Notes under the pieces: generated by a model
Seen by the model: only the letters and a program-made list of their open reading frames with translations
Told to the model about the DNA's origin: nothing
The model's database searches: none
Shown: positions 1-64,000 of the stretch, piece by piece
Position numbering within the stretch: the first letter of the stretch is position 1
Layout: each line of letters opens with the position of its first letter
NCBI GenBank assembly: GCA_963749155.1
Contig: CAVVLO010000002.1
Span: 1,408,001 to 1,472,000, forward strand
Length of the DNA stretch: 64,000 bases
Source: an uncultured Armatimonadia bacterium
GTDB taxonomy: Bacteria; Armatimonadota; Zipacnadia; CAVVLO01
Direction: 5' to 3'
Made by a program: the position numbers and the translations under genes

Positions 1-2
1 AC

Positions 3-1508
3 AGGGAAGAAGCCCAAATCACTCACAAGCGCATTGCAATCTCCCAGACCTTATTCGAGCGGCACAAGCGCGATTATGAGGAATGGTTCGACCCAGTTCC
101 CGATTTTCAGTGTTCTGACACGCGCCTCACTCGCCTGTGGCAATATCGTTGGTGGCTTCTGAAGGCCTGTCTCAATCGGCCCGAGGTCGGCAATCTGCGC
201 GACTGGTGTTTCTACGAAGGCATCGCCCGGCCCGAATCCTTGCGCGTCGATCCCTTCGCTGCCTGTATGCAATTGATGGAAGCCCGCTGGCATCCCGATC
301 CTGTTTATGCCCGCGACCTTATCGAGACACTGGTGAAGAACGACTTTCTGGCCACTCGGATCTTCCGTCACGAAGATACCGAGCCCAACTGGCTGACCCA
401 TGCCCTGGTAGAAGCCTGCCATGTGCGGCCCGAACTCAAAACTACGCTCTCCGAGCATTTTGACCGGCTGGCCTGGGATGTAGATTCTTATGAGGGCGGC
501 TGGGATGGCATTGGAGTATTGCCCGCTTCTGGTTTCCCTCTGCCTGTGAACGCAGGTATCCTGGGCGAGAACGGCAGGCGCATCCTTGCGGCAGATGATT
601 TTGATGGTGTCGAGTCAGTGAGGCAAGAGGGTGAAGAGGGGGAAAGGCCCCACCGTCCAGTAATGGCGGTAGAAACAGCCAGCTATTATGTGGCCAACCT
701 GAAGGCGCTAGCCACAATGGCTGGCTGGCTTGGTGACACTGGGCGTCAGCTCGGCTTCGAGGAGCGCGCCACAGGGGTTCAGCAGGCTTTGCTCGAACAT
801 ATGTGGGATGATGAGCGGGGCTTCTTCTATGACCTCAAGGCCTACCAGTCCCCCTCTGATGAGAGACCAGCCAAGGCCAGGTCTCGCACTCTGGCGAGTT
901 TGCTGCCTTTTTGGGCTGGCGCCGCGGGGCTGCGCCATCTGCGGGTGCTGGAACAGCTTCGGCGTGGTAAAGGCTTCGTCGGCAGAAGGGCTTATGTAAC
1001 CTTGCCTGACGAGGACGAGGACCAGACGGTCCAGGTGCCGTACTGGGAAACGATGGCGGCCTATGCCTTGCTTGCGACACGTGACCTGTGGCCGAACGCA
1101 GAGGGCGAATTGGTGCGCCTGATGGGGGATTATGCCGAGTTGCAGATGCCCTCCAAGGTGCCAACTGTCCATCGCGCTTACGATGCGACCACTGGAGAAC
1201 CAACTCAGGAGGGCAACGAGCAGGATCATTTCTGTTCTGCCTGGATAGATTTGATTTTGCGCACGGTTATTGGCCTGGTGCCTGATGCGCCTGGTCTTGA
1301 GCTTAGACCTGTAAACTTCCATCTGGACTGGTTCCGCCTAGAGAAGCTGAGCTTTCGAGGTCACGAACTCGGTGTGACCTGGCTCAAGGTGGGCGCTGTT
1401 ACTCCGGTGCGCGGCACCAATATCGAGCCGGGATTTCGTGTGTTCGTTGATGGCAAGCTCCAGCATCACAGTGCGACTATCCAGCCAGTCAGTTTGTTCC
1501 TGGATTAG
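3..1508 (+). CDS. MGH1/GH63-like (alpha/alpha)6-barrel glycoside hydrolase, 5' truncated by window edge
   Basis: Frame of ORF 240..1508 is open back to position 3 (..VPDFQCSDTRLTRLWQYRWW..). Contains EHMWDDERGFFYD, SLLPFWAG and a C-terminal beta-sandwich (LEKLSFRGHELGVTW). Confidence 0.65.
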   Translation, partial: REEAQITHKRIAISQTLFERHKRDYEEWFDPVPDFQCSDTRLTRLWQYRWWLLKACLNRPEVGNLRDWCFYEGIARPESLRVDPFAACMQLMEARWHPDPVYARDLIETLVKNDFLATRIFRHEDTEPNWLTHALVEACHVRPELKTTLSEHFDRLAWDVDSYEGGWDGIGVLPASGFPLPVNAGILGENGRRILAADDFDGVESVRQEGEEGERPHRPVMAVETASYYVANLKALATMAGWLGDTGRQLGFEERATGVQQALLEHMWDDERGFFYDLKAYQSPSDERPAKARSRTLASLLPFWAGAAGLRHLRVLEQLRRGKGFVGRRAYVTLPDEDEDQTVQVPYWETMAAYALLATRDLWPNAEGELVRLMGDYAELQMPSKVPTVHRAYDATTGEPTQEGNEQDHFCSAWIDLILRTVIGLVPDAPGLELRPVNFHLDWFRLEKLSFRGHELGVTWLKVGAVTPVRGTNIEPGFRVFVDGKLQHHSATIQPVSLFLD

Positions 1509-1531
1509 CTCCTTCCCCGGAGGTAGAGGTT

Positions 1532-3922
1532 GTGAAGCGCTTCTCCCTGGCCTTGGGTCTACTTGCCGCGCTAGTGCTGGTTGGCCATACCGCTGTCTGT
1601 TTCTCCGCAAAGCTGAATTTGGAATTGACCTGCTCTCAGCCTTCCTTTGTGCCTGGCGGCGCGCAGGCGCCCGAGCTTGTCGCGAAGCTGCTGGATAGCT
1701 CGGGGGCGCCCATCGCCCAGGCTGAGATCGAGCTTTCGCTGGCCAGGTTGGTGCCCTGGCTGTCGCTTTCGGTCACCTCGGCCTCGACGATGGCTGACGG
1801 GCAGGCGCGCTTCCCGCTTGCGGTCTCTTCCTCTTTGGCAGAGCTTGATCTTGCTACTCTGCCGCTATCTGCCCTGTTTATTGCGCGCACCAGTGTCGGC
1901 GCCCAGGCGGCTACCTGCCGGCTGGAGGTGCCTCTTGCGGCAGCGCTGCTGTCAGGCAGTTATGTCGATAGCGCAATGAGGCTTCGATCGCTTTCAGTGC
2001 TGCCCCAGGTTACTCCTCGTACAGCTTTGCTTGCTGCTGATACTGCGGGTGGAAACTTCCACTTGCTGGTCACGCCAACTGAAGGCAACCTGCTGCTCGA
2101 ATGGCCGCCCGAAGCCCCCTGTCCGCTGCGTTACACGGTGGCCGGGCCGCTTGCCGCTGGCAGCCAGGCGCGACTTGGTCGGTTCGACCTGCTCACTCCG
2201 GAAGAACACCGGGAACGTCTTTCCAGCCTGCTGTCCGAGCTGATGCAGCATCTGCCGCTGAGCGCTACTGGCAGGACCCAGGGCTTTGCTGCCGCCAGAG
2301 AGCTGAGCTTCGAGCCTGGCTCGGGCTATGCGCGTCCAGTCCTTGGCCCAGGTTCGCTCATAAAATTGCCGGGCAGCGAAGGAGAGTTCTGGGCCGCCGA
2401 TCCAGGCGATCCTGAAGCGCCTGCCCCTTACCCCTTGCTGCTGCGAGCTTTGGGCGATTTGTTGTGGGAGCGACTGGTAGAACCAGGGGCCTTCACCCGA
2501 GGCCAGCAACACGAGCTTGCAGAACTCCAGTGGAGCCCCTGGGCTGCGCTCGAACGGCCCGAGACCGCCTTTGCCGCGACCCGCAGCGAGGTTGTGGCTT
2601 CGCTTGTCCTGGCTTTTGCGCGGCAGGCCCATCCGGAGTGGGATGATTCACTTTACTTCCGAGATGCCGACCTGGCGGCTTATAAAGATGATGCCAAAGC
2701 GCTCCAGTTGCTGACCAGGCCTGTCATCGGCAGTCTGATACCAGGGCTTTCGGCTCGTGCAGTGCTCTCGCTTTATGGCGAGCTGCCCAAGAACTCTTCC
2801 GCCCAGGTGTTGGGCGATTTCCTCGCCACGGCAGCGCGTTATGCAGAGCTTTGCCCCTTGCGCCCCCACCCGGCCAGGACCCTTGCCGACTGGCTTGGCG
2901 CGCGTAGCGCCCTTGGCTCCCCCTACAAGCTGCCCGAAACCGGCAGCGCACAAAATCTGGCCGCCAGCTACAAGCTGTTTGGTGACACTGAACAGGTCAG
3001 TGCCTGTTATCTGGAGCCTCTGTCCCAGGCCGCCACCGCCTCTCTTGATGGCGCTCCGGTTGACTTCTCGGCGGGAGCGGTACGGCTTTCGACGGGCGCT
3101 ATCGCTGTCGAAGGCGGCGCGGTTGCGCTGTGTTGGCCAGGCGCAACTGGGGTTGGCAACGTTGCCGTGCTGGGGCCGGGAGCGGCAGGCAGTGTGGATG
3201 GGACCGCCCGGATGCAGGTTAACCGCGGCCAGGCGGCGGGTTGCCGACTGAAGGGACTCTGGACCCCTCCGGCTGCTTTCGCGCTGGCCGAGGGCGCGCT
3301 GTTTGCCCAGGTCGAGTCCTCTGGCGTCACTAAAGCGCTCGCAGAGCAAGGGCAGGTCAGTCGCTATCTGCAGGCAGGCCAGCAGCAACCAATTGCTGAA
3401 GGCGCCGGGCTGCTCCTCACCGGCGTCGACCAGCAGCAGGCCTTGCCGGCCGAAGAAGCCTCCGAGTTGCGCTCTCAGGTGCTGGCGCTCATTCCGCCTT
3501 ATGTCTCGAGCTTTGTTTGGGAAGGCCAACAGCAAAGCGGGGCGCCCGTGGCCGGCACCGACCTGTCTCCGGAAGGCTGGCTCGAAGTCGCCGGCGCTGG
3601 CCCTCTGGCTCGGATTAGCCTCTGTCGCGCGCTGGGGGCGGACTTCACCCCTGAGGGCGCCGCCTGGAAGTTTCCCTCCACCCTCACTGCGCTGGTGCTG
3701 GCCTTCGAGATGCGCGGTGTGCCCAGTCCGCTTCGGGTTGAGGTGCAGCTCGCTTACGAGGGTAATGTCCGGTATCGCCTCACTGCGCAGGTTCACGAGG
3801 CGGGTCAGTTCAAAGTGGATATCGCTCCCTCTGGCGGCGAACGCTTTACCGCGGGTGAATACTCGCTTCGCTTTCTCATCGACGGGCAGGAAGTGTTGCT
3901 TCACCCCTTCCGCATTCTCTAG
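1532..3922 (+). CDS. Secreted hypothetical protein, 796 aa; possible Ig-like N-terminus and degenerate FecR-like segment
   Basis: GGAGG RBS, GTG start, signal peptide MKRFSLALGLLAALVLVGHTAVCFSA. Domain guesses are weak. Confidence 0.6.
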   Translation: MKRFSLALGLLAALVLVGHTAVCFSAKLNLELTCSQPSFVPGGAQAPELVAKLLDSSGAPIAQAEIELSLARLVPWLSLSVTSASTMADGQARFPLAVSSSLAELDLATLPLSALFIARTSVGAQAATCRLEVPLAAALLSGSYVDSAMRLRSLSVLPQVTPRTALLAADTAGGNFHLLVTPTEGNLLLEWPPEAPCPLRYTVAGPLAAGSQARLGRFDLLTPEEHRERLSSLLSELMQHLPLSATGRTQGFAAARELSFEPGSGYARPVLGPGSLIKLPGSEGEFWAADPGDPEAPAPYPLLLRALGDLLWERLVEPGAFTRGQQHELAELQWSPWAALERPETAFAATRSEVVASLVLAFARQAHPEWDDSLYFRDADLAAYKDDAKALQLLTRPVIGSLIPGLSARAVLSLYGELPKNSSAQVLGDFLATAARYAELCPLRPHPARTLADWLGARSALGSPYKLPETGSAQNLAASYKLFGDTEQVSACYLEPLSQAATASLDGAPVDFSAGAVRLSTGAIAVEGGAVALCWPGATGVGNVAVLGPGAAGSVDGTARMQVNRGQAAGCRLKGLWTPPAAFALAEGALFAQVESSGVTKALAEQGQVSRYLQAGQQQPIAEGAGLLLTGVDQQQALPAEEASELRSQVLALIPPYVSSFVWEGQQQSGAPVAGTDLSPEGWLEVAGAGPLARISLCRALGADFTPEGAAWKFPSTLTALVLAFEMRGVPSPLRVEVQLAYEGNVRYRLTAQVHEAGQFKVDIAPSGGERFTAGEYSLRFLIDGQEVLLHPFRIL

Positions 3923-3959
3923 CCTGGCGAACTGAGGCAGGCGTTCTCGTCTGGGGGCA

Positions 3960-3988
3960 TTGACAGGAAGGCGCGGCCCTTCTACAAT
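3960..3988 (+). promoter_or_regulatory. Sigma70-type promoter for tRNA-Leu
   Basis: TTGACA (3960-3965), 17 bp spacer, TACAAT (3983-3988), just upstream of the tRNA. Confidence 0.85.
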
Positions 3989-4000
3989 TCCCCCTGCCGT

Positions 4001-4088
4001 GCCGAAGTGGCGGAATTGGCAGACGCGCTAGGTTCAGGACCTAGTGAGCATTGCGCTCGTGGGGGTTCAAGTCCCCCCTTCGGCACCA
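4001..4088 (+). tRNA. tRNA-Leu(CAG)
   Basis: GCCGAAG/CTTCGGC acceptor stem, anticodon arm CTAGG-TTCAGGA-CCTAG, long variable arm, GTTCAAGTC T-loop, encoded CCA. Confidence 0.97.
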
Positions 4089-5386
4089 GGCTCTACTTCT
4101 ACTCTTTCGACTTCCCGGGGCAAAGCCGCAATCAGGCTTTGGCTTGCCTTGACGATAAACACGCCGCCCTCCTGGCCATACTCCTCGCTCAGTATCTCCA
4201 TCTGCTCCCGGGCCTGCTCTAGCAAACCAAGGCGCGCATAAGGCACTGTCAATTGCCATAGGCGATGACTGGCAGAGGCTTCTCGGTCCAGCAGGGCAAG
4301 CAGTCGGTCGAGTCCCTCGCCCGTTTTCGCAGATATAAACAGCGTAGCAAGCCCATCGCCAGGCAAGGTAGCCACCAACTCGCGCCGTTCGTCCCCCTCC
4401 AGCACGTCCAGCTTGTTGAAAAGCGTCACGATGGGCAGCTCGCCCGCGCCAAGCTCTTTCAAGGTCTTTGAGACCGCGCTCTGCTGCGAGGGGAAATCAG
4501 GATTGGAAAGGTCTACCACATGCAGTAGCAGGTCAGCGTGGAGGGTCTCTTCCAGGGTCGAGTGGAAAGCCGCCACAAGCTGGTGCGGCAGGTCGCGCAG
4601 AAAACCGACCGTATCAGTAATCAGCACCGTCCGGCCCGAAGCCAGCTTCAGGGTGCGAGTGGTTGGGTCAAGCGTCGCGAACAACCTGTCATCCGCATAG
4701 AGGTCGCTACCCGTCAGCGCGTTGAAAAGCGTCGACTTGCCCGAGTTGGTGTAACCGACTAGCGAGATCAGGAAAAGGCCGCTCTCAAGGCGCTGTTGAC
4801 GCTTGTTCGCGCGGGTGGCTTCGAGCTCTGCCAGTTTCTGTTCGAGGCGGTTTATCTGGTCTCTCACCTGGCGCCTGCCCACCTCAAGCTTCGTCTCGCC
4901 AGGGCCTCTGGTGCCTATACCGCCACCAAGCCTGGAGAGCATCTCACCGAGTCCTTTAAGCCGAGGTAGCGAATACTTCAGTTGCGCCAGGCTTACCTGC
5001 AACCTTCCCTCGCCAGATTTGGCCCGTTGCGCGAAAAGGTCGAGTATGAGCTGGTTGCGGTCAATGACTTTGCAGTCCAGCGCGTCTTCAAGGAAGGCAA
5101 GCTGACTCGGCGAGAGCTGCCCGCCGACGATGACGAGGTCTACAAGATAGGCTTTGGCGGCGTCTTCAACCTCTTCTACCTTGCCCTTGCCAAAATAACC
5201 TCTGACCGAGGGCCTGTCGCGGTGCTGCACCAGCACATCAACGATGTCAGCGCCCGCCGAATCGGCAAGCGCGCCCAGCTCCTCGACTTGGAGAGTTGGG
5301 TCTTCGCCCTGTTTCAGCACCAGCGCAAGCAGGGCTTTTTCGCGGCCACCTTCCAGGTTAAGCTCATTGTCTACTCGATCCGGCAT
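4067..5386 (-). CDS. hflX: GTPase HflX
   Basis: GGGIGTRGPGETKLE, GYTNSGKST, LFATLDPT, DTVGF, NKLD. ATG 5386 follows GGGGAGG. Confidence 0.95.
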   Translation of the reverse strand: MPDRVDNELNLEGGREKALLALVLKQGEDPTLQVEELGALADSAGADIVDVLVQHRDRPSVRGYFGKGKVEEVEDAAKAYLVDLVIVGGQLSPSQLAFLEDALDCKVIDRNQLILDLFAQRAKSGEGRLQVSLAQLKYSLPRLKGLGEMLSRLGGGIGTRGPGETKLEVGRRQVRDQINRLEQKLAELEATRANKRQQRLESGLFLISLVGYTNSGKSTLFNALTGSDLYADDRLFATLDPTTRTLKLASGRTVLITDTVGFLRDLPHQLVAAFHSTLEETLHADLLLHVVDLSNPDFPSQQSAVSKTLKELGAGELPIVTLFNKLDVLEGDERRELVATLPGDGLATLFISAKTGEGLDRLLALLDREASASHRLWQLTVPYARLGLLEQAREQMEILSEEYGQEGGVFIVKASQSLIAALPREVERVEVEPGAEGGT

Positions 5387-5419
5387 AATCGCCTCCCCTT
5401 CCATCGTAGCACACAAACG

Positions 5420-5450
5420 GAAAGGGCGCCCCCGAAGGGACGCCCCTTTC
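5420..5450 (-). terminator. Hairpin/terminator downstream of the thioester-protein gene
   Basis: Minus strand GAAAGGGGCGTCCC-TTCG-GGGGCGCCCTTTC, cUUCGg loop, followed by CGTTTG. Confidence 0.65.
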
Positions 5451-5471
5451 GCTTGGTGTCCACTTGCTTCT

Positions 5472-8400
5472 CTAGTCGACAATCAGCTCGATAGGCTGAG
5501 CTATCCGGTCCTCGTCAGGGTTGTAATACTGCCAGGCCCGCGAAGCCGGCGTCTTGGCCTTGATTGGATATTTGGCCTGCAGGCGATACTTCAGTTTGAT
5601 TTCCTGACCGCCTGCAATCTTGTCAAAGTACAGTGTGACTTGCCGCCCGTAGACGGTGTATTTCTGGATGACCTTGCTGCCCACCAGTTCGGCCAGATCG
5701 TCGCTCTGCACCTGGAAGCCTGGCGGCAGGCCAAGGTCTACCATAACCATCGAAAGCTCGGCGTTGGTGACATTTTTTACGGTTGCCGTGCAGGTGACGA
5801 AGTCGTCCTTGGCCAGGCGTGTCTTGTCGTAGGCGACCGAAAGATCCAGCACCTCGGCGGCTTCGATTGGTGCGTTCTGCCAGGGCAGCCAATAGCGCGT
5901 AACTACCTGGTAGAGCAGCGTACCCTTGCCAGCGAGTTTGAGCTGGATGTTGCTGCTGCCCTCCTTCACGAACTGGGTCACGTTGAGCGTCTGGGTGACG
6001 TCCGAAGTCTCGGGCGTTACCACCATATTGCCTGCCAGCTTGCCATCCACCAGCACCTGGATTTCGGCGTTGGTAGTGGTCTCGCTGCCGCTGTAGCCCA
6101 TCATCAAGGCCTTGAGCGCGAGGATGGTGGGCGTGGTGCTATACCAGCCTCCGCCTGGATCCTTCTTCTCCAGCAGCCAGTTCATCGCTCGCAGTGCCAA
6201 ATCGAGCTGGCTGCCTTTCCTTCAGCAAAGCCATTGCGGCAAGTGAGGTCGCTTCCACATCGGCGCCGTTGCCGCTGGAATAACTGGCGGTCGCCATCCC
6301 GGCTTCCCAGTGGGTAAGCTGCCCCTCGTCCTTGCGACGCTCTGCCAGCATCGTTGCTGCGCGCTTCGCCTCGGCGCTTTCGGGCCGCGCCCAGATGATC
6401 GCATTGGCGCAGAGGGTAAGCTCGTAGTTGGTTTTGGCCTGGTCCAGATGTTCGACCACATAGTCTACTGCCTTGCCGACCTCGGGCCGGTCAACGCCCG
6501 TACTCGCAAGTGCCCAGGCGATATAGGCTGTCGGCAGCAGATTGCCGTTCTGCAGACTGGCCCAGTGTTCGGCATGGTAGTATTCCTGCTCGGGGTCGAA
6601 ACTGCCGTCGGGTTTCTGCTGGCTGATGAGCCAGTTCTGAGTGCGCTCGATGATGCGCTCATCCACCGGGAACACCTTCGCCATGTCGGTGAAGGCCTGC
6701 ACTCCCCAGGCGGTCAGCAGCTTGTTGGCCGGTGGATTGCCGAACCACTCGAATCCGCCTCCATCCACCTCGTAGCTGATCATCCGCTGATATCCGACGT
6801 TGAGATACTGCTCTGCCTGCATCGCAAGCTCGGGATTCACTTTGCCGCTGGATTCGAGATACTGCAGCACCAGCGCATTGGGGTAGGTGACCGAGGTTGT
6901 CTGTTCAAAGCACCCATAGGGCATCTGAAGCAGCTTCTCGAGGCCCTCGACCGCCTGGCTGAGCATCCCGGGATAGAGCCGCACGAGCACCTGCGAGGCG
7001 CCGTCAATCGCTGCGGTCGGTACATTCACGGCGACCTGGGTGTCGGCCGAGAGGCGCCCATTGGCGACGCTCTCGATTTGGGTGCCATCGGGCACTATCT
7101 CGATGCTGCGCCTGATGGCGTCCGACAGCTTGGTCCCATATGCGAAGACGGTCAGCTTCTGGTTGCCAAGCTGCTTTGCCTTCAGGCGGAAGTAAACCAC
7201 CTGGATGTCATCCGGGCCTATCTGAAGGGTCTTGGTAGAATTGTCCAGCAGTTCGTACCAGTCCGCCGCTTCGAGTTGCAGCTTTACGCTCTGGCTGGTC
7301 TTGAGATAGTTGTAGACGGCGACCGGCACCGACACCTCATCGCCCTGGGTAAGCGCGACCGGCAGGTCCAGGTCCACGAAAAAGTCCTGGAAGACCTTGA
7401 TAGGCGTCGTGAGACTGCCGAACAGCCCGTTCGCGCTGTTGGCCAGCGCCGTGAGTCGCCAGGAGGTGATCGAGTCGGCCATCTCCAGGTTAACTTCGGC
7501 CTTGCCGTTAGCGTCAGTAACGAGCGCCGGATTCCAGTACATCGTCTCGGGGAAGTATTCCCGCACGTGCACTGGCTTGCCGGCTGGCGCGCCTGGCCCT
7601 GCGCCCATACCATTAGCCATACCTGATGCCGCGGCCATCGGCATCATAGCGCGATCTTCCATCACACCGGCTTTGAACATAACTCCCTCAGCGAGCATCC
7701 CGCCTCCGCGTCCGCCGCCGAAGCCACCGCCGAATTCGTCCAGGCCGAAGGCGCGCCCAGCGGCCAAATCGCCGGCAATCCGCTGAACATCCATCTCGCC
7801 TTCAAGTTCGCCCCAACGCATAACCCAGGCAGGCACTGGACCGAGGTCGTCCGAGGTCTCGAGCCGTCCGTCAGGCCCTGCCGACGTGAAGGCCAGATCC
7901 CAGGAACTGCTTCCTGTTACCTGATAGCGCTTGCCCCAGGGGTCAAGCAGTTGGGCTTCCTTCAGCTTGCCGGCCTTCAGCAACCGGTCGACTACTTTGG
8001 TGGCGTCCTGGTCGTTGTCGCCCCAGCCAGCCTCTACGACAGGCAGCACTTCTTCGAGCTGCGCGGTAAGCTGCTTCAGCAACTCCGGCACTTGCTGGGC
8101 GTAATCGTCCAGATAACTGCTGGCCGTCAGGCTGAATTCGGGCGCTGTGGGCGAAGCGGCCGCCATTAGCGCCTCGGCCAGATGCTGGGTGCCAGGCTGC
8201 TCGAGCACCGGAACAGGCTTCTCCAGCAGGTCCGGCAACTCCATCCCGTGGATCTCGAACTTCGGCTCCATCAGTTCTTTCTCGAGCAGGAAGTAGATTT
8301 TCGCAAGGCCGCTCTGCGCCTCGGCCAGCGCGAATACGCTCTCATCTACGATAGCCACGCCAAGACAGGCCGGGGTGGGAAGGCCAGAGGCTTGCTCCAC

Positions 8401-10071
8401 CGCGAACCGCAACACCGCCTGTTCGGCTGGTTTGTATTCGTCCCGGTCGGCGCGGACTTCAATCTTGAGGTCTTCGGCTGGCATCACTACGACCAGCTTG
8501 GTCGCGCTGACGATGTTCATATCCGGCTGGATGACATAAGCGTGCAAGGTAACCGAACCGACCAGATCAGCCGTCAGAGGCAACTCGACCTGAGCCTGAC
8601 CCCCTTCAGTGCGCATCGCTTCGGTCAGCACGGTCTGGCCGTCCTTGACCGCGTCGAAATAGAGATAGCGCCCCTTAAGCGGGGTCAGCGCGGTAAGCGT
8701 GAGCGAGTCTCCAACCCGCGCTATCGACTTGCTAACCCGCAGCAGCAGAGGGGTCTCGGTCGCCTCGGCGCCCCAGGAGAACTCCTCTGTGGCCTCCTGT
8801 CCCTGCGAATCTCGAGCGCTGGCGGAGTGAGTCACTTCTCCCGCCTTCACCATCGCTTCGTATTCGCCGTAGCCGGTCTCATCGGTCTTGACCTCGGCCT
8901 TGCCGAAGTCCCCTTTTACATTGACTGTGCAACGCGCGGGCGATCCGTCGGGATAGGTCGTCACGAGGAAGAAACGGTTGACGATACCTGCAACTGGCGC
9001 GCCAGCCTCGGGGATTATCTGGACATCCAGCGGCGAGGGCACTACCGCGCGCGACTGGCTGGCCTTCTCCTCGTGCTGGGCCAGATCAACGACCGTCGCC
9101 TCAAGCTCTACCGAACCCTGCCCCTGCAGGAAAGGCTGCCCTACAAAAGTCGCCGGCAAGGTGAGGGTTGCGCTGAAATGGCCCTTCTCATCGGTCTTGC
9201 CCTGTTCTGTATGGAAGACATCGCGCCCGACATCGAAGGTCGAGAAGTCGAGTTTTATGGTGCCGCCCGCCACCGGCTTGCCGAAGAAGTAATCTACCTG
9301 GGCGTCAACCTTCATCTGCTGGCCGGGGAGATACCAGTCCCGGTCGGTGGACAGGTTGATTTTGTATTTGGGCAGCACGTAACGCTTGACGGTGACGACT
9401 TTCTCGGTCTCGCCCGCGTCAAAGGAAGCCTTCACGCGATATTCGCCGAGGTTGACTTCATCCGCGAGCTGGAAATCTGCTGCCGCGACGCCGTATTCGT
9501 TGGACTTGAAGGTCTGTTTGAAAACCCGATTGCCCTTGGGATCTTCAACAGTGAAGAGGCAATCTTCCCCAGCAAGCGCCTTGTTAAGGCCGCTCTTCAA
9601 AGCTACCGCCCTGAGGTGGATGAGCTGCCCAGGCTGATAAAGCGGCTTGTCAGTCACCAGGTAGACCTGCGCCTGGCGCACCAGCCGCACATCGCGCTTG
9701 ACTGTGGCCGTGGCGCCCGAGCCCAGGGCTCGTACCATAAGGTGGTAGTCACCTGGCTCCAGGTCCGGCACGTGGAAGGCGCCCTGGAAAACTCCCGAGC
9801 GGTCTGTCTTGCCACTCGCAAGCAGCTTGAACAGCCCCTCTTCATTGGAGAGCGACACCCGGACGCTCGCGCCCTGGATGGCTTCCTCAGTGTTGTGATT
9901 CTGGAAGACGATCCGGAGCGATGCCGCGCTGTCACTCAGCCAGTCGCTCTGGCCGAAGACAAGCAGTTCCTGCGGGATAAGCCCCCCTGCACCAACAGGC
10001 TGAAAGCCTGCGACGGCGAGTAAAGCAATCAGTGGCACCAGGAGCGCCATTATTTTCAGTAGTCTGGCCAT
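5472..10071 (-). CDS. Alpha-2-macroglobulin/thioester-containing protein, about 1530 aa; one frameshift near 6215
   Basis: TDKPLYQPGQ, YVLPKY, VREYFPETMYW, DSITSW, thioester PYGCFEQ (6901-6921), C-terminal MVMVDLGLPPGF..YYNP in ORF 5472..6200. ATG 10071 follows AAGGAGG; signal peptide present. Confidence 0.93.
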
Positions 10072-10148
10072 TGCCAGGTCCCTCCTTAAAATAGAAGCTG
10101 CCCGTTGGACTTGCTCCTCCCCGGAAAAGTTCCCCAAGAGGGAGAGAG

Positions 10149-10195
10149 TTGCATGACGTACTCAAAAAGAGTACAATTGTACCCAAGATGAGTAC
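10149..10195 (+). promoter_or_regulatory. Promoter overlapped by two palindromic operators (probable TA autoregulation)
   Basis: TTGCAT-17bp-TACAAT; GTACTC-N5-GAGTAC (10158-10174) and GTACCC-N5-GAGTAC (10179-10195). Confidence 0.7.
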
Positions 10196-10811
10196 ATTAC
10201 TGACTGATGAAGTAGCCCAGACCTTATTCGGTAGAATTCGACGCGAGGTGCTAGGATTACTTTACACCAATCCTGAGCGGTCCTACTACCTGCGCGAGCT
10301 TATGCGGTTTGCCAATACCTCTCCGGGGGCCATCCAGCGCGAACTTGCCCAGTTACATAAAGCAGGACTTGTCATGCGCTCCCGGCGCGGCCACCAGGTT
10401 TTCTTCCAGGCCAACCTGCAGAGTCCCGTCTTTGAAGAATTGCAAAGCCTGCTTGCCAAGACGGCAGGGCTTGCTCAGATTTTGCGCGAGGCGCTCTTGC
10501 CGCTTGCCTGCCAACTGGAACTGGCAGCGGTATTTGGCTCCTTTGCTGCTGGCTCTGCGCGGGACGAGAGTGATATAGATTTGCTGGTTATCGGTCAGGT
10601 CAGTCTCCGTGAAGTGGTCACGGCTCTCCAACCTGCTCAAAATCGTCTGGCCAGAGAGATAAATCCTGTGGTATATGCTAGGTCAGAGTTTGTGCGCCTG
10701 TTATCCGAAGGCCAGCCTTTCCTCACCGCTGTTCTGGAAGGCCCGCTGCTGCCGATATTAGGAGACAAAGATGAGTTTCAGCGATTGGCTGGCCAACGGT
10801 TGGCTGATTGA
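10188..10811 (+). CDS. Winged-HTH plus minimal nucleotidyltransferase (MNT), putative antitoxin
   Basis: N-terminal HTH (YLRELMRFANTSPGAIQRELAQL) and FGSFAAGSARDESDIDLLV (GS..DxD motif). Confidence 0.85.
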   Translation: MSTLLTDEVAQTLFGRIRREVLGLLYTNPERSYYLRELMRFANTSPGAIQRELAQLHKAGLVMRSRRGHQVFFQANLQSPVFEELQSLLAKTAGLAQILREALLPLACQLELAAVFGSFAAGSARDESDIDLLVIGQVSLREVVTALQPAQNRLAREINPVVYARSEFVRLLSEGQPFLTAVLEGPLLPILGDKDEFQRLAGQRLAD

Positions 10812-11214
10812 GCATAGGCCAACTCGAAGTGAGATAACAGGCTTACTCACTATCATCGACCGAGATCTGGCCGAATGTGAGCTTGCTGGGCTTTCAACTG
10901 ATTGGCGCTTCAACATCGCATATAACTCGGCTTTGCAGTGTGCCTTATGTGCTCTGGCAGCTTCTGGCTACCGACCTGCGCGTGAGGCCCATCACTATCG
11001 GGCACTGCAATCACTTTTGTATACCCTTGAGCTTGCCAACGATGAAGTGGCTTTACTGGATACTTGCCGTAAGAAGCGCAACCTCAGCGAATACAACCGA
11101 GCTGGTGCAATATCGGACAAAGAGGCATATGAGATACTGGACTTCGCAGTCTCGTTGCGAGCCAGACTTCTAGGCTGGCTTCAAGCTAAATACCCGATGC
11201 TACTGGACCTGTGA
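10771..11214 (+). CDS. HEPN-like protein, putative toxin partner
   Basis: 147-aa helical protein overlapping the MNT gene; AYNSALQ, HHYRAL, RKKRNLSEY. Confidence 0.7.
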   Translation: MSFSDWLANGWLIEHRPTRSEITGLLTIIDRDLAECELAGLSTDWRFNIAYNSALQCALCALAASGYRPAREAHHYRALQSLLYTLELANDEVALLDTCRKKRNLSEYNRAGAISDKEAYEILDFAVSLRARLLGWLQAKYPMLLDL

Positions 11215-11309
11215 CTGGTACTTTGCCTGCCTTCCCTCCTTGCCTCACCTGCCCTCGTAGGCAATAATGACACTGCCTTTTGTGCGCCCAAATTGACGAG
11301 GTGAGTTTT

Positions 11310-12431
11310 ATGGCTTCTCTGAAAGAACTGACCGCTGGATATATTGTCCCCTTGCAGAATCCCAAACCCGATGCCGAGCGTTTCATCGCGACGCTTATGG
11401 GGAAAGCTCAGCCCGAGCGTCCCCCCCTTATCGAGTATCTGATTGATCCCTTCGTGATGCGGCCTATCCTCGAAGAGCTGATGGGACGCAAGTGGGTAGA
11501 TCCAAATCCCGCCGAGCCAAACACCGTTTCGGCTTACCTCGATAACTTCATCGCTTTTTGGGAAGCGATGGGCTATGACTTCGTGCGCTTCGAGATGGCC
11601 TTGCCTTTCAGTTTCCAGACTTTGCTGGCGCACGACACCGCCCCAGGCACCAACAAGGACCGCGGTTGGGCCGACCAGCATCGCGGGCCGATTATGAGCT
11701 GGGAAGATTTCGAAACCTACAAGTGGCCGACCCTGGAGCAGTTTGACTGGAGCTGGCTCGAATATATCAACTCCCACCTGCCCGAGGGGATGGGTCTTAT
11801 TTCCTGCCACGCGGGGGGCGTATTCGAGCATCTCGAATATCTGATGAGCTACGAAGGCCTCGCTCTGGCGCTGTTCGATGACCCTGACCTGGTGCAAGCC
11901 ATCACTGACAAGCTTGGAGAGCTTTTTGTCTCCTTCTACAAGCAGTTGCTCAAACTGGACAAGCTGATTGCAGTCTTCCCAGGCGATGATATGGGCTTCA
12001 AGACGGGTACCCTTATCAGTCCTGACGACCTGCGCAAATATATCCTGCCCTGGCACAAGCGCTTTGCCCAGCTCACCCACGAGGCAGGTCTGCCTTACTT
12101 CCTGCACAGTTGCGGCAACATACTGGACCTGATGGAAGACTTCATTACCGATGTGAAGATAGACGCCAAACACAGCTACGAGGACGTAATTATCTCGGCC
12201 CCCGAGTTCCAGGCGCGTTATGGTGACCGGATCGCGGTGCTTGGTGGCATAGATGTGGATATCCTGACCCGCGGCACGCCTGATGAGGTGCGCGCCTATG
12301 TCAGAGGCTATATTGAGCAGTGTCACCCGCGAGGCAGATATGCAGTTGGCGCGGGCAACTCCGTACCGAGTTATATCCCTGCGATCAACTATCTGACAAT
12401 GCTGGACGAGACGCTCAAGTATCCAGGCTAG
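11310..12431 (+). CDS. Uroporphyrinogen decarboxylase / MtaA-CmuA family protein
   Basis: GDDMGFKTGTLISP, LHSCGN, LGGIDVD, GAGNSVPSYIP. Confidence 0.88.
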   Translation: MASLKELTAGYIVPLQNPKPDAERFIATLMGKAQPERPPLIEYLIDPFVMRPILEELMGRKWVDPNPAEPNTVSAYLDNFIAFWEAMGYDFVRFEMALPFSFQTLLAHDTAPGTNKDRGWADQHRGPIMSWEDFETYKWPTLEQFDWSWLEYINSHLPEGMGLISCHAGGVFEHLEYLMSYEGLALALFDDPDLVQAITDKLGELFVSFYKQLLKLDKLIAVFPGDDMGFKTGTLISPDDLRKYILPWHKRFAQLTHEAGLPYFLHSCGNILDLMEDFITDVKIDAKHSYEDVIISAPEFQARYGDRIAVLGGIDVDILTRGTPDEVRAYVRGYIEQCHPRGRYAVGAGNSVPSYIPAINYLTMLDETLKYPG

Positions 12432-12444
12432 GGGGAAGTCCCAA

Positions 12445-14572
12445 GTGAAAGAGTTGCCCTTCATCGTGGGTTCGCAGTATTACCGGGCGCCAACGCCCGT
12501 GAAGCAGGACTGGGATAGGGATCTGGCGCTGTTCGCGTCCAAGGGGCTCAACACCATAAAGATTTGGGCCCAATGGCGCTGGAACAATCCGGCCGAAGGC
12601 GTCTATCAGTTCGATGATGTGCTCGAGCTGCTTGACCTGGCGGGCAAGCATGGGCTGCACGTCGTGGTGAATACCATCTTCGACGTCGCCCCCGCCTGGG
12701 TCTTCCGCAAGTGGCCCGAGTGCCCGATGGTCACGGTAACTGGGCGCGTGCTCGGGCCGCAGACACTAGGTCACAGGCAAATTGGCGGTACGCCAGGCCC
12801 CTGCCTGCACCACACCGCCTTCGATGGAGGTCGCCCAGGAGTTTCTTGCCGAGTGCGCCAAAGCTCTGCGCGATGCCCCGGCCCTTCTGCTTTGGGATGC
12901 CTGGAACGAGCCCGAGCTGACCTGCGCCGTCGCCAGAGAGCCGAAAATCGACAACCTGGTCTGCTACTGTGACCACTCGATCGCCAAGTTCGGCGACTGG
13001 CTGCGCGCCCGGTACGGCGAAGACGTTGCGGCGCTCAACTACGCCTGGGGACGCAACTATCAGAACTGGGAAGAGGTCGAGGCCCCGGCTTCCTTCGGCA
13101 CCTTCCGGGACCTGATAGACTGGCGCCTTTTCTTCGTCGACACCATCACCGAAGAGCTGCGGACCCGCGTCCACATCCTGAAAGAGCATGACCCCACCCA
13201 CGCGGTAATGGCCCACACTGTACCCTTCCCGATTTTCAACCTGGTGACCTGCGCCTCTGACGACTTCGAACTGGCGGCGACCTGCGACCTGTTTGGCAAC
13301 AGCGCGGGCTCCAGCGCGCAAGCGGCCGACCTGCTTTCCTCCGCCGCCGACGGCAAGGTAGTCTTCAATGCGGAAGTCCACGCGATGGGGGGCAGCACCT
13401 GGTATCAGAACAAGCCTCTTGCAGACGCCGAGATGGACAGGTTCCTCCTGGCGCCGCTTGCACAGAATATGAAGGGCTATCTCTTCTGGCAATATCGGCC
13501 TGAGCGCCTGGGCCTGGAATCGCCCAACTGGGGCCTCACTGACCTCTCAGGTAACACGACCCCCTGGCTCGAGCGCCTTGCGAAGGTCAACGGCGAGTTG
13601 CAGCGCCGCAAGGACTTCCTGCTTCGCGCCAGGCCGCGCAAGGCCGAAGTCGGTCTGCTGCTGGATCCGGAGAACGAACTTTTCAACTGGTCTATCTCGC
13701 AGTCAATGGACTTCTACGCGAGTGCTGTCCGGGGCGCATACGATGCCCTGCACCGCGCGGGGTTTCAGGTGCGGTTCGTCCATCCGACCACCCTCTCGGA
13801 GGCAGGCGACCTGCCTGTTATTTATGCGCCCTGCCCCTATTGGCTGCAGCAGCGCACGCTGGACGGCCTGAAAAAGTATGTTGCCCAGGGCGGCCTGCTG
13901 GTGGCAGAACCCTACTTCGGCGGGATGGATCCGTCCACCGGCCTGCATGAAGAGGTCGTCCCCGGCCTTGGCTGGGATACTATCTTCGACACCGTGCAAG
14001 GCCTGGTGCTGCAACCCAGCACGGCCAGTTTCGATGCCTATGCCAACTGGGCTGGTGACTCGAGCCAGGCTGGCGACAGGCTGACGGTGAGGTTGGGCGA
14101 CCGCACCTTCGCCACTCCAGCCTTCCACCAGATGGTGGAACTAAAACCGGTCAGTAGCCTTGCAGCCGGGCAGTTTGGCAACGGCTGGACGGGGCTGACC
14201 TTCGCTCAATATGAGCAAGGCCAGGCGGCCCTTGTGGGCACATATCTCTCCGCTGCGGCAGCGCGGGGCTTGCCTGGCGCCGCCGAACTTATCGCGGCTT
14301 TGTGCGAGCGCGGGCCCAACAAACTGCGGCCCAGATCGCAAGGCGGCACCGTGCGCGTAGATCCCCTGACCGATGGCCAATACTATATGGTGATCGCTGC
14401 CTCGCTGGCAGGGGGTCCGACCGAGGACTTCCTGAGGTTGAATATGATTCCAGGTCGCTTGCTGGTGGACATAATGACCGGGCAAGAGTTCCCGCTCCGG
14501 GCCGAAGGCGACTGGAGTGTGGCGCTGGTGCCCTTCGAGACCGGCCAGGTACGCGCGCTTGAGGTAGTCTGA
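12445..14572 (+). CDS. GH42-type beta-galactosidase; frameshift near 12815
   Basis: GSQYYRAPTP, WDAWNEP, CYCDHS, WGRNYQNWEEV, FWQYRPE and a trimerisation-like domain, spread over ORFs 12445..12972 and 12782..14572. Confidence 0.85.
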
Positions 14573-14580
14573 CTTGATTT

Positions 14581-15400
14581 TTGGCGGTGGAGAGCGCTTT
14601 GCGCCTCGCTGACGCCCACATCCATCTGACGGATAAAGCCTTCGAGGGCCGACTGGAGTCGGTCCTCGAGGTGGCTCGCGGCACCGGCATCCAGCGATTT
14701 CTCTCCTGCGCGACCGAGCCTGCTGACTGGCCCGCCCTTCGCCAGCTTGCCGAGAGGGTACCCGGGGTCACGCCCGCCTTCGGACTGCATCCCTGGTTTA
14801 TCGAAGGGCAGCCGGACGACTGGCTGGCGCAGCTTGAAGACTTCCTTACTGCGATGCCCTCGTGTCTTGGCGAGGTGGGGCTGGACCACATCAAAGCCAA
14901 AGGCGAGGCGCGGCAGGCCCAGGCGGAAGCGTTGAAGGCCCAACTCTGCGCTGGCGCGGAAATTGCAGCGCCCTGTAATCCTGCACACTGTGCGCGCGCT
15001 TGGCCTTGTCCTCGATCTGGTGGAAGAGGCCGGCCCGCTGCCTGGCTTCAGCCTGCACGCCTTTGGAGGCCCGCCGGAGCTAATCGCCCGCGCAGTTAAA
15101 CTTGGCGGATATTTCTCAATCGGCGCCGCTCCGCTGAATCCCGCGCGAGCTCACGCCCGAGAGGCCTTCCTGGCTGTGCCACTCGACCGGTTGTTGCTTG
15201 AGACCGATGCCCCCTGGCTGATACCGCCCGAGGAATATCGAGCCTTTCCGCTTCAAGACGCCGACGGCTCGATATGGAACCATCCTGCCAACCTGGCCCC
15301 CTGTGCTGAAGGGTTGGCTGCGCTACGCGGGCTGCCGGTGGAGGAATTCACCGAGGCCGTCTGGGCCAACTTCCACCGCTTGCTTGGAGGTTTCCAGTGA
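14581..15400 (+). CDS. tatD: TatD family hydrolase; frameshift near 14947
   Basis: DAHIH, GLHPW, GEVGLD, ILH, LETDAP. Confidence 0.88.
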
Positions 15401-16159
15401 GCAGCCACCGCTTCAGTCGGCTTGCCCAGCTCATCGGAGAAGAAGGCCTTGCGCGCCTGACCGCCAGCCACGTGGCAATCGTGGGACTGGGCGCTGTTGG
15501 CAGCTATGCGCTGGAGGGCCTGGCCCGCTCGGGAGTAGGCCGGCTGCGCCTGGTCGACTTCGATGAAGTGCGCGAGAGCAACTTCAATCGCCAACTGCTG
15601 GCTACCGAAGCCAGTCTTGGCCTTCCCAAAGTCGAAGCCGCCACCGAGCGCGTATTGTCCATCAATCCTGACTGCCAGGTCGAACCGCTCAAGCTGTTCG
15701 TCCACGCTGAAAGCCTGCCGGCAGTGTTCGGCCAGCCCGCCGGACCTGGTGCTGGACTGCATTGATTCCTTCAGGCCCAAGGTGGAATTGCTGTCGGGGG
15801 CACTCGAAGCTGGGGTGCCGGTGGCGAGTTCGATGGGCGCGGCGCTCCGCAGCGATCCAGCGCGTGTGCATACTGGCTCGCTTTCGGCAACGAGAGTCTG
15901 TCCCCTGGCTCGCAGGCTGCGCGCCGAACTCAGAAAACGGGGTCTGCCAACCGACCTGCCCTGCGTGTGGAGTGATGAGCCTCTGGACCCATCCTATATG
16001 CGCGAGCCTGAGGAAGAAGAGGCCTCGGGTGAGTATCAGCGGGGCCGACCGCGTCGCGTGCTGGGCAGCCTGCCTACGCTGACGGGATTGTTTGGCCTTA
16101 CCCTCGCCAACCTGGCGCTGGAATTATTACTGGGCGACCTCTGGCCGGGCCGCCACTAA
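15397..16159 (+). CDS. tcdA: tRNA threonylcarbamoyladenosine dehydratase (ThiF family); frameshift near 15730
   Basis: GLGAVGS, DFDEVRESNFNRQ, DCID, SSMGAA, CPLARRLR. Confidence 0.85.
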
Positions 16160-16970
16160 TCCTGGCGAGTGAAAAACTCCACCTGGGCGTCCTCGACTGC
16201 GGCCAGTTTCGCCTCGATAATCGGGCGGAAATCAGCGTTCAATTCGTAGCCAATCCCCTTGCGCCCTGTGAGTGCCGCCGCAAGCAGGCTCGTGCCGCTG
16301 CCACAAAACGGATCGAGGATAGTCTCCCCGACGAAGCTGTACATCCTGATTAGCCTCTCGGGTAGCTCAAGTGGGAACATCGCCTGGTGCTCCGCCTGCC
16401 GGTCGGGTTGAAGCCGCCACACTCCGCGAAACCATTCGCTGCGGTGCGCCTTCGCCAGCTTGCTTGCCTCTTTCTGTTCTGCGCTGACTTTGGGGCCGCG
16501 TCCAGGTTTCTTGAACAGCAGGATATATTCGTGTTCGTAGGTTATATGCCCATCGCGCGGCCAGTAGGTAGAACCCATCCAGCTTCCGCCGCCCGTGGTT
16601 TTGGTCGTCGAGATTTTGTGCCAGATGATACTGCCCATATAGTCGAAGCCTAGCCCCGTGCAGGTGGCAATCGTGTCGGCCCCGATGGGCGCCAGGCGAT
16701 ACCGGCCGTGCTCGGTGGCGCGCAGATACTGGTCTCCGATGTTGATGGCCAGCCGGCAACCGGTGTGAAGGGCGCGATGGCACTCCTTCCATACAAGCCC
16801 AAGGTCGGAAGATAGGCTTCATAGCTCTGGCCAAAGCCTATCTGGCCTTCATCCCCATAATCCTTGATAGACCAGTAGGGGGGAGAAGTGACGATGAAGT
16901 GGACGGAGCCATCTTCAAGCTCCGGCATCCCCCGCGAGTCGGCCAGCCAGATAATATGTCGCGTGTTCAT
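16156..16970 (-). CDS. Orphan beta-class N4-C/N6-A DNA methyltransferase; frameshift near 16808
   Basis: Motif IV TSPPY at the N-terminus, H.AMFP, motif I DPFCGSGT near the C-terminus. No adjacent endonuclease. Extended -10 TGTTATAAT on the minus strand at 16981-16989. Confidence 0.88.
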
Positions 16971-17000
16971 AACCGCGAGGATTATAACAGCCAGCCGCGG

Positions 17001-17029
17001 TTTACGCTTTCAAGGGCCTTGTATATAAT
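17001..17029 (+). promoter_or_regulatory. Sigma70-type promoter of the thiC leader
   Basis: TTTACG-17bp-TATAAT. Confidence 0.7.
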
Positions 17030-17041
17030 GTAAGGCAGTCA

Positions 17042-17140
17042 GCCGCTGGGGGTGCTCCCGCAAGGGGGCTGAGAGCAAACCCTTCGCACCTGAGCCGGGC
17101 CGCAAGGCTCCCGCTGGATAATGCCAGCCAGGGAAGTGGT
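17042..17140 (+). ncRNA. TPP riboswitch aptamer (variant with an insertion)
   Basis: GGGGTGC..GCTGAGA..ACCC..ACCTGA..CTGGATAATGCCAGC..AGGGAAG; P1 GCCGCT/AGTGGT; lies directly upstream of thiC. Confidence 0.9.
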
Positions 17141-17156
17141 AAGTCCGAGTCTAACA

Positions 17157-17187
17157 GGCGCCGCTCCGCACTCTGGGCGGCGCTTTT
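17157..17187 (+). terminator. Intrinsic terminator, probable riboswitch expression platform
   Basis: GGCGCCGCTC-loop-GGGCGGCGCT followed by TTT, between the aptamer and thiC. Confidence 0.75.
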
Positions 17188-17222
17188 ACTAGTGGCCTGC
17201 TTTACGGGCAAAGGTGATTCTG

Positions 17223-18509
17223 ATGACCCAACTCGAAGCCGCGCGTAGCGGTCAGATAACAGACCAGCTCCGACAAGTGGCTGAAGCCGAAGGCCTGCAA
17301 ATTGAACAGGTTCTCGGTGTCGTGGCTACCGGTCGCGCCGTAATTCCGGCCAACTCGACCTATGCTTTACCAAGTCCTCGGGGGGTCGGCAAAGGCCTTA
17401 CTACCAAGGTAAACGCCAATATCGGCACCAGTATGCATTATCCGGACGTCGAGACTGAAGTCGAGAAGCTCAAAGCTGCTGTCGAGGCGGGCGCCGACGC
17501 CGTGATGGATCTTTCTACCGGAGGCAATCTGAGAGAGATCCGGGCGCGTATCCGCGAAGCCTGCCCGGTGCCCCTTGGCACAGTGCCCATCTACGAGGCC
17601 GCCGCTCGCGCCAAGCGCGAAGGTCAGGGCCTGATAAATATGACCGCCGACGAATTGTTCGATGTCATCGAGACCAACGGCAAGCAGGGGGTGGATTTTA
17701 TAACCGTCCATTGCGGCGTAACGCAGAATTCGGTCGACCAGTTGCGAAGGCAAGGCCGGCTGATGGATATCGTCAGTCGCGGCGGGGCCTTCCTCACCGC
17801 CTGGATGGTCGCCAACGAGGCCGAGAATCCCCTTTACGAGCAGTATGACCGTCTGCTTGAGATATCTCGCAAATACGATATGACCCTCAGCCTGGGCGAT
17901 GGGTTGCGGCCTGGGTGCCTGGCCGATGCCACTGATCGCGGCCAGATAAGCGAACTCGTCGTCCTGGGCGAACTTGTGAAGCGCGCGCGCGAAGCCGGGG
18001 TGCAGGCGATGGTCGAGGGGCCAGGTCATGTGCCACTGAGTCAGGTGCCGACAAATATCCTGCTGCAGAAATCCCTCTGCGAGGAAGCGCCCTTCTATGT
18101 GCTGGGGCCGCTGGTGACCGATGTCGCGCCTGGCTACGACCACATTGTTGGCGCAATCGGGGGCGCGCTGGCCGCCCAATATGGCGCGGATTTTCTCTGC
18201 TATGTCACCCCCGCCGAACACCTCGGCCTGCCGACCGCCGAGCATGTGCGGGAAGGCGTCATCGTTAGCCGCATCGCCGCGCATGCTGGCGACATCGCCA
18301 AAGGCCTGCCAGGGGCGCGCGACTGGGACGATGAGATGGCCCGGGCCCGTAAGGCGCTCGATTGGCCGAAGCAACTCAGCCTTGCCCTCGATGAGCCCAA
18401 GGCCCGGGCTATCTACGAGGCGCGTTCTTCCTGTGAGGAAGAGGATGTCTGCTCGATGTGCGGCGAATTCTGTGCCGTGAAGCTGATCTCGGAGGTCCTC
18501 CAGAAGTGA
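17223..18509 (+). CDS. thiC: Phosphomethylpyrimidine synthase ThiC
   Basis: [45 protein letters not shown]; riboswitch and thiL context. Confidence 0.95.
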
Positions 18510-19517
18510 ATCTCGGCGATCTGGGCGAGCTTGCGCTGGTCGAACACCTTGGTCGGTATCTGGCCGAAGAGGGCGGCCCACTGCTGCTCGGGCCAGGTCA
18601 TGATGCAGCGGTTGTCCTCCCGCTTGAGGGCAACCTGGTCTTCAAGGTAGATGCTCTGGTCGAAGGCCGGCACTTCGATTTGGCTTTCTCGACCCCCCAG
18701 CAAGTCGGTTGGCGCGCCCTGGCCAGGCCTGCAAGCGATATCGCCGCGGTTTCGGGCGCCCCGGATTATGCCCTGATAACTCTATTTGCGCCTGCCTCCT
18801 GCCCCGTAGAAGTGGTTGAGGGCCTCTACGAGGGCCTGGCAGAAGCCGCGAAGGCCTTCGGCACGAAACTGGTCGGTGGCGAGACCACCTCGGCAGAGGA
18901 ACTGGCTTTGTCGGTAGCTATCCTGGGCAGTGTCGAACCTGGCGAGTCGAAAGGGCGCTCAGGCGCGCGCGCAGGCGACAAGATATGGATAAGCGGCTTT
19001 CTCGGCGATGCGGCCGCGGGCCTTGCGATTTTGAAGGCCGGAGGCGTAACCGAGCTTGCAGCCAAATTTCTCCTTTCATCTGAAGAATCTGCCGCCCTGG
19101 CCACTTGCGTGGAACACCACCAAGCGTCCCCGCCCGCGACTCGCGCTGGGCAAGGCGCTTGGCGCCAATCCAGAAATTACCGCGATGATGGATGTGAGCG
19201 ATGGCCTGGTTATCGACTTGCACCGGCTTGCGAAGGCCAGCGGCCTCGTGGTGCGGCTTCAGCTCGAGGCTCTGCCCCTCTCCCCTGGCGCTCTCCTCGC
19301 CGCGCGGCTGCTTGGGCTTGATCCCCTGGCCCTGGCTTTGGGCGGCGGAGATGATTACGAGTTGCTAGTTTGTAGTACCCAGGACCTGCTGGATTGCGAT
19401 ATACTAAAAAAGCTGCTCCCAATCGGTCGTTTAGAGGAAACCGACGGGCTGGGTGGAAACGTATTAAGAGAGACTGGAGAGGTGCTGCCCCTTACCGGGT
19501 GGGACCACTTCGCGTAA
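18506..19517 (+). CDS. thiL: Thiamine-monophosphate kinase; frameshift near 19121
   Basis: [49 protein letters not shown] overlaps the thiC stop. Confidence 0.9.
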
Positions 19518-19598
19518 TACAGCCTGCAAAGGTTTTTCGCCTCCCGCAAGAGGAGGCAAAAAGGTCACGCAGAAGCCTTAAAGTGGCGCTGGGCTTGA

Positions 19599-19628
19599 TT
19601 GACAGTGCTTTTTTACGCGTGCTATACT
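19599..19628 (+). promoter_or_regulatory. Sigma70-type promoter
   Basis: TTGACA-18bp-TATACT with extended TG. Confidence 0.7.
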
Positions 19629-19685
19629 GCACCAACCAAGCTGACTGGTTCGGAAACGCTTGTTAAGAGGGGGCACTCCTCGGAA

Positions 19686-20123
19686 ATGTCTGCCAACAGC
19701 GATAAGAGGATCCTGGTTTGCGACGACGAGAAGCACATCGTACGCCTCGTGCAGATTAACCTCGAGCGTGAAGGTTATACAGTGCTTACGGCTTACGATG
19801 GCAAAGAAGGCCTGTCCAAGGCCGAGGCCGAAAAGCCCGACCTCATCGTCCTCGACGTAATGATGCCTTATATGGACGGGTTCGAAGTACTTCGCAACCT
19901 CAAGAAGAACCCCGACACCCGGGACATCCCCGTCATCATGCTGACTGCGAAAGCGCAGGATGCTGACGTGTTCCGGGGCTGGAAAGAAGGCGTAGACACG
20001 TATCTGACCAAGCCCTTCAACCCGATGGAGCTTATCAGTTTCGTGAAGCGCATCTTCCAGAGCCTCGATGAGGGCTTCCTGCCCGGCGAGGACGATATGG
20101 GGGAGACCACCTACCGCCTCTAA
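19686..20123 (+). CDS. Single-domain response regulator (receiver only)
   Basis: ILVCDD, LDVMMP, LTAK, KPF; short acidic tail with no output domain. Confidence 0.92.
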   Translation: MSANSDKRILVCDDEKHIVRLVQINLEREGYTVLTAYDGKEGLSKAEAEKPDLIVLDVMMPYMDGFEVLRNLKKNPDTRDIPVIMLTAKAQDADVFRGWKEGVDTYLTKPFNPMELISFVKRIFQSLDEGFLPGEDDMGETTYRL

Positions 20124-20159
20124 AGGTTGGTCGGTGCTTTTGAGCCTGCAGGGTAAACC

Positions 20160-20200
20160 AAGACCTTGCACGTCCCCTCCGGGGTTGTGCAAGGTCTTTC
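20160..20200 (+). terminator. Strong hairpin/terminator
   Basis: AAGACCTTGCAC..CCCC-TCC-GGGG..GTGCAAGGTCTT. Confidence 0.7.
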
Positions 20201-20227
20201 TGTGCAGGCTTGGGGGGAGTTGTCTAG

Positions 20228-20815
20228 ATGGGCACTGAAGAGCTTTTCGAGATTCTCGACCGGCTAGAGGTGCGCCTGCAAGGGCATTTTTTGCTCTCCT
20301 CGGGCAACCACAGTGACACCTACTTGCAATGCGCCCGCCTTTACGAGTGGCCCGATGAGGCAGCGCGCCTTTCAGAGGCCCTTGCGGCCAAGCTGAGGGA
20401 CCAGGGTTACATGCCCGCTACGGTCGTCGGTCCCGCACTCGGAGCTATCCTGGTCGCTTACGAACTCTCTCGCGCGCTTGGCGTTCGCAATCTTTTTGCC
20501 GAACGCAGTCCTGAGGGACAGCTTGGCCTGAGGCGTAGTTTTACCGTCGAGCCAGGCGAAAAGATTGTCGTCGTCGAGGATGTCGTTACCACTGGCAAGT
20601 CCGCCAAAGAGACGCTGGAGTTGCTCCGCTCTCTTGGCGCAGAGCCAATCGCGGTAGCTTCCATCATCGATCGCAGTGGCGGTAAAGCCGATTTCGGTGT
20701 GCCTTTCGTGCCCTTGCTTCAGGTAGAGGCCAACCTCTGGTCTCCTGAAGAATGTCCCCTTTGTAAAAAAGGTATGGAAGTTGTGAAGCCGGGAAGCAGG
20801 AAGTTGGCAGGCTAG
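20228..20815 (+). CDS. pyrE: Orotate phosphoribosyltransferase
   Basis: GHFLLSSGNHS, VVEDVVTTGKS, CPLC..KPGSR. Confidence 0.93.
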   Translation: MGTEELFEILDRLEVRLQGHFLLSSGNHSDTYLQCARLYEWPDEAARLSEALAAKLRDQGYMPATVVGPALGAILVAYELSRALGVRNLFAERSPEGQLGLRRSFTVEPGEKIVVVEDVVTTGKSAKETLELLRSLGAEPIAVASIIDRSGGKADFGVPFVPLLQVEANLWSPEECPLCKKGMEVVKPGSRKLAG

Positions 20816-20882
20816 GCCGAATCCTTCGGGGCAAGTGTATGACCAGCTCTTAGAAAGTGCCCGGAAGCCCGATGCAATCGGG

Positions 20883-20911
20883 TTTACGGTGTACTAGGGC
20901 TGTGGTATACT
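20883..20911 (+). promoter_or_regulatory. Sigma70-type promoter
   Basis: TTTACG-17bp-TATACT with extended TG. Confidence 0.6.
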
Positions 20912-20990
20912 GCAACAAGTTAGCAAGCATATAATGAAGCCGCAGAGGGGAACCTACTCTCTACCAAGAGTTAGGAGGACGCTGGTGGCA

Positions 20991-22030
20991 ATGAAAAAGC
21001 CATTAGGTAAGATTGTTGCGCTACTTCTCGTCTTGGGACTGTCCATCGCGCTCGCTTCGGTGAGTTACGCCTATGAGGTGCAACTGGCCGGTATCAGGCT
21101 TGGCGATTCCGCCACACGCCTCCTTGCGGTCTATGGCACCCCTGATGGACTCATTATCGGTGGTGGCGGTGGCAGTAGTGGGTCCGCTGGCGCCTCGATG
21201 ATGATGCCCGGTATGTCCGGCGGAATGATGATGCCCGGAATGCCAGGCGGAATGACAATGCCCAGCATGCCTACCATGCCTACAATGGGTCCAATGCCAG
21301 GAATGCCTGGCGCTTTGCCGACCCCGGCGCCGGAGGTATGGGCGGGGGCCTGCCAATGATGGGCCCAATGCCTGGTATTATGCCCCAGGCGCCTCCGATG
21401 CCACCTGGCGCGCCCGGCTCAATGGCCGGTAATATGGGTGGCGGTGCTCCTGGAGGACCGTCCTTGCCTATGATGCCTGGCCCAAGTGGAGCTGGCGCAG
21501 GTCCGGGGATGGCAGGGCCGATGCCCGGTGCCCCCTCAATGCCCGGTATGATGCCCGGTATGCCCGGTATGGGTGGTATGGGCGGGGGCGCATCCAGCGG
21601 CGGTGGCGCCGTCAACTCCATTATGCAGACGATTCAGGATATCGCGTCTTTCCGTCAGACCATGGAAAGCGCTATTATCGATTCTGCAACCGTACCGCTC
21701 AACTCTGGCGAGGTCGAGTGGCTCTATCTCCGGCCTAACGGAGTTGTCCTGGGCTTCGTCATCAACCAGGAAGGTCTGGTCACTGTTATCGTCGTGACTG
21801 GCCCCAAGTGTGATTACGCTCGCTCTGCCCTCGGCAAGGCGGGCAAGACCATCAAACTGAACGACGGCTTCAAGACTGTCATCTATCGCTACGGCGTGCC
21901 AGATGCTTTCGAGAATATGGATGGCCGCCCAACTACCGATATGGTGTTGCGGTATACCAACAAGAACAACATCGCCTTCACCTTGATGGATATGAAGGTG
22001 ACCCGCATCCACATTTGGCAGCCCGATTAA
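20991..22030 (+). CDS. Secreted protein with a long Met/Pro/Gly low-complexity insert; frameshift near 21325
   Basis: AGGAGG RBS; signal peptide ending in SYA; MPG repeats continue across both ORFs; globular C-terminus. Confidence 0.75.
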
Positions 22031-22135
22031 CAACTGGCTGCCGCAACCGGCCTGAATCAAACCGCCTGGCCCGCTACTGACCGTGGCGGGCCGGTCTGTT
22101 CTTGATAGTGGGCTTTTTAGTGGAAGTGGACCCCC

Positions 22136-23953
22136 TTGGACGCCAAAGATCAGGTCAAGGAGCGCATCGACATCCACGCTGTTATCTCTCGCTACGTCAC
22201 GCTGCGGCGGACCGGGCGCAACTGGGTGGGGCTTTGCCCCTTCCATGAGGAGAAAACAGGTTCTTTTACCGTCAACCAGGAGAAGCAGCTTTTCAAGTGT
22301 TTCGGTTGCGGGGTGGGCGGGGATGTCTTCGAGTTCATAATGAAGATAGAGGGCCTTTCCTTCCGGGAAGCCCTCGAGCAACTGGCTGCCGAAGCCGGCG
22401 TGAAGCTGGAGTTCTCTCCTGAACAGTCTCGCCAGCGCAGTGAGAAGGAACTTATCACAGAAGCCAATGAGCGCGCGGTGCGAGCTTTTCTTGCTTCGCG
22501 CAAACAGGGCGGTCTGCCCGACTGGGTGAGGGCCTTTCTCGAGGAGCGCTTCGCTCCCGAGACGCTTGAGACCTTTGATATCGGTTACGCCCCTGCCGAG
22601 GGCAAGTTGCTGTCGGGAAGATACGGCGACAAAGCCGCTGCCGTCAAAGCTTTACGACTGGCTGGCCTTGTGCGGGGCCAGGGAAACGAGTTGTACGATT
22701 ATTTTCGCGATCGCGTTATGTTCCCAATCCGCGATGCGCGCGGCAAGGTTATCGCTTTCGGGGGCAGGGCCGGGCCCGAGGGTAAACCAAAATACTTGAA
22801 CAGTCCAGAAACTCCGGCTTTCAACAAGTCGTCTACTTTGTATGGCCTCGATCGCGCAAGCCAGGCCATCCGCGAAGCGGACCAGGCAGTGCTCGTTGAA
22901 GGTTATACCGATGTGATCGCCTGTCATTCCGCAGGGCTGACGAACGTTGTGGCAACCCTCGGCACGGCTATGACCGAGAGCCACATCAGGCAGCTCAAGC
23001 GGTACACGACCAATGTTGTGCTTGCCTATGATGCCGACAGCGCAGGCATCAACGCCGCCTTGCGAGGAGCCAGGATGTTCGACCAGGCGGGACTGGCAGT
23101 TTCTGTGGCCACGATGCCCGAGGGGAAAGATCCCGACGAGGCGCTGAGAGAGCTGGGCCTTGACCGAGTAACGCAGGCCCTGGCTGAAGCCAGGTCGCTT
23201 ACCCAGTTTGCGCTGGAGAGGGCTTTTGACGCCTTTCCGTCGAATACTGAAGCCGGCAGGAAGAAGCTTGTTGCAGCGATAAGAAGCATCCTGGCCGATG
23301 TGGTAAGCCCGGTGCTTCGCGAAGATTACCTGCAGTGGACGGCAAGTCGCTGGACGGAACGCGCGCCAGCCCGGATGCCCCAGGTACTCACCGCTTTAAG
23401 GCGCGAAGTGCAGCAGGAATTGCGCGAGCGAGTCCGGGAACGGCGTCGCACCAAGCCTTCGGAGCGCGGCCAGGGCAGCGAAGCTCAGTCTGAAGAGGCC
23501 GTGGAAGAGCTGGAATTACTGGCTCCGGGCGTGGTTAAAGCTGAGAAAGAGTTAATTGGTCTCGTCTTAGCCTCGCTGAGCCAGGCGCGTGATATAATCG
23601 AGAAGGCCCATCAGGAATTTTTTACGGTTGACCTGCACCGACGAGCCTTCAACGCGCTTTCGAAAGCGATTCAGGCTTTGCCCGCGGGGCAGGGTGATTT
23701 GCCCTCTGTGGATGATATCGCCAGGCAGGCGGATGGCGATGAGCAAGTAAAGGCTTTGGTACTCGAACTGGCTGTGCTGGCTGAGCCCGAGCCAAAACCA
23801 GAACTCGTTAGCGAGTTGCTTGCCAAACTGGAAAGAGAGCAACTCGCGCGGGCAGCGGCAGCGGCGCGTGCCGAATTCAACAAGACTGGCGCGCCAGAGG
23901 CCCTGGCGCGTTATCAGGAGCTGCAGCGCAGGCTCACGACTGGCGACCAATAG
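22136..23953 (+). CDS. dnaG: DNA primase
   Basis: CPFH..CFGC zinc finger, FRDRVMFPI, KYLNSPET, VEGYTD, YDAD. Confidence 0.96.
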   Translation: MDAKDQVKERIDIHAVISRYVTLRRTGRNWVGLCPFHEEKTGSFTVNQEKQLFKCFGCGVGGDVFEFIMKIEGLSFREALEQLAAEAGVKLEFSPEQSRQRSEKELITEANERAVRAFLASRKQGGLPDWVRAFLEERFAPETLETFDIGYAPAEGKLLSGRYGDKAAAVKALRLAGLVRGQGNELYDYFRDRVMFPIRDARGKVIAFGGRAGPEGKPKYLNSPETPAFNKSSTLYGLDRASQAIREADQAVLVEGYTDVIACHSAGLTNVVATLGTAMTESHIRQLKRYTTNVVLAYDADSAGINAALRGARMFDQAGLAVSVATMPEGKDPDEALRELGLDRVTQALAEARSLTQFALERAFDAFPSNTEAGRKKLVAAIRSILADVVSPVLREDYLQWTASRWTERAPARMPQVLTALRREVQQELRERVRERRRTKPSERGQGSEAQSEEAVEELELLAPGVVKAEKELIGLVLASLSQARDIIEKAHQEFFTVDLHRRAFNALSKAIQALPAGQGDLPSVDDIARQADGDEQVKALVLELAVLAEPEPKPELVSELLAKLEREQLARAAAAARAEFNKTGAPEALARYQELQRRLTTGDQ

Positions 23954-24041
23954 TCATTCTATATACTCTTATTCCCTTGAACCAGGCTCCAAAAAATGAC
24001 CTGAAACAAGGGCTTTGCCTTCCCAAAGGGAGGGATTTGCC

Positions 24042-25136
24042 TTGGCGAAGAAGAAAAGACTTGAGACGTCGCAGGAATTCGCGGACCTTATGGTTAGAGG
24101 CCGTGACAGCGGCGCTTTGACTTATAGAGAGATCTCCGAGGCCCTTGGCGCGCGCGAGGACCTCGATACTGATGATCTGGAGCGGCTGTATCAGAAGCTT
24201 CAGGACGCTGGAGTGCAAGTGGTGCAGGAGTCCGAACAAGAAGACGAAGTCGAAACTGGCCTCAGGCGCCCAAGGCGTCCGAGAGGTTCGGAAGAAGACA
24301 TCCCCATAGAAGACTCGGTGCGTATGTACCTCCGGCGCATCGGGCGCGTGCCGTTGCTCACCTCCCAGCAGGAGGTCGAGCTGGCCAAACGCGTCGAGCG
24401 CGGTGACCGCGAGGCCAAGCGCAAGCTCATCGAGTCCAACTTCCGCCTGGTGGTCAGCATTGCCAAGAAATATGCCGGCCGCAGCGGGATGTCCTTCAAC
24501 GACCTGATACAGGAAGGTAACATAGGGCTCATCCGCGCGGTTGAGAAATTCGACTGGCGCAAGGGTTACAAGTTCAGCACCTATGCCACCTGGTGGATCC
24601 GGCAGGCTATCTCGCGCGCTATCGCAGACCAGGCGCGGACTATACGCATCCCCGTGCATATGGTCGAGACCATCAACCGGCTCGGCAAAGTGCAGCGCGC
24701 CTTGCTGCAGCGGCTGGGGCGGGAACCTTCAATCGAAGAGATAGCCCATGAGATGGAGCTGACCCCCGAGCGGGTCAGCGAGATCTTCCAGATGACCCCC
24801 GAGCCGCTTTCACTGGATGCGCCAGTGGGAGATGACCAGAGCAGCTATCTGGGCGACTTCATCCCCGATGATGAAGAGTCTTCGCCCGTCGATGCTGCCA
24901 GCAACAGAGTGCTGCGCGAGCAGCTCGAGCGAGTACTGCAGACGCTTACCCAGCGCGAGCGCGATGTGCTCAAGCTGCGCTTCGGCCTGGATGACGGTTA
25001 TCCGCGGACGCTGGAAGAGGTCGGCCAGATATTCAATGTAACCCGAGAGCGCATCCGCCAGATCGAGGCGAAAGCGTTGAAGAAGCTGCGGCATCCCAAA
25101 CGCAGTGAGAAGCTGAAAGACTACACTGAGTTCTAG
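24042..25136 (+). CDS. rpoD: Primary RNA polymerase sigma factor
   Basis: [38 protein letters not shown]; downstream of dnaG; TTG start after GGGAGG. Confidence 0.96.
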
Positions 25137-25158
25137 CTAAAACGAGGCCTGGCAAGTT

Positions 25159-27099
25159 TTGTCAGAGTCCCTGAAACAGGCTAACTCGCCCGACAAGCCC
25201 CAGACCGCGCTGCCCTGGCGTGGCCTAGTGCTGGCGCTGGCCCTCTTTCCCCTTAATGCTTACTGGCTCATCCACACGGAAAGAATATTCTTCGGCCCTT
25301 ATGTGACCACTATCTCACTCTTCGCCAACGTGTTGTTTATCCTCATCATAGTGGCGCTGCTCAATCTGCTAATCGCCCGCCTGTGGAAACCACTGCTCAC
25401 TCCAGCTGACCTGGGCGTGTTATACGCCTTGCTTGCACTTGGCTCGGGACTTGCGGGGATGGACAATGGCCAGGTGCTGGTGCAGGTGATGGCTTGCCCG
25501 TACTACTTTGGCGATGAGACAACCCGGTGGTTGCAGCACTTCGGCGATGAACTCTCCCCCTGGCTTGTGGTAAACAACCGAGAGGCGCTGCTTGGCTTCT
25601 TCCGCGGGCAATCCAGTCTGTATACAGTGCAGCATCTCAGGGCCTGGGCCTTACCGACGCTCTCCTGGGTGGTCCTTTGGTCCTTTATATTCTGGGGCGC
25701 GCTTGCAATCAACTCGCTGCTGGCGCCCAGGTGGCTGCGCCGAGAACGCCTCACCTACCCCATCGTCCAGGTGCCGCTCGAAATAATCAATCGCCCTCAG
25801 GAGCTTTTCTCCAACCGTATTATGTGGATGGGCTTTGCAGTCGCGGGCGGCATCGGCGTCATCAATGGCCTCAATTTTCTCTACCCGGCCATCCCGGCCA
25901 TCAAGATAGTCGGTCTGGATATGGGGACGATGATCCATAACCGGCCCTGGAGCGCCATCGGCTGGACTCCAATCACTTTCTACCCCTTCGTAATCGGCCT
26001 GGGTTTCCTGATGCCGACCGACCTGATTTTTTCCTGCTGGTTCTTCTTCTGGGTGTGGAAGGCCCAACAGGTATTTTCCGCGATGGTAGGACTGGATCAG
26101 GTGCCTGACGCCCCCTGGATAACTCAGCAGACCTTCGGGGCAGTGCTTGGCCTGGCCACGGCGCTTATCTGGAGTTCTCGCCACGACCTGGCCGATGCGA
26201 TTTCACGAAAAGGCGCGCACTGGAAGGAAGACGAACAAGCCTGGCCGATGAAGCCTCGCGTCGCGGTCGGCTTGCTTGTTATCTGCATCGTGCTGCTGGT
26301 CATCGCCTGGCATCTGGCGGGCACTCGGGTCACAATGGCCCTCTATCTTTTCCTGGGTTATTACCTGATGGGCATCACCCTGACGCGCATCAGGGCGGAA
26401 TTCGGCTCACCGGTGCATGATTTCCACTGGGTGCCAGCCGATTACATGGTGGTTAGCGTCCTGGGCTCGGCGCGAATCCCCAAAGGAGACCTGGTAGGCC
26501 TTTCGTATTTTTGGGGTTTCAATCGGGCCCAAAGGTCCAACCCGATGCCCCAACACGCCGAAAGCCTGAAAGTGGCCGAGCAGACGTCCATCCCGCTGGG
26601 CTGGCTTCAGAAATGGAGCCTTGCGACAGTGCCCTTCGGAGTGCTGGTCGGCATCTGGGCCTTCACCCACCTGGGCTACCAACTGGGTATCGCAAGCAAA
26701 TTTGGCGGGGGTTGGGGCTTCGGTTACCAGTGCTGGGACAGAACCAACTCCTGGATTGCCGCGCCAACCAACGGCGACCCGAGAGCTTTCTGGGCTATCT
26801 TGACCGGCCTTGGCACCGTGCTCGCGCTCTATTCGGCCAAGCTCAGGTTCGTCGGATGGCCTTTCCATCCCATTGGGTACGCGGTGTCCAGCTCCTGGTC
26901 TATCAACCTTATCTGGCTGCCCCTTTTAATCGCCTGGCTGGCCAAGGTGTTGATAATGCGCCACGGGGGACTGCGGAGTTTCCGCAAGGTGCGTCCCTTC
27001 TTTGTTGGGCTCATCCTGGGCGATACGCTGGTGGGCTGCGTCTGGAGCCTTATTGGCGTGTTTTCCCATCTGCGGATGTACAACTTCTGGGGCGCCTGA
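25159..27099 (+). CDS. Multi-TM membrane protein, DUF6785/DUF6784-like (putative transporter)
   Basis: More than 12 hydrophobic segments; W..ERLTYP, RIRAEFGSPVHD, WPFHPIGY, PFFVGLILGD. Confidence 0.7.
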   Translation: MSESLKQANSPDKPQTALPWRGLVLALALFPLNAYWLIHTERIFFGPYVTTISLFANVLFILIIVALLNLLIARLWKPLLTPADLGVLYALLALGSGLAGMDNGQVLVQVMACPYYFGDETTRWLQHFGDELSPWLVVNNREALLGFFRGQSSLYTVQHLRAWALPTLSWVVLWSFIFWGALAINSLLAPRWLRRERLTYPIVQVPLEIINRPQELFSNRIMWMGFAVAGGIGVINGLNFLYPAIPAIKIVGLDMGTMIHNRPWSAIGWTPITFYPFVIGLGFLMPTDLIFSCWFFFWVWKAQQVFSAMVGLDQVPDAPWITQQTFGAVLGLATALIWSSRHDLADAISRKGAHWKEDEQAWPMKPRVAVGLLVICIVLLVIAWHLAGTRVTMALYLFLGYYLMGITLTRIRAEFGSPVHDFHWVPADYMVVSVLGSARIPKGDLVGLSYFWGFNRAQRSNPMPQHAESLKVAEQTSIPLGWLQKWSLATVPFGVLVGIWAFTHLGYQLGIASKFGGGWGFGYQCWDRTNSWIAAPTNGDPRAFWAILTGLGTVLALYSAKLRFVGWPFHPIGYAVSSSWSINLIWLPLLIAWLAKVLIMRHGGLRSFRKVRPFFVGLILGDTLVGCVWSLIGVFSHLRMYNFWGA

Positions 27100-27103
27100 T
27101 TCG

Positions 27104-27132
27104 TTGACAGCGCGAGCTTTCTGGGGCATTAT
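27104..27132 (+). promoter_or_regulatory. Promoter for the second paralogue
   Basis: TTGACA-17bp-CATTAT; a similar TTGACA-18bp-CATTAT occurs at 29141-29170. Confidence 0.6.
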
Positions 27133-27188
27133 CACTTGGCTTTCAATCCACCCAGATATTCTGCACGAGAGGCAGAGGAGAAGGTCTT

Positions 27189-29135
27189 CTGGCGACCCAA
27201 ATCAGGCAAGCGGCAGGTCCGGAGATAAAAGAAAGCGAGGCCTTCCCCTGGCGGGGCCTGGTGCTTTCGTATCTCTTGCTTCCGGCTAATGCCTATTGGC
27301 TTGTCCACGCCGAAGCCGTCGGCCACGGCCCCTTCCCGACTACTATCTCGCTCTTCCCCAACGTGCTTTTTACGCTTTTCTTTGTCGTGCTGCTCAACCT
27401 CGCGGCCGCCAAATGGTGGAAACCCTTGCTCTCGCGCATCGATCTGGCCGTGATGTGGGGCATCTTGTGTATGGGCTCCTCCCTTGCTTCACTTGACCAG
27501 ATCCAGGTACTGGTGCCAATCGCCGCCGATCCGTATTACTTCGGGGTAGAAACAACCCAGTGGCTGCAACATTTCGGCGATGAGATCTCCAGATGGCTGG
27601 TTGTGACCGACAAGGAGGCGCTGCTGGGCTTCTTCAGAGGCAATTCGAGCCTCTATGAGCTGCGTCATATCAAGGCCTGGGCCACCCCGATGCTCGTCTG
27701 GACGGTGCTCTGGAGTTTCCTGGTCTGGGGAATGATAGCCATCAACGCGCTGCTGTCACCGCGCTGGCTGAGGAAAGAGAGGCTTACTTATCCTGTTGTC
27801 CAGGTGCCCCTGGAGCTTATCAACCATCCAACCAGCCTGCTCAAGAGCCGCGTTATGTGGGCGGGCTTCCTTATCGGCGCAAGCGTGACCGCGCTGGCCG
27901 GACTGCATGCTTTGTATCCCGCGATACCGGCGCCCAATGTGCGACCTATCTCGCTGCATGAAGTTTTTACCGAGCGTCCCTGGAATGCTGTCGGCTGGAC
28001 TCCAATTACTTTTTTCCCCTTCGTAATTGGCCTGGGTTTCCTGATGCCTACCGACCTGATGTTCTCTTGCTGGTTCTTCTACTGGTACTGGAAGGCCCAG
28101 CAGGTCTTCGCCGCCGCTACGGGCCTCGATCAGTCACCCGGCGCGCCGTGGATCAATCCTCAGACTTTTGGCGCCGTGATGGGCCTTGCGCTGGCGCTGC
28201 TTTATAGCTCTCGCTTTGACCTGGGCGATATGTGGCGAAGAGCCTTGAAACGAACTCAGCACCTGGTCCCGGGCCAGCCGATGGGGGCGAGAGCCTCTTT
28301 CTTGCTGCTTTTCGTCTCGCTTGCGGTGCTTGTTGCTGCCTGGAGCGTACTCGGAGTGCGCTTCTGGCTGGTAATTGTGCTGTTTGCCAGTTATTACCTG
28401 ATGGGCATCGCCATCACCCGCATCCGGGTCGAATTCGGCTCTCCTGTCCATGACCTGCATGTCACCAGCGCCGATTATATTTTGCCAACGGTCTTCGGAC
28501 CAGGCTATTTCTACAAACGTGATTTGGTTGGACTGACCTATTACTGGGCTTTCAACAGGGCGCAGCGGGCCCATGAGATGCCTCAACATGCCGAGGCGCT
28601 GAAGGTCGCCGAGCAGACCGGCCTGCCCTTGGCGCGTATGAACAAGATTTTGCTGCTCACTGTGCCCATCGGCGTGCTTATCGGCATCTGGGCGTATCTG
28701 CATATTGCCTATGACCTGGGCTCGGCATCGAAATTTACGACGAGTTGGTGGCTCGGTTTCGAAGGCTGGAGCCGCGCCGATTCCTGGATCAACGCGCCAG
28801 CCAGGCCTGACCATAACGCTGCCTGGGGAATACTCGTCGGCTTCCTCTCGGTGTTGTTCCTCTACTTTATGAAGCTGCGCTTTGTCGGCTGGCCCTTCCA
28901 CCCGATCGGTTATCCAATTTCCAACTCCTTCTCTATCCAGCTTGTCTGGATGCCGCTGCTTATCGCCTGGCTCGCGAAGATATTTGTGATGCGGCACGGG
29001 GGCCTGCGAAGCTTCCGGGCGGTGCGGCCTTTCTTCATTGGGCTGGTGCTTGGCGATGTGGTGCTGGGCTGTTTCTGGAGTCTGCTTGGCGCCATCCTGA
29101 AGCTTAAGCTCTACAGCTTCTGGGGCCAGTGGTGA
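27189..29135 (+). CDS. Tandem paralogue of the preceding DUF6785-like protein; probable CTG start
   Basis: Same motifs as the first copy. Frame is open upstream of 27261 through PWRGLVL (matches the paralogue) to CTG 27189, 8 nt after GGAG. Confidence 0.7.
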   Translation: MATQIRQAAGPEIKESEAFPWRGLVLSYLLLPANAYWLVHAEAVGHGPFPTTISLFPNVLFTLFFVVLLNLAAAKWWKPLLSRIDLAVMWGILCMGSSLASLDQIQVLVPIAADPYYFGVETTQWLQHFGDEISRWLVVTDKEALLGFFRGNSSLYELRHIKAWATPMLVWTVLWSFLVWGMIAINALLSPRWLRKERLTYPVVQVPLELINHPTSLLKSRVMWAGFLIGASVTALAGLHALYPAIPAPNVRPISLHEVFTERPWNAVGWTPITFFPFVIGLGFLMPTDLMFSCWFFYWYWKAQQVFAAATGLDQSPGAPWINPQTFGAVMGLALALLYSSRFDLGDMWRRALKRTQHLVPGQPMGARASFLLLFVSLAVLVAAWSVLGVRFWLVIVLFASYYLMGIAITRIRVEFGSPVHDLHVTSADYILPTVFGPGYFYKRDLVGLTYYWAFNRAQRAHEMPQHAEALKVAEQTGLPLARMNKILLLTVPIGVLIGIWAYLHIAYDLGSASKFTTSWWLGFEGWSRADSWINAPARPDHNAAWGILVGFLSVLFLYFMKLRFVGWPFHPIGYPISNSFSIQLVWMPLLIAWLAKIFVMRHGGLRSFRAVRPFFIGLVLGDVVLGCFWSLLGAILKLKLYSFWGQW

Positions 29136-29211
29136 CGCGGTTGACACGGCTACGCTCGCTACTGCATTATGGACCGGGCCGGTCCGCAGCTTAAGGGAGC
29201 GGCTTGATTCA

Positions 29212-31824
29212 ATGGATTCACTCGAAACGCTAACCCCAATCCGGAAGCCGCCTTCGTCCTCCGTCGATGCCGCAAGTGGCCTCGGCGAAGGTCTGCTTGC
29301 CTTGCTTGGACTCTCGGCCGGCGGCGCTCTGGCCGCAAGCTGGCAGCAGTGGCAGCTTGCAGTTGGTCCCGACTTCCTCTCCTGGCTTGCCTGTATCAGC
29401 GCTCTGCTTGGGGTGCTGGCGCTGGTGAATCTCGCGGATGTGAACTTCCCCGCGCGCTGGCTACCGGAACAGGCTTTTGTCGGCTTGGCGCTTGCCTGGG
29501 CTTTGCTTGGAGGGGCCTTGCTTGCAAGCCTGCCCAGGTTGTTCCTTCTTTTTCGCGATTATGCCGAGGCCCAGGCCCGACTCGATCCCGCTGCCGCTGC
29601 CATCGTCGGGGGTCTGCTAGGCGCTCTGCTTGCCTGGCCCTTGCTGGCTCTCTGGCAAGCCTCGCTCGCACTCGCTTGTCCCTCGGGGGCGGATAACCAG
29701 CCTCGTCTGCGCAGGCTGCTTGGGCTGGCCGGACTGGCTGTGGTGGCTGGACTTGGCCTTGCCCGGCTCGAACTGCGCTTGCCGGGTCTTTCAGCGCGCG
29801 ATGCCCTCATCCTGCTTCAGCTTGGCCCCTTTGTGGTTGCCGCGCTGGCCGTCTGGCTTGCCAGCAAGCAGAGCCTGGTCTGGCCCAGCCGGTTCTATCA
29901 TATAGAACACCCCTCTCCAAGCGCTCCCCTTGCACTTGGGGTTGCTGCCGGGGGAGGGTTGCTGGCTGGCGCCGCGGCCCTGGCGTTGCTCAGGGCAGTC
30001 CCGCTTTTGCTGCCCTGGCCTTTCTACGGTTTTGCGCCCCTCTTCATCTGGCTGGGAGCCCTTTTCTCCCTGGGTATGTATTGGCCCCCCCTGGCGACAA
30101 GAGGCGCAACAGAGCACTCACTGGGTACTCGCTTTGCCGCCTCGGCCCTTGCTTTGCTCGTGCTTATGCCTTATTTCCAAATGGCTCCAGGGCTTGTTGC
30201 CGAGGGAAAGCCCTGGCTCGCACTGGCGCTCTGGCTGGCGCTGGCTGGCCTCCCTGCCTGGCTACTTGGTGGAGCAATTGGAGCGGGCGCCTTCCGGTCC
30301 TGTTACGGCCCAGAACGCGCCAGGCATTTTGGCCTGCTGCTGCTAACAGGTTTTCTGGTTGGAGCCTGGCTTGCCGACTGGCAACTGGTGCGACTGCTGG
30401 GTCCGCAGCTTGCTCTCCTGGTACTCGCCTCCCTGACTGCTGCGACAGGCCTGCTATTTGGCGGGCTCAGGCCTGCTGCGCGTAATGCCCTTTCTCACTG
30501 GCCACTATTGCTTGCCGCGCTCTCCTGCCTGGTCTTGTTTCTGGCGCCCAGATGGGCGCTTGATCGCATAATATTGCCCGAGGTAGAAGGCGTCCAGGTA
30601 GCCAGCCAATCGGCTTCGATGCGAGGCTGGCTGGTTGTCTGCTCCGAAGAATCCGGCGCAATGACCCTTTCCTATCAGGGGGAGACGCTAACCCGGCAGG
30701 ACGGCAATTCGCCCCCGGCGCTGGAATTTGCCGAGGTGCTGGCCCAACTGGCAAGCGATGAGGCAGGCGCGCGGGCCGTCTATCGCACCCTTTGTGCGGA
30801 GGAAGCTCTCTCCCCCTCCAAGGCGACAACAGGCTGCTGGGATGTCTTTACCGAATCGGCCGATACGGCGCCCAGGCTGCTGCCAGGGGGACCTGTGCGA
30901 CTGGCCGAGGAAGTCTTGCCCACGGTGCTTGGTTATGGCGCAGGCCGGCTTCGGCTGGATTCGGGCGACCCGTGGGAACTGACTTCCGAAGATTACGCCA
31001 GGCTCAAAGAAGTGTTGGGTCCGCAAGGGATTTTTACTCGCGTGATTTCACTGGACCGGCTTGATCGCGACAGTTTTGGCCGGCTTTGTCAGACCCTGAA
31101 TCAGGCCTTCCCTGAGGGAGAGTTCTGGTTCGCTGGCCAGGATCAGCTTGTTTTTATTGGCGGGCCAGGTTACCAGGGCCTGGCTACTGAAACACTGGAG
31201 CTTGAACTTACTCTTGATGCGACCGTGCAAGAGCGGATGCAGAGCTTTGGCCTCACCAATGTGGCGGCGCTGCTTGCGTGCCGGATTGGCAAGGTCAGCG
31301 AATTTGCGGTCGGTTCGCCTTTTACTTCGGCCAACCTGGCCACCTGGCGTCCGAAGCCCTCCGCTACGCCACTTTTTGCCGCGCTGATTGCCCCGAGGCT
31401 GAACTTCAGCCAGGTGATCTCTGAGCTGAGTCTTGCCGAAGAGGACTCCCTTGTGCGGGCCGAAGCGCTGAGAGACCTGGCTGGCTTTTACTGGAAGCGA
31501 GGTCTGCCCGAGGCGGCCCTTGGCGCCTGGCGCGCTGCCTGGCAGGTGGATACTGACAATCTGCTGCCGGCCCTCGAACTCATCCAGGCCCAGCTTGATT
31601 TGAAACTGCTGGCTGATGCGCGCGCGACCCTCGAGCAAGCTGACCGCGCTTCGCGTCGCAACACGGAGCTGGATTTCCTCTGGGGCAGACTGCACGAGGC
31701 CGAAGGGGAGCTGCCTGCTGCTGAAGCCAGTTACAAGCGCGCGCGCGACGCTGCGCCCACCATCACCAAATACCGGGACGCGCTCTGGGAAGTCCGGAAG
31801 AAGCAGGGCAAGTCGCCCTGGTAG
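29212..31824 (+). CDS. Multi-TM protein with degenerate spermidine-synthase/methyltransferase-like domain and C-terminal TPRs
   Basis: About 12 TM segments, ELTSEDYARLKEVLGPQGIF, helical repeats at the C-terminus. Confidence 0.55.
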   Translation: MDSLETLTPIRKPPSSSVDAASGLGEGLLALLGLSAGGALAASWQQWQLAVGPDFLSWLACISALLGVLALVNLADVNFPARWLPEQAFVGLALAWALLGGALLASLPRLFLLFRDYAEAQARLDPAAAAIVGGLLGALLAWPLLALWQASLALACPSGADNQPRLRRLLGLAGLAVVAGLGLARLELRLPGLSARDALILLQLGPFVVAALAVWLASKQSLVWPSRFYHIEHPSPSAPLALGVAAGGGLLAGAAALALLRAVPLLLPWPFYGFAPLFIWLGALFSLGMYWPPLATRGATEHSLGTRFAASALALLVLMPYFQMAPGLVAEGKPWLALALWLALAGLPAWLLGGAIGAGAFRSCYGPERARHFGLLLLTGFLVGAWLADWQLVRLLGPQLALLVLASLTAATGLLFGGLRPAARNALSHWPLLLAALSCLVLFLAPRWALDRIILPEVEGVQVASQSASMRGWLVVCSEESGAMTLSYQGETLTRQDGNSPPALEFAEVLAQLASDEAGARAVYRTLCAEEALSPSKATTGCWDVFTESADTAPRLLPGGPVRLAEEVLPTVLGYGAGRLRLDSGDPWELTSEDYARLKEVLGPQGIFTRVISLDRLDRDSFGRLCQTLNQAFPEGEFWFAGQDQLVFIGGPGYQGLATETLELELTLDATVQERMQSFGLTNVAALLACRIGKVSEFAVGSPFTSANLATWRPKPSATPLFAALIAPRLNFSQVISELSLAEEDSLVRAEALRDLAGFYWKRGLPEAALGAWRAAWQVDTDNLLPALELIQAQLDLKLLADARATLEQADRASRRNTELDFLWGRLHEAEGELPAAEASYKRARDAAPTITKYRDALWEVRKKQGKSPW

Positions 31825-31833
31825 AAGCTAGGC

Positions 31834-31865
31834 GTATATGTGCATATGTGCATATGCGCATATGT
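31834..31865. repeat. 4 x 8-bp tandem repeat (GCATATGT)
   Basis: GTATATGT GCATATGT GCATATGC GCATATGT. Confidence 0.85.
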
Positions 31866-31883
31866 ACCCAGGAAGAAGACTGG

Positions 31884-32721
31884 CTACAGCAGCGACTCTT
31901 CCTGCCGGAAATGCGCGGGGACGCTGACCTCGGCATCGTCTATGCCGCTTGTGCGCACCCACTCATAGGTCGCCGTGGCATCCAGCCATTTGCCCGACTG
32001 AGAGGACGCCAGCGGTAGCCCTGTCGCCTTGTCCACGGTGATGGCCAGATAGGTGCTGCCCTTGCCCGGCCTCGAACACCCAGACCGGCCTGCCGTTATA
32101 GACTTCCTCCGAGACGCGCTTGTCGGGCAGCACTTCGTAAGTCTCGGCCAGGCTCTTGGGGGTCACGCCTGCGCCCATCAGGCCCGCAAGGCCCATCAGC
32201 CCAGACACATCGCTGTAACTTTTACCTTGATAATCAAGGGCCCAGGTCTTGCCCGTGCGTTCATCGTAGAGGGTAGAACCCTCGCCCCCGGGGCTGTCGA
32301 CTCGCAGCAGAGGCCCTTTGCACACCACGTGAAATTTGCCTATCCCCGCCAGAGTCACCCACAGCTCGAACTCGGTGGGCATCCGCAGCACATCGCCCAG
32401 GGTGGGCATCTGGGGGCCAGGCGGTGGGGCCGGTGGATTGGTGGCTTCGAATTCACTCGGGGGATTTTCACTGGAGGCGGGCGGTGCAGGGTTGGCCGCA
32501 AAAGGGCTTGGCCCCTGGTTGCCAGGTTCCAGGTCCTGGCCTTGCGCCCAGTTGGGCGTGTTTCCTGGGCCAGACTCGGGCACAGGCGCGCTGGCCTTGC
32601 CGAGTACAAAGGCAGCAAATACCGCAGCGCCAAGTAGCACGACGAAGGCTAGTATCAGCAACGCGAGTGGAGCTTTGGAACGTTGTTCTCCCGGTGGGGG
32701 AGCCTTCTCCACTTCTCTCAC
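31884..32721 (-). CDS. Membrane-anchored LolA/DUF4412-like protein; frameshift near 32070, 3' end uncertain
   Basis: N-terminal TM helix, Pro-rich linker, LRVD; shifted frame gives ITVDKATGLPL..IDDAEVSVPAHF. Confidence 0.6.
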
Positions 32722-32765
32722 CTGCCGCAAAGAGGGGGCCGAAGCCCCCTCCTCGCACCAAAGGC

Positions 32766-33527
32766 CTAGTTGGGCATAAACTCCTGAAGCTGCTTCATCT
32801 GCTCCGGCGTCATCTTGCTCATATCGGTCATATCTACCTTCATTACTTTGAATCCAGCCGGCGCTTCGAAATCCGAATCCGGTACGGAGTTTACATCAGA
32901 GACCTTCCAGGTAACGACCTCGGCGTTGTCGCCGCCGGTCATCTCGGTCTTGAGGGGAAGCCCCCATTCCTGGTCGATCCAGCTCTTGGACAGGTTCTTG
33001 CCTTCGCCATCGGCATACTCGATGTACCATACCTTGCGCCCATCAAGCTCGGTCTCGCTGAACTTGGCGTTGGGATCTTTGGCCAGAATACCCTCGATCT
33101 CTTCGGAAGGATCAATTGTCTGGGTTTCGGAGTCGCCGGTCTTCATCTCGAGAGCGGCCTTCTTGTCCACATCCACCATCAACATAAGGCTTCCCGCCAT
33201 GTCGATGACCTGATATTTACCGGGTTTGGTGAGGTCTTCGATACGGATCTTGTCGCCCTTCATTGACATTTTCATAGTGCCGCCGCCCTCAGCGCGCTCG
33301 GTTATGATCTCGGCGCGCCAGCTCTTCAGCTCTTTGGCTTTGGCTGACATCTGCGCGGCAAGGGCTGCGAAATCACCTGGAGCTGCTACGGGCGCCGGGG
33401 GCTTGATGTTCTCCGCGCCAGCGGGAACTTCCGGCGGGCCTTCGGTCTTCTTGGGCGAGCAGCCAACCAGCAGGCTCACCACCAGGGCAATCACTACCAA
33501 CAGCACGACCAGCTTGGTAACTTTCAT
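32766..33527 (-). CDS. LolA/DUF4412-like lipoprotein
   Basis: Lipobox LVGC; KGDKIRIE, WIDQEWGLPLK, NSVPDSDFEAPAGF. Confidence 0.75.
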   Translation of the reverse strand: MKVTKLVVLLVVIALVVSLLVGCSPKKTEGPPEVPAGAENIKPPAPVAAPGDFAALAAQMSAKAKELKSWRAEIITERAEGGGTMKMSMKGDKIRIEDLTKPGKYQVIDMAGSLMLMVDVDKKAALEMKTGDSETQTIDPSEEIEGILAKDPNAKFSETELDGRKVWYIEYADGEGKNLSKSWIDQEWGLPLKTEMTGGDNAEVVTWKVSDVNSVPDSDFEAPAGFKVMKVDMTDMSKMTPEQMKQLQEFMPN

Positions 33528-33649
33528 GCTTCCCCCTCCTGGAGACGGCTTTGCCGCCCATATATGCACATCCTAACCATTGTACCTGTCCTTTCGATAA
33601 AAAGGCAGTAGCTGATATCAGGGGAGGAGGACAAATTAGCAGCCCAGCT

Positions 33650-34892
33650 TCAACTGTCAGGCCCTCTGGCCAGGGCTGACCAGGCTTCTCCAGTTGGAGA
33701 GCTGATGCCCTGGTAGAGGTTCGAGGCTACAGTCCGGTTGACTAGCGGGACGATTTGCGCAGGCAGAAGGCCTGAAGTTTGAGGTGAATAGTCCAGATAG
33801 CCGAAGAAATAAGTTGACCAGAAAGGCGAGAGATACTCGAAACCTTCACTTCGGCCAAGCAAAGCAAGCGCCTGGAGAAACTTCGCGTCCAGCGGCGCCC
33901 AGAAGGAGAAGGCGTCGCGCGCAAAAGCAGTGGCGTCAGTTGCGCCATTGATGCCTTCGGCGCCCTCTGTCTTGTAGCACCAGGCCTCACCCACCACGAT
34001 GCCCTTGCCATATTGGCGGGCAAGCCGGGCGGATTCCATCGCGCGCGCGAACTGGTCGTCCCTCAAAAAATAGAAATGCAGGTTGAGGAAGTCCACCCCC
34101 GCATCGCGCAGAAACCCCTCAGCCAGCTCTCTCCACTGGGGATGCCAGGTTCCAAAGCCAGCCCCCACTTTCATATTTGGCAGGCCTAGTGACTTAAGCG
34201 CAACAACGAAACGGCCAACCATCGGTATCTGCACCGCGGGTTCGTCCACCGGCAGGCCGGTGACCGTCTGCATCGTGTCAGATTCCTCCGCAACGGTGAA
34301 CCAGTCAGGCTGCAAGGCTTCGGCGATGAGCTTGAACATCCCGGTGCGCCTTGCCTCGAAGGTGGCTAGATCGAGCGTATGGTAGTAATCCTCTACCGGC
34401 AGGGACGAATAAGCCTTATTGGTGAAGACCTGGGAGCTTTCGACAATTACCTTTAGCCCGTACTGGCGAGCCACGGCGACTCTTGCCTTGTAGAAGGCCA
34501 GCAGCTTGTCTACCGTGTCGGCCGGCTGGCCCATATATTCGTAATAGGCCGGGTCGAGAAGAGGGAAATTTACATCGAAGGTGACCCCTTTCAAGCCCAG
34601 CTCGGAGAAGCGCTGCAGCATCAGGTCGGCGGTGGTGGCGGTACTCGGTATGAGCAGTCTGAGGCCCATATTGGCATTGGCGGGCAGCAGCGAAGTGGCG
34701 AAGACTGGCTCCGCAAGGACTGGTTTGCCGGCGGAAGCTGTCAGGATAGCGGTCAAGGGTGGCTTCGAGGCCAGTGTAGAGAGCCTGATACTCGGCTGGC
34801 ACAGTCGGACTGGTTGCCAGGGCATCGGCGTTGCAACCGGCGGTCGCCAGCGCGCAAGTGACAAGGGCCAGGAGTGAAATCCACCGGATCAT
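33650..34892 (-). CDS. Lipoprotein with glycoside-hydrolase-like TIM barrel; frameshift near 34745
   Basis: Lipobox TAGC; VAEESD, DFLNLHFY, VVGEAW resemble a clan GH-A pattern. Confidence 0.6.
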
Positions 34893-35003
34893 CAGGCTAC
34901 CACTTCCTCTCAAAAGCGGAGGGCTGACACCAAACCACGCCCCCCAGGTTGCTCTAGGACGCACGGGAAGGGTGAAGGGTTCACCGAGGCGGCTCTGAGA
35001 AGT

Positions 35004-35792
35004 CTACTTTGTGACCCCCAGCGCCTGGAGAGTCCTCTCGACAGCCACCGGATTGGTCGGGTCGCCTCGCTTCGCTTCGACCTGCTTGAAATCGGCAGGC
35101 GGGCGCGCCTCGCTTTCGGGCACATTGTTGACGTCGCTGTAGGTCGCTGAGGTGACCAGCAGGTGGCTTTCCATATCTGTTTCCGTTTGGAGCGGCAGTC
35201 CGGTCGACTTGTCATACCACCACGTCTGTCTGGAGTGGGGCTCGGTCACCAGGACGGCCTTGTAGGCCGGCTGACCGTCCAGTTTTGCTTCAGTCAGCTT
35301 GGGCGGGACTGGGTATAAGGTCCGGCTGCTAGCCTCGGGCAAGGTTCCCCACGGGGGCGATGGAGAGGTGTGCAACCTGTAAGTGGTCTTCGTCGTGAGG
35401 TCGGCGAGGTACCTTTCGGAGCTGCCCGAGTCGAGGCGGTGATAGTAATGCCTGAAGTTGGGCTCATCGTCGCTCCACCAACTAGCCCAGGCGCCAGACT
35501 TGACACTATGCTGGAGTGGGCTCTTTACTCCGTTACGTACCTCAGAGGTGGTCTTGCGCAGGCTCTTGACGGTGTCTCCCTTGGCTCGCAACTCGTCCCA
35601 GAGCTTGCGGTCATCCTCGTCGCCCCAGATCAGGCCTTCTCCAAGAGGAACTGGATTGGTCGCCCGAGGCAAGGGCGGGTAAGGTGGCATCGGGGCCTCG
35701 GACTGGGTCTGGCTCGGTTGACAGCCTGCGAGCAGGCAACCTGACAGCAACCCTGCGATCAGGGCGCTGAAGCAAAACAGGATGCGTCTCAT
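35004..35792 (-). CDS. LolA-like lipoprotein
   Basis: Lipobox LAGC (or LSGC); WYDKSTGLPLQ, YSDVNNVPESEARPPADF. Confidence 0.7.
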   Translation of the reverse strand: MRRILFCFSALIAGLLSGCLLAGCQPSQTQSEAPMPPYPPLPRATNPVPLGEGLIWGDEDDRKLWDELRAKGDTVKSLRKTTSEVRNGVKSPLQHSVKSGAWASWWSDDEPNFRHYYHRLDSGSSERYLADLTTKTTYRLHTSPSPPWGTLPEASSRTLYPVPPKLTEAKLDGQPAYKAVLVTEPHSRQTWWYDKSTGLPLQTETDMESHLLVTSATYSDVNNVPESEARPPADFKQVEAKRGDPTNPVAVERTLQALGVTK

Positions 35793-35814
35793 ACAGGGCC
35801 TCCCTGGCCAGGGG

Positions 35815-36798
35815 CTACATACCCCCTCCCATCAGTGCTTGCAGTTCCTTTTCTAGCTCAGGGGGTATCTTCCCCTGAGCGTCCGGCTTGATCTCCTTGA
35901 TCGTATAGCTGGTGGGCAGTTTCGCTTCGCTCTCGGGCACCGCGTTAAGGCCGCTGTAGGTGAACTTGGTGGTCACAGTCTGGTCGCCCATTGTCTGCTC
36001 TTGCTTGATGGGCAGGCCCTTCGCCTTGTCCATCCAGAGGGTGATCTTGAATCCCTCGCCCATCGTGAGCGTCGCCTTGTAGACCGACTGGCCACCGAGG
36101 ATGGCCTCGGTGATCTTGGGGGGCGTGGGCAACATATCGAGCATTGAGCTGCTCTCCTTCGACTTTAGCAACTCGCTGGTTTCGGGCGGCAGGACCATCT
36201 TGTAGGCGACCTTCTTGGCGTCGTTGGCCAGGTAGATAGAACCCTCGTCGGTGTTCACATACTGCTTTGCCCCCGGGGTGGCGCTGTTTTCCACTTTGGT
36301 CCAGGCGCCAGAGGTCACCGCTTTTGAGGTTATTGTCTTGCCTGGGCCCATCGTCATCGTCGTCGTGGTGCGTATACTCTTTACAGACTTCTGCTTCGCC
36401 AGGAGGGTCTCCAGCAACTTCTTGTCGGCCTCATCGCCCCCAGATATTTTGGGCTTGGACGCGGCGGTGTTGCCGGGCGCGGGCTTCACAACCGTATTAC
36501 CAGGCGCAAGGGGAGCAGGTTTTACACTGGGCAACGCCTGCAGATCACCTGGCAGTTTTGGCTCCGCGTTGGTCGGCTGGGGCGCCGGGCCGGCGTTGTT
36601 CGGCGCGGGTGGCTGCTCAGGCGACAGTTTGGAGTCGTCTCCAGGTGCTGGCGAGCTCGCGTCAGGTTGGGACTGCGCGACCGCCTCAGCAGGCGGGGCA
36701 GCTTCTTCGTTCAGGGCCTGCTTGCTGGAGCAGCCGGCAAGCAGCGAGAGAGACAGAGCAAGTGCCAGGAGCGTGAGCCAGTGTAAGGCGCGTTTCAT
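35815..36798 (-). CDS. LolA-like lipoprotein with Pro/Ala-rich linker
   Basis: Lipobox LAGC; WMDKAKGLPIK, YSGLNAVPESEAKLP. Confidence 0.7.
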   Translation of the reverse strand: MKRALHWLTLLALALSLSLLAGCSSKQALNEEAAPPAEAVAQSQPDASSPAPGDDSKLSPEQPPAPNNAGPAPQPTNAEPKLPGDLQALPSVKPAPLAPGNTVVKPAPGNTAASKPKISGGDEADKKLLETLLAKQKSVKSIRTTTTMTMGPGKTITSKAVTSGAWTKVENSATPGAKQYVNTDEGSIYLANDAKKVAYKMVLPPETSELLKSKESSSMLDMLPTPPKITEAILGGQSVYKATLTMGEGFKITLWMDKAKGLPIKQEQTMGDQTVTTKFTYSGLNAVPESEAKLPTSYTIKEIKPDAQGKIPPELEKELQALMGGGM

Positions 36799-36816
36799 TA
36801 GGCCCTCCTTGGAATA

Positions 36817-39326
36817 TCAGCCTCGATTGTCCCAATCCACTTGCAACCGCCCGAGGGGGTCACTCACTCGCTGGCGGTAAGTCAGCATCACCTGACGGGT
36901 CGTATTGGGCGCCAGATCGAACCAGTTGTCCGACAGCCTGACCACCGGCTCATCGGGCAAGAAACGCACCTGACGGGCTAGTGCCGCTCCAGCGCTTACG
37001 GTCAGCTTCACTTGCTGAGGTCGGTCGCTGACAAGCTCGGCCTCGAAACTGACCTCGGCAGGCGGGAAGGACAGCTCTTTATGCTGGCGACTGAACCAGA
37101 AGCGCTCGGTTAGCAGCGCGCCATCCTCCTCCATCAACCTGGCCCAGAGCAACTCGTCAGGTGCGAAATCGGCGGTCTCGTACCTGGCAATAAGCTGAGC
37201 CGAATCAGGCGCTACTTCGATATGCTTTACCTCGCGAGAACGCGGCGCTCCTCCAAAGGTAAGGCGTTCTACCTCCAGGGTCAGATTCAAAGGAAGCTGC
37301 CGGTCGTTCACAATCCAGGCGGTGACACTGCCGTCCGGCTCGTCCTGGAAGCTGCAGATGACCGGCTGATTGGCCCGCTTCACATAATAATAGCCCGGTT
37401 TCACCGCGCGGTCGAATTGCAATATCGAGTTGCAGATGCACGGCCAGGTGTCGGCGAGCTTCCAGTAGAGGTACCCTCCGCACAGCCACTTGCGCCGGCG
37501 GAAATGCTCCAGCGCGTATTGCTGGAAGGTCGCCTGGGCCAGTTGCTGCAGCGAGACGAACTCTTCCAGAGTGTCGGCGGCGCCGAATTCGTCCAGTGTC
37601 GCCCACAGCTTGCCGGTAACATCAATTGAGCAATCCTCGAGATCGCCCCCGTGGAAGCGCCAGACGTCGTTCTCGATGGGCCAGAGGGCCTCTTTCGGGA
37701 TGAACTGTTCTGAGCAGGTCGAGGTTGGGGACGCCATACCGGCCGAACTCGGTCAGGAAGCGACCTGTCTCCTCATTGAAGCTACGGTGAGAGGCCTTGC
37801 CATGCCAGCAGTCCCAGTTGTGGATATTGCCCGACAGGCGCGAGTAAGGATGCTCGTTGTTGCGGCTCATCGGGCTGCTGGGCAGGTAATAACGGGTGGG
37901 ATCGAGTTCGTCGCACAAGCGCTTTGTCAGTTCGTGGGAGATAAGGTTGTGCTTCCAGGTGTCGGTGCCAAAGGCGCCCCAGAAGCACATATCTATCTCG
38001 TTGTCGCCGCACCATAGCGCAATCGAGGGGTGGTTGCGCAGCAGGCGGAAGAGTTCGCGTTCTTCTTTCTCGACCAGCGCCATAAACTCCGCGTCGTCCT
38101 GGGGATAAAGGCCACAGGCGTAGAAGAGGTCATGCCAGAGCATAATCCCAAGCTCATCGCAGGTCTCGTAGAAGGCGTCGTGTTCGCGCAGGCCGCCGCC
38201 CCAGACGCGCAGCATATCAGCGTTGAGGGCCAGCATATGCTCCAGTGCCCAGCGATAGTCCTCGCGGTCGAGGCGCGAGGGGATGGCTTCCAGTGGCTGC
38301 CAGTCGAAGCCTTTCACGAAGTGAGTTTGTCCGTTGATGGTGAAAATGAAGGACGTGCCGCCGTCCTCCTGAGGTTCCTCCAACACGGCGATCTCGCGCA
38401 CCCCCACGCGAAGGCGGCGGGAGTCCGTCACCTGGCTTCCTTCTTTTACGCGCGCCTCGAGGTTGTAGAGATGGGGTTCGCCTTTCGTGTGGGGCCACCA
38501 CAGTCTGGGACTTGCCAGATCGAAAGTGAGCACCTCCGACAGGCGGTCGGCTGCGCCAAGCCTTACTGGGACGCTGACTTGGGCGATAAAGTCTTCACAA
38601 GAGAGTTCGCACTGGACATCGGCCTCGAGGGAGCGCGGCGCGGGGTTGAAGACCGTGACCTCGACCTCGACACTTGCCTGGTTCAGGCTCTGGACCCGGG
38701 TTGTGACGTGGACATCTTCGATGCGCGGGCCGGAATGGGCCTCAATCCAGACTGGCCTGAAGGGGCCGGCGGTGATTACGCGGGGCACATTGTCCCAGCC
38801 GAAGCTCATCGCCGATTTGCGCACCCAGTTGCGGTATTTGAGGGAGAAGCCCTGGACTACCGAGAGGTCTTTGCCGTGTTCATCCACCCAGAGAGCGGGC
38901 GGCCGGAAGCGGATCAGCAGCTCGTTTCGCTCCCCATAGCGCGCCTCATGGGTGATGTCGAACTCCCAGGGGATGAACTGGTCATGGGCCTCCCCAAGCA
39001 GTGTGCCATTGAGATAGACCTCGGCGATGGTGTCCAGGCCTTCGCAGTGCAAAATCAGCCAGCTTCCAGCCAACTCACCAGGCGCCTCGAAAAAGGTGCG
39101 ATACCAGAAATCGCGCTGTTCCATCCAGTAGCTCTCGCGAAACTGCATCCCGATGATAGGGATCGGAGATGCGTCCCGCTTTCAGATAGACGTCATGGAC
39201 CTCACTGGGGGCTGTACAGGGCACTGAATCAGCCCAGAAAGCCTCTGAGAAAGCCTTTTCAGGGGCGACATCGGGCGCACAGTCGGTAAGTTGCCAGTCC
39301 TGGCACAAGGAGATTCGAGAACTCAT
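36817..39326 (-). CDS. GH2 beta-mannosidase; frameshifts near 39150 and 37720
   Basis: EGLDTIAEV, RKSAMSFGWD, LRVWGGG, LRNHPSIALWCGDNE, FLTEFG, YWKLADTWP. Confidence 0.9.
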
Positions 39327-39426
39327 TGGGGCCTCCAAAAGTCGTTCGCAGTCACCTGGGTGTATGGCAGGTATATTCGGCCTGGCAAGGGGGCTTCCTT
39401 TCGCTTCAGAGAGGGAAACAAGGTCC

Positions 39427-39642
39427 TTTTGCACAGTTTTCCACAGGCAAAAAGGCCTTCTGTGGATAACTTGGCAGAGCCTGGGGAAGGGCACATCCGT
39501 TCGCAGGCACAGAAGCCCAATATACCGTGCGAAGGGCGTGGTGACGCCATTCAGGAGACTCAGTCGGCCTCGGGAGCCAGAGTGAGGTGTTACGAGTCGA
39601 GGACGCCTGGGAAGGCCTTCAGAGGCCAAAGGCTGTGGACAA
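39427..39642. promoter_or_regulatory. DnaA-box cluster in a 500-bp intergenic gap
   Basis: TTTTGCACA 39427, TTTTCCACA 39437, TGTGGATAA 39461, TGTGGACAA 39634. Confidence 0.65.
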
Positions 39643-39829
39643 CTGCTTCCTGGAATTAACAGAACGTAAACAATTGCCTGTGCGAGGCCTTTTTCGGGCA
39701 AACAGGGCGCAACAGCCTCTGAGGAGAGGGCCTTCTGAAGGGTGCTCCGAGGCTCGCCAGGAGGGCGAAATCGCCCTCCATCCGGCTGATCGTGTTACTT
39801 ATATCCTTCGAAACAAGGCTGCTTGCCGG

Positions 39830-40642
39830 CTAGTCCATCAGATACTGTTCGATGGCTTCGGCGACGGCGCCTTCATCATTGCTTGCGACGAGGGCATCGG
39901 CTTGCTGGAGCACTGTCTCGCGTGAATTGGCCGGCGCCAGGGTGAAGCCGCACAGGCGGAACATCGGCAGGTCGTTGTAGTTGTCGCCCATGCAGGCGCA
40001 TTCCTCGAAGGGGACGCCGTAATGCCTGGCGACCTCGGAGAGGGCTTCTCCCTTGGACACCAGCGGATGCATAAACTCGACGTATTCAGGCTCCGAGATG
40101 GTGATATACATCTCGCCGCCCCACAGGCCGGAGAACTCCTGATAACGCTGTTTGATTTCTTCGGGATTACCTAGTATGAGGATCTTCTCCGGCTCTCTGC
40201 CATCGAATATATGCAGGTCTGGCGCTGCCTGCATCGGGCTGCTGGTGCGCCGGACGTAAAGCTGCGAGAGGGGCGCGGTCGGGTCGGGATTGAAAAGCTC
40301 GCCCTCGATATAGTAATTGGCAAGCCAGCCGCGTTCACAGATGACATCCACGACTTTCTGGGCTTTTTCGGCGGGCAGCGGGCGCCTGTAGAAGATATCG
40401 CCAGCCTCGTCCATTATGAGAGCGCCGTTGCAGGCGATGAGCGGGCCCCGGAAACCAAGCTGATCGTAATAGCTCTTGATGGCAGCGGCCATCCGGCCCG
40501 AGTTCAGCACCACGATGCCGCCTTCTTCCTTGTAGCGACGCAGGGCGCTTATGTTGGGTTCTACCAGGTCACTTTTGGAATCGAGCAGCGTGCCGTCCAT
40601 ATCTATTGCGAACAATTTGTATTTGAGGCCCAAGCAAATCAA
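39830..40642 (-). CDS. Cof-type HAD-IIB hydrolase
   Basis: DMDGTLL, NSGR, SKGEAL, GDNYNDLPM. Confidence 0.93.
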   Translation of the reverse strand: MICLGLKYKLFAIDMDGTLLDSKSDLVEPNISALRRYKEEGGIVVLNSGRMAAAIKSYYDQLGFRGPLIACNGALIMDEAGDIFYRRPLPAEKAQKVVDVICERGWLANYYIEGELFNPDPTAPLSQLYVRRTSSPMQAAPDLHIFDGREPEKILILGNPEEIKQRYQEFSGLWGGEMYITISEPEYVEFMHPLVSKGEALSEVARHYGVPFEECACMGDNYNDLPMFRLCGFTLAPANSRETVLQQADALVASNDEGAVAEAIEQYLMD

Positions 40643-41548
40643 CTCCGGTCTTTCATCAGTGAGAGCGCTCTTTGGGCGGTCTCGGCGTGCAATTCTACTG
40701 TCGTATCAAGCTGGGGGCTGTAGCCGCCCCCAAGCACCAGCGCGACCCCTGCGCCAAACTGGCGCGCCAGTTCGAAAACCAGCTTGTCGCGCTCGGCCAG
40801 GCCCTGGCGCGTGACGTGAAGGCCGCCAAGCTCATCCTCTTCGAACACGTCAACGCCCGCCACATAAAGCAGCAGGTCAGGCTCGAAGCGCGCCGCGAGC
40901 TGATGCAGACCGCTGGCCAGGGCATCAAGATACTCGGAATCCCCCGCCCAACTCGGCAGGCCGATATCCAGGTCGCTTGCGGGCTTCTCCTTCGGATAAT
41001 TGCGCTCTTCATGCAGGCTGAAGGTGAAGCAGCTCGGCTCGCTTGCGAGCAGGCTGGCCGTCCCGTTGCCCTGATGCAGGTCAGAGTCTACGACTGCCAC
41101 GCGCGACGCATAACCATACAACAGAGCGGCCCGGGCCGCAACTGCCACATCGTTAAGCACGCAGAAGCCTTCTCCCCGGTCCGCGAAGGCGTGGTGGAAG
41201 CCGCCCGACAGGTTGAAGCCGACTCCGTTGCGGCTTGCGAGCTCGCAGGCCTGGATGGTGCCACCAGTCGCAAGTCGCTGGGCGCGCAGCACCTCTCGGT
41301 TGATGGGGGTGTCGGGCGCAAGTCTGGCGCCTGGCTCCTCGGCGAGGCGCTCAAGCCGGGCAAGGTATTCTGGCGTATGGACCAGCAGCAGTTCGGCTTC
41401 TGTAGCGAGTCGGGCGGGCAGGAATTCGGCTTCAGTAAGCAAGGCCTGATTCGAGCAGGCGCTCTTTAAGCAACACGTATTTCGAAGAACGGAAGATATG
41501 CCGGCCCATATCGGCCTGGTAGTCATCGGAGTAGACGGCGAATTCCAC
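40639..41548 (-). CDS. Histone deacetylase family protein; frameshift near 41443
   Basis: HIFRSSKY, GGFHHA, GFC, DSDLHQGNG, GGGY. Confidence 0.9.
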
Positions 41549-41561
41549 GCGCTCGGGCTCC

Positions 41562-42218
41562 CTAGAGCAGCGACCTGGCCTCGTGCATACGCTCGGGGTC
41601 CAGCTCGGTGTCGGCAATGAAGCCGCAGATGGAATTGATGGCCAGCAGTTCGTCCAGCTTTTCGGCGAGTTCGGGGCTTTTGCCGATGGCTTGCTTCAGC
41701 CAGGCGGCGAGGATGAAGGTGAAGCGCTCCACCGTGGGCATACTGATGCTGGTGAGGTCGGCCGTCTGGGCAGCTTCGGCTTGCCCGGTCAGCACTCGGC
41801 AGAGGTTAAGCCGGTGGCCATCCATATGCGCGGACCGTCCAAACAGGCGGCACAAAGATGGTCTGGCTTCGTAAACCGAGCAACCTGTCTCGGTGACGAA
41901 GGGGCAAGCCTGCACCAGGCCCGGCGTGATGACCGCGCCGCGCTCATCAATATCACTGGCCTCGAGGGGAGAGGTTGCTACCTGGGCTTTGGCCTGGGCG
42001 ACGAATTCTGCCACCTGCTCAGGGGTGAAATGCTCTCGCACCCAACTGGCGAGCTGCTCGAACTCAAGCCGCGTAATCAGGAAGATACTGGTGTTGCAAC
42101 AGAGGGTGCAGCCAGCCGGACAGCGGAGGAAAGGATATTTGACCTCCAGCTCGTCGATGTTGCGGTCCAGGTAGTCGTAGAAACGCTCCAGGACGTCAGT
42201 AAGGGCAGGTTCCATCAT
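41562..42218 (-). CDS. YkgJ-family cysteine-cluster protein
   Basis: CPAGCTLCC, CPF..GCSVYEARPSLCR. Confidence 0.85.
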   Translation of the reverse strand: MMEPALTDVLERFYDYLDRNIDELEVKYPFLRCPAGCTLCCNTSIFLITRLEFEQLASWVREHFTPEQVAEFVAQAKAQVATSPLEASDIDERGAVITPGLVQACPFVTETGCSVYEARPSLCRLFGRSAHMDGHRLNLCRVLTGQAEAAQTADLTSISMPTVERFTFILAAWLKQAIGKSPELAEKLDELLAINSICGFIADTELDPERMHEARSLL

Positions 42219-42249
42219 CAGGTTAGGTTGGCCGCGCGCTTTGGGAGGA

Positions 42250-42339
42250 TGGCGGAGAGGGAGGGATTCGAACCCCCGGGGTGGGTAACCACCCAGCGGT
42301 TTTCAAGACCGCCTCCTTCGGCCACTCGGACACCTCTCC
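42250..42339 (-). tRNA. tRNA-Ser(TGA)
   Basis: GGAGAGG acceptor stem, GCGGT-CTTGAAA-ACCGC, long variable arm, GTTCGAATC, CCA. Confidence 0.97.
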
Positions 42340-42348
42340 ACTGGAGGA

Positions 42349-42377
42349 ATTGTAGTCCGGACAGGATTTGCAGTCAA
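42349..42377 (-). promoter_or_regulatory. Sigma70-type promoter for tRNA-Ser
   Basis: TTGACT-17bp-TACAAT; the -35 overlaps the ppx stop codon. Confidence 0.8.
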
Positions 42378-43342
42378 CCTGAGGTCGGCGGAGGGAAGCC
42401 AAGCTCCGGCAGGCAGTAAGAGAGGAAGGCGCCCATCCTGAGGCCATGCCTGGGCAAGGCCACGCGCGTCAGACGCAGCTCTTTCATCAGTTCTTCAGCC
42501 AACACGGCGCCCGCCCACATCATATGGGCGCGCTCCGGCTCAAGCCCTGGCAGCAGGCGGCGTTCTTCCAGGGGAAGTTGCTGCAGCTTGCGACGCAAGC
42601 TCTGCACTTTGTGAAGTGAGAGCTGGATGCGACAGACAGCTTCTTTGTCGAAGCTGGGCAGCTCCAGCGCCATCGCGGCAAGGGTTGTGAAGGCGCCACC
42701 GGCGCCAAGTCCCTCTAGCCTGGCGCGAGGGATGCCTGAGAGGAATCGTGGCAAACTGGCGCGCAGCTCTGCAAGGAAAGCGCGATATTCGAGCCTGCTC
42801 ACTGGATCTTCGGTGACAAATCTGGCCGTCGCCGATTGGGAGCCAAGAGGCAGACTGCGCTGTGTACGTGGATTACCTGGGGAGCCGAACGACACCTCGG
42901 TGCTGCCCCCACCGATATCGATTACACAGAGGCGCTCTGCGCTGGCGGGCAGGCCATAGGTGGCCCCCAGGAACCCAAGCCGCGCTTCCTCTTCAGGTGA
43001 GAGCACCTTGGGCAGCCCGTTACTGGCGGCGAGCAACCGTTCGAGAGTAGCCTGCGGCTCTTGCAACTTGCGCCCGGCAGCGGTCGCGATGAGGCAGACA
43101 AATTCCGCCCCCGCCGCTCTGGCTTGCTGGGAGAAGCTCTCGACGGCCAGAGCAGTCGGTTGGGCTTTGTCTCGCAGCAGTTCTCCCTCGGGGCTTACAG
43201 CCTGAAGGAAGAAGGTAAGCTCGCGGTCCTCTGCCAGCACTTGCACTCTGCCGCCCGGCAGCGCGCGAGCGATGAGCAGCCTGACAGCGTTGCTGCCGAG
43301 GTCAATCACCGCGCCGACTGGGCTTGCGGGCTCACTGCTCAT
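42374..43342 (-). CDS. ppx: Ppx/GppA phosphatase (short form)
   Basis: IDLGSNAVRL, ATAA, EEARL, DIGGGSTE, LPLGS, GLRMG. Confidence 0.88.
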   Translation of the reverse strand: MSSEPASPVGAVIDLGSNAVRLLIARALPGGRVQVLAEDRELTFFLQAVSPEGELLRDKAQPTALAVESFSQQARAAGAEFVCLIATAAGRKLQEPQATLERLLAASNGLPKVLSPEEEARLGFLGATYGLPASAERLCVIDIGGGSTEVSFGSPGNPRTQRSLPLGSQSATARFVTEDPVSRLEYRAFLAELRASLPRFLSGIPRARLEGLGAGGAFTTLAAMALELPSFDKEAVCRIQLSLHKVQSLRRKLQQLPLEERRLLPGLEPERAHMMWAGAVLAEELMKELRLTRVALPRHGLRMGAFLSYCLPELGFPPPTSG

Positions 43343-44952
43343 CGGCTGGCCTCCGGCGGCGTCTGTAGAAGGGCTTCTCCCCAGGCTAGCAGCAGGCAGA
43401 CTACCACCAGCCAGGCAGAAACTGGCGCAATCAACCAGCCACCTTTCAGATAGGGCGTTGGCGCGGCGCCAAGAGGGACCGAGGCTTCGAGAGCCAGCCT
43501 CTGGCCATAGGGCGCTTTCTCGAGCAAGCCCAGCTCCGGCGCGACAATCGCTGAAATGCCAGTCAAGGCCGCGCGCGCCACAGGCAGGCCAGTCTCATAA
43601 CTGCGGAAAAGACTCGCCTGGAGGTTCTGCTCAGCCAGTCCGGTGTAAGGCGTCCACCCATCATTGGTCACGACCAGCAGCACCTGGGCGCCCTGATGGG
43701 CCAATGACAGGGCATATTCGGGGAAGATAGCTTCAAAACAGACAAGCATTCCCCCTTTTGTCCCTGCGAAATCAAGCGGCGCCGGCTCGGGGCCGGCTGC
43801 ATAGTCGAATTCGCGTACCGGATAGAGCTTCCACAGCCACTCTAGCTGGTCGCGCCAGGGCAGATATTCGCCAAAAGAGACCAGGCGATGCTTGGAATAA
43901 CGCCCTGCCAGTTTGCCTTCGGGCGAGTAGACCAGCAGCGAGTTGTGGATGCCGTCGGATTCGCGCACCGAGATGCCCCAGATTACCCATTTTTTGGCTG
44001 CGCGGGCGTGTTCGGCCGTCCACAGCAGTTCCGGCGCGGTCTCGACCTTCGCCAGGCGCGGAGAGGCAGTCTCAGGCAGCAATATGACGTCGGCTTCCGA
44101 GGCCAGGGCCTCTTCCAGCATCGGCCGGAGTTCTTCCCAGGATTCTTTCGGATCGCCGTACATCCGCACCCCGGCGACTTCGTGCATCGTCGGGTTACTC
44201 TGCACCACAGCCACCCGGACGAACTCTCGCAGCAGGTCGGTGCGACTTGGAGTCGGTTTCCCCAGGTCACCGAGGGGCGCGCTGAACAGCAAAATCGCGA
44301 GCAGGCCAGCCGAGGCGAGGGTTGCCTTGCCCCACTGGCAGCTCGAACGCGCCATCACAAGAGAAGCCAGCAGGAGATTGGCGGCGATAAGCAAGGCAGA
44401 GCAAAGATAGATGCCCCCAATCGCCGCCCAGGGCGCCAGTGTGCCGTCCTGGGAATAGCCCAGGCTGGCCAGCGGGTAGCCGAGGAAGCCAAGTTCTTTG
44501 ATGCGTTCGATGCCCGTATACAGGAAGGGCAGCAGCAGAAGTCCCCACCAGCGGCCTCTTTCAGGCGAATACCACCAGGCGAGGAAGGCGAAAAGTCCCC
44601 AGTACAGCGCCAGTATGGCCGAGGAGAGAATCCAGACCATATCGCCCAGCGCGCGAAAATATATACAGGTATAGAGGTAGTAGGCAAATCCCGCGACAAA
44701 ACCGATTGCGAAGGCCCGGCGCGGGCGATGAGCCCTCAGAATCAACAGCAGCGCAGGTGAGAGCGCCACCCAGGCGAGCGCGGGCAGGTCGGCAGGCGCG
44801 AAGGCCAGCCCCGCCGCTAATCCTGAGAAAGCCGCGAGGATTAGCGCAAGCCACCAGCCAGGGGAGCGCCAGGTGATATAATTTGGCAAACCCTCATCTG
44901 GAGGTCGCTGCCCTGTGGCTCGCGTCGTCTCGTTGCTAGTTGGGCTCTCCAT
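43339..44952 (-). CDS. lnt: Apolipoprotein N-acyltransferase
   Basis: TM N-terminus; nitrilase triad LPET, YSKHRLVSFGEY, VCFEAIFP; TNDGW. Confidence 0.92.
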   Translation of the reverse strand: MESPTSNETTRATGQRPPDEGLPNYITWRSPGWWLALILAAFSGLAAGLAFAPADLPALAWVALSPALLLILRAHRPRRAFAIGFVAGFAYYLYTCIYFRALGDMVWILSSAILALYWGLFAFLAWWYSPERGRWWGLLLLPFLYTGIERIKELGFLGYPLASLGYSQDGTLAPWAAIGGIYLCSALLIAANLLLASLVMARSSCQWGKATLASAGLLAILLFSAPLGDLGKPTPSRTDLLREFVRVAVVQSNPTMHEVAGVRMYGDPKESWEELRPMLEEALASEADVILLPETASPRLAKVETAPELLWTAEHARAAKKWVIWGISVRESDGIHNSLLVYSPEGKLAGRYSKHRLVSFGEYLPWRDQLEWLWKLYPVREFDYAAGPEPAPLDFAGTKGGMLVCFEAIFPEYALSLAHQGAQVLLVVTNDGWTPYTGLAEQNLQASLFRSYETGLPVARAALTGISAIVAPELGLLEKAPYGQRLALEASVPLGAAPTPYLKGGWLIAPVSAWLVVVCLLLAWGEALLQTPPEASR

Positions 44953-46144
44953 CCTGCTCCTTATATGTGGCTGTGCGAATTCTCCGAGTTCACCGCCACC
45001 TGTGACCGCAGAGAAAGAGCTAATTTTCGATATCACCGTTGCCGAGAATTATAGCAACAACTGCTACTACTTCGTCGCAATTGATGCCGATGGCGACCCG
45101 CTGACAGGCCCGCTGCCCGTCGTCTCAGGCCCTTATTGGGGCAATGGGTGGGGCACAGGCAGCTTTGGCTTCTATGCCGAGCAGCTTGGCGGCTTTATGA
45201 CAGTCTACGACACCCAGACGCTGGTTGATATCGAAACCGATGCCGATTGGCTGCTTTCTATCAGTGGAAATCCCGACCGGCAGGCCTCTGGCTTCTATCT
45301 GCTGGATATCCAGAATATCAATTTCGGCGCCGTAACGGTCACCTCACCTGACGGGTTGATTGTATCTGCCACGAATTCGAGCTTGCAGAGCGCCGGGACG
45401 CTTGCTTTCACCACTGACGCCGCTGGGAACATCGTCGCCGGGACGGTCAGCTTCACTCCTGCCGCCCTGGGGGGAAGACCACTTACCGGCGCAGAACAAG
45501 CCGTTGTCACCGCCGCCAATGCCGGCGGGCCACTTGCCAGCGGCACCTTCAGCGGGCTTGGGATCACCCTCACCCTCGGCGCCGGGCCTTTTGCAGGGGG
45601 CGCCCAAAGCCTGGTAATCGCCCCGACGACGGGCGATGTGCGCGTCAGGCTCCAGTTCCCCAGCCTGGCCTACACGCAGGAGACAGCCGGCACCGTTTAC
45701 TCCAACAGCTCTACCGCGACCGCCACGCCGCCGATGCCTGGCGTCACGCTGACCACGGGCGACCTCGCGACAGGCCAGACTGCGACTCTCCGCGCCCAAT
45801 ACGCGCCTCAGGGGCAGAACCCCAGGCAGCCGCTGGACTTCACTTCGCCCATCGGGAGCAACCATCTGCGGTTCTCCCTGCAGCTCAGCGACCTGGCGCC
45901 GCTGGCCGAGAGGGTAGAAGTCAACCTCATCTTCACCGATGTGACCCCGCTGGATCCGGGCTTCGTGGGGCAGCGCTATTTCGATGCGCTGGGGCCAAAC
46001 GGCAACGACTTCGTGAGTCTCGATGTCACACGCAACTATATCTACTACAACAGCGACGCGGATGTGCCCGAGCAAGCCGGCGACTGCGGTGAGGCCGCTC
46101 TCGACATCGTGGATTGGAGCATCGAGGTGCTCGTGCGGGAGTAG
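44915..46144 (+). CDS. Hypothetical beta-rich lipoprotein
   Basis: GGAGGT RBS, GTG start, lipobox ICGC; Thr/Gly/Ala-rich centre. Confidence 0.75.
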   Translation: MARVVSLLVGLSILLLICGCANSPSSPPPVTAEKELIFDITVAENYSNNCYYFVAIDADGDPLTGPLPVVSGPYWGNGWGTGSFGFYAEQLGGFMTVYDTQTLVDIETDADWLLSISGNPDRQASGFYLLDIQNINFGAVTVTSPDGLIVSATNSSLQSAGTLAFTTDAAGNIVAGTVSFTPAALGGRPLTGAEQAVVTAANAGGPLASGTFSGLGITLTLGAGPFAGGAQSLVIAPTTGDVRVRLQFPSLAYTQETAGTVYSNSSTATATPPMPGVTLTTGDLATGQTATLRAQYAPQGQNPRQPLDFTSPIGSNHLRFSLQLSDLAPLAERVEVNLIFTDVTPLDPGFVGQRYFDALGPNGNDFVSLDVTRNYIYYNSDADVPEQAGDCGEAALDIVDWSIEVLVRE

Positions 46145-46362
46145 TGGGTGTATGGAGAACGTCGCCCAGAAGCGTATGCAGCGACTGCGCGAGCTGGACA
46201 GGCGCAAGAGAGCGCCGTTACTGGGCTTTCGCGCCCGACCTCTATTTGGTGGGATCGGGCGTAGATTCGTTCTCTGCCCACTGGTCCCTCTTCCCGGTCT
46301 GTACCCCCCTCATGTGCGGAGGGCGCAGGTCCGTGGATATGATGCGTATGGTGATAGCTGGC

Positions 46363-46405
46363 CAACAGGGTAGCACGGAAGGAAGAGCCCGTGCTACCGC
46401 TGTTG
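46363..46405. terminator. Hairpin between convergent genes
   Basis: CAACAG-GGTAGCACGG..CCGTGCTACC-G-CTGTTG. Confidence 0.65.
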
Positions 46406-46418
46406 CAAAGGCCGCAAG

Positions 46419-47687
46419 CTAGTCGTCCCAGGGGACAACGCCAGTCCACTGGCCGTCCGAGAGTGGGAATCCTGCAGAGCTGAAGTAACGGCCGACTGCC
46501 TGGGCCAAGGGCACGTTACCCAGGAAGGCTTGGGCATCCATATCGGTAATGTCGGCACCAGGGAGGATGCTCCAAGCCGTCTGCCAGCCGTCCAAGCTGG
46601 TCAGGTCTGGCACCTGCACCATACTATTGTCATTGCCGGCGAGCCACCCGGTCGAGACGATGACGTCAACGAACTGGCCGCCGGCAGACGCATAGACGAA
46701 GTAACCCAGCGTATCGGGCTCGTCCAGGCTGGAGAAGCGGAAATAGGCGAAATCGCCCTCCGTTACGAGCTGGACGAGGAACGAGTTGAAGCTCTCATCC
46801 GGCGCGGGGAGGCTGATCGCGGCGGGATCGGCAAAGGCGCCGGTAACCATCACGGAGTTGCGCGTCACGCTAAGGTCGTAGTGGTCGCCAGTGACGGAGG
46901 CCGCAGCGGGTACGGTGCGGCAGGCTAACGTGCCGTCGGCGACATCATCGTCATACGCTATGGGCACGGGGGTGCCGTTGGCGGTGACGTAGCTGAGCGA
47001 GGCGATGGCGCCTGCGGCGGATCCTGTCACCTGCGCCGTGCCGCCATCCTCGAGCAGGATGCGGTCTGCCGACGTCACTGTGAAATTGAAGGTGGTCGAG
47101 CCTTCGCTCATTGTTAGCCCGCGCAGAAGGTAGATCCAGTTCGCCATGCGCGGCGAAGTCCACGTGCTGTCCACAACCGCCAAATCGAATAAACCCACCT
47201 GCAGCATGGCGGCGTAGGAGGAGATAGGGGACGAGGTAGATTGGCTGGTCGGCGTCACCGCCGACGTCTGCCCCGCGGCGAAATCGTAGCTGATGCTCCC
47301 CATGATCTGGCCGTAGCCCGTTGGCAATACGCGCGCGCTACGCAGACCGTTATCGAGAAACTGAACCAGCGAGTCGCCCTCTGCAAGCGTACCGTACTGC
47401 AGATGCAGGGCGCCGTCGTCGCAGAGGGCGAAGCCAAAGCGCCCCTGCGCGTCGGTGACCGTCGCCGTGTAAACGCCGGTCTCGCTGGGATCGATCGGTT
47501 GCCAGGGGCTGTTGCCATCCTGGAATGCCGCCCACTCCGCGTTCACCAGCACCAGACCAGGCGAGCGCTCGTACACCTGCAACGTAACTGCCCCGCCAGT
47601 CTCAGGCCCGTCCGACCCACCACCACACCCGGCCACCAGCACTGAGGCAAGAAGGACGGCCAACAGACCGTAACGACAAACACGCAT
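46419..47687 (-). CDS. Hypothetical lipoprotein
   Basis: AAGGAG RBS; VLVAGCGGGS lipobox; WAAFQDGNSPW. Confidence 0.75.
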   Translation of the reverse strand: MRVCRYGLLAVLLASVLVAGCGGGSDGPETGGAVTLQVYERSPGLVLVNAEWAAFQDGNSPWQPIDPSETGVYTATVTDAQGRFGFALCDDGALHLQYGTLAEGDSLVQFLDNGLRSARVLPTGYGQIMGSISYDFAAGQTSAVTPTSQSTSSPISSYAAMLQVGLFDLAVVDSTWTSPRMANWIYLLRGLTMSEGSTTFNFTVTSADRILLEDGGTAQVTGSAAGAIASLSYVTANGTPVPIAYDDDVADGTLACRTVPAAASVTGDHYDLSVTRNSVMVTGAFADPAAISLPAPDESFNSFLVQLVTEGDFAYFRFSSLDEPDTLGYFVYASAGGQFVDVIVSTGWLAGNDNSMVQVPDLTSLDGWQTAWSILPGADITDMDAQAFLGNVPLAQAVGRYFSSAGFPLSDGQWTGVVPWDD

Positions 47688-47948
47688 GGCAAGCTCCTTT
47701 ACAACATAATGACAACCAGTTCTACTTTCGACCACCTGACCCGTCCTCCTTCTTGATCTCGCAGTGTATCTCTTACTCTCAGCCTGCCTGGCCGAGGTCT
47801 TCAGGGCCATCCTCTGCGCCTCGACAGCGGCACTGCTGGCGGTATGGGTGTGGAGTCAGACAAGGGGCGAGGTGATGGATTGCGGGTAAATCCAAAACTC
47901 CTATTGAGGGCGTATACTGATTAGAGAACAGGCGTGCGGTGAGGTACG

Positions 47949-49841
47949 ATGGCAGAGGGCGAGAGGCTGGTTTTTGAGGCGCGGACACCAAAGTGGCAGG
48001 CGTGGGGGGCGCTGGCGAGTGGGGTAGCGTGCCTGGTACTGGCAGGCTTGCTACTTTGGTGCGTGGGCACTCTTCTGAAAGACATGCAGCCGTTCTATTC
48101 CATCTGGAGCACCCTGGGGCGCGAGTTTGTGCGCATTCCATTCCTTCTCTTCCTGAACTCTGCCGGTATGCTGGGCTTCGGGTGCTGGTTAATCTGGCTT
48201 GGCAGGACACGGCTGAGGCAGCCAGTGAGCCTAAAGCTGGTGGTGGACGAGACAGGGCTGGAGTTCTCCACTTGGCGTGACTGGGGTGTGAAGCTGGCCT
48301 GGTCCGATGTGATGGCGCTACGTGCCTTCGAGGCTGACCCCAAGCCCAAGCGCTGCGTGATTAGGCTAGCAGTGCTCACCGAGGCAGGATTGCTGGACCT
48401 GACGCGTTTTGTGAACAAGGAAGCTGTGCTGGATGCTCTCCTCGCGCGCACGAACTTTGTGAAGAGGGGCACGAAGGGGCTAGACGACTGGTATGGCTCG
48501 GTTACGAGCGACGCCTCGTCGTCCAGAGCCCGGCTTCGACCACTAACCTTGCTCCCAAGTCGACCGCAGGACCTGATGTGGAATCGCAGGCTGCGCAAGC
48601 TGGCCGGGGCCGGAGCACTGCTACTGGTGGCCTGCTGGATGGCGCTGGTGTTGTGGTCCAAATACTTCACCCCGATCAACGAGCTACCGACCGAGGTCCA
48701 CTCCCTGGCGCTGCCTGTTGATACAAAGCTGACCTCTAGACCTGTCTGGGCTGCGGACTCGAGCAAGCTGTTCGTAACAATACGGTCTTCTAGCACCACC
48801 GAGCAGGGCGAGCAAACGAGCTTCGCAGCGCTGGTAGAAGTGATGCCCGGCGGCCAGTTGAGATACCTCACCCCCTGGTATCAGGATGCAAGCTCACCGG
48901 GGTGCTCCAGTGAGGGGTGGCTGGCCTTCAGTCTGAGGCGCAACCAACTGACCGAAGCAGAGCAGCAGACACTTATACATGGTTCGGGGGCGCCTCCCTA
49001 CACGCAGGAGGAGCTACGCATTGTCCGCAAGCAGCACGAGGCAGATCTCTGGCTGGTCGCTCCGGGCTCAAGGGTACCACGCAAAGTGAAGCAGCCTGAG
49101 CCTGCTGGAGTGGCCGGCCTGTGGACTTGGTCGCCCTCGGGCAAGCTGCTGACGGCCTTCTGCTCATATGACGAGTCGGAGGGTAGAGTGGAGTCGCTCT
49201 GGGTAGTTCCAAGCGATAGTAGTCCGGCGGAGGGAAGCGCTATCTTGCGCCCGCCAAAACTGGATTGAACAGGCTGGGCGGGCTGGAGTGGTCTCCTGAT
49301 GAGCGGTCGTTGGCGCTGCTTGGATTCCGTCGCAACGAGGAGGGAGGCCGGAAGGACGACCGCGACCTGGTGCTCGTGCTGGACCTGGCTTCAGGCCAGT
49401 GGAGGGAGGTCGCCTCTCTGTGCATGGAGGAGTGCTTCTGGCCGCTGGCGCCCTGCTGGTCGGATGACTCGCTCAGGCTGACAGTGCTTGCATCGGACTG
49501 GTGGGGGCTTGGAGCCGATGAAGTAGAGGTCGCAACCGGCGCAAGAGAGCGCCGCTACCGGGTTTTCGCACCCTACCCCTATTGGGGGGTATCGGGGGTA
49601 TCTTGGACGGCGAACGGCCAGGCGCTCGCGCTGGCTTTGACGGTGCCCTCGGACACACCGGGGCGTTCCTCCAGCACCAGCGACGACCTTATCATCGAGA
49701 GCGCAAAGGGGCTTGCAAGGTTGCCCTTCATCGCAGAGTGGTACGCCTACCGCTCCGCCTGGTCGCCCGATGGCAAGTGGCTGGCGCTACCCACCAAGCA
49801 GGGCCTGCTAGTTCGTGAAGGTGCCCGAGGGACTCTGGTAG
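47949..49841 (+). CDS. Membrane-anchored TolB/PD40-like beta-propeller protein, copy 1; frameshifts near 49260 and 49810
   Basis: 2 TM + bPH-like domain + TM, then WAADSS, WSPSGK, WSPDE, WSPDGK repeats; ends VKVPEGLW. Confidence 0.65.
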
Positions 49842-49871
49842 CGAGGGGGTTTGGAGCTATGGGCAACCGGT

Positions 49872-51201
49872 ATGGGAGCAGGCCAGCGGAACGCCAGATG
49901 GGAGTTCTGGCTGCTCGGGTGCCTTTTTGGGGCTAGCTTGCTGGTGGTCGTGGCGACGGTCTGGTTCGGCTTCCTGCACCCGCTCAACACCGCGAGCAGG
50001 TCGTGGACGCGACGACTGAAATTCGTGATGTGCTGGGATTCGACTACACCGGGGTGATGGCCGGGCCGGTGTGGACCACTGAGAAAGGCGCGCTGGCGGT
50101 GCTGTCCTGCCAGCAGAACTTGTCAAGTGGAGAAGTGCTCTATTGGGGCAGGCTTATGCGGTTCTCCCCGGACGGAACCACTGCCTCGGCGTCCCCATGG
50201 TTCACAGAGAGGCCCGGCCAGAAGGCGTTGGCACCGAACGGCAACCTGGCGATCGCCTCACAGCGCTACGAATTGACGCAGGAGGAGAAGGCGCTCATCA
50301 AACCTCCTGAATACAAGATGCGGGGACTGCGGGATCAAGCGAGTCCCAGTCACCGCAGAGGCGCTTGGCGCGATGTGGAAGGAGGCCATCAGTGATCTCT
50401 ATCTGGTGCAGGCGGGGACCGAGCGGGGCCAGAGTCTTGCGCAGCCTGCGCCGGAGGGCGCGTCCTCGCAATGGCCTGGTCGCGAGATAGCCAGTGGCTT
50501 GCGGCTGCGTGCAGCAGGCCGGAGGCGGTCAGTTCCACGGCCAGCTTGTGGCTGGCGCCGGCCAGAGGCGATTCGGCGCGACAGCGACGTTTGCCCTGCC
50601 CAAGGGCTTCGAGGCGCGATGATATGGCCTGGTCGCCTGACGGCCGATTGCTGGCACTCACGGGCAGGTTGCCGGATGTTGTTGCTTGGACGGGACAGCC
50701 GATGCGGCACTGGTGCTGGACGTCGTGAAGGGTGGTACTCGAGTGGTGACACGGCAGCGCCGGGTGAATACCTTGCTGTGGGGGCCGCCTTGCTGGTCGA
50801 GTGACTCGAAGACGCTGACCCTCGCGCGTATGGCTCCTGGGGTGGTCGTAGTAGATGACTACAACCTGACGACGGGGAAGAAGACGGAGCGGTTCAGCGC
50901 GCGCTTTCCGTTGATCACGGATGTCCCGTGCGTGGTCGCGTGGGCGCCGGACCGAAATGCCGTGGCGCTACGTATGCCGAACAGGAAGCATCAGCGCGCC
51001 ACCAAGGGCTCGGGCGGAGATCAGAGCGGCTCGGAGCTGGGGTATGACCTGCTGTTCGAGAGCGCCAAGGGACTGTTCCGGGTGCGGCTGAACAGGCCTT
51101 GCTATCTTAAGTTTGGCGCCTGGTCACCTGACGGTCAGTGGGTGGCGATTGCCCAGGCGAAGGGCCTGCTGTTTGTAAAGGTGCCACAGGGGGTGTGGTG
51201 A
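49872..51201 (+). CDS. TolB/PD40-like propeller protein, copy 2 (one TM, no bPH module); three frameshifts
   Basis: Pieces 49851.., 50003.., 50471.., 50686..; WSRDS and WSPDG repeats; ends LFVKVPQGVW. Confidence 0.6.
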
Positions 51202-51203
51202 GG

Positions 51204-53165
51204 ATGAACGAGAGCGGCGAGAGGCTGGTTTTTGAGGCGAAGGCGTCTCGGTGGGCCTTGCCAACGGAACGCGCGCTGGCTGGGCTGCTCTGCTTGCTCG
51301 GACTGGGGTTGGTCGCGCTCCTGGTTGGCGAGGGTGTCTTGTTCTGGAACCTGGCTGATTTCATGCCCCTGTGGTTCTCCGTGACGTTCCCTGCGCTGCT
51401 GGTTGCGCTTGCGCTGCCGTTTGGAGCAGTGGCGGCCATGCGCGCTGGGACACGTCGGTGGAAGGAAGCCAGCTCGCTCAGAGCGGGCATGCGGATCGCC
51501 CTCGATGAGGAGGGCCTTCATCTGCAAGCCCCCCGAAGCAAGACACTCGACCTCCCCTGGCAGCAACTTGTGGCCGTCAGGGCCTTTGAGGCCGCTCCCG
51601 TTTCACATCGTAAAGTCATCTCGCTGAAGCTGTACACCTCCGAAGGGAGTCTCTTCCTGCACCACCGACTGCAGGGGAAAGAGTCGCTGCTGGACGAGTT
51701 GGTCACAAGGGGCGGCTTCATCAAGACGAGAGCGGGTAGTATCTGGGACATCTACAGCAGGAAGGCCCCTGAGGAAGCTGGCACTCTGAGGCTAGAGTCG
51801 CATGCATTGCGCTGGACACAGCCAGGAGAAGAGGGCAAGGTCGCAGCCCGAAAGCGACGTCTCTGGCGCGCGGCGGGGCTGTACCTCACGCTGGCGGCTC
51901 TGGGCGCTATCCCGCTTGCCATACTGGGCAGGACCTCGCCGACGACGGTGCTAACCCCAACAACCCGCCTTGTGCCACTCGGGGGGGACTGTTGTGTACA
52001 GGGAGTGGCCTGGCGGCCAGATTCCTCGGCGGTGGCCGTCCTGTTCTCGCGCAGCCAGACTGGCCCAGACGATATGGCTCTGCTACGCAAGCGACTCGTG
52101 CTGGTGAGCAAGGCCGGAGCTCTTAGCTACCTGACGGGCTGGATGACCCGGATACACGAGCCGGCGTGGAGCCCGGATGGTAAGTGGCTCGCCTGTGTCC
52201 GTAAACGCTACACCTTGAGTGAGGCTGAGCAGCAGACACTGGACACCCTCGAGAGACGCAAGCGGGCTATCACAGACAACACGCTCAGGGAAGCTCCGTC
52301 GGGAGAGATAATACTTCCCAACGTGCCCCCTCCTTCAAGTAAGGAACTGAAGCTGCGAAGCAAGCAAGACGCTGAAGAGTTGTGGCTGCTGCAGCCTGGC
52401 TCGAAGACCGAGCGGGTACTCACCGGAGGGGTTTAACGTTAGCCTGAGAGCACCAAGCTGGGCTCCCTCGGGCAAGCGGATCGCCGCGATATACCAGCGT
52501 GAGGAAACAGGACAGGACGATGAGAGAGGACTCTGGGTGGCCCGTGTGGGTGAGGGCCCCCAAACAGGGCGGTGCTTGGACCTGCCTGAGGGCTGCGCGA
52601 TGGAGACGCTCGCCAAGCCCATATGGGCGCCTGACGAGAGCGCCCTCCTCGTTCTCGGCTACAAGCGAGACCCGACGGCCTCAGCGGGAAGACAACGGTC
52701 GTCCAGTTGCTACTGGATTTGAAGAGCGGTGAGTGGCGCGTAATCCCAATCAGTACCTATGACTCCGAGTGGGAAATCTCGGGGACACACTGGACGGCGG
52801 ATTCTTCGGTCGTGGCATATGTCGTTGCCAGTATACGCGGGCTCCGCCTCGAACACATCAACGTGGCCAGCGGCGAGCGGACCAAGCCTGTGCGCTGGGT
52901 GAGTCCTCTCCCATGGGTGCTGCTCCAGGTACAAGACTGGTCGCCGAGTGGCAAGTCGGCTCTGGTGCGCGCACTGGCGTGGAACACCTTGTTCACGGGG
53001 GGTAACGCGGTCTTCTTCCTGGCAACGAAAAGTGGGCGACTGGTCCGGATGGTGCAGCCGACGGAGGTCTGGAGCGGCCTGCGGTGGTCGCCTGACGGAC
53101 AGCACATCGCAGCTCCCGCGAGGGATAAGGTGCTGTTCGTGAAGGTGCCCGAGGGGGTGTGGTGA
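51204..53165 (+). CDS. TolB/PD40-like propeller protein, copy 3; two frameshifts
   Basis: Starts GERLVFEA like copy 1; WRPDS, WSPDG, WAPDE repeats; ends LFVKVPEGVW. Confidence 0.65.
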
Positions 53166-53244
53166 GGATGAGTGAGAGGGAACAACGGAAACCAAAGCCT
53201 CTTAGCAAAAAACCGGCCTTGGTGCAAGTAACGTTCGCGTTTCT

Positions 53245-53379
53245 GGGCGGGTCTCAGACCCGCCCCTACCGTAATCTCAGGGCCCGGGGCAGGTATCGGG
53301 AGCAAGCTCCCGATACACGCCAGAAAGATGGCGCCGCAGGCCCGATACGGGGTGCAGGGGAGGCATCCCCTGCGCTTTT
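53245..53379. repeat. Three palindromes: a GTAG-type REP, a second REP-like hairpin and a terminator-like hairpin
   Basis: GGGCGGGTCT-C-AGACCCGCCC-CTAC (53245-53269); GTATCGGGAGC-AA-GCTCCCGATAC (53293-53316); GTGCAGGGGA-GGCA-TCCCCTGCGC-TTTT (53352-53379). Confidence 0.7.
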
Positions 53380-53406
53380 CGCCTTGCTCTTCTCGCAGCT
53401 AGCCCC

Positions 53407-55275
53407 TTACGGCACCGGCGGATGCTCGGAGTCGATGGCGAGCAGCACGAGTGAGCCGGGGGGCAGGTCCAGCTCCACCTTACGGGCTTCGGCACGGGAG
53501 ACCAGCTCGTCGCGCACGAGGGCAAGCTCGCTCGGCGTGCCGGCCGCGGGGTTGGAGTGAGTCGCGTCCACGCGCCAGAGCTGCAACCGCAGGCGCTCTC
53601 CCTCAGGCAGGCCCTCGGTGCGCACCACAGCGCGCTTGGACGGGCCCTCTTCCGTATAGGCGCAGTTCCACACCAGTGCCCTCAGCCCCGAGGCTTGCCA
53701 GGTTGCGATGCAGCCGACGGGCCCGATAGGGAAGCTCGCGGCGACCCGCTCGCGCGCGAGGTCGGCCACGAGACGCCAGGCGAAGTAGGCAGCCTTCGGG
53801 TTGTTGGCCGAGGTGAACAGGCCCCAGCGCCCCCACCACTCGGCATCGGGATTCCAGCCGTCCTTCGGCTCGAAGAAACACTGGACATCAAGAGGCGAGG
53901 AATCCATATAGTAGAGGCTCGCGGCGAGGTAGGCGGCATCGTAATTGCCATCGTTGCGCGTCGGATTTAGCCCCGCGTCGGCGTTCCACTCGTCCATCAC
54001 GAGCTGCACCTGGTTGTCGTGCCCGAGGAGGACGGCCAGCAGGTAGCTGAGGTTACTCGCCACAGCGGCATAGCTGCGCGGGGTCAGCTTGTAGTCGTGA
54101 TAGCTGATGAAGTCGAGGGGCAGCCCCTCGCGCTTGCAGAACTCGACCAGCTCGATTATCCAGTGCTCGGAGTGGCCGGCGAGGCCCGGCCCGCCGATAT
54201 AGGCATAGGGGTCGGCGCGCTTCACAGCCTGGGCGGTGACCCGGTAGAGGTCGAGATAGGGCGCGACGTTATGACCGAGCATCGCCCCGTTGGGCTCGTT
54301 CCAGAGCTCCCAGTAGCGGAAGAGATAACCTTCGTCCTTATAGTGGCGCACAGTGGCCTCGACCAGGCGGCCCCATTCCTCCAAATCGGAGGGCATCGAG
54401 TCGATGGTGCCGTTTTCCGAGAGGCCCTTCGGCATATAGCCCAGGCACATAAGCGGCTGGGCGCCCGTCTCGATGACGCAACGCAGCATTCTGTCCAGCT
54501 TGCTGAAATCGTATTGCCCCGGCCCCTGCCACACTTCGAAATAGTCGTAGATATGATCTATACGGATAAGCTCGGGCATCGTGTGGGCCAGGGCGTCCAC
54601 GACAGGGCGCAGATAGTCGGGGTCGTTGGACTCTCCCCCCTGTGAAAACCCATAAGTCAGCCTGGGGAAATCGCCCTGAGACTGGTTGAGGTTGATGTCG
54701 ATGGGCACGAGGGCGCCCTGCTCATCATCGGGCAGCACCTCGGGGTCGGTGTAGAACTCCAGATCGTCCACCAGCGCGTCCACCGAAGCGCGGCGGGGCA
54801 TAAAGGCGACGATCCGGATAAGATCCCACTCCGGGACGCCGTTGCCCCAGGCGTTGTAGACGCATTGCCAGCGGTTGAAGCTGAAGCGCCGCCAGCCGGT
54901 GTAATCGAGTACCAGCGGGGGCGTCTCCCAGGCGTCCCAGTCGGCCTCCGACAGGCGCAAGGTCACGATGCAACCGCTGCCATCGCCCTTTACCCAGAGG
55001 GAGAGGGTATTGCCGCCGGAGTCAGGCTCGACGTGGAGGTAGGCCATCCCGTAGACGAACTGAGAGTGATCATAAGTCAGCCGCAAGGCGCCGGTGCCAC
55101 TACGAGCCTCATCCGAGGTGACCTGGGTAAGGGCAGTGGCCTCCATCGCCCCTGGATCGCCTGCTGGATCGACGTTAACGGGGCTCTCGAAATCCAACTG
55201 CCACGCGAAGGCGGGCAAAACCAGGGCCAGCAACAACGCAAGGAGCAGGCTAGAAGAAAGTCGTCGAACCGCCAT
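53407..55275 (-). CDS. Secreted GH39-like glycoside hydrolase with N-terminal CBM11-like module
   Basis: Signal peptide; LWVKGDGSG..GWR; WELWNEP, IGGP, DFISYH, MDEWN. Confidence 0.8.
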   Translation of the reverse strand: MAVRRLSSSLLLALLLALVLPAFAWQLDFESPVNVDPAGDPGAMEATALTQVTSDEARSGTGALRLTYDHSQFVYGMAYLHVEPDSGGNTLSLWVKGDGSGCIVTLRLSEADWDAWETPPLVLDYTGWRRFSFNRWQCVYNAWGNGVPEWDLIRIVAFMPRRASVDALVDDLEFYTDPEVLPDDEQGALVPIDINLNQSQGDFPRLTYGFSQGGESNDPDYLRPVVDALAHTMPELIRIDHIYDYFEVWQGPGQYDFSKLDRMLRCVIETGAQPLMCLGYMPKGLSENGTIDSMPSDLEEWGRLVEATVRHYKDEGYLFRYWELWNEPNGAMLGHNVAPYLDLYRVTAQAVKRADPYAYIGGPGLAGHSEHWIIELVEFCKREGLPLDFISYHDYKLTPRSYAAVASNLSYLLAVLLGHDNQVQLVMDEWNADAGLNPTRNDGNYDAAYLAASLYYMDSSPLDVQCFFEPKDGWNPDAEWWGRWGLFTSANNPKAAYFAWRLVADLARERVAASFPIGPVGCIATWQASGLRALVWNCAYTEEGPSKRAVVRTEGLPEGERLRLQLWRVDATHSNPAAGTPSELALVRDELVSRAEARKVELDLPPGSLVLLAIDSEHPPVP

Positions 55276-57388
55276 AGTAGCTGCCTCCGAACTGGCTCGC
55301 GCCGAACTCGGGCTGCATCATCGGCAAGCCATTGATGTAGAAGTAAAGGCCGACGAGGTCGCGGCTCTTGTCCCAGGTGACGACCCCTGTCCAGCAATGG
55401 AGATCGCGCGAGAGGCGCAGATTCACGAAATCGAACTGCTTGGTATAGCCGCTGTAGCCAACGAAGCCTCCAAGTTTCCATTTGGGGGCCAGGTCAAAGT
55501 CGAAATCGGCGCGCGCGGTCGAGAGTTCGTCTTTCTCCAGATCATAAGTCAGCGTGGCATAGCTCTTCAAGTGAGGCTCGTCGAAGGTCAGGCGCAGATT
55601 GAGCGGGCGCCAGACGCTGTTCTCGATATCGTAGGCGGCCGAAACGCCCACCGAAGAGTTGCTCCACAGGTCGGTAAGCCCTGTCAGGCGAAGCTGATAC
55701 CAGCGATTTTGATTTATATCGAAGCTGGTGCTGAGGGAGACTTCCGATTCGCTGGTCTTGCGCTTGAGGGCGCCGCGGAGCTGCTCGGTCGGATAAGTAG
55801 AATCGAAGCTGAAGGGCGAATAGCCGGCCGAATAGCGATGCTGATAACTGGTGGTGAAGTTCCAACTGCCGCCCAGGTCAGCTTCGAGATCTGCCGCCTG
55901 ATTGACTTGATACTGAGCCCAGCCAGCCCCGTAAAAATATTGATCGAAGCTGCCTCGATACCCGAGTTTAAGCGAGCCGGTAAGCTGCGCGGTTGAGCGA
56001 TAGGCATCCAGAGCGAAGGAAGTCCGGGTATCACGGGTGCCGTAAGGGTCTTCGAGGATATCCGCAAAGCCAACCTGGGCGTTCCACCGGGTAGAGCCGA
56101 GTTTGAATAGAGGCATCCTGGCCGAATCGGTGCCCAGTGTCAGCAGCGGGCGATAAGAGACATAGCGATAATTGGCATCGCCGGTATAGTCATCCTCGTC
56201 CAGATCTTCGTGGACGTTGGACTCGAGGCTCCAGTCGTATTCATCGCCCCGGTAACTGTACTTGAGGGTGGCGACCAGGTCCCGATTGGCGGCGGCATAA
56301 AGCGAGCTGTCGTAACCTGTATAGAGCCAGCTTGTGCGCAGAGCACCTGCGCCGAGGGTACGGTCCCATTCGAGCCCCGCGCGGATCTGCTCGCTGGTTG
56401 AATAGCTGTCGGTCTTGCGGTCGGAGAAAGTCAGGCTGGTACGGTTGCCCGTCTCATAACGCGACAGGCGCCAGTCGAAGTTGCTGGTGCGCGTGTCAAC
56501 GGCGTAGGCTGAATCCTCGCGAAAATCGTAAGTGAGCTTGCTCTCCCAGGCATCGCCAAGTAGCAGCACATGCTCGGCTCGAGCGGTCAGGGTATCGGAG
56601 CCGGTCTCCTGGTAAAGCCGGGTGTAAAGCGACTGGCGGGGCTGCCCGAGGGAGTATTCAAGCCCCAGGCCAGTGCCGCGCTTTTCGGTGACATCTACTG
56701 ACAAGGCTGCGGCAGAGGCGTCAGTAAGCACCCAGGGGAAGGTCGCGCTGACATAATAACCTTCTACATCGTTGCTGCCGAAGGAGGGAAAATAATCCGG
56801 CTGCTGGACGAGTTCCCACGGGATGGTAAGGCTGGGCGTCAGGAAAACGGTACGCCCCAGGAGGCGGAACTTGGGATGCTCCAGCACGATACGCTCGCCT
56901 GGATAGACGCGCAGCTTGCTGGTGGTCAGGGTGTAGTGGGGATGCTCCAGGTCGCAGGTGGTCGCCGAGCCGGACTCAAGGCTGAACTCTCCATCGGTAC
57001 CGCTGGCACTGGCGCCCTTCAGATAGACAGGCTCGGAGGTAAGGCCTTCGAGCGCAGTTGGCGTGACAACCGCCTTTGCGTCGGTGAACTGCCAGGAGCG
57101 TTCTTTGAAGTTAACGGTCAGGCTCTGGCCTTCGACGATTTGCTCCTCATAAGCAAGCTTGACCGGGGGCAGAAACTCACCTTTAAGGGTATTGAGATCA
57201 ACAGTGCCGCCGTTTGCGTCGATGATGAAGCCCTGGTATTCGATATGCAGCGGCCCCGAGGTGGTGACGATACGAGTAGCCTGATCCCAGAGAAGGCCTT
57301 CTCCAGTGACAACAAGCGGCTCAGCGGCCAGCGCAAGACCAGCCACGAGAGCGAGCACAACGAAAATCAGGCGCTGCAGTAAAATCAT
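55250..57388 (-). CDS. lptD: LPS-assembly LptD-like outer-membrane protein
   Basis: Signal peptide, TTCDLEHPHY, beta-barrel-like remainder, RDLHCW; overlaps the lptF/G-like gene. Confidence 0.75.
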   Translation of the reverse strand: MILLQRLIFVVLALVAGLALAAEPLVVTGEGLLWDQATRIVTTSGPLHIEYQGFIIDANGGTVDLNTLKGEFLPPVKLAYEEQIVEGQSLTVNFKERSWQFTDAKAVVTPTALEGLTSEPVYLKGASASGTDGEFSLESGSATTCDLEHPHYTLTTSKLRVYPGERIVLEHPKFRLLGRTVFLTPSLTIPWELVQQPDYFPSFGSNDVEGYYVSATFPWVLTDASAAALSVDVTEKRGTGLGLEYSLGQPRQSLYTRLYQETGSDTLTARAEHVLLLGDAWESKLTYDFREDSAYAVDTRTSNFDWRLSRYETGNRTSLTFSDRKTDSYSTSEQIRAGLEWDRTLGAGALRTSWLYTGYDSSLYAAANRDLVATLKYSYRGDEYDWSLESNVHEDLDEDDYTGDANYRYVSYRPLLTLGTDSARMPLFKLGSTRWNAQVGFADILEDPYGTRDTRTSFALDAYRSTAQLTGSLKLGYRGSFDQYFYGAGWAQYQVNQAADLEADLGGSWNFTTSYQHRYSAGYSPFSFDSTYPTEQLRGALKRKTSESEVSLSTSFDINQNRWYQLRLTGLTDLWSNSSVGVSAAYDIENSVWRPLNLRLTFDEPHLKSYATLTYDLEKDELSTARADFDFDLAPKWKLGGFVGYSGYTKQFDFVNLRLSRDLHCWTGVVTWDKSRDLVGLYFYINGLPMMQPEFGASQFGGSYYGGSTTFF

Positions 57389-58467
57389 CTTCTGAGAGGT
57401 CTCCCAAGTAGCCAAAGGGCCGCTAGCCCCATCAACAGGACTGGCCCCCAGCTTGCCAGGGCGGCTGGCATATGACCATCGGCGGCCAGGCCACGAAGCC
57501 AAAGGGCACAAAGATAGTAACCGAAGGCGAGGGCGAAAGTCACTATCAATCCCACATAACCTCCGGCGCGTGAAAAGCGCGCGGAGATTGGTAGCCCAAG
57601 CGCCAGCAGGGCCAAGCCTGCCATTGGCAGCGCCAGGCGGAAGTGCCACTCTGAGTCAAGTTCTCTGGTCGAGTGACCAGCCTTGCTTGCTTCGGCGCGT
57701 TTGGCAGCCAGCTCTGGCAGGGTCATATCTCGCGGCCTCTGGCGGAATACAGCAGCCGGGGGAGCGGCCCGGCGTAAATCGGCGAGGAACTCCTCACTTT
57801 TGACTGAAACAGCCCGGCCTGAATAACTCATCCGCCAGGCTTCGAGGCCCTCAAATTCCCAGGCGCCTTCGGGAGAGAGCTTCGCGGCATCGGCCATAAA
57901 CAGGGTCGGCGGGCCGGCGGTCTCCAGCTTGAAGATAAGCACTCCTTCCAGGCGACCAGCCGCTCGGTCGGCGCGTTCTACATAGAAATGGTAGCCGCGC
58001 CCCATATAAAAGAAGTGGTCAGGGAGCGGGAAGAGCTCCCTTGGCGAGTAGACCAGTACCCGGCCTGTCTGGCGAGCCAGAGCATCGGCGCGCGGGGCAA
58101 CCCAGCCAGCCAGGGCCAGGTCGCCAAGGGCAACCAGCAGGCCTAAAAGAAGTATCGGAATCACAAGCCTGCCAAAGGTAACGCCGGCGGTTTCAAGAGC
58201 GAAGGCTTCTCTGTCGCCGGCGAGTCTGACGACGGCCAGGGTACCTGCAAGCAGCATCCCCACAGGCAGCGAAAGCACCAGCGCGCCAGGCAGTGAAAGC
58301 CCCGCATAACGCACCAGCAGTTGAGGTTGGAGTTGGCTAAGCTCGGCCAGGCTCGAGCTAATCAGCAGATAGAGCGAGTTGGCAAGCAGTACGACGAGAA
58401 AGCCCAATATAGCCACAAGCAGAGGCGGAAGCGCCTCTGCCAGGGCATACCTGTCAACAAGTCGCAT
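57385..58467 (-). CDS. LptF/LptG family permease
   Basis: MRLVDRY, RLAGDREAFAL..G, HFRLALP, 3+3 TM layout. Confidence 0.88.
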   Translation of the reverse strand: MRLVDRYALAEALPPLLVAILGFLVVLLANSLYLLISSSLAELSQLQPQLLVRYAGLSLPGALVLSLPVGMLLAGTLAVVRLAGDREAFALETAGVTFGRLVIPILLLGLLVALGDLALAGWVAPRADALARQTGRVLVYSPRELFPLPDHFFYMGRGYHFYVERADRAAGRLEGVLIFKLETAGPPTLFMADAAKLSPEGAWEFEGLEAWRMSYSGRAVSVKSEEFLADLRRAAPPAAVFRQRPRDMTLPELAAKRAEASKAGHSTRELDSEWHFRLALPMAGLALLALGLPISARFSRAGGYVGLIVTFALAFGYYLCALWLRGLAADGHMPAALASWGPVLLMGLAALWLLGRPLRR

Positions 58468-58485
58468 AAGCGGCCAGCCTCGCGA

Positions 58486-60616
58486 CTACTTTTCCTCGCC
58501 AGTGTAGCCGTAGTAGTAGTAGTAATAGTAGTAGTAGTAGCCTTCTCTGCGGGCGTCGACCTTGTTGGCGACGGCGCCGTAGAAACGGGCGCCAGCGCGA
58601 TCGAGCAGCTCCTTGGCGCGCTTGGCAAGCCCCAGGCGGGTCTCGCCGCTTGCGATTACCAGCAGCACACCATCCGCTTGCGCTGCCAGCAGCTGGCTGT
58701 CGGTAACGACTGCGACAGGCGGCGAGTCGAGGATGATAACCTCGGCCATCCCTCGCAAGGTGTCAAGCAGGTTCCTCATCCCCGCCGAGTCGATAAGCTC
58801 GGCCGGGTTCGGGGGCAAGGGGCCGCTGGGCAAGAAAGCAAGCCCTTCGATGCTGGTTGGCTGGACGAGTTCTTCAACTGGGACATCGCCCAGCAGCGCG
58901 GTAGTAAGGCCTTTGCTGCTATCTACCCCAAGCAACCTGTGGGCGATAGGACGCCTGAGGTCAGAGTCTACCAGGATGACTCTCTGACCGAGTTGGGCTG
59001 TCACAACCGCCAGGTTGAAGGCTACAGATGACTTGCCTTCGCTTGCGGTGGAGCTGGTGACGACCATCAGGTGGCCGACTCCTTCTTCCCTTTGGGTGCC
59101 TGCAGCCGCAGTAAACGCTTACGTTAGAACGCAAGGTGCGATAGGCCTCGGACAGTGCCGATCGGGGCGAAGTTTCGGTGACCAGCACTGGCTCGTCGCG
59201 TTCGGCAAGCGGGATGACTCCCAGAATCGAAAGGCCCAGCTTGGTCTCGATGTCCTTGGGATCGCGCAAGGTGTCGTCCATACGCTCTACGATGACCGCA
59301 AGCGCGAGGCCAAAGATAAGGCCCATCGCGAAGGCCAGCGCGAAGCTGAGGACGGTCTTGGGCTTGAAGGGATATTCGGGCACGCCTGCATTGTCAATAA
59401 CAGTGGCCTTGGGAACGGCCATAGCCTCGGCAAGCCGGTAGTTCTGCAATTGGCCCAGCAGAGTCGTGTAGATGCCCTCGGTCACTGTCAGGTTGCGCTG
59501 GAGCCTGGCAAGCTCTATCTCGCGGTCAGGCAGGTGCTTGAGACTGCCCTCGGTAAGCTGCATCAGGCGACGCAAGCCTTGTGCCTTGGCTGATTGCTCG
59601 GCGATTGCGATCTCCTGATTGACCCAGTCCGAGTTAAGCGAAGCGACGACCGGGTTATATTGCTCGGTGATAGCGTTCTCGATGCGCGAAGCTTCTGCTT
59701 TAAGGCGCAGTTTGGAGTCGGCAATCCTGGCATCCAGGGCCTTCACGCGGGGGTCCTTCTCAGTAAGCTCTGCCAGGAGCTCGGCGCGCTGGATTTCCAG
59801 AGTGACCAGGTTGCCCTTAAGCTGCTCGCTGATGGGATTGAGCTGGGTCGTCTTGCTATAGCGAGCGAACTCGGGACGCTTCTTCAGCTCGGTATAGGCG
59901 GCCTGTTGACGGGCCGTGGCGCTTTTGGCGGCCAGATCGGCTTCGGCTGCCGCTTGTTCGTAGGCCAGCAACCGGTTGGACATCGCGGCTGCCTGCCCAT
60001 CAATAACATAGAGTTTCTGGTCTTTCTGGAAAGCTACCAGGTCTTGCTCGGCCTTGTTGAGGTCCGCCTGCACCGAGGTGAGCTGGCTCTGGATGAAGTC
60101 TCGAGCCTGCTGAGCGGCCTGACGGCTTTGTTCCTGCGTCAGCTTGACGTAGACTTCGCCCATCTTGTTGGCGACGGAGGCTGCCACCTCAGGCTGGGTG
60201 GATTCGACTCTCAGGTAGATGACGTCGGCGTTCTTGATGGCTTCGGCATAGAAGTTCGAGATCGGTGAAGGGCTTGTGGGTAGCTCGAGTTCGTCCAGAG
60301 CCTTTCTGAGCACAGTGCCCGACTCGAGCAGCTCGAGCTGGGTCTCAATTGTGCGGGCTCTTGCCTGCTGCATCAACTCGGAACCTGGCATTGAAGCTAT
60401 CTGAGAGGTGCCAGCGGTGGCTGTTGCTTCCACAAGCAGTTTACAAGTTGCTTTATACTGGGGGGTTGTCGAAAACACGAAAAAGGCCGTGACCAGCAAT
60501 ACCGCGGCCCAGGCAGCGAGTACGAGCAGCCAGCGACGTCTCAACATTATGAGTACGTCGCGCAGCTCAAACTCGCTTGCGAGTTCTTCTCTTTGTATGT
60601 TTTGGGCTTCGTCCAC
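58486..60616 (-). CDS. wzc: Wzc-like polysaccharide co-polymerase/tyrosine autokinase; frameshift near 59121
   Basis: Wzz N-terminus, coiled coil, SEAYRTLRSN, Walker A SEGKS, DSDLRRP, DSPP, C-terminal Tyr cluster. Confidence 0.9.
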
Positions 60617-60637
60617 AGAGATCCCTTTCCTCGCGCC

Positions 60638-62262
60638 TTAGCGGAACAGCCAGTAGAAAGGCGAGATGTCTTTCATAATCGATTGGAGATTTACGTTGTT
60701 GGCCTTGAAGGCACATAGATAACATCATGCGGCTTGAGCTCGAGATTGAGGGGGCCTTTCCCCTCTTTCACGATGTCAGCCAGGTTAAGGTCGATATATT
60801 CGAGCCCGTCAGGCTCGTCTTCGTTCACGCGGATAAGCCAGGCCTCATGAAGCCGGGCCTCCTTGTCGCGTGGCCCACCCGACTGGGCGAAACCATCGAG
60901 GATAGTATCGCCCTCCTGGAACATATAGACTCCGGGTTTGCTGACTCCACCAAGCACCGCAAAGCGCAGTACCTGGCGCGGGATGAGCAGCACATCGCCT
61001 GGCTCGAGGGGAACATTGCCCGCAACCGAGCCTTCTTTGACCAGCGCGAAAAGATCGAGCGGCAGTTCCTGGGAGCCTCCGCGCAGCAGCTTCGCCTCGC
61101 GCAGATTGGCCTGGTCGGTTGGGCCACCTGCCAGCGAAACCAGATTGAGCACGGTAAGACCTTTCAGCCACGAGAAGGCGCCGGGCCTCTCGGCCTCACC
61201 GAGGAGGAAGACAGAATTGATCCGCTCCGGTACGAAGAGCACATCGCCGGGCAAAACGCCCACATCAAGGCTCTTGTCGCCGCGTTCCACCAAAGCCTCA
61301 TAATCAATCGGCACCGCTTCGCCACTGCTGCGGGTAAGTATTAGCCTGGTGGGATCGGCGGTCGGAGCCAGCCCACCAGCGACTGCCAGCAACTGGCTGA
61401 CTTTCATATCCTGGGTGATAGGGAAAGACCCCGAGCGGTTTGACTGGCCGAACACCGAGGCGACATTGAGCCGCGCCGGCGCGTAAAGCATATCTCCATC
61501 CTGAAGCACGACATCCTGCTCGAGGTTGGGCTGCCCCAGTTTCCAGGCGAAGCGCTTAACGAGCTTGCCACTGCGCAGAATAGCCAGATTATCGAGATCA
61601 GCCTGATCGCTGAAACCACCCGAGCGAGCAATGACCTCGGAGACGGTCACCGGGCCAGGCACATACTCGGTGCCAGTCTTGGCGAACTCTCCAAGTATGG
61701 AGACGCCCCGCATCCGGTTGACGACGACGATGTCACCACTGACAAGCTCGACATCGGTGCTGGCTTCTCCCGACAGGATGGTGGTCAGATCGAGCAGTGA
61801 TCTGGTGCCATCGGGTTTGAGTAGAGTCGCTTCGGAGCGGTTGGCGATATCGGTGAAGCCGCCTGACTCGGCGATTGCCTGCCTGACACTGGAAGCGGTG
61901 AACCAGGTTTTCGGTCCAGGCCCGCGCACTTCGCCAAGCACATAGACAAAAAGGTTGGTTTGACCGATATGAACGGAAACCAGCGGATTACGCAGATATT
62001 CGGCAAGCAGCCCCGAAATCTTGGCGCTGGCTTCGGTGGCGGTCAGCCCGCTGACTGAAACCGGTCCGATGACAGGCATCGAGATAAAGCCGTCCAGACC
62101 GACAGGGCTTTCAGAAAGGGAGTATTCATCGTGGTTAAACACACTGACGGCTACCGTGTCGCCTGGCTGGATCATATAGGTAGGCACCAGAGGGCCCTGG
62201 GCCCAGGCAATGGCCGCCACCAGGACCAGGAGTGCGAATAGAATATGACTAGTCCTCTTCAT
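60638..62262 (-). CDS. Polysaccharide export protein with multiple SLBB domains (Wza-like); frameshift near 60700
   Basis: YMIQPGD, DGFISMPVIG, five V.G..PG..AGG..GD repeats; shifted frame ends ISPFYWLFR. Confidence 0.88.
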
Positions 62263-62328
62263 AGGCTCATCCTCACGTGCGTGTAGGAGACAAGACCATT
62301 CTAACATATTGCTTGCCGAAACAAGCCT

Positions 62329-63333
62329 TTAATCTCCCACACCGTATTGTCGCCGATAATAATTGAGGTATTCACCCGATTTTAACGGTTTCCACCAATC
62401 GGGATGGGCAAGATACCATTGAACTGTATCTGCAAGGCCTTCACTAAAATTATGCCGTGGCGTCCAGCCCAGAGCGCCGAGTCTGGTGGTATCCAGCGCA
62501 TAGCGCCTGTCATGGGCCGGACGGTCTTTCACATACTGAATAAGGATCTCGTCTTTGCCGAGTAGCTCGAGTAGCTGGTTGGTCACCTCAAGATTCGTGA
62601 TCTCGGAGCCTACCCCTACATTATAGATGGCGCCTGGAATTCCTTCTCGCAGCACCAGGTCAATTGCCTCACAGTGGTCTTCGACATAGAGCCAGTCGCG
62701 CTTGTTGAGCCCATCACCGTAGATGGGCACTGGCTTGTCTTCAATCAGGTTGGTAATAAAAAGTGGGATAAGTTTTTCCGGATACTGATACGGGCCATAA
62801 TTATTGCTGGCCCGGGTCAGCAGGGTCGGCAGGCCGAAGCTCTGATGATATGCCAGCACCAGTAAATCGGCGCCGGCTTTACTTGCCGAATAGGGACTGC
62901 TGGGGGTGAGTTTGGCTTCTTCCGAAAAAGCGCCCTCGTCGATGCTTCCATAGACTTCGTCGGTGCCGATTTGCAGATACCGCGCCAGGCCATACTCGCG
63001 CGCGGCCTCGAGTAAGGTAAAAGTGCCCAGGACATCAGTCTTCACGAAGACATCCGGACCCATCAGCGAGCGGTCTACATGGGTCTCGGCGGCGAAATTT
63101 ACCACCCAGTCAGGCTTCCACTCGAAGGCCTGCTTTACGGCTGAGGCATCGCAGATGTCCGCGCGCACGAACTGGTAGCGCGGATCGTCCTCAACTTCAA
63201 CGAGGTTGGCCAGGTTGCCGGCATAAGTCAGTTTGTCGAAATTGAGCACCTGACAATCCTGATACTTGCGCAGCATATAGCGGACAAAATTACTGCCGAT
63301 GAAGCCGGCGCCGCCTGTCACGAGCAGCTTCAT
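62329..63333 (-). CDS. rfbB: dTDP-glucose 4,6-dehydratase
   Basis: GGAGFIG, DKLTYAGN, AAETHVD, TDEVYG, YSASK, PEKLIP. Confidence 0.96.
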   Translation of the reverse strand: MKLLVTGGAGFIGSNFVRYMLRKYQDCQVLNFDKLTYAGNLANLVEVEDDPRYQFVRADICDASAVKQAFEWKPDWVVNFAAETHVDRSLMGPDVFVKTDVLGTFTLLEAAREYGLARYLQIGTDEVYGSIDEGAFSEEAKLTPSSPYSASKAGADLLVLAYHQSFGLPTLLTRASNNYGPYQYPEKLIPLFITNLIEDKPVPIYGDGLNKRDWLYVEDHCEAIDLVLREGIPGAIYNVGVGSEITNLEVTNQLLELLGKDEILIQYVKDRPAHDRRYALDTTRLGALGWTPRHNFSEGLADTVQWYLAHPDWWKPLKSGEYLNYYRRQYGVGD

Positions 63334-64000
63334 CCGCCAGCTCCCTTAAGCTTGAGGTATCCGGCCAGCGAATCGCGCCAGGCGGGCATAATATCTGCCC
63401 CCTGGAGTTCGAGCGCCCGGCGCAGCAGCAAGCCGTGCAAGGGGCGCCGGGCGGGCCTTGGCATCTCGGCGGTGGTAATTGGCTGCACCTCGACCTGGGC
63501 CGAGAGTCCAAGCAGTTCTACCACTGCGAGGGCGACCTCGTACCAGGTGCAATGGCCGGCATTGTTGATGTGGTAAACGCCAGGCAGCAGGGGATGTTCG
63601 AGCAGCAGCTTTATCTGGCGCGCCAGATCCTTCGTATAAGTCAGGCAGCCCTGTTGGTCATCTACAAAACGAAGGAGGGGCTGTTCCTTCGCAAGCCGCG
63701 CGATGGTGTCGATGATATTAGGGCCGCCAGGCCCATAGAGCCATTGGGTGCGGACCAGATAGCAGTCCGGCAGCGTCCGCTGGACACAGACCTCGCCGTA
63801 ATGCTTGCTTGCGCCATAGACCGAAAGCGGCCTGGGCAGCGCGGCTTCGTCATATCCGTCTGGATTTGTGCCATCGAACACATAATCGGTGCTGATATGA
63901 ACGAGCTGGGCGCCCACGCGCTTGCAGGCTTCAGCCACAGCCCAGGCGGCCAGGCCGTTCACCTGGTAGGCAAGTTCTGGTTCGGCCTCCGCGCGGTCCA
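63330..64000 (-). CDS. rfbD: dTDP-4-dehydrorhamnose reductase, 5' truncated by window edge
   Basis: HISTDYVFDG, YGASK, VDDQ, RPARRP. Confidence 0.93.
   Translation of the reverse strand, partial: DRAEAEPELAYQVNGLAAWAVAEACKRVGAQLVHISTDYVFDGTNPDGYDEAALPRPLSVYGASKHYGEVCVQRTLPDCYLVRTQWLYGPGGPNIIDTIARLAKEQPLLRFVDDQQGCLTYTKDLARQIKLLLEHPLLPGVYHINNAGHCTWYEVALAVVELLGLSAQVEVQPITTAEMPRPARRPLHGLLLRRALELQGADIMPAWRDSLAGYLKLKGAGG

Follow-up and report, generated by a model that had tools for sequence, protein, structure and literature searches.

We analyzed a 64,000-nucleotide stretch of DNA from an uncultured Armatimonadia bacterium (hereafter, the window), whose minus strand carries a whole A2M/TEP-type gene that is divided between two reading frames. 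ORF A (6139-10137, 1332 aa counted from a TTG at 10137) and ORF B (5472-6200, 242 aa) together span it, and with the frame break removed the encoded protein measures 1532 aa. The start codon is likely the ATG of M23 in ORF A, at 10071, which is also the end coordinate given in a preliminary description of this locus; residue numbers in ORF A (Cys1076, His1188, and so on) are nonetheless counted from the TTG at 10137. All features listed here lie on the minus strand.

5472..10071, minus strand: complete A2M/TEP-type gene, starting at the ATG (M23, ORF A) and running to the stop, split over two frames in the window
9988..10071, minus strand: export signal at the N-terminus, composed of MARLLK and then a hydrophobic stretch, without Cys (from the sequence)
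9406..9669, minus strand: MG2 domain (Pfam PF01835, 4.9e-25)
9157..9384, minus strand: MG3 domain (Pfam PF17791, 8.1e-9)
8326..8742, minus strand: A2M_BRD region, the MG5/MG6 part ahead of the bait (Pfam PF07703, 2.9e-12)
7798..8136, minus strand: globular domain resembling GspG, the type II secretion major pseudopilin, residues 668-780, at the bait/anaphylatoxin position
7570..7800, minus strand: Gly/Ala/Met-rich low-complexity linker, residues 780-856 (G21, A14, and M9 of 77)
7273..7545, minus strand: A2M domain, with VFQDFFVDLDLP..VYNY (Pfam PF00207, 1.1e-23)
6217..7002, minus strand: thioester domain (TED), first 262 residues, to the frame break (Pfam TED_complement, 7.4e-41)
6901..6915, minus strand: thioester motif GCFEQ, residues 1075-1079, with Cys1076 and Gln1079 (motif search)
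6574-6576, minus strand: His1188, aligned with the catalytic His of C3 and TEP1 (codon position and alignment)
6216-6218, minus strand: AAA run that contains the frame break of one base, where the reading shifts between ORF A and ORF B
5508..5753, minus strand: C-terminal MG8, or receptor-binding-type, domain (Pfam PF07677, A2M_recep, 2.3e-13)

The frame break bears on whether the gene is intact. Contigs from public runs X1 and X2 were informative at 6216, while runs X3 and X4 were without coverage of this position. One letter at 6216 is absent from both the X1 contig, which has 3 further differing letters in 803 and in which the site lies just 18 letters from the contig end, and the X2 contig, which has 19 in 549. 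Among the contigs of X1-X4, none was seen carrying or contradicting the window's own version across 6216-6218. When ORF A and ORF B are joined, the junction has the same length as in relatives, residue for residue; relatives run through the position uninterrupted, and neither frame of the gene contains additional stops. Relatives are intact at 1486-1877 aa in 39 of the 40 loci examined, the remaining one being 1330 aa long. Because the base is missing from the X1 and X2 contigs and the relatives are uninterrupted, the break is probably an artifact of assembly or strain rather than the normal state of the gene. Were the extra A real, the gene would be a pseudogene whose product is truncated within the TED, losing the end of that domain, half of the CUB domain, and MG8. 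The window sequence itself carries the frameshift, and a nearby GH42 beta-galactosidase gene (12445-14572) likewise lies in two frames, which could mean gene decay; no homopolymer was found at the GH42 break in 12740-12840. However, assembly indel errors explain two split genes inside 7 kb at least equally well, and the X1 and X2 contigs, the stop-free frames, and the exact fit of the junction to relatives all speak against decay, which we consider unlikely.

The Pfam matches to MG2, MG3, A2M_BRD, A2M, and A2M_recep all exceed their cut-offs, and on these matches membership in the A2M/TEP group is far beyond chance. About 135 residues precede MG2, and the protein ends 11 residues past the A2M_recep match. 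A CUB domain would fit into the space on either side of the TED (about residues 956-1045, plus 45-120 of ORF B), where Pfam CUB_A2MG gave no match. NCBIfam holds no model for the family and returned only sub-threshold squalene-cyclase matches, attributable to the shared alpha/alpha toroid. An AF2 model of the TED (pLDDT 88.7) superposes on C3d (Z 22.7, rmsd 2.7 A, 231 residues) and also matches TEP1 (VIA Z 23.6), CD109 (22.9), and A2M (within Z 22-24), although these scores are tied (22.4-23.6) and do not tell TEP1, CD109, C3d, A2M, and C5 apart. An N-terminal hydrophobic segment is present in 143 of 159 relatives, and a lipobox-like site in 3 of the 159. The window protein contains six Cys in total, one of them in the last 242 residues and none in the first 170 residues from M23; with no Cys in the signal peptide region, it has no lipobox, in agreement with the preliminary description.

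All motifs previously named for this protein were found on the minus strand, split over the two frames: YVLPKY (253), VFQDFFVDLDLP (915), VYNY (941), GYQR (1115), QKPDGSFDPEQEYYH (1174-1188), and VEATSLAAMALL (1294) in ORF A, and GGGWYST (16) and YYNP (225) in ORF B. His1188 indeed lies 112 residues past Cys1076 of GCFEQ. This spacing had been called identical to that of C3, but the C3 value is 116, from Cys 1010 (read from the fold-match row 1qsj_A, model residue 31 to chain residue 1010) to His 1126 (from alignment). The assignment of the His to the C3-type catalytic position held up, as His1188 aligns to the catalytic His of both C3d and TEP1. A 51-aa piece around it aligns ungapped with C3d (QKPDGVFQEDAPVIHQE) from QKPDG to the His, the sole gap falling upstream of QKPDG, and aligns with TEP1 with zero gaps; His1188 and the Glu two residues on are matched to C3d His133/Glu135. 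The His loop has a pLDDT of only about 60 in the AF2 TED model.

We examined the conservation of these residues using two family searches, from which the best 120 and best 150 matches were listed, all from the bacterial family. Among the matches listed, GCFEQ occurs in 120/120 and 142/145 family sequences, the other three having GCMEQ or GCLEQ. The His column varies: His is found in 87/120, 16/41, and 64/144 sequences of the family, with Ala, Asn, Asp, and other residues in the remainder, and it is the majority state in the closest relatives listed (87/120). Similar variation at this column is present in the animal superfamily. The His therefore does not constitute a special tie to C3, as had been suggested, and any function common to the bacterial family cannot depend on it.

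At the position of the bait or anaphylatoxin, the protein carries an insert, the globular domain of residues 668-780. A profile built from 24 such inserts matches the GspG/PulG structures 3g20 (1.1e-9) and 1t92 (9.6e-9), and Pfam T2SSG (PF08334) matches 19 of the 24. The window's own insert scores against PF08334 at E 0.0023 and 18.4 bits, under the 21-bit cut-off. Its AF2 model has a pLDDT of 86.9, and the best Foldseek matches are all pseudopilins, but weak ones (E 0.011, TM 0.46). The likeness to GspG/PulG/EpsG concerns the globular head, including the motifs DPWG and GPDG..T.DD, the latter of which is the calcium loop of pseudopilins. In contrast to those proteins, the insert is a domain internal to a 1532-aa protein and has neither an N-terminal hydrophobic helix nor a prepilin peptidase site; a search of the window's insert turned up no hydrophobic 19-mer. 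The linker that follows (residues 780-856) is hypervariable between relatives and terminates at a conserved VHVREYFPETMYWNP. The conserved REYFPET at which it ends aligns to residue 730 of A2M and residue 761 of C3, directly past the bait and ANA, respectively, and we presume the linker to be the protease bait. Sister forms of the family have hydrophobic membrane-type segments at the same insert site, which would tie the trigger region to the envelope.

The bacterial family is very large, comprising 2758 cluster representatives at E<=1e-30 in more than ten phyla. Sediment, soil, and sludge are the sources of the relatives, whose MAG titles name Armatimonadota, Verrucomicrobiota, Planctomycetota, Chloroflexota, Acidobacteriota, Omnitrophota, Spirochaetales, Sumerlaeota, and others. 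Within the window, the gene is flanked by genes for HflX and an HTH-nucleotidyltransferase, and among 64 immediate neighbors at 32 loci there was no consistent partner gene. A search with HflX gave nearest named relatives of mixed phyla at just about 50% identity, which did not help to place the organism. Our search of the literature found no biochemically characterized member of the family; bacteria hold thousands of such unstudied relatives of the animal thioester proteins, this gene among them.

On balance, we favor the reading that the gene encodes an exported, monomer-type A2M/TEP thioester protein of animal-type layout that acts as a protease-triggered covalent trap, its frame break being an artifact. 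The layout would run from MG1-MG6 through the bait-position insert to MG7, a CUB domain carrying the inserted TED, and MG8. Homology suggests that the signal peptide would export the protein and that Cys1076 and Gln1079 would form a buried thioester. Cleavage of the exposed linker behind the GspG-like domain (about residues 780-856) by a foreign protease would be the trigger; the ensuing rearrangement would expose the thioester, and His1188, via an acyl-imidazole like that through which the catalytic His of C3 works, would move the Gln carbonyl onto a hydroxyl or amine close by. The acceptor group would most plausibly lie on the attacking protease, which would be tethered and sterically blocked, making the protein a snap-trap that guards the cell envelope. 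Counting against trapping, the His type in C3 and TEP1 is associated with surface tagging. By analogy with monomeric family members, bacterial and human, which passages in PMC12939704 and PMC9156758 describe as trapping proteases covalently, the protein probably traps attacking proteases in the same covalent manner.

The preliminary description had instead proposed an opsonin-like role in which the His-type thioester, once activated, esterifies glycan hydroxyls on competitors, phage, or predators. The alignment of His1188 and its neighboring Glu with C3d and the prevalence of His in the closest relatives listed fit this proposal, and passages of PMC5489563 call TEP1, which bears the same His, an opsonin. 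Yet the column varies over the family (His in 16/41 and 64/144 sequences), the protein scores closer to the inhibitors CD109, A2M, and A2ML1 than to C3, and the 64 neighbors at 32 loci include no conserved adjoining receptor, convertase-like protease, or lectin gene. A covalent protease trap could, moreover, also use a His-type thioester, and we know of no reader of an opsonin-like tag in bacteria; we regard this role as doubtful. The pseudopilin-like domain raises another alternative, a covalent adhesin or matrix anchor whose thioester fastens the cell or envelope while the domain docks to a pilus or secretion apparatus. Gram-positive bacteria have thioester adhesins, albeit unrelated ones, and the membrane-type segments of the sister forms, like the GspG-like domain itself, suit such an arrangement. 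Pilus and secretion genes are not conserved alongside, however, with T2SS-F lying immediately upstream in 1/32 loci, and the complete MG-ring/CUB/MG8 machinery predicted here would suit a triggered trap rather than a simple adhesin, which leaves an anchor quite improbable and covalent protease trapping the function we prefer.

The origin of the gene can be weighed on similar grounds. Budd et al. (2004) reportedly derived bacterial A2M from animal hosts, and among solved structures the animal proteins are nearest to the window protein in sequence and fold. Recent acquisition from an animal genome is nevertheless very hard to reconcile with relatives in many bacterial phyla, with a TED only 22-30% identical to the human proteins, and with a G+C content that resembles the flanking DNA, and we give it almost no weight. 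We tentatively raise the possibility, without favoring it, that the bacterial family, widespread in free-living bacteria, is the stock, or the sister of the stock, of the animal thioester proteins (A2M, CD109, TEPs, and C3). In a protein atlas, clusters of bacterial A2M score 0.90-0.96 and one of chordate anaphylatoxin scores 0.89, values that are uninformative on descent. Should the family be this stock or its sister, three features would be older than animals: the layout of eight MG domains, the option of thioester chemistry with or without the His, and the presence of a folded plug domain where activation occurs. The still-cited view that bacterial A2M was taken from animal hosts, repeated as probable in passages of a 2026 review (PMC13069473), would then be reversed.

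The known bacterial forms provide the nearest point of comparison within bacteria, and passages of PMC3735191 treat only two of them, typified by YfhM and MagD. The gene described here fits neither and represents a third class of bacterial A2M, which is much larger and is found in environmental bacteria of many phyla. This class combines the animal-type domain set with a large bait region, occupied by a pseudopilin-like domain or, in the sister forms, by segments of membrane type, and it varies among His, Asn, Asp, and Ala at the thioester-transfer position, as the animal proteins do. Passages of another 2026 review (PMC12939704) depict additional N-terminal domains in the bacterial form and describe its bait-region domain as substantially smaller than that of eukaryotes. 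The family would offer a tractable bacterial model of His-type thioester chemistry and makes the origin of complement-type proteins open to tree-based testing.

YfhM (ECAM) and Salmonella A2M resemble the window protein in being bacterial and exported, with a CxEQ thioester motif and a presumed role as envelope protease traps. By sequence, however, YfhM is remote (BLASTP 47.8 bits, 23% identity over 287 aa): in phmmer searches at equal database size, it scored 32.9 bits vs 214 for CD109, 193 for A2M, 150 for TEP1, and 135 for C3. YfhM has the Pfam domains bMG1, bMG2, bMG3, bMG5, bMG6, and bMG10, none of which is found in the window protein. YfhM also has a lipobox and an adjacent pbpC, according to passages of PMC3735191, whereas the window gene lacks a pbpC neighbor, again as first described; there were 0 matches to the PbpC C-terminal domain PF06832 in its own genome (100% complete), and 0/64 immediate neighbors of 32 relatives were pbpC-like. 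P. aeruginosa MagD and E. coli YfaS are likewise bacterial MG-domain proteins that have a signal peptide and lack a lipobox, but they represent a thioester-less class, whereas the window protein keeps an intact GCFEQ. The same source describes MagD as having no Cys and as part of a six-gene operon; no such mag operon surrounds the window gene.

The initially noted likeness to C3 stands in part. The thioester-transfer His and Glu align, and a folded domain occupies the insertion point of the anaphylatoxin; it is the GspG-like domain, however, that takes the place of ANA. Neither ANA nor C345C/NTR has a Pfam match in the window protein, which is therefore not a C3. It also differs from C3 in its Cys-His spacing, has no evident two-chain processing site, and scores nearer CD109, A2M, and A2ML1 than C3, C4, or C5. 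Insect-type TEP/CD109 proteins have a C-terminal cysteine signature, according to passages of PMC5489563; this signature and the animal disulphide pattern are absent from the window protein, since it has only six Cys. The animal proteins have GCGEQ in place of GCFEQ, and neither a GPI signal nor tetramerization is known for the window protein, itself bacterial and carrying a pseudopilin-like domain in the bait region. The CD109 protein carries the His too. The general resemblance to metazoan A2M/TEP proteins was thus borne out by the animal-type domain set and the phmmer scores: CD109 (2.2e-62), A2M (6e-56), A2ML1 (4e-55), and TEP1 (5.5e-43) are the best matches by sequence and TED fold, and they share with the window protein a common Pfam set, the thioester motif, a receptor-binding-type C-terminal MG8, and a putative activation region that separates the two halves of MG6.

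The thioester protein of the window is encoded on the minus strand by one gene read in two frames, ORF A and ORF B. These and the neighboring features discussed here are as follows:

6139-10137, minus strand: ORF A, 1332 aa counted from TTG, with translation probably starting at the ATG of M23 (10071)
5472-6200, minus strand: ORF B, 242 aa
4067-5482, minus strand: HflX GTPase ORF, starting within 11 bases of the stop of the A2M-type gene and on the same strand
12445-14572, plus strand: split GH42 beta-galactosidase, comprising overlapping ORFs 12445-12972 and 12782-14572, 6 kb from the frame break in the A2M-type gene

Pfam profiles assign MG2, MG3, A2M_BRD, A2M, and TED_complement (7.4e-41) to ORF A, and the end of the thioester domain (TED) together with A2M_recep (2.3e-13) to ORF B. 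Cys1076 and His1188 (codon 6574-6576) lie 112 residues apart, and every motif listed in the preliminary description was found where it had been placed. No A2M-family locus was found elsewhere in the organism's own genome, leaving that of the window as the sole copy. The original observation is confirmed, and the interpretation attached to it is supported in part.

A 51-residue segment around His1188 aligns to C3d and TEP1, without gaps from QKPDG to the His and with the Glu two residues past it likewise matched. In C3, the His works via an acyl-imidazole and directs the reaction toward hydroxyls. Its position in full-length chain numbering is 1126 and that of the thioester Cys, read from the residue pair that opens the alignment to the truncated C3dg entry, is 1010; the C3 spacing is therefore 116 residues rather than the 112 of the window protein, a small correction to the claim that the two are identical. 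The predicted TED (pLDDT 88.7, about 60 in the His loop) superposes on C3d with an rmsd of 2.7 Å over 231 residues. Its match to the C3d fold (Z 22.7) does not set C3d apart from TEP1 (23.6), CD109 (22.9), A2M (22.6), or C5 (22.4), with which it is tied. No bacterial A2M appears among the best 50 Foldseek matches listed for this model.

Of 8000 proteins scored in a word-indexed search, 881 matched at E<=0.001. The 120 top-scoring ones span 1310-1851 aa, the 1310-aa entry being ORF A of the window and none of the others shorter than 1516 aa; the relatives among them show 37-54% identity (best local alignment) and an identical Pfam set. Where the source gives a name, it is Hydrogenedentes, Armatimonadota, WOR-3, Cloacimonas, Chthonomonadaceae, or Cyanobacteriota, and several relatives carry the wrong name GspG. 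An exhaustive search of cluster representatives with MG7-CUB-TED yielded 14918 matches at E<=0.001; tightening the cut-off to 1e-10 leaves 8051 of them, and 1e-30 leaves 2758. Even the 150th match reaches 417 bits. We examined 121 candidate stretches in species-representative genomes and found a relative encoded in 109; the titles of the 80 retained name Armatimonadota, Verrucomicrobiota, Planctomycetota, Chloroflexota, Acidobacteriota, Omnitrophota, Spirochaetales, Sumerlaeota, and Moduliflexus, along with one Deltaproteobacteria MAG and one Altiarchaeota MAG. Within the same class, 30 of 41 genomes have a match, counting that of the window.

GCFEQ is invariant in 120 sequences, made up of 119 relatives and the window protein, and 142 of 145 representatives carry it as well. 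The His column varies in the closest 120 (His 87, Ala 23, Asp 6, Arg 2, Gln 2), in 41 sequences from diverse genomes (His 16, Ala 9, Asn 6, Asp 4, and eight others), and in 144 representatives (His 64, Ala 22, Asn 9, with 26 in an alignment gap), and His is therefore a common subtype state rather than a family constant. The catalytic-type His first reported is thus real and aligns with C3d and TEP1, but it is one of several states in the family and does not argue for a special tie to C3.

Relatives contain a match to PF08334 (type II secretion pseudopilin G) in the segment that separates A2M_BRD from the A2M domain. In an alignment of 24 such inserts, that of the window being residues 668-780, the D, W, and G of DPWG and the G, D, and DD of GPDG..T.DD are invariant. 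The resulting profile matches solved structures of GspG/PulG heads (1.1e-9 to 2.4e-7); PF08334 itself matches 19 of the 24 inserts, with the window's own falling below the 21-bit cut-off (18.4 bits, E 0.0023). An AF2 model of this insert (pLDDT 86.9) comprises one long helix and a small sheet, and its best Foldseek matches, all weak (E 0.011, TM 0.46), are only pseudopilins and type IV pilins. Unlike pilins, the pseudopilin-like domain lacks the hydrophobic pilin helix. Directly after it comes a Gly/Ala/Met-rich stretch of 77 residues, which differs in each relative and ends in the conserved VHVREYFPETMYWNP. Because VHVREYFPETMYWNP aligns just past the A2M bait, or protease-sensitive region (chain residue 730), and the C3 anaphylatoxin domain (761), a folded domain and a floppy linker occupy the exact animal bait/anaphylatoxin position. 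The presumed bait linker (7570-7800, minus strand) is unusually high in Met (9/77), besides Gly and Ala, and comparable runs, MPMAAP/GGMMGG, occur in relatives.

Across the bait regions of 159 relatives, 122 have the D.WG motif, 33 at least one hydrophobic 19-mer, 11 both, and 15 neither. Up to seven such 19-mers occur in one protein, and this form was found in Verrucomicrobiota, Planctomycetota, and Chloroflexota loci; at L016, L036, L043, and L069, runs of membrane-type hydrophobic segments replace the pseudopilin-like domain. In the openly accessible literature, none of the papers listed (15 of 76 matches) joins a macroglobulin with GspG or a pseudopilin, and we found no description of an animal-type bacterial macroglobulin class.

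The gene is flanked by HflX and an HTH-nucleotidyltransferase. Among the 64 immediate neighbors of 32 relatives having full flanks, we found no common partner gene and no pbpC-like gene; the 32 downstream neighbors include no GTPase, and the HflX pairing therefore looks accidental. An ECF sigma factor gene lies immediately upstream in 4 of the 32 loci, hinting at envelope-stress control in those lineages. These loci (L016, L069, L070, and L075; Planctomycetota/Verrucomicrobiota) have it on the same strand, and L016 also has one downstream. A second, longer A2M/TEP-type gene adjoins the first in 2 of 32 (L052:12881-18769 and L079:1853-7393, Acidobacteriota; 1962 and 1846 aa), each with CarboxypepD_reg between the BRD and A2M regions; a subtilase and T2SS-F each occur beside one. 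An N-terminal hydrophobic segment is found in 143 of 159 relatives and a lipobox-like site in three. In the window, ORFs 1532-3922 (plus, 796 aa) and 11181-12464 (minus, 427 aa) have no Pfam match at E<=0.001. Sampled 31-letter words of 5800-6600 recur in 20 runs of 12 studies (shares 0.21-0.82) and in one further run whose study is unnamed, all sediment, marine, soil, sludge, or wastewater metagenomes, and four public runs (X1-X4) contain close strains, whose contig pieces each differ from the window at 0 to 19 letters, at most about 6% of the piece. The organism, or near relatives of it, therefore appears widespread.

The AAA run at 6216-6218, within the string 'gaaagg', is where the frame switches. 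We compared Logan contigs of X1-X4 with window positions 5400-7000, of which only X1 and X2 cover 6216. The X1 contig lacks one letter there, only 18 letters from the contig end, and has 3 other differing letters over 6198-7000; the X2 contig (6115-6663) lacks the same letter and has 19 other differences. With one A removed, the junction reads LLKEGSQLDLALRAMNWLLEKKDPGGGW, in length and pattern agreeing with intact relatives, and the full protein would span 1532 aa; relatives' proteins measure 1486-1877 aa at 39 of 40 loci and 1330 aa at the other. The break is quite probably an assembly indel error or a strain variant rather than decay, and a true pseudogene is the less likely reading. The two GH42 ORFs match successive parts of a Pfam profile, revealing a second frame break less than 7 kb from the first, with no homopolymer seen in 12740-12840.

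Judged by homology, the window protein most likely works as a covalent snap-trap protecting the envelope. A signal peptide would export it with the thioester buried; cutting of the exposed linker by a foreign protease would trigger rearrangement, and His1188 would then mediate transfer of the Gln carbonyl to a hydroxyl or amine close by, for which the protease itself is the most plausible source. Covalent trapping is proposed for monomeric family members in one report (PMC12939704). The preliminary description favored a secreted opsonin that tags glycan surfaces, a possible reading that no finding specifically supports. That the protein serves as a covalent adhesin, or reached bacteria by recent transfer from an animal, is less likely.

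A search of solved structures gave 72 distinct sequences at E<=0.001, of which the best 60 are all animal (CD109 214 bits, A2M 193, A2ML1 190, TEP1 150, C3 135, C4 109, C5 86). E. coli K-12 YfhM, compared by that program at equal database size, scores 32.9 bits; by BLASTP it reaches 47.8 bits (23% identity over 287 aa). Whereas YfhM carries the bacterial-specific domains bMG1, bMG2, bMG3, bMG5, bMG6, and bMG10, the window protein has merely about 135 residues upstream of MG2 and no above-threshold match to any of these domains, a bMG10 trace in ORF B being sub-threshold (18.5 of 26.2 bits). We found no lipobox in it and no match to the PbpC C-terminal domain across its own genome (100% complete). 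The earlier contrast with YfhM, in lipobox and adjoining pbpC, is borne out by N-terminus, neighbors, and whole-genome search, and scores, domains, lipobox, and genes all speak against nesting among YfhM-type A2Ms. Sections of two reports (PMC3735191; PMC12939704) treat bacterial A2M in two forms, the YfhM and MagD types; the low YfhM score and the lack of bMG domains, lipobox, and pbpC place the window protein with neither. Nor is it C3, since it has no anaphylatoxin or C345C domain (Pfam) and ends 11 residues past MG8. It belongs to an animal-type class of bacterial thioester proteins, huge and as yet unstudied, and the point of interest is whether that class is ancestral to animal TEPs.

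Follow-up and report, generated by a model that had tools for sequence, protein, structure and literature searches.

A TPP-family riboswitch leader ahead of thiC-thiL with a 20-nt bulge and a reduced J5/4 junction in its pyrophosphate-sensor arm

No riboswitch class is more widespread than that of TPP, which is also a drug target. In the canonical aptamer the nucleotides G60, C77 and G78 are the conserved contacts of the pyrophosphate (PMC3764141; preprint 10.1101/2025.01.21.634073), with G78 described as the only base that touches it directly (PMC3764141). The preprint (10.1101/2025.01.21.634073) reports that Mg-mediated binding of TPP needs A61, C63, C77 and G78, and that thiM stops responding to thiamine in a triple mutant with G78U. 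U62 and U79 are reported to be solvent-exposed and to tolerate replacement (PMC2018614). Variants of the class have been mentioned as well: McCown et al. (2017, RNA 23:995, PMC5473149) state that P4-P5 mutants are present in many bacteria, citing a study in preparation by Roth et al., and report from unpublished data that in TPP variants with a mutated pyrophosphate core the binding of thiamin is roughly as good as that of TMP and TPP; ligand-changed variants of other riboswitch classes are cited in the same article. In the open literature we found no published account of inserts in J4/5, nor the Roth et al. study itself, beyond that mention of 2017. The variant type is mentioned in print and, as far as the accessible parts of these sources go, has never been described in detail.

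The leader described here belongs to an uncultured Armatimonadia bacterium and lies in a stretch of 64,000 nt (the window), in which all positions below are counted. The preliminary description, made from the letters alone, had proposed aligning it to RF00059. This alignment (cmscan) turns out to be end to end, with all model positions 1-105 placed at 17038-17151 of the + strand; the score is 38.7 bits, with E-values of 3.1e-6 in a search of 401 nt and 7.6e-6 in a search of the whole 4.17-Mb genome. Since 38.7 bits is below the curated Rfam cut-off of 54.3, a default scan of the window at gathering thresholds leaves the element unreported. No other Rfam family, the HMP-PP riboswitch (thiS motif) included, matches in 16900-17300 at E-values up to 10, apart from two chance matches (SNORA76 and mir-644). 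In the genome-wide RF00059 search the element is the only one of TPP type in the genome. A candidate for a second one, an 18-bit match (E 0.9), was rejected: it falls inside a 359-aa ORF and is without CUGAGA.

The anatomy of the aptamer is that of the class (Table 1). P1 closes the junction of the P2/P3 and P4/P5 arms, standard pairs are found throughout all five helices, P3a is absent, and both CUGAGA and the L5 motif (A/G)UAAUG are present. The pyrimidine pocket GCUGAGA (17068-17074), L5, P1 and the terminator, which had been called intact, were all recovered by sequence, cmscan and folds. Downstream follow thiC and thiL, with an expression platform in between. With the canonical TPP riboswitch (RF00059; E. 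coli thiM, PDB 2GDI) the element shares P1-P5, CUGAGA, L5 AUAAUG, the position upstream of thiC and the terminator platform; it differs in its score, in having 20 nt for U62, in lacking G78 and P3a, and in a P4-P5 3' strand that can pair fully. We regard it as very probably a genuine TPP-family OFF switch for thiC-thiL.

Table 1. Features of the leader and of the genes downstream (positions in the window)
Feature	Position	Strand	Basis and remarks
Promoter-like TTTACG-17 nt-TATAAT	17001-17029	+	consensus match, 10/12; start ~17036
TPP-family aptamer (THI element)	17038-17151	+	cmscan, full-length, sub-threshold
P1	17043-47/17135-39	+	CG, CG, GU, CG, UA pairs, aptamer-enforced fold
P1, extra pair	G17042-U17140 (5' strand 17042-17047, 3' strand 17135-17140)	+	aptamer-enforced fold
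P2	17049-52/17080-83	+	sequence and cmscan alignment
P3, GCAA loop	17055-59/17064-68	+	sequence, cmscan, fold
Pyrimidine-sensor J3/2, CUGAGA	17069-17074	+	aligned to the model's CUGAGA
P4	CCUG 17089-92 / CAGG 17129-32	+	folds
Insert (bulge) at the U62 site, 20 nt	17093-17112	+	sequence, RNAfold
Predicted insert hairpin, GGGCC-GCAA-GGCUC	17097-17110	+	RNAfold
P5/L5, CUGG-AUAAUG-CCAG	17114-17127	+	sequence, arm CM
P5 as extended, GCUGG-AUAAUG-CCAGC	17113-17128	+	predicted G17113-C17128 pair
P4 3' strand CAGG, then GAA, then P1 3' strand AGUGG(U)	17129-17140	+	
Intrinsic terminator, 11-bp stem	17156-17187	+	-20.0 kcal/mol
SD-like AAAGGUGA before thiC	17210-17217	+	
thiC	17223-18509	+	Pfam ThiC PF01964, 642.7 bits
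thiL	18458-19517	+	TIGR01379, two frames

The pyrophosphate-sensor arm (17088-17132) reads ACCUGA-GCCGGGCCGCAAGGCUCCCG-CUGGAUAAUGCCAG-C-CAGG, letter for letter as earlier given. Between the model's CCUgAU and uAGGGA cmscan places 34 nt against 16 in the model, and about 20 extra nucleotides lie between A17093 and P5, at the site of the solvent-exposed U62 of E. coli thiM. The 20-nt insert thus noticed at first sight is there, with its span refined from 17094-17113 to 17093-17112. On the other strand J5/4 is the lone C17128, where the comparators have CG and one variable base; the equivalent of G78 is missing, and the claim of a J5/4 without it is upheld by both sequence and alignment. Of the pyrophosphate loop of the class (G60, C77-G78), J5/4 offers only the C.

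The minimum free energy (MFE) fold of 17088-17135 (RNAfold, -20.0 kcal/mol) is composed of P4, a hairpin in the insert and a P5 of five pairs, the fifth predicted between G17113, the final base of the insert, and C17128. Among the suboptimal structures listed, the nearest that shifts the insert helix costs 0.8 kcal/mol more. As had been proposed, the insert is predicted to form a hairpin capped by GCAA; however, the CGGG..CCCG register proposed for it is absent among the 12 suboptimal structures printed, the preferred stem being 17097-101/17106-110. The energy of this hairpin is no better than chance for a GC-rich 21-mer: it folds at -8.1 kcal/mol where shuffled versions average -5.95 (sd 2.36), and of 2000 such shuffles 17% equal or beat it. 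Covariation was seen neither for the hairpin nor for the 17113-17128 pair, because the only other copy at hand is identical. The insert as a dispersed repeat is ruled out, with one match in the genome at up to 3 mismatches.

More telling than the insert, in our opinion, is that C17128 can pair with G17113 in the predicted fold and so close the pocket. The 3' strand of P4-P5, CCAGCCAGG, is paired throughout in this fold; with C17128 taken up by the last G of the insert, the strand would be fully paired and the canonical pyrophosphate pocket closed. P4 and P5 together make nine stacked layers in the predicted structure, which by the description of the thiM arm in the preprint (10.1101/2025.01.21.634073) appears to equal the canonical count, and L5 could still reach P3. 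J4/5 holds an extra G at 17094. An arm-only covariance model (CM) made from the arms of 37 relatives aligns 17114-17128, that is P5 through C77 only, at 6.9 bits; this model is gapless and penalises the insert, and its invariant CG was built in by a regular expression, so that the CG counts given below rest on separate parsing.

The insert and P3 share GCUCCCGC (two of its three copies in the window) and CCGCAAGG (two of eight) in permuted order, at 17054-17065 and 17100-17114. The insert may be derived from P3, and its 3' half could compete with the 5' strand of P3 for GGGGGC.

Whether the letters of the arm are genuine was examined in four public runs (X1, X2, X3 and X6) compared over 16800-17500. 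One of them, X2, comes from a wastewater metagenome of another study and provides a 1582-nt contig that spans 16810-17500 and differs from the window by 41 substitutions in 691 nt, without any gap. In the list of differences 16972 is followed directly by 17204, leaving none in 16973-17203 (231 nt), and 29 of them fall in the first 246 nt of thiC. The strain in X2 therefore has an identical promoter, aptamer, insert, single-C junction and terminator. Sequencing error had been considered for the missing G; this is excluded by the gapless contig of another strain, in which an independent look at the doubted base 17128/17129 finds the single C kept. The missing G is real, not an assembly error. 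An unchanged leader beside a diverged thiC argues for constraint on the leader, on the evidence of a single contig (depth 7.2) in which the 163 nt upstream are likewise little diverged (3 listed differences). In X3 a copy at least 99% identical covers 16810-17092 only, its contig ending at the start of the insert, and X1 and X6 hold merely short thiC pieces of other organisms. Among the public runs matched, no RNA run carrying the leader is listed.

The junction is conserved to a degree that makes its reduction here stand out among the matches listed. CG is found in all 41 class-level relatives (40 parsed by script, one, L036, by eye) and in 100 of 100 parsable loci listed from a species-representative genome collection, 19 further loci of that scan having been left out with no recognisable 3' arm; the comparators combined give 141 of 141.

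The insert was looked for in the same material. A CM search of 60 class-level relatives gave 41 TPP matches, none with extra bases at the insert site. A pattern scan of 79 genomes of the class and a sample of 401 genomes of the phylum returned the same arm only in the window's own copy, besides artefacts and one phylum-level locus (L241, in G408) that reads CCUGA-AGCCUGCCCUGAGU-GGGGUAAUACC, where J4/5 may have a short insert or the pattern may have caught a second CCUGA. A search of relatives' leaders for covarying inserts had been proposed; at class and phylum level none like that of the window was found. Class-level relatives do have other additions: seven loci (L029, L030, L031, L032, L034, L037 and L038) have a further hairpin on the P3 side, ahead of CUGAGA, and two (L035 and L039) a hairpin in J2/4, between P2 and P4.

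In the species-representative collection the pattern scan returned at least 119 loci, most of them artefacts in which the first ACCUGA sits in the P2/P3a strand. True J4/5 inserts are present in at least about 25 loci. The carriers comprise at least 21 metagenome-assembled genomes of Thermoleophilia/Actinomycetota (L047, L048, L051, L053, L058, L060, L062-L064, L068, L083, L094, L097, L104, L124, L137, L141, L146, L154, L155 and also L044), together with L134, L150 and L113/L119. CCUGA and P5 flank the insert, as they do in the window. In the Thermoleophilia it consists of two hairpins (34-40 nt; 20 arms aligned), and compensation is seen at four of the 20 pairs predicted (for example AU 12, GC 7 and GU 1, or CG 13, UA 5 and UG 2), and the consensus fold pairs C77 with the G after the insert; these arms resemble that of the window in having a G before P5 that can pair with C77. 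All insert carriers among the matches listed keep CG, unlike the window, the one exception being the metagenome locus L193, which has GAC. The genes they precede differ from the window's thiC too: thiT in all four Thermoleophilia tested, thiM (L134) and a gene for a thiamine-binding protein (L150).

Eight insert carriers were scored, all of them below the Rfam cut-off (among the carriers L150 has 40.7 bits, L134 37.4 and L051 35.8), so threshold-based Rfam matches would not contain them; L113, with an insert of 16 nt, is just above it at 54.8 bits. L047, L060, L064, L193 and L169 are unlisted even at E 0.001. The insert site is therefore not unique to our element; it is a recurrent place for expansion that threshold-based annotation misses.

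Altered junctions were found in metagenomes with a pattern having one base fewer between P5 and AGGGA. The scan returned 64 loci, none resembling the window's leader; no window-like arm was among them, and near-identical records may lie outside the scan. One locus, L163, retains CG and has lost the variable base. In AT-rich families UA or UU replaces CG, U62 is absent and the arm folds as a near-continuous helix (L164, L166, L174, L178, L184, L189, L197, L201, L207, L218, L224 and L226); all 12 of 12 tested lie upstream of genes for TonB-dependent receptors, and of six scored, five have 45-48 bits and L184 has 55.2. A soil-metagenome family reads CCUGA-GC...GG-AC-AGGGA, with GAC for CG and the variable base, upstream of a ThiO-like FAD oxidoreductase gene (L169, L176, L191, L194, L199, L222 and L193); in L193 this is joined to a 25-nt hairpin insert in J4/5. 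In two loci, L171 (ahead of thiC) and L184 (ahead of a TonB receptor gene), the 3' strand is fully paired and a one-base bulge is left on the 5' strand. These two fit the description of McCown et al. (2017), as far as that brief text goes, and share the closed topology of the window.

Closest to the window at the junction itself is L182, with the same CCAG-C-CAGG and no G78. It differs in having no insert, a normal AU in J4/5, a score of 56.1 bits (above 54.3) and a transporter gene downstream (ThiT), and it is a single example. Altogether, the genes downstream of 27 metagenome representatives are 12 for TonB-dependent receptors, 6 for ThiC, 4 for FAD oxidoreductases of the ThiO kind, 2 for ThiT (L182 and L183), 1 YkoE-like and 1 CytX-like, with 1 giving no match. 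Among the ThiC-linked loci L163 and L187 keep CG, and L171, L173, L175 and L196 have altered junctions; altered pockets therefore occur on biosynthetic leaders as well. Of these junction variants only L193 also combines an altered pocket with a large bulge, and most of the others control transporters, unlike the window. The element thus joins two kinds of deviation already known; it comes from a lineage without sequenced close relatives and controls de novo synthesis.

Promoter-like sites number one, against 0.5 expected in shuffled sequence. The terminator has a 9-bp GC core (17158-66/17175-83), a loop at 17167-74 and UUUU at 17184-87; a simple terminator scanner lists none at the leader because the U-tract is only four long and the scanner demands at least five T. 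When P1-P5 are enforced on the leader 17036-17195, the fold has -63.8 kcal/mol and the terminator is formed. The unconstrained MFE fold of the same leader (-68.9 kcal/mol) is instead a double antiterminator, in which 17042-55 (the 5' strands of P1 and P2) pair with 17168-81 and 17132-46 (the 3' strands of P4 and P1) pair with 17157-67. The MFE varies with the 3' end chosen: the fold of 17036-17225 has the terminator but no aptamer and, at z = -0.67, is uninformative. The mutually exclusive terminator and predicted antiterminator would be the layout expected of an OFF switch, and the gap between the two folding energies is plausibly within the reach of ligand binding.

In this assembly TIGR01379 matches thiL in two frames, with model positions 2-189 (146.5 bits) in one and 186-320 (85.7 bits) in the other, overlapping at about 19116-19126; the genome yielded no further thiL. 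The frameshift is either real or an indel error of the 7-contig assembly. ThiE is encoded on contig 1. ThiG has no convincing match in the genome, the best being partial (30.6 bits) with an internal TGA, and the thiazole branch may rely on another enzyme or on salvage. The upstream neighbours span 16156-16970 on the - strand and 15563-16159 on the + strand; noted there are a truncated-looking ORF for an N6/N4 DNA methylase (160 aa, profile positions 78-219 only), a 106-aa ORF without a family and a weak, sub-threshold match to the ThiF family (22.9 bits).

Taken together, a transcription-terminating OFF riboswitch of the TPP (THI-box) family would control thiC-thiL, with the pyrimidine-sensor arm, L5 and P1 canonical and the pyrophosphate-sensor arm rebuilt. 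In the model we propose, a 20-nt bulge with a GNRA-capped hairpin would take the place of the flipped-out U62, and CG and the variable base of J5/4 would shrink to a C that pairs with the G ending the insert. P4 and P5 would become one stack of nine layers, and the canonical Mg-pyrophosphate pocket of G60, C77 and G78 would be gone. The RNA would most likely still bind the aminopyrimidine end and discriminate little among thiamin, TMP and TPP. With ligand bound, P1 and P2 would be held and the terminator would form; without it, the 5' strands of P1 and P2 and the 3' strands of P4 and P1 would pair with both arms of the terminator, and transcription would read through. That the leader recognises thiamin compounds by their aminopyrimidine end, with relaxed discrimination at the phosphate, by analogy with the variants of McCown et al. 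(2017), is a statement for which we see about an even chance. The likeness to those variants, compared by their published description, is an altered pyrophosphate core with the rest of the aptamer intact. The specificity shift to thiamine, TMP or HMP suggested in the preliminary description is plausible in that the same short mention provides a precedent in print.

It is possible, though doubtful, that the leader is an ordinary TPP-selective riboswitch, its insert a neutral peripheral hairpin and its junction still making the Mg-pyrophosphate site from A17093, G17094 and C17095/C17096 together with C17128, a G of the 5' strand perhaps standing in for G78. The extra G of J4/5 at 17094 speaks for this, as do the solvent-exposed, replaceable U62 and U79 (PMC2018614), the inserts found at the same site, ahead of thiamine genes and with CG retained, in at least about 25 loci, and the fact that the genome, itself able to make HMP-P, has no other element of TPP type. 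However, no base but G78 is described as contacting the pyrophosphate directly (PMC3764141), the thiM triple mutant with G78U does not respond to thiamine (preprint 10.1101/2025.01.21.634073), none of the 141 comparators among the matches listed is without CG, and the MFE fold pairs C17128 away.

We consider it unlikely that the aptamer is decaying or inactive, the leader being a constitutive attenuator, or nothing, alongside a broken thiL. With thiL frameshifted in the assembly and no second copy, the operon could be decaying, and the lost key contact G78, the sub-threshold Rfam score and the want of a good ThiG would fit; yet the leader is unchanged over 231 nt in X2, where 29 listed differences fall within the first 246 nt of thiC, the remaining conserved positions, P1 and the exclusive terminator and antiterminator folds are all kept, thiC is intact (642.7 bits), and the thiL frameshift may be an error of the 7-contig assembly.

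The 20-nt bulge could also rebuild a phosphate site, and it is improbable that helix and bulge make a new recognition site by which a TPP-fold leader is re-tuned to thiamin itself or to HMP-P/HMP-PP. Least probable, and in our view very unlikely, is a closed P4-P5 whose bulge forms a new pocket selecting another compound of the pathway, such as HMP-P or HMP-PP, for feedback on ThiC: the intact pyrimidine pocket beside a rebuilt phosphate pocket, the production of HMP-P by the controlled gene's product and the ligand-changed variants of other classes cited by McCown et al. (2017) agree with it, but it has no specific support, the other families with a closed pocket carry no insert and mostly control uptake genes, and there are no relatives to show the bulge nucleotides conserved.

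Under the favoured reading, a thiamin-type sensor with relaxed phosphate discrimination, the leader joins natural variants with closed or rebuilt pockets, which reveal the extent of drift open to the fold and the ligands that it reads. As the sole thiamin sensor of its genome, controlling thiC and not uptake, it would offer a clean test of whether variants without the pocket read the whole thiamin pool. The element, the eight insert carriers scored and most of the junction variants scored lie below the Rfam cut-off, and thiamin regulation is therefore under-counted by standard annotation in several phyla.
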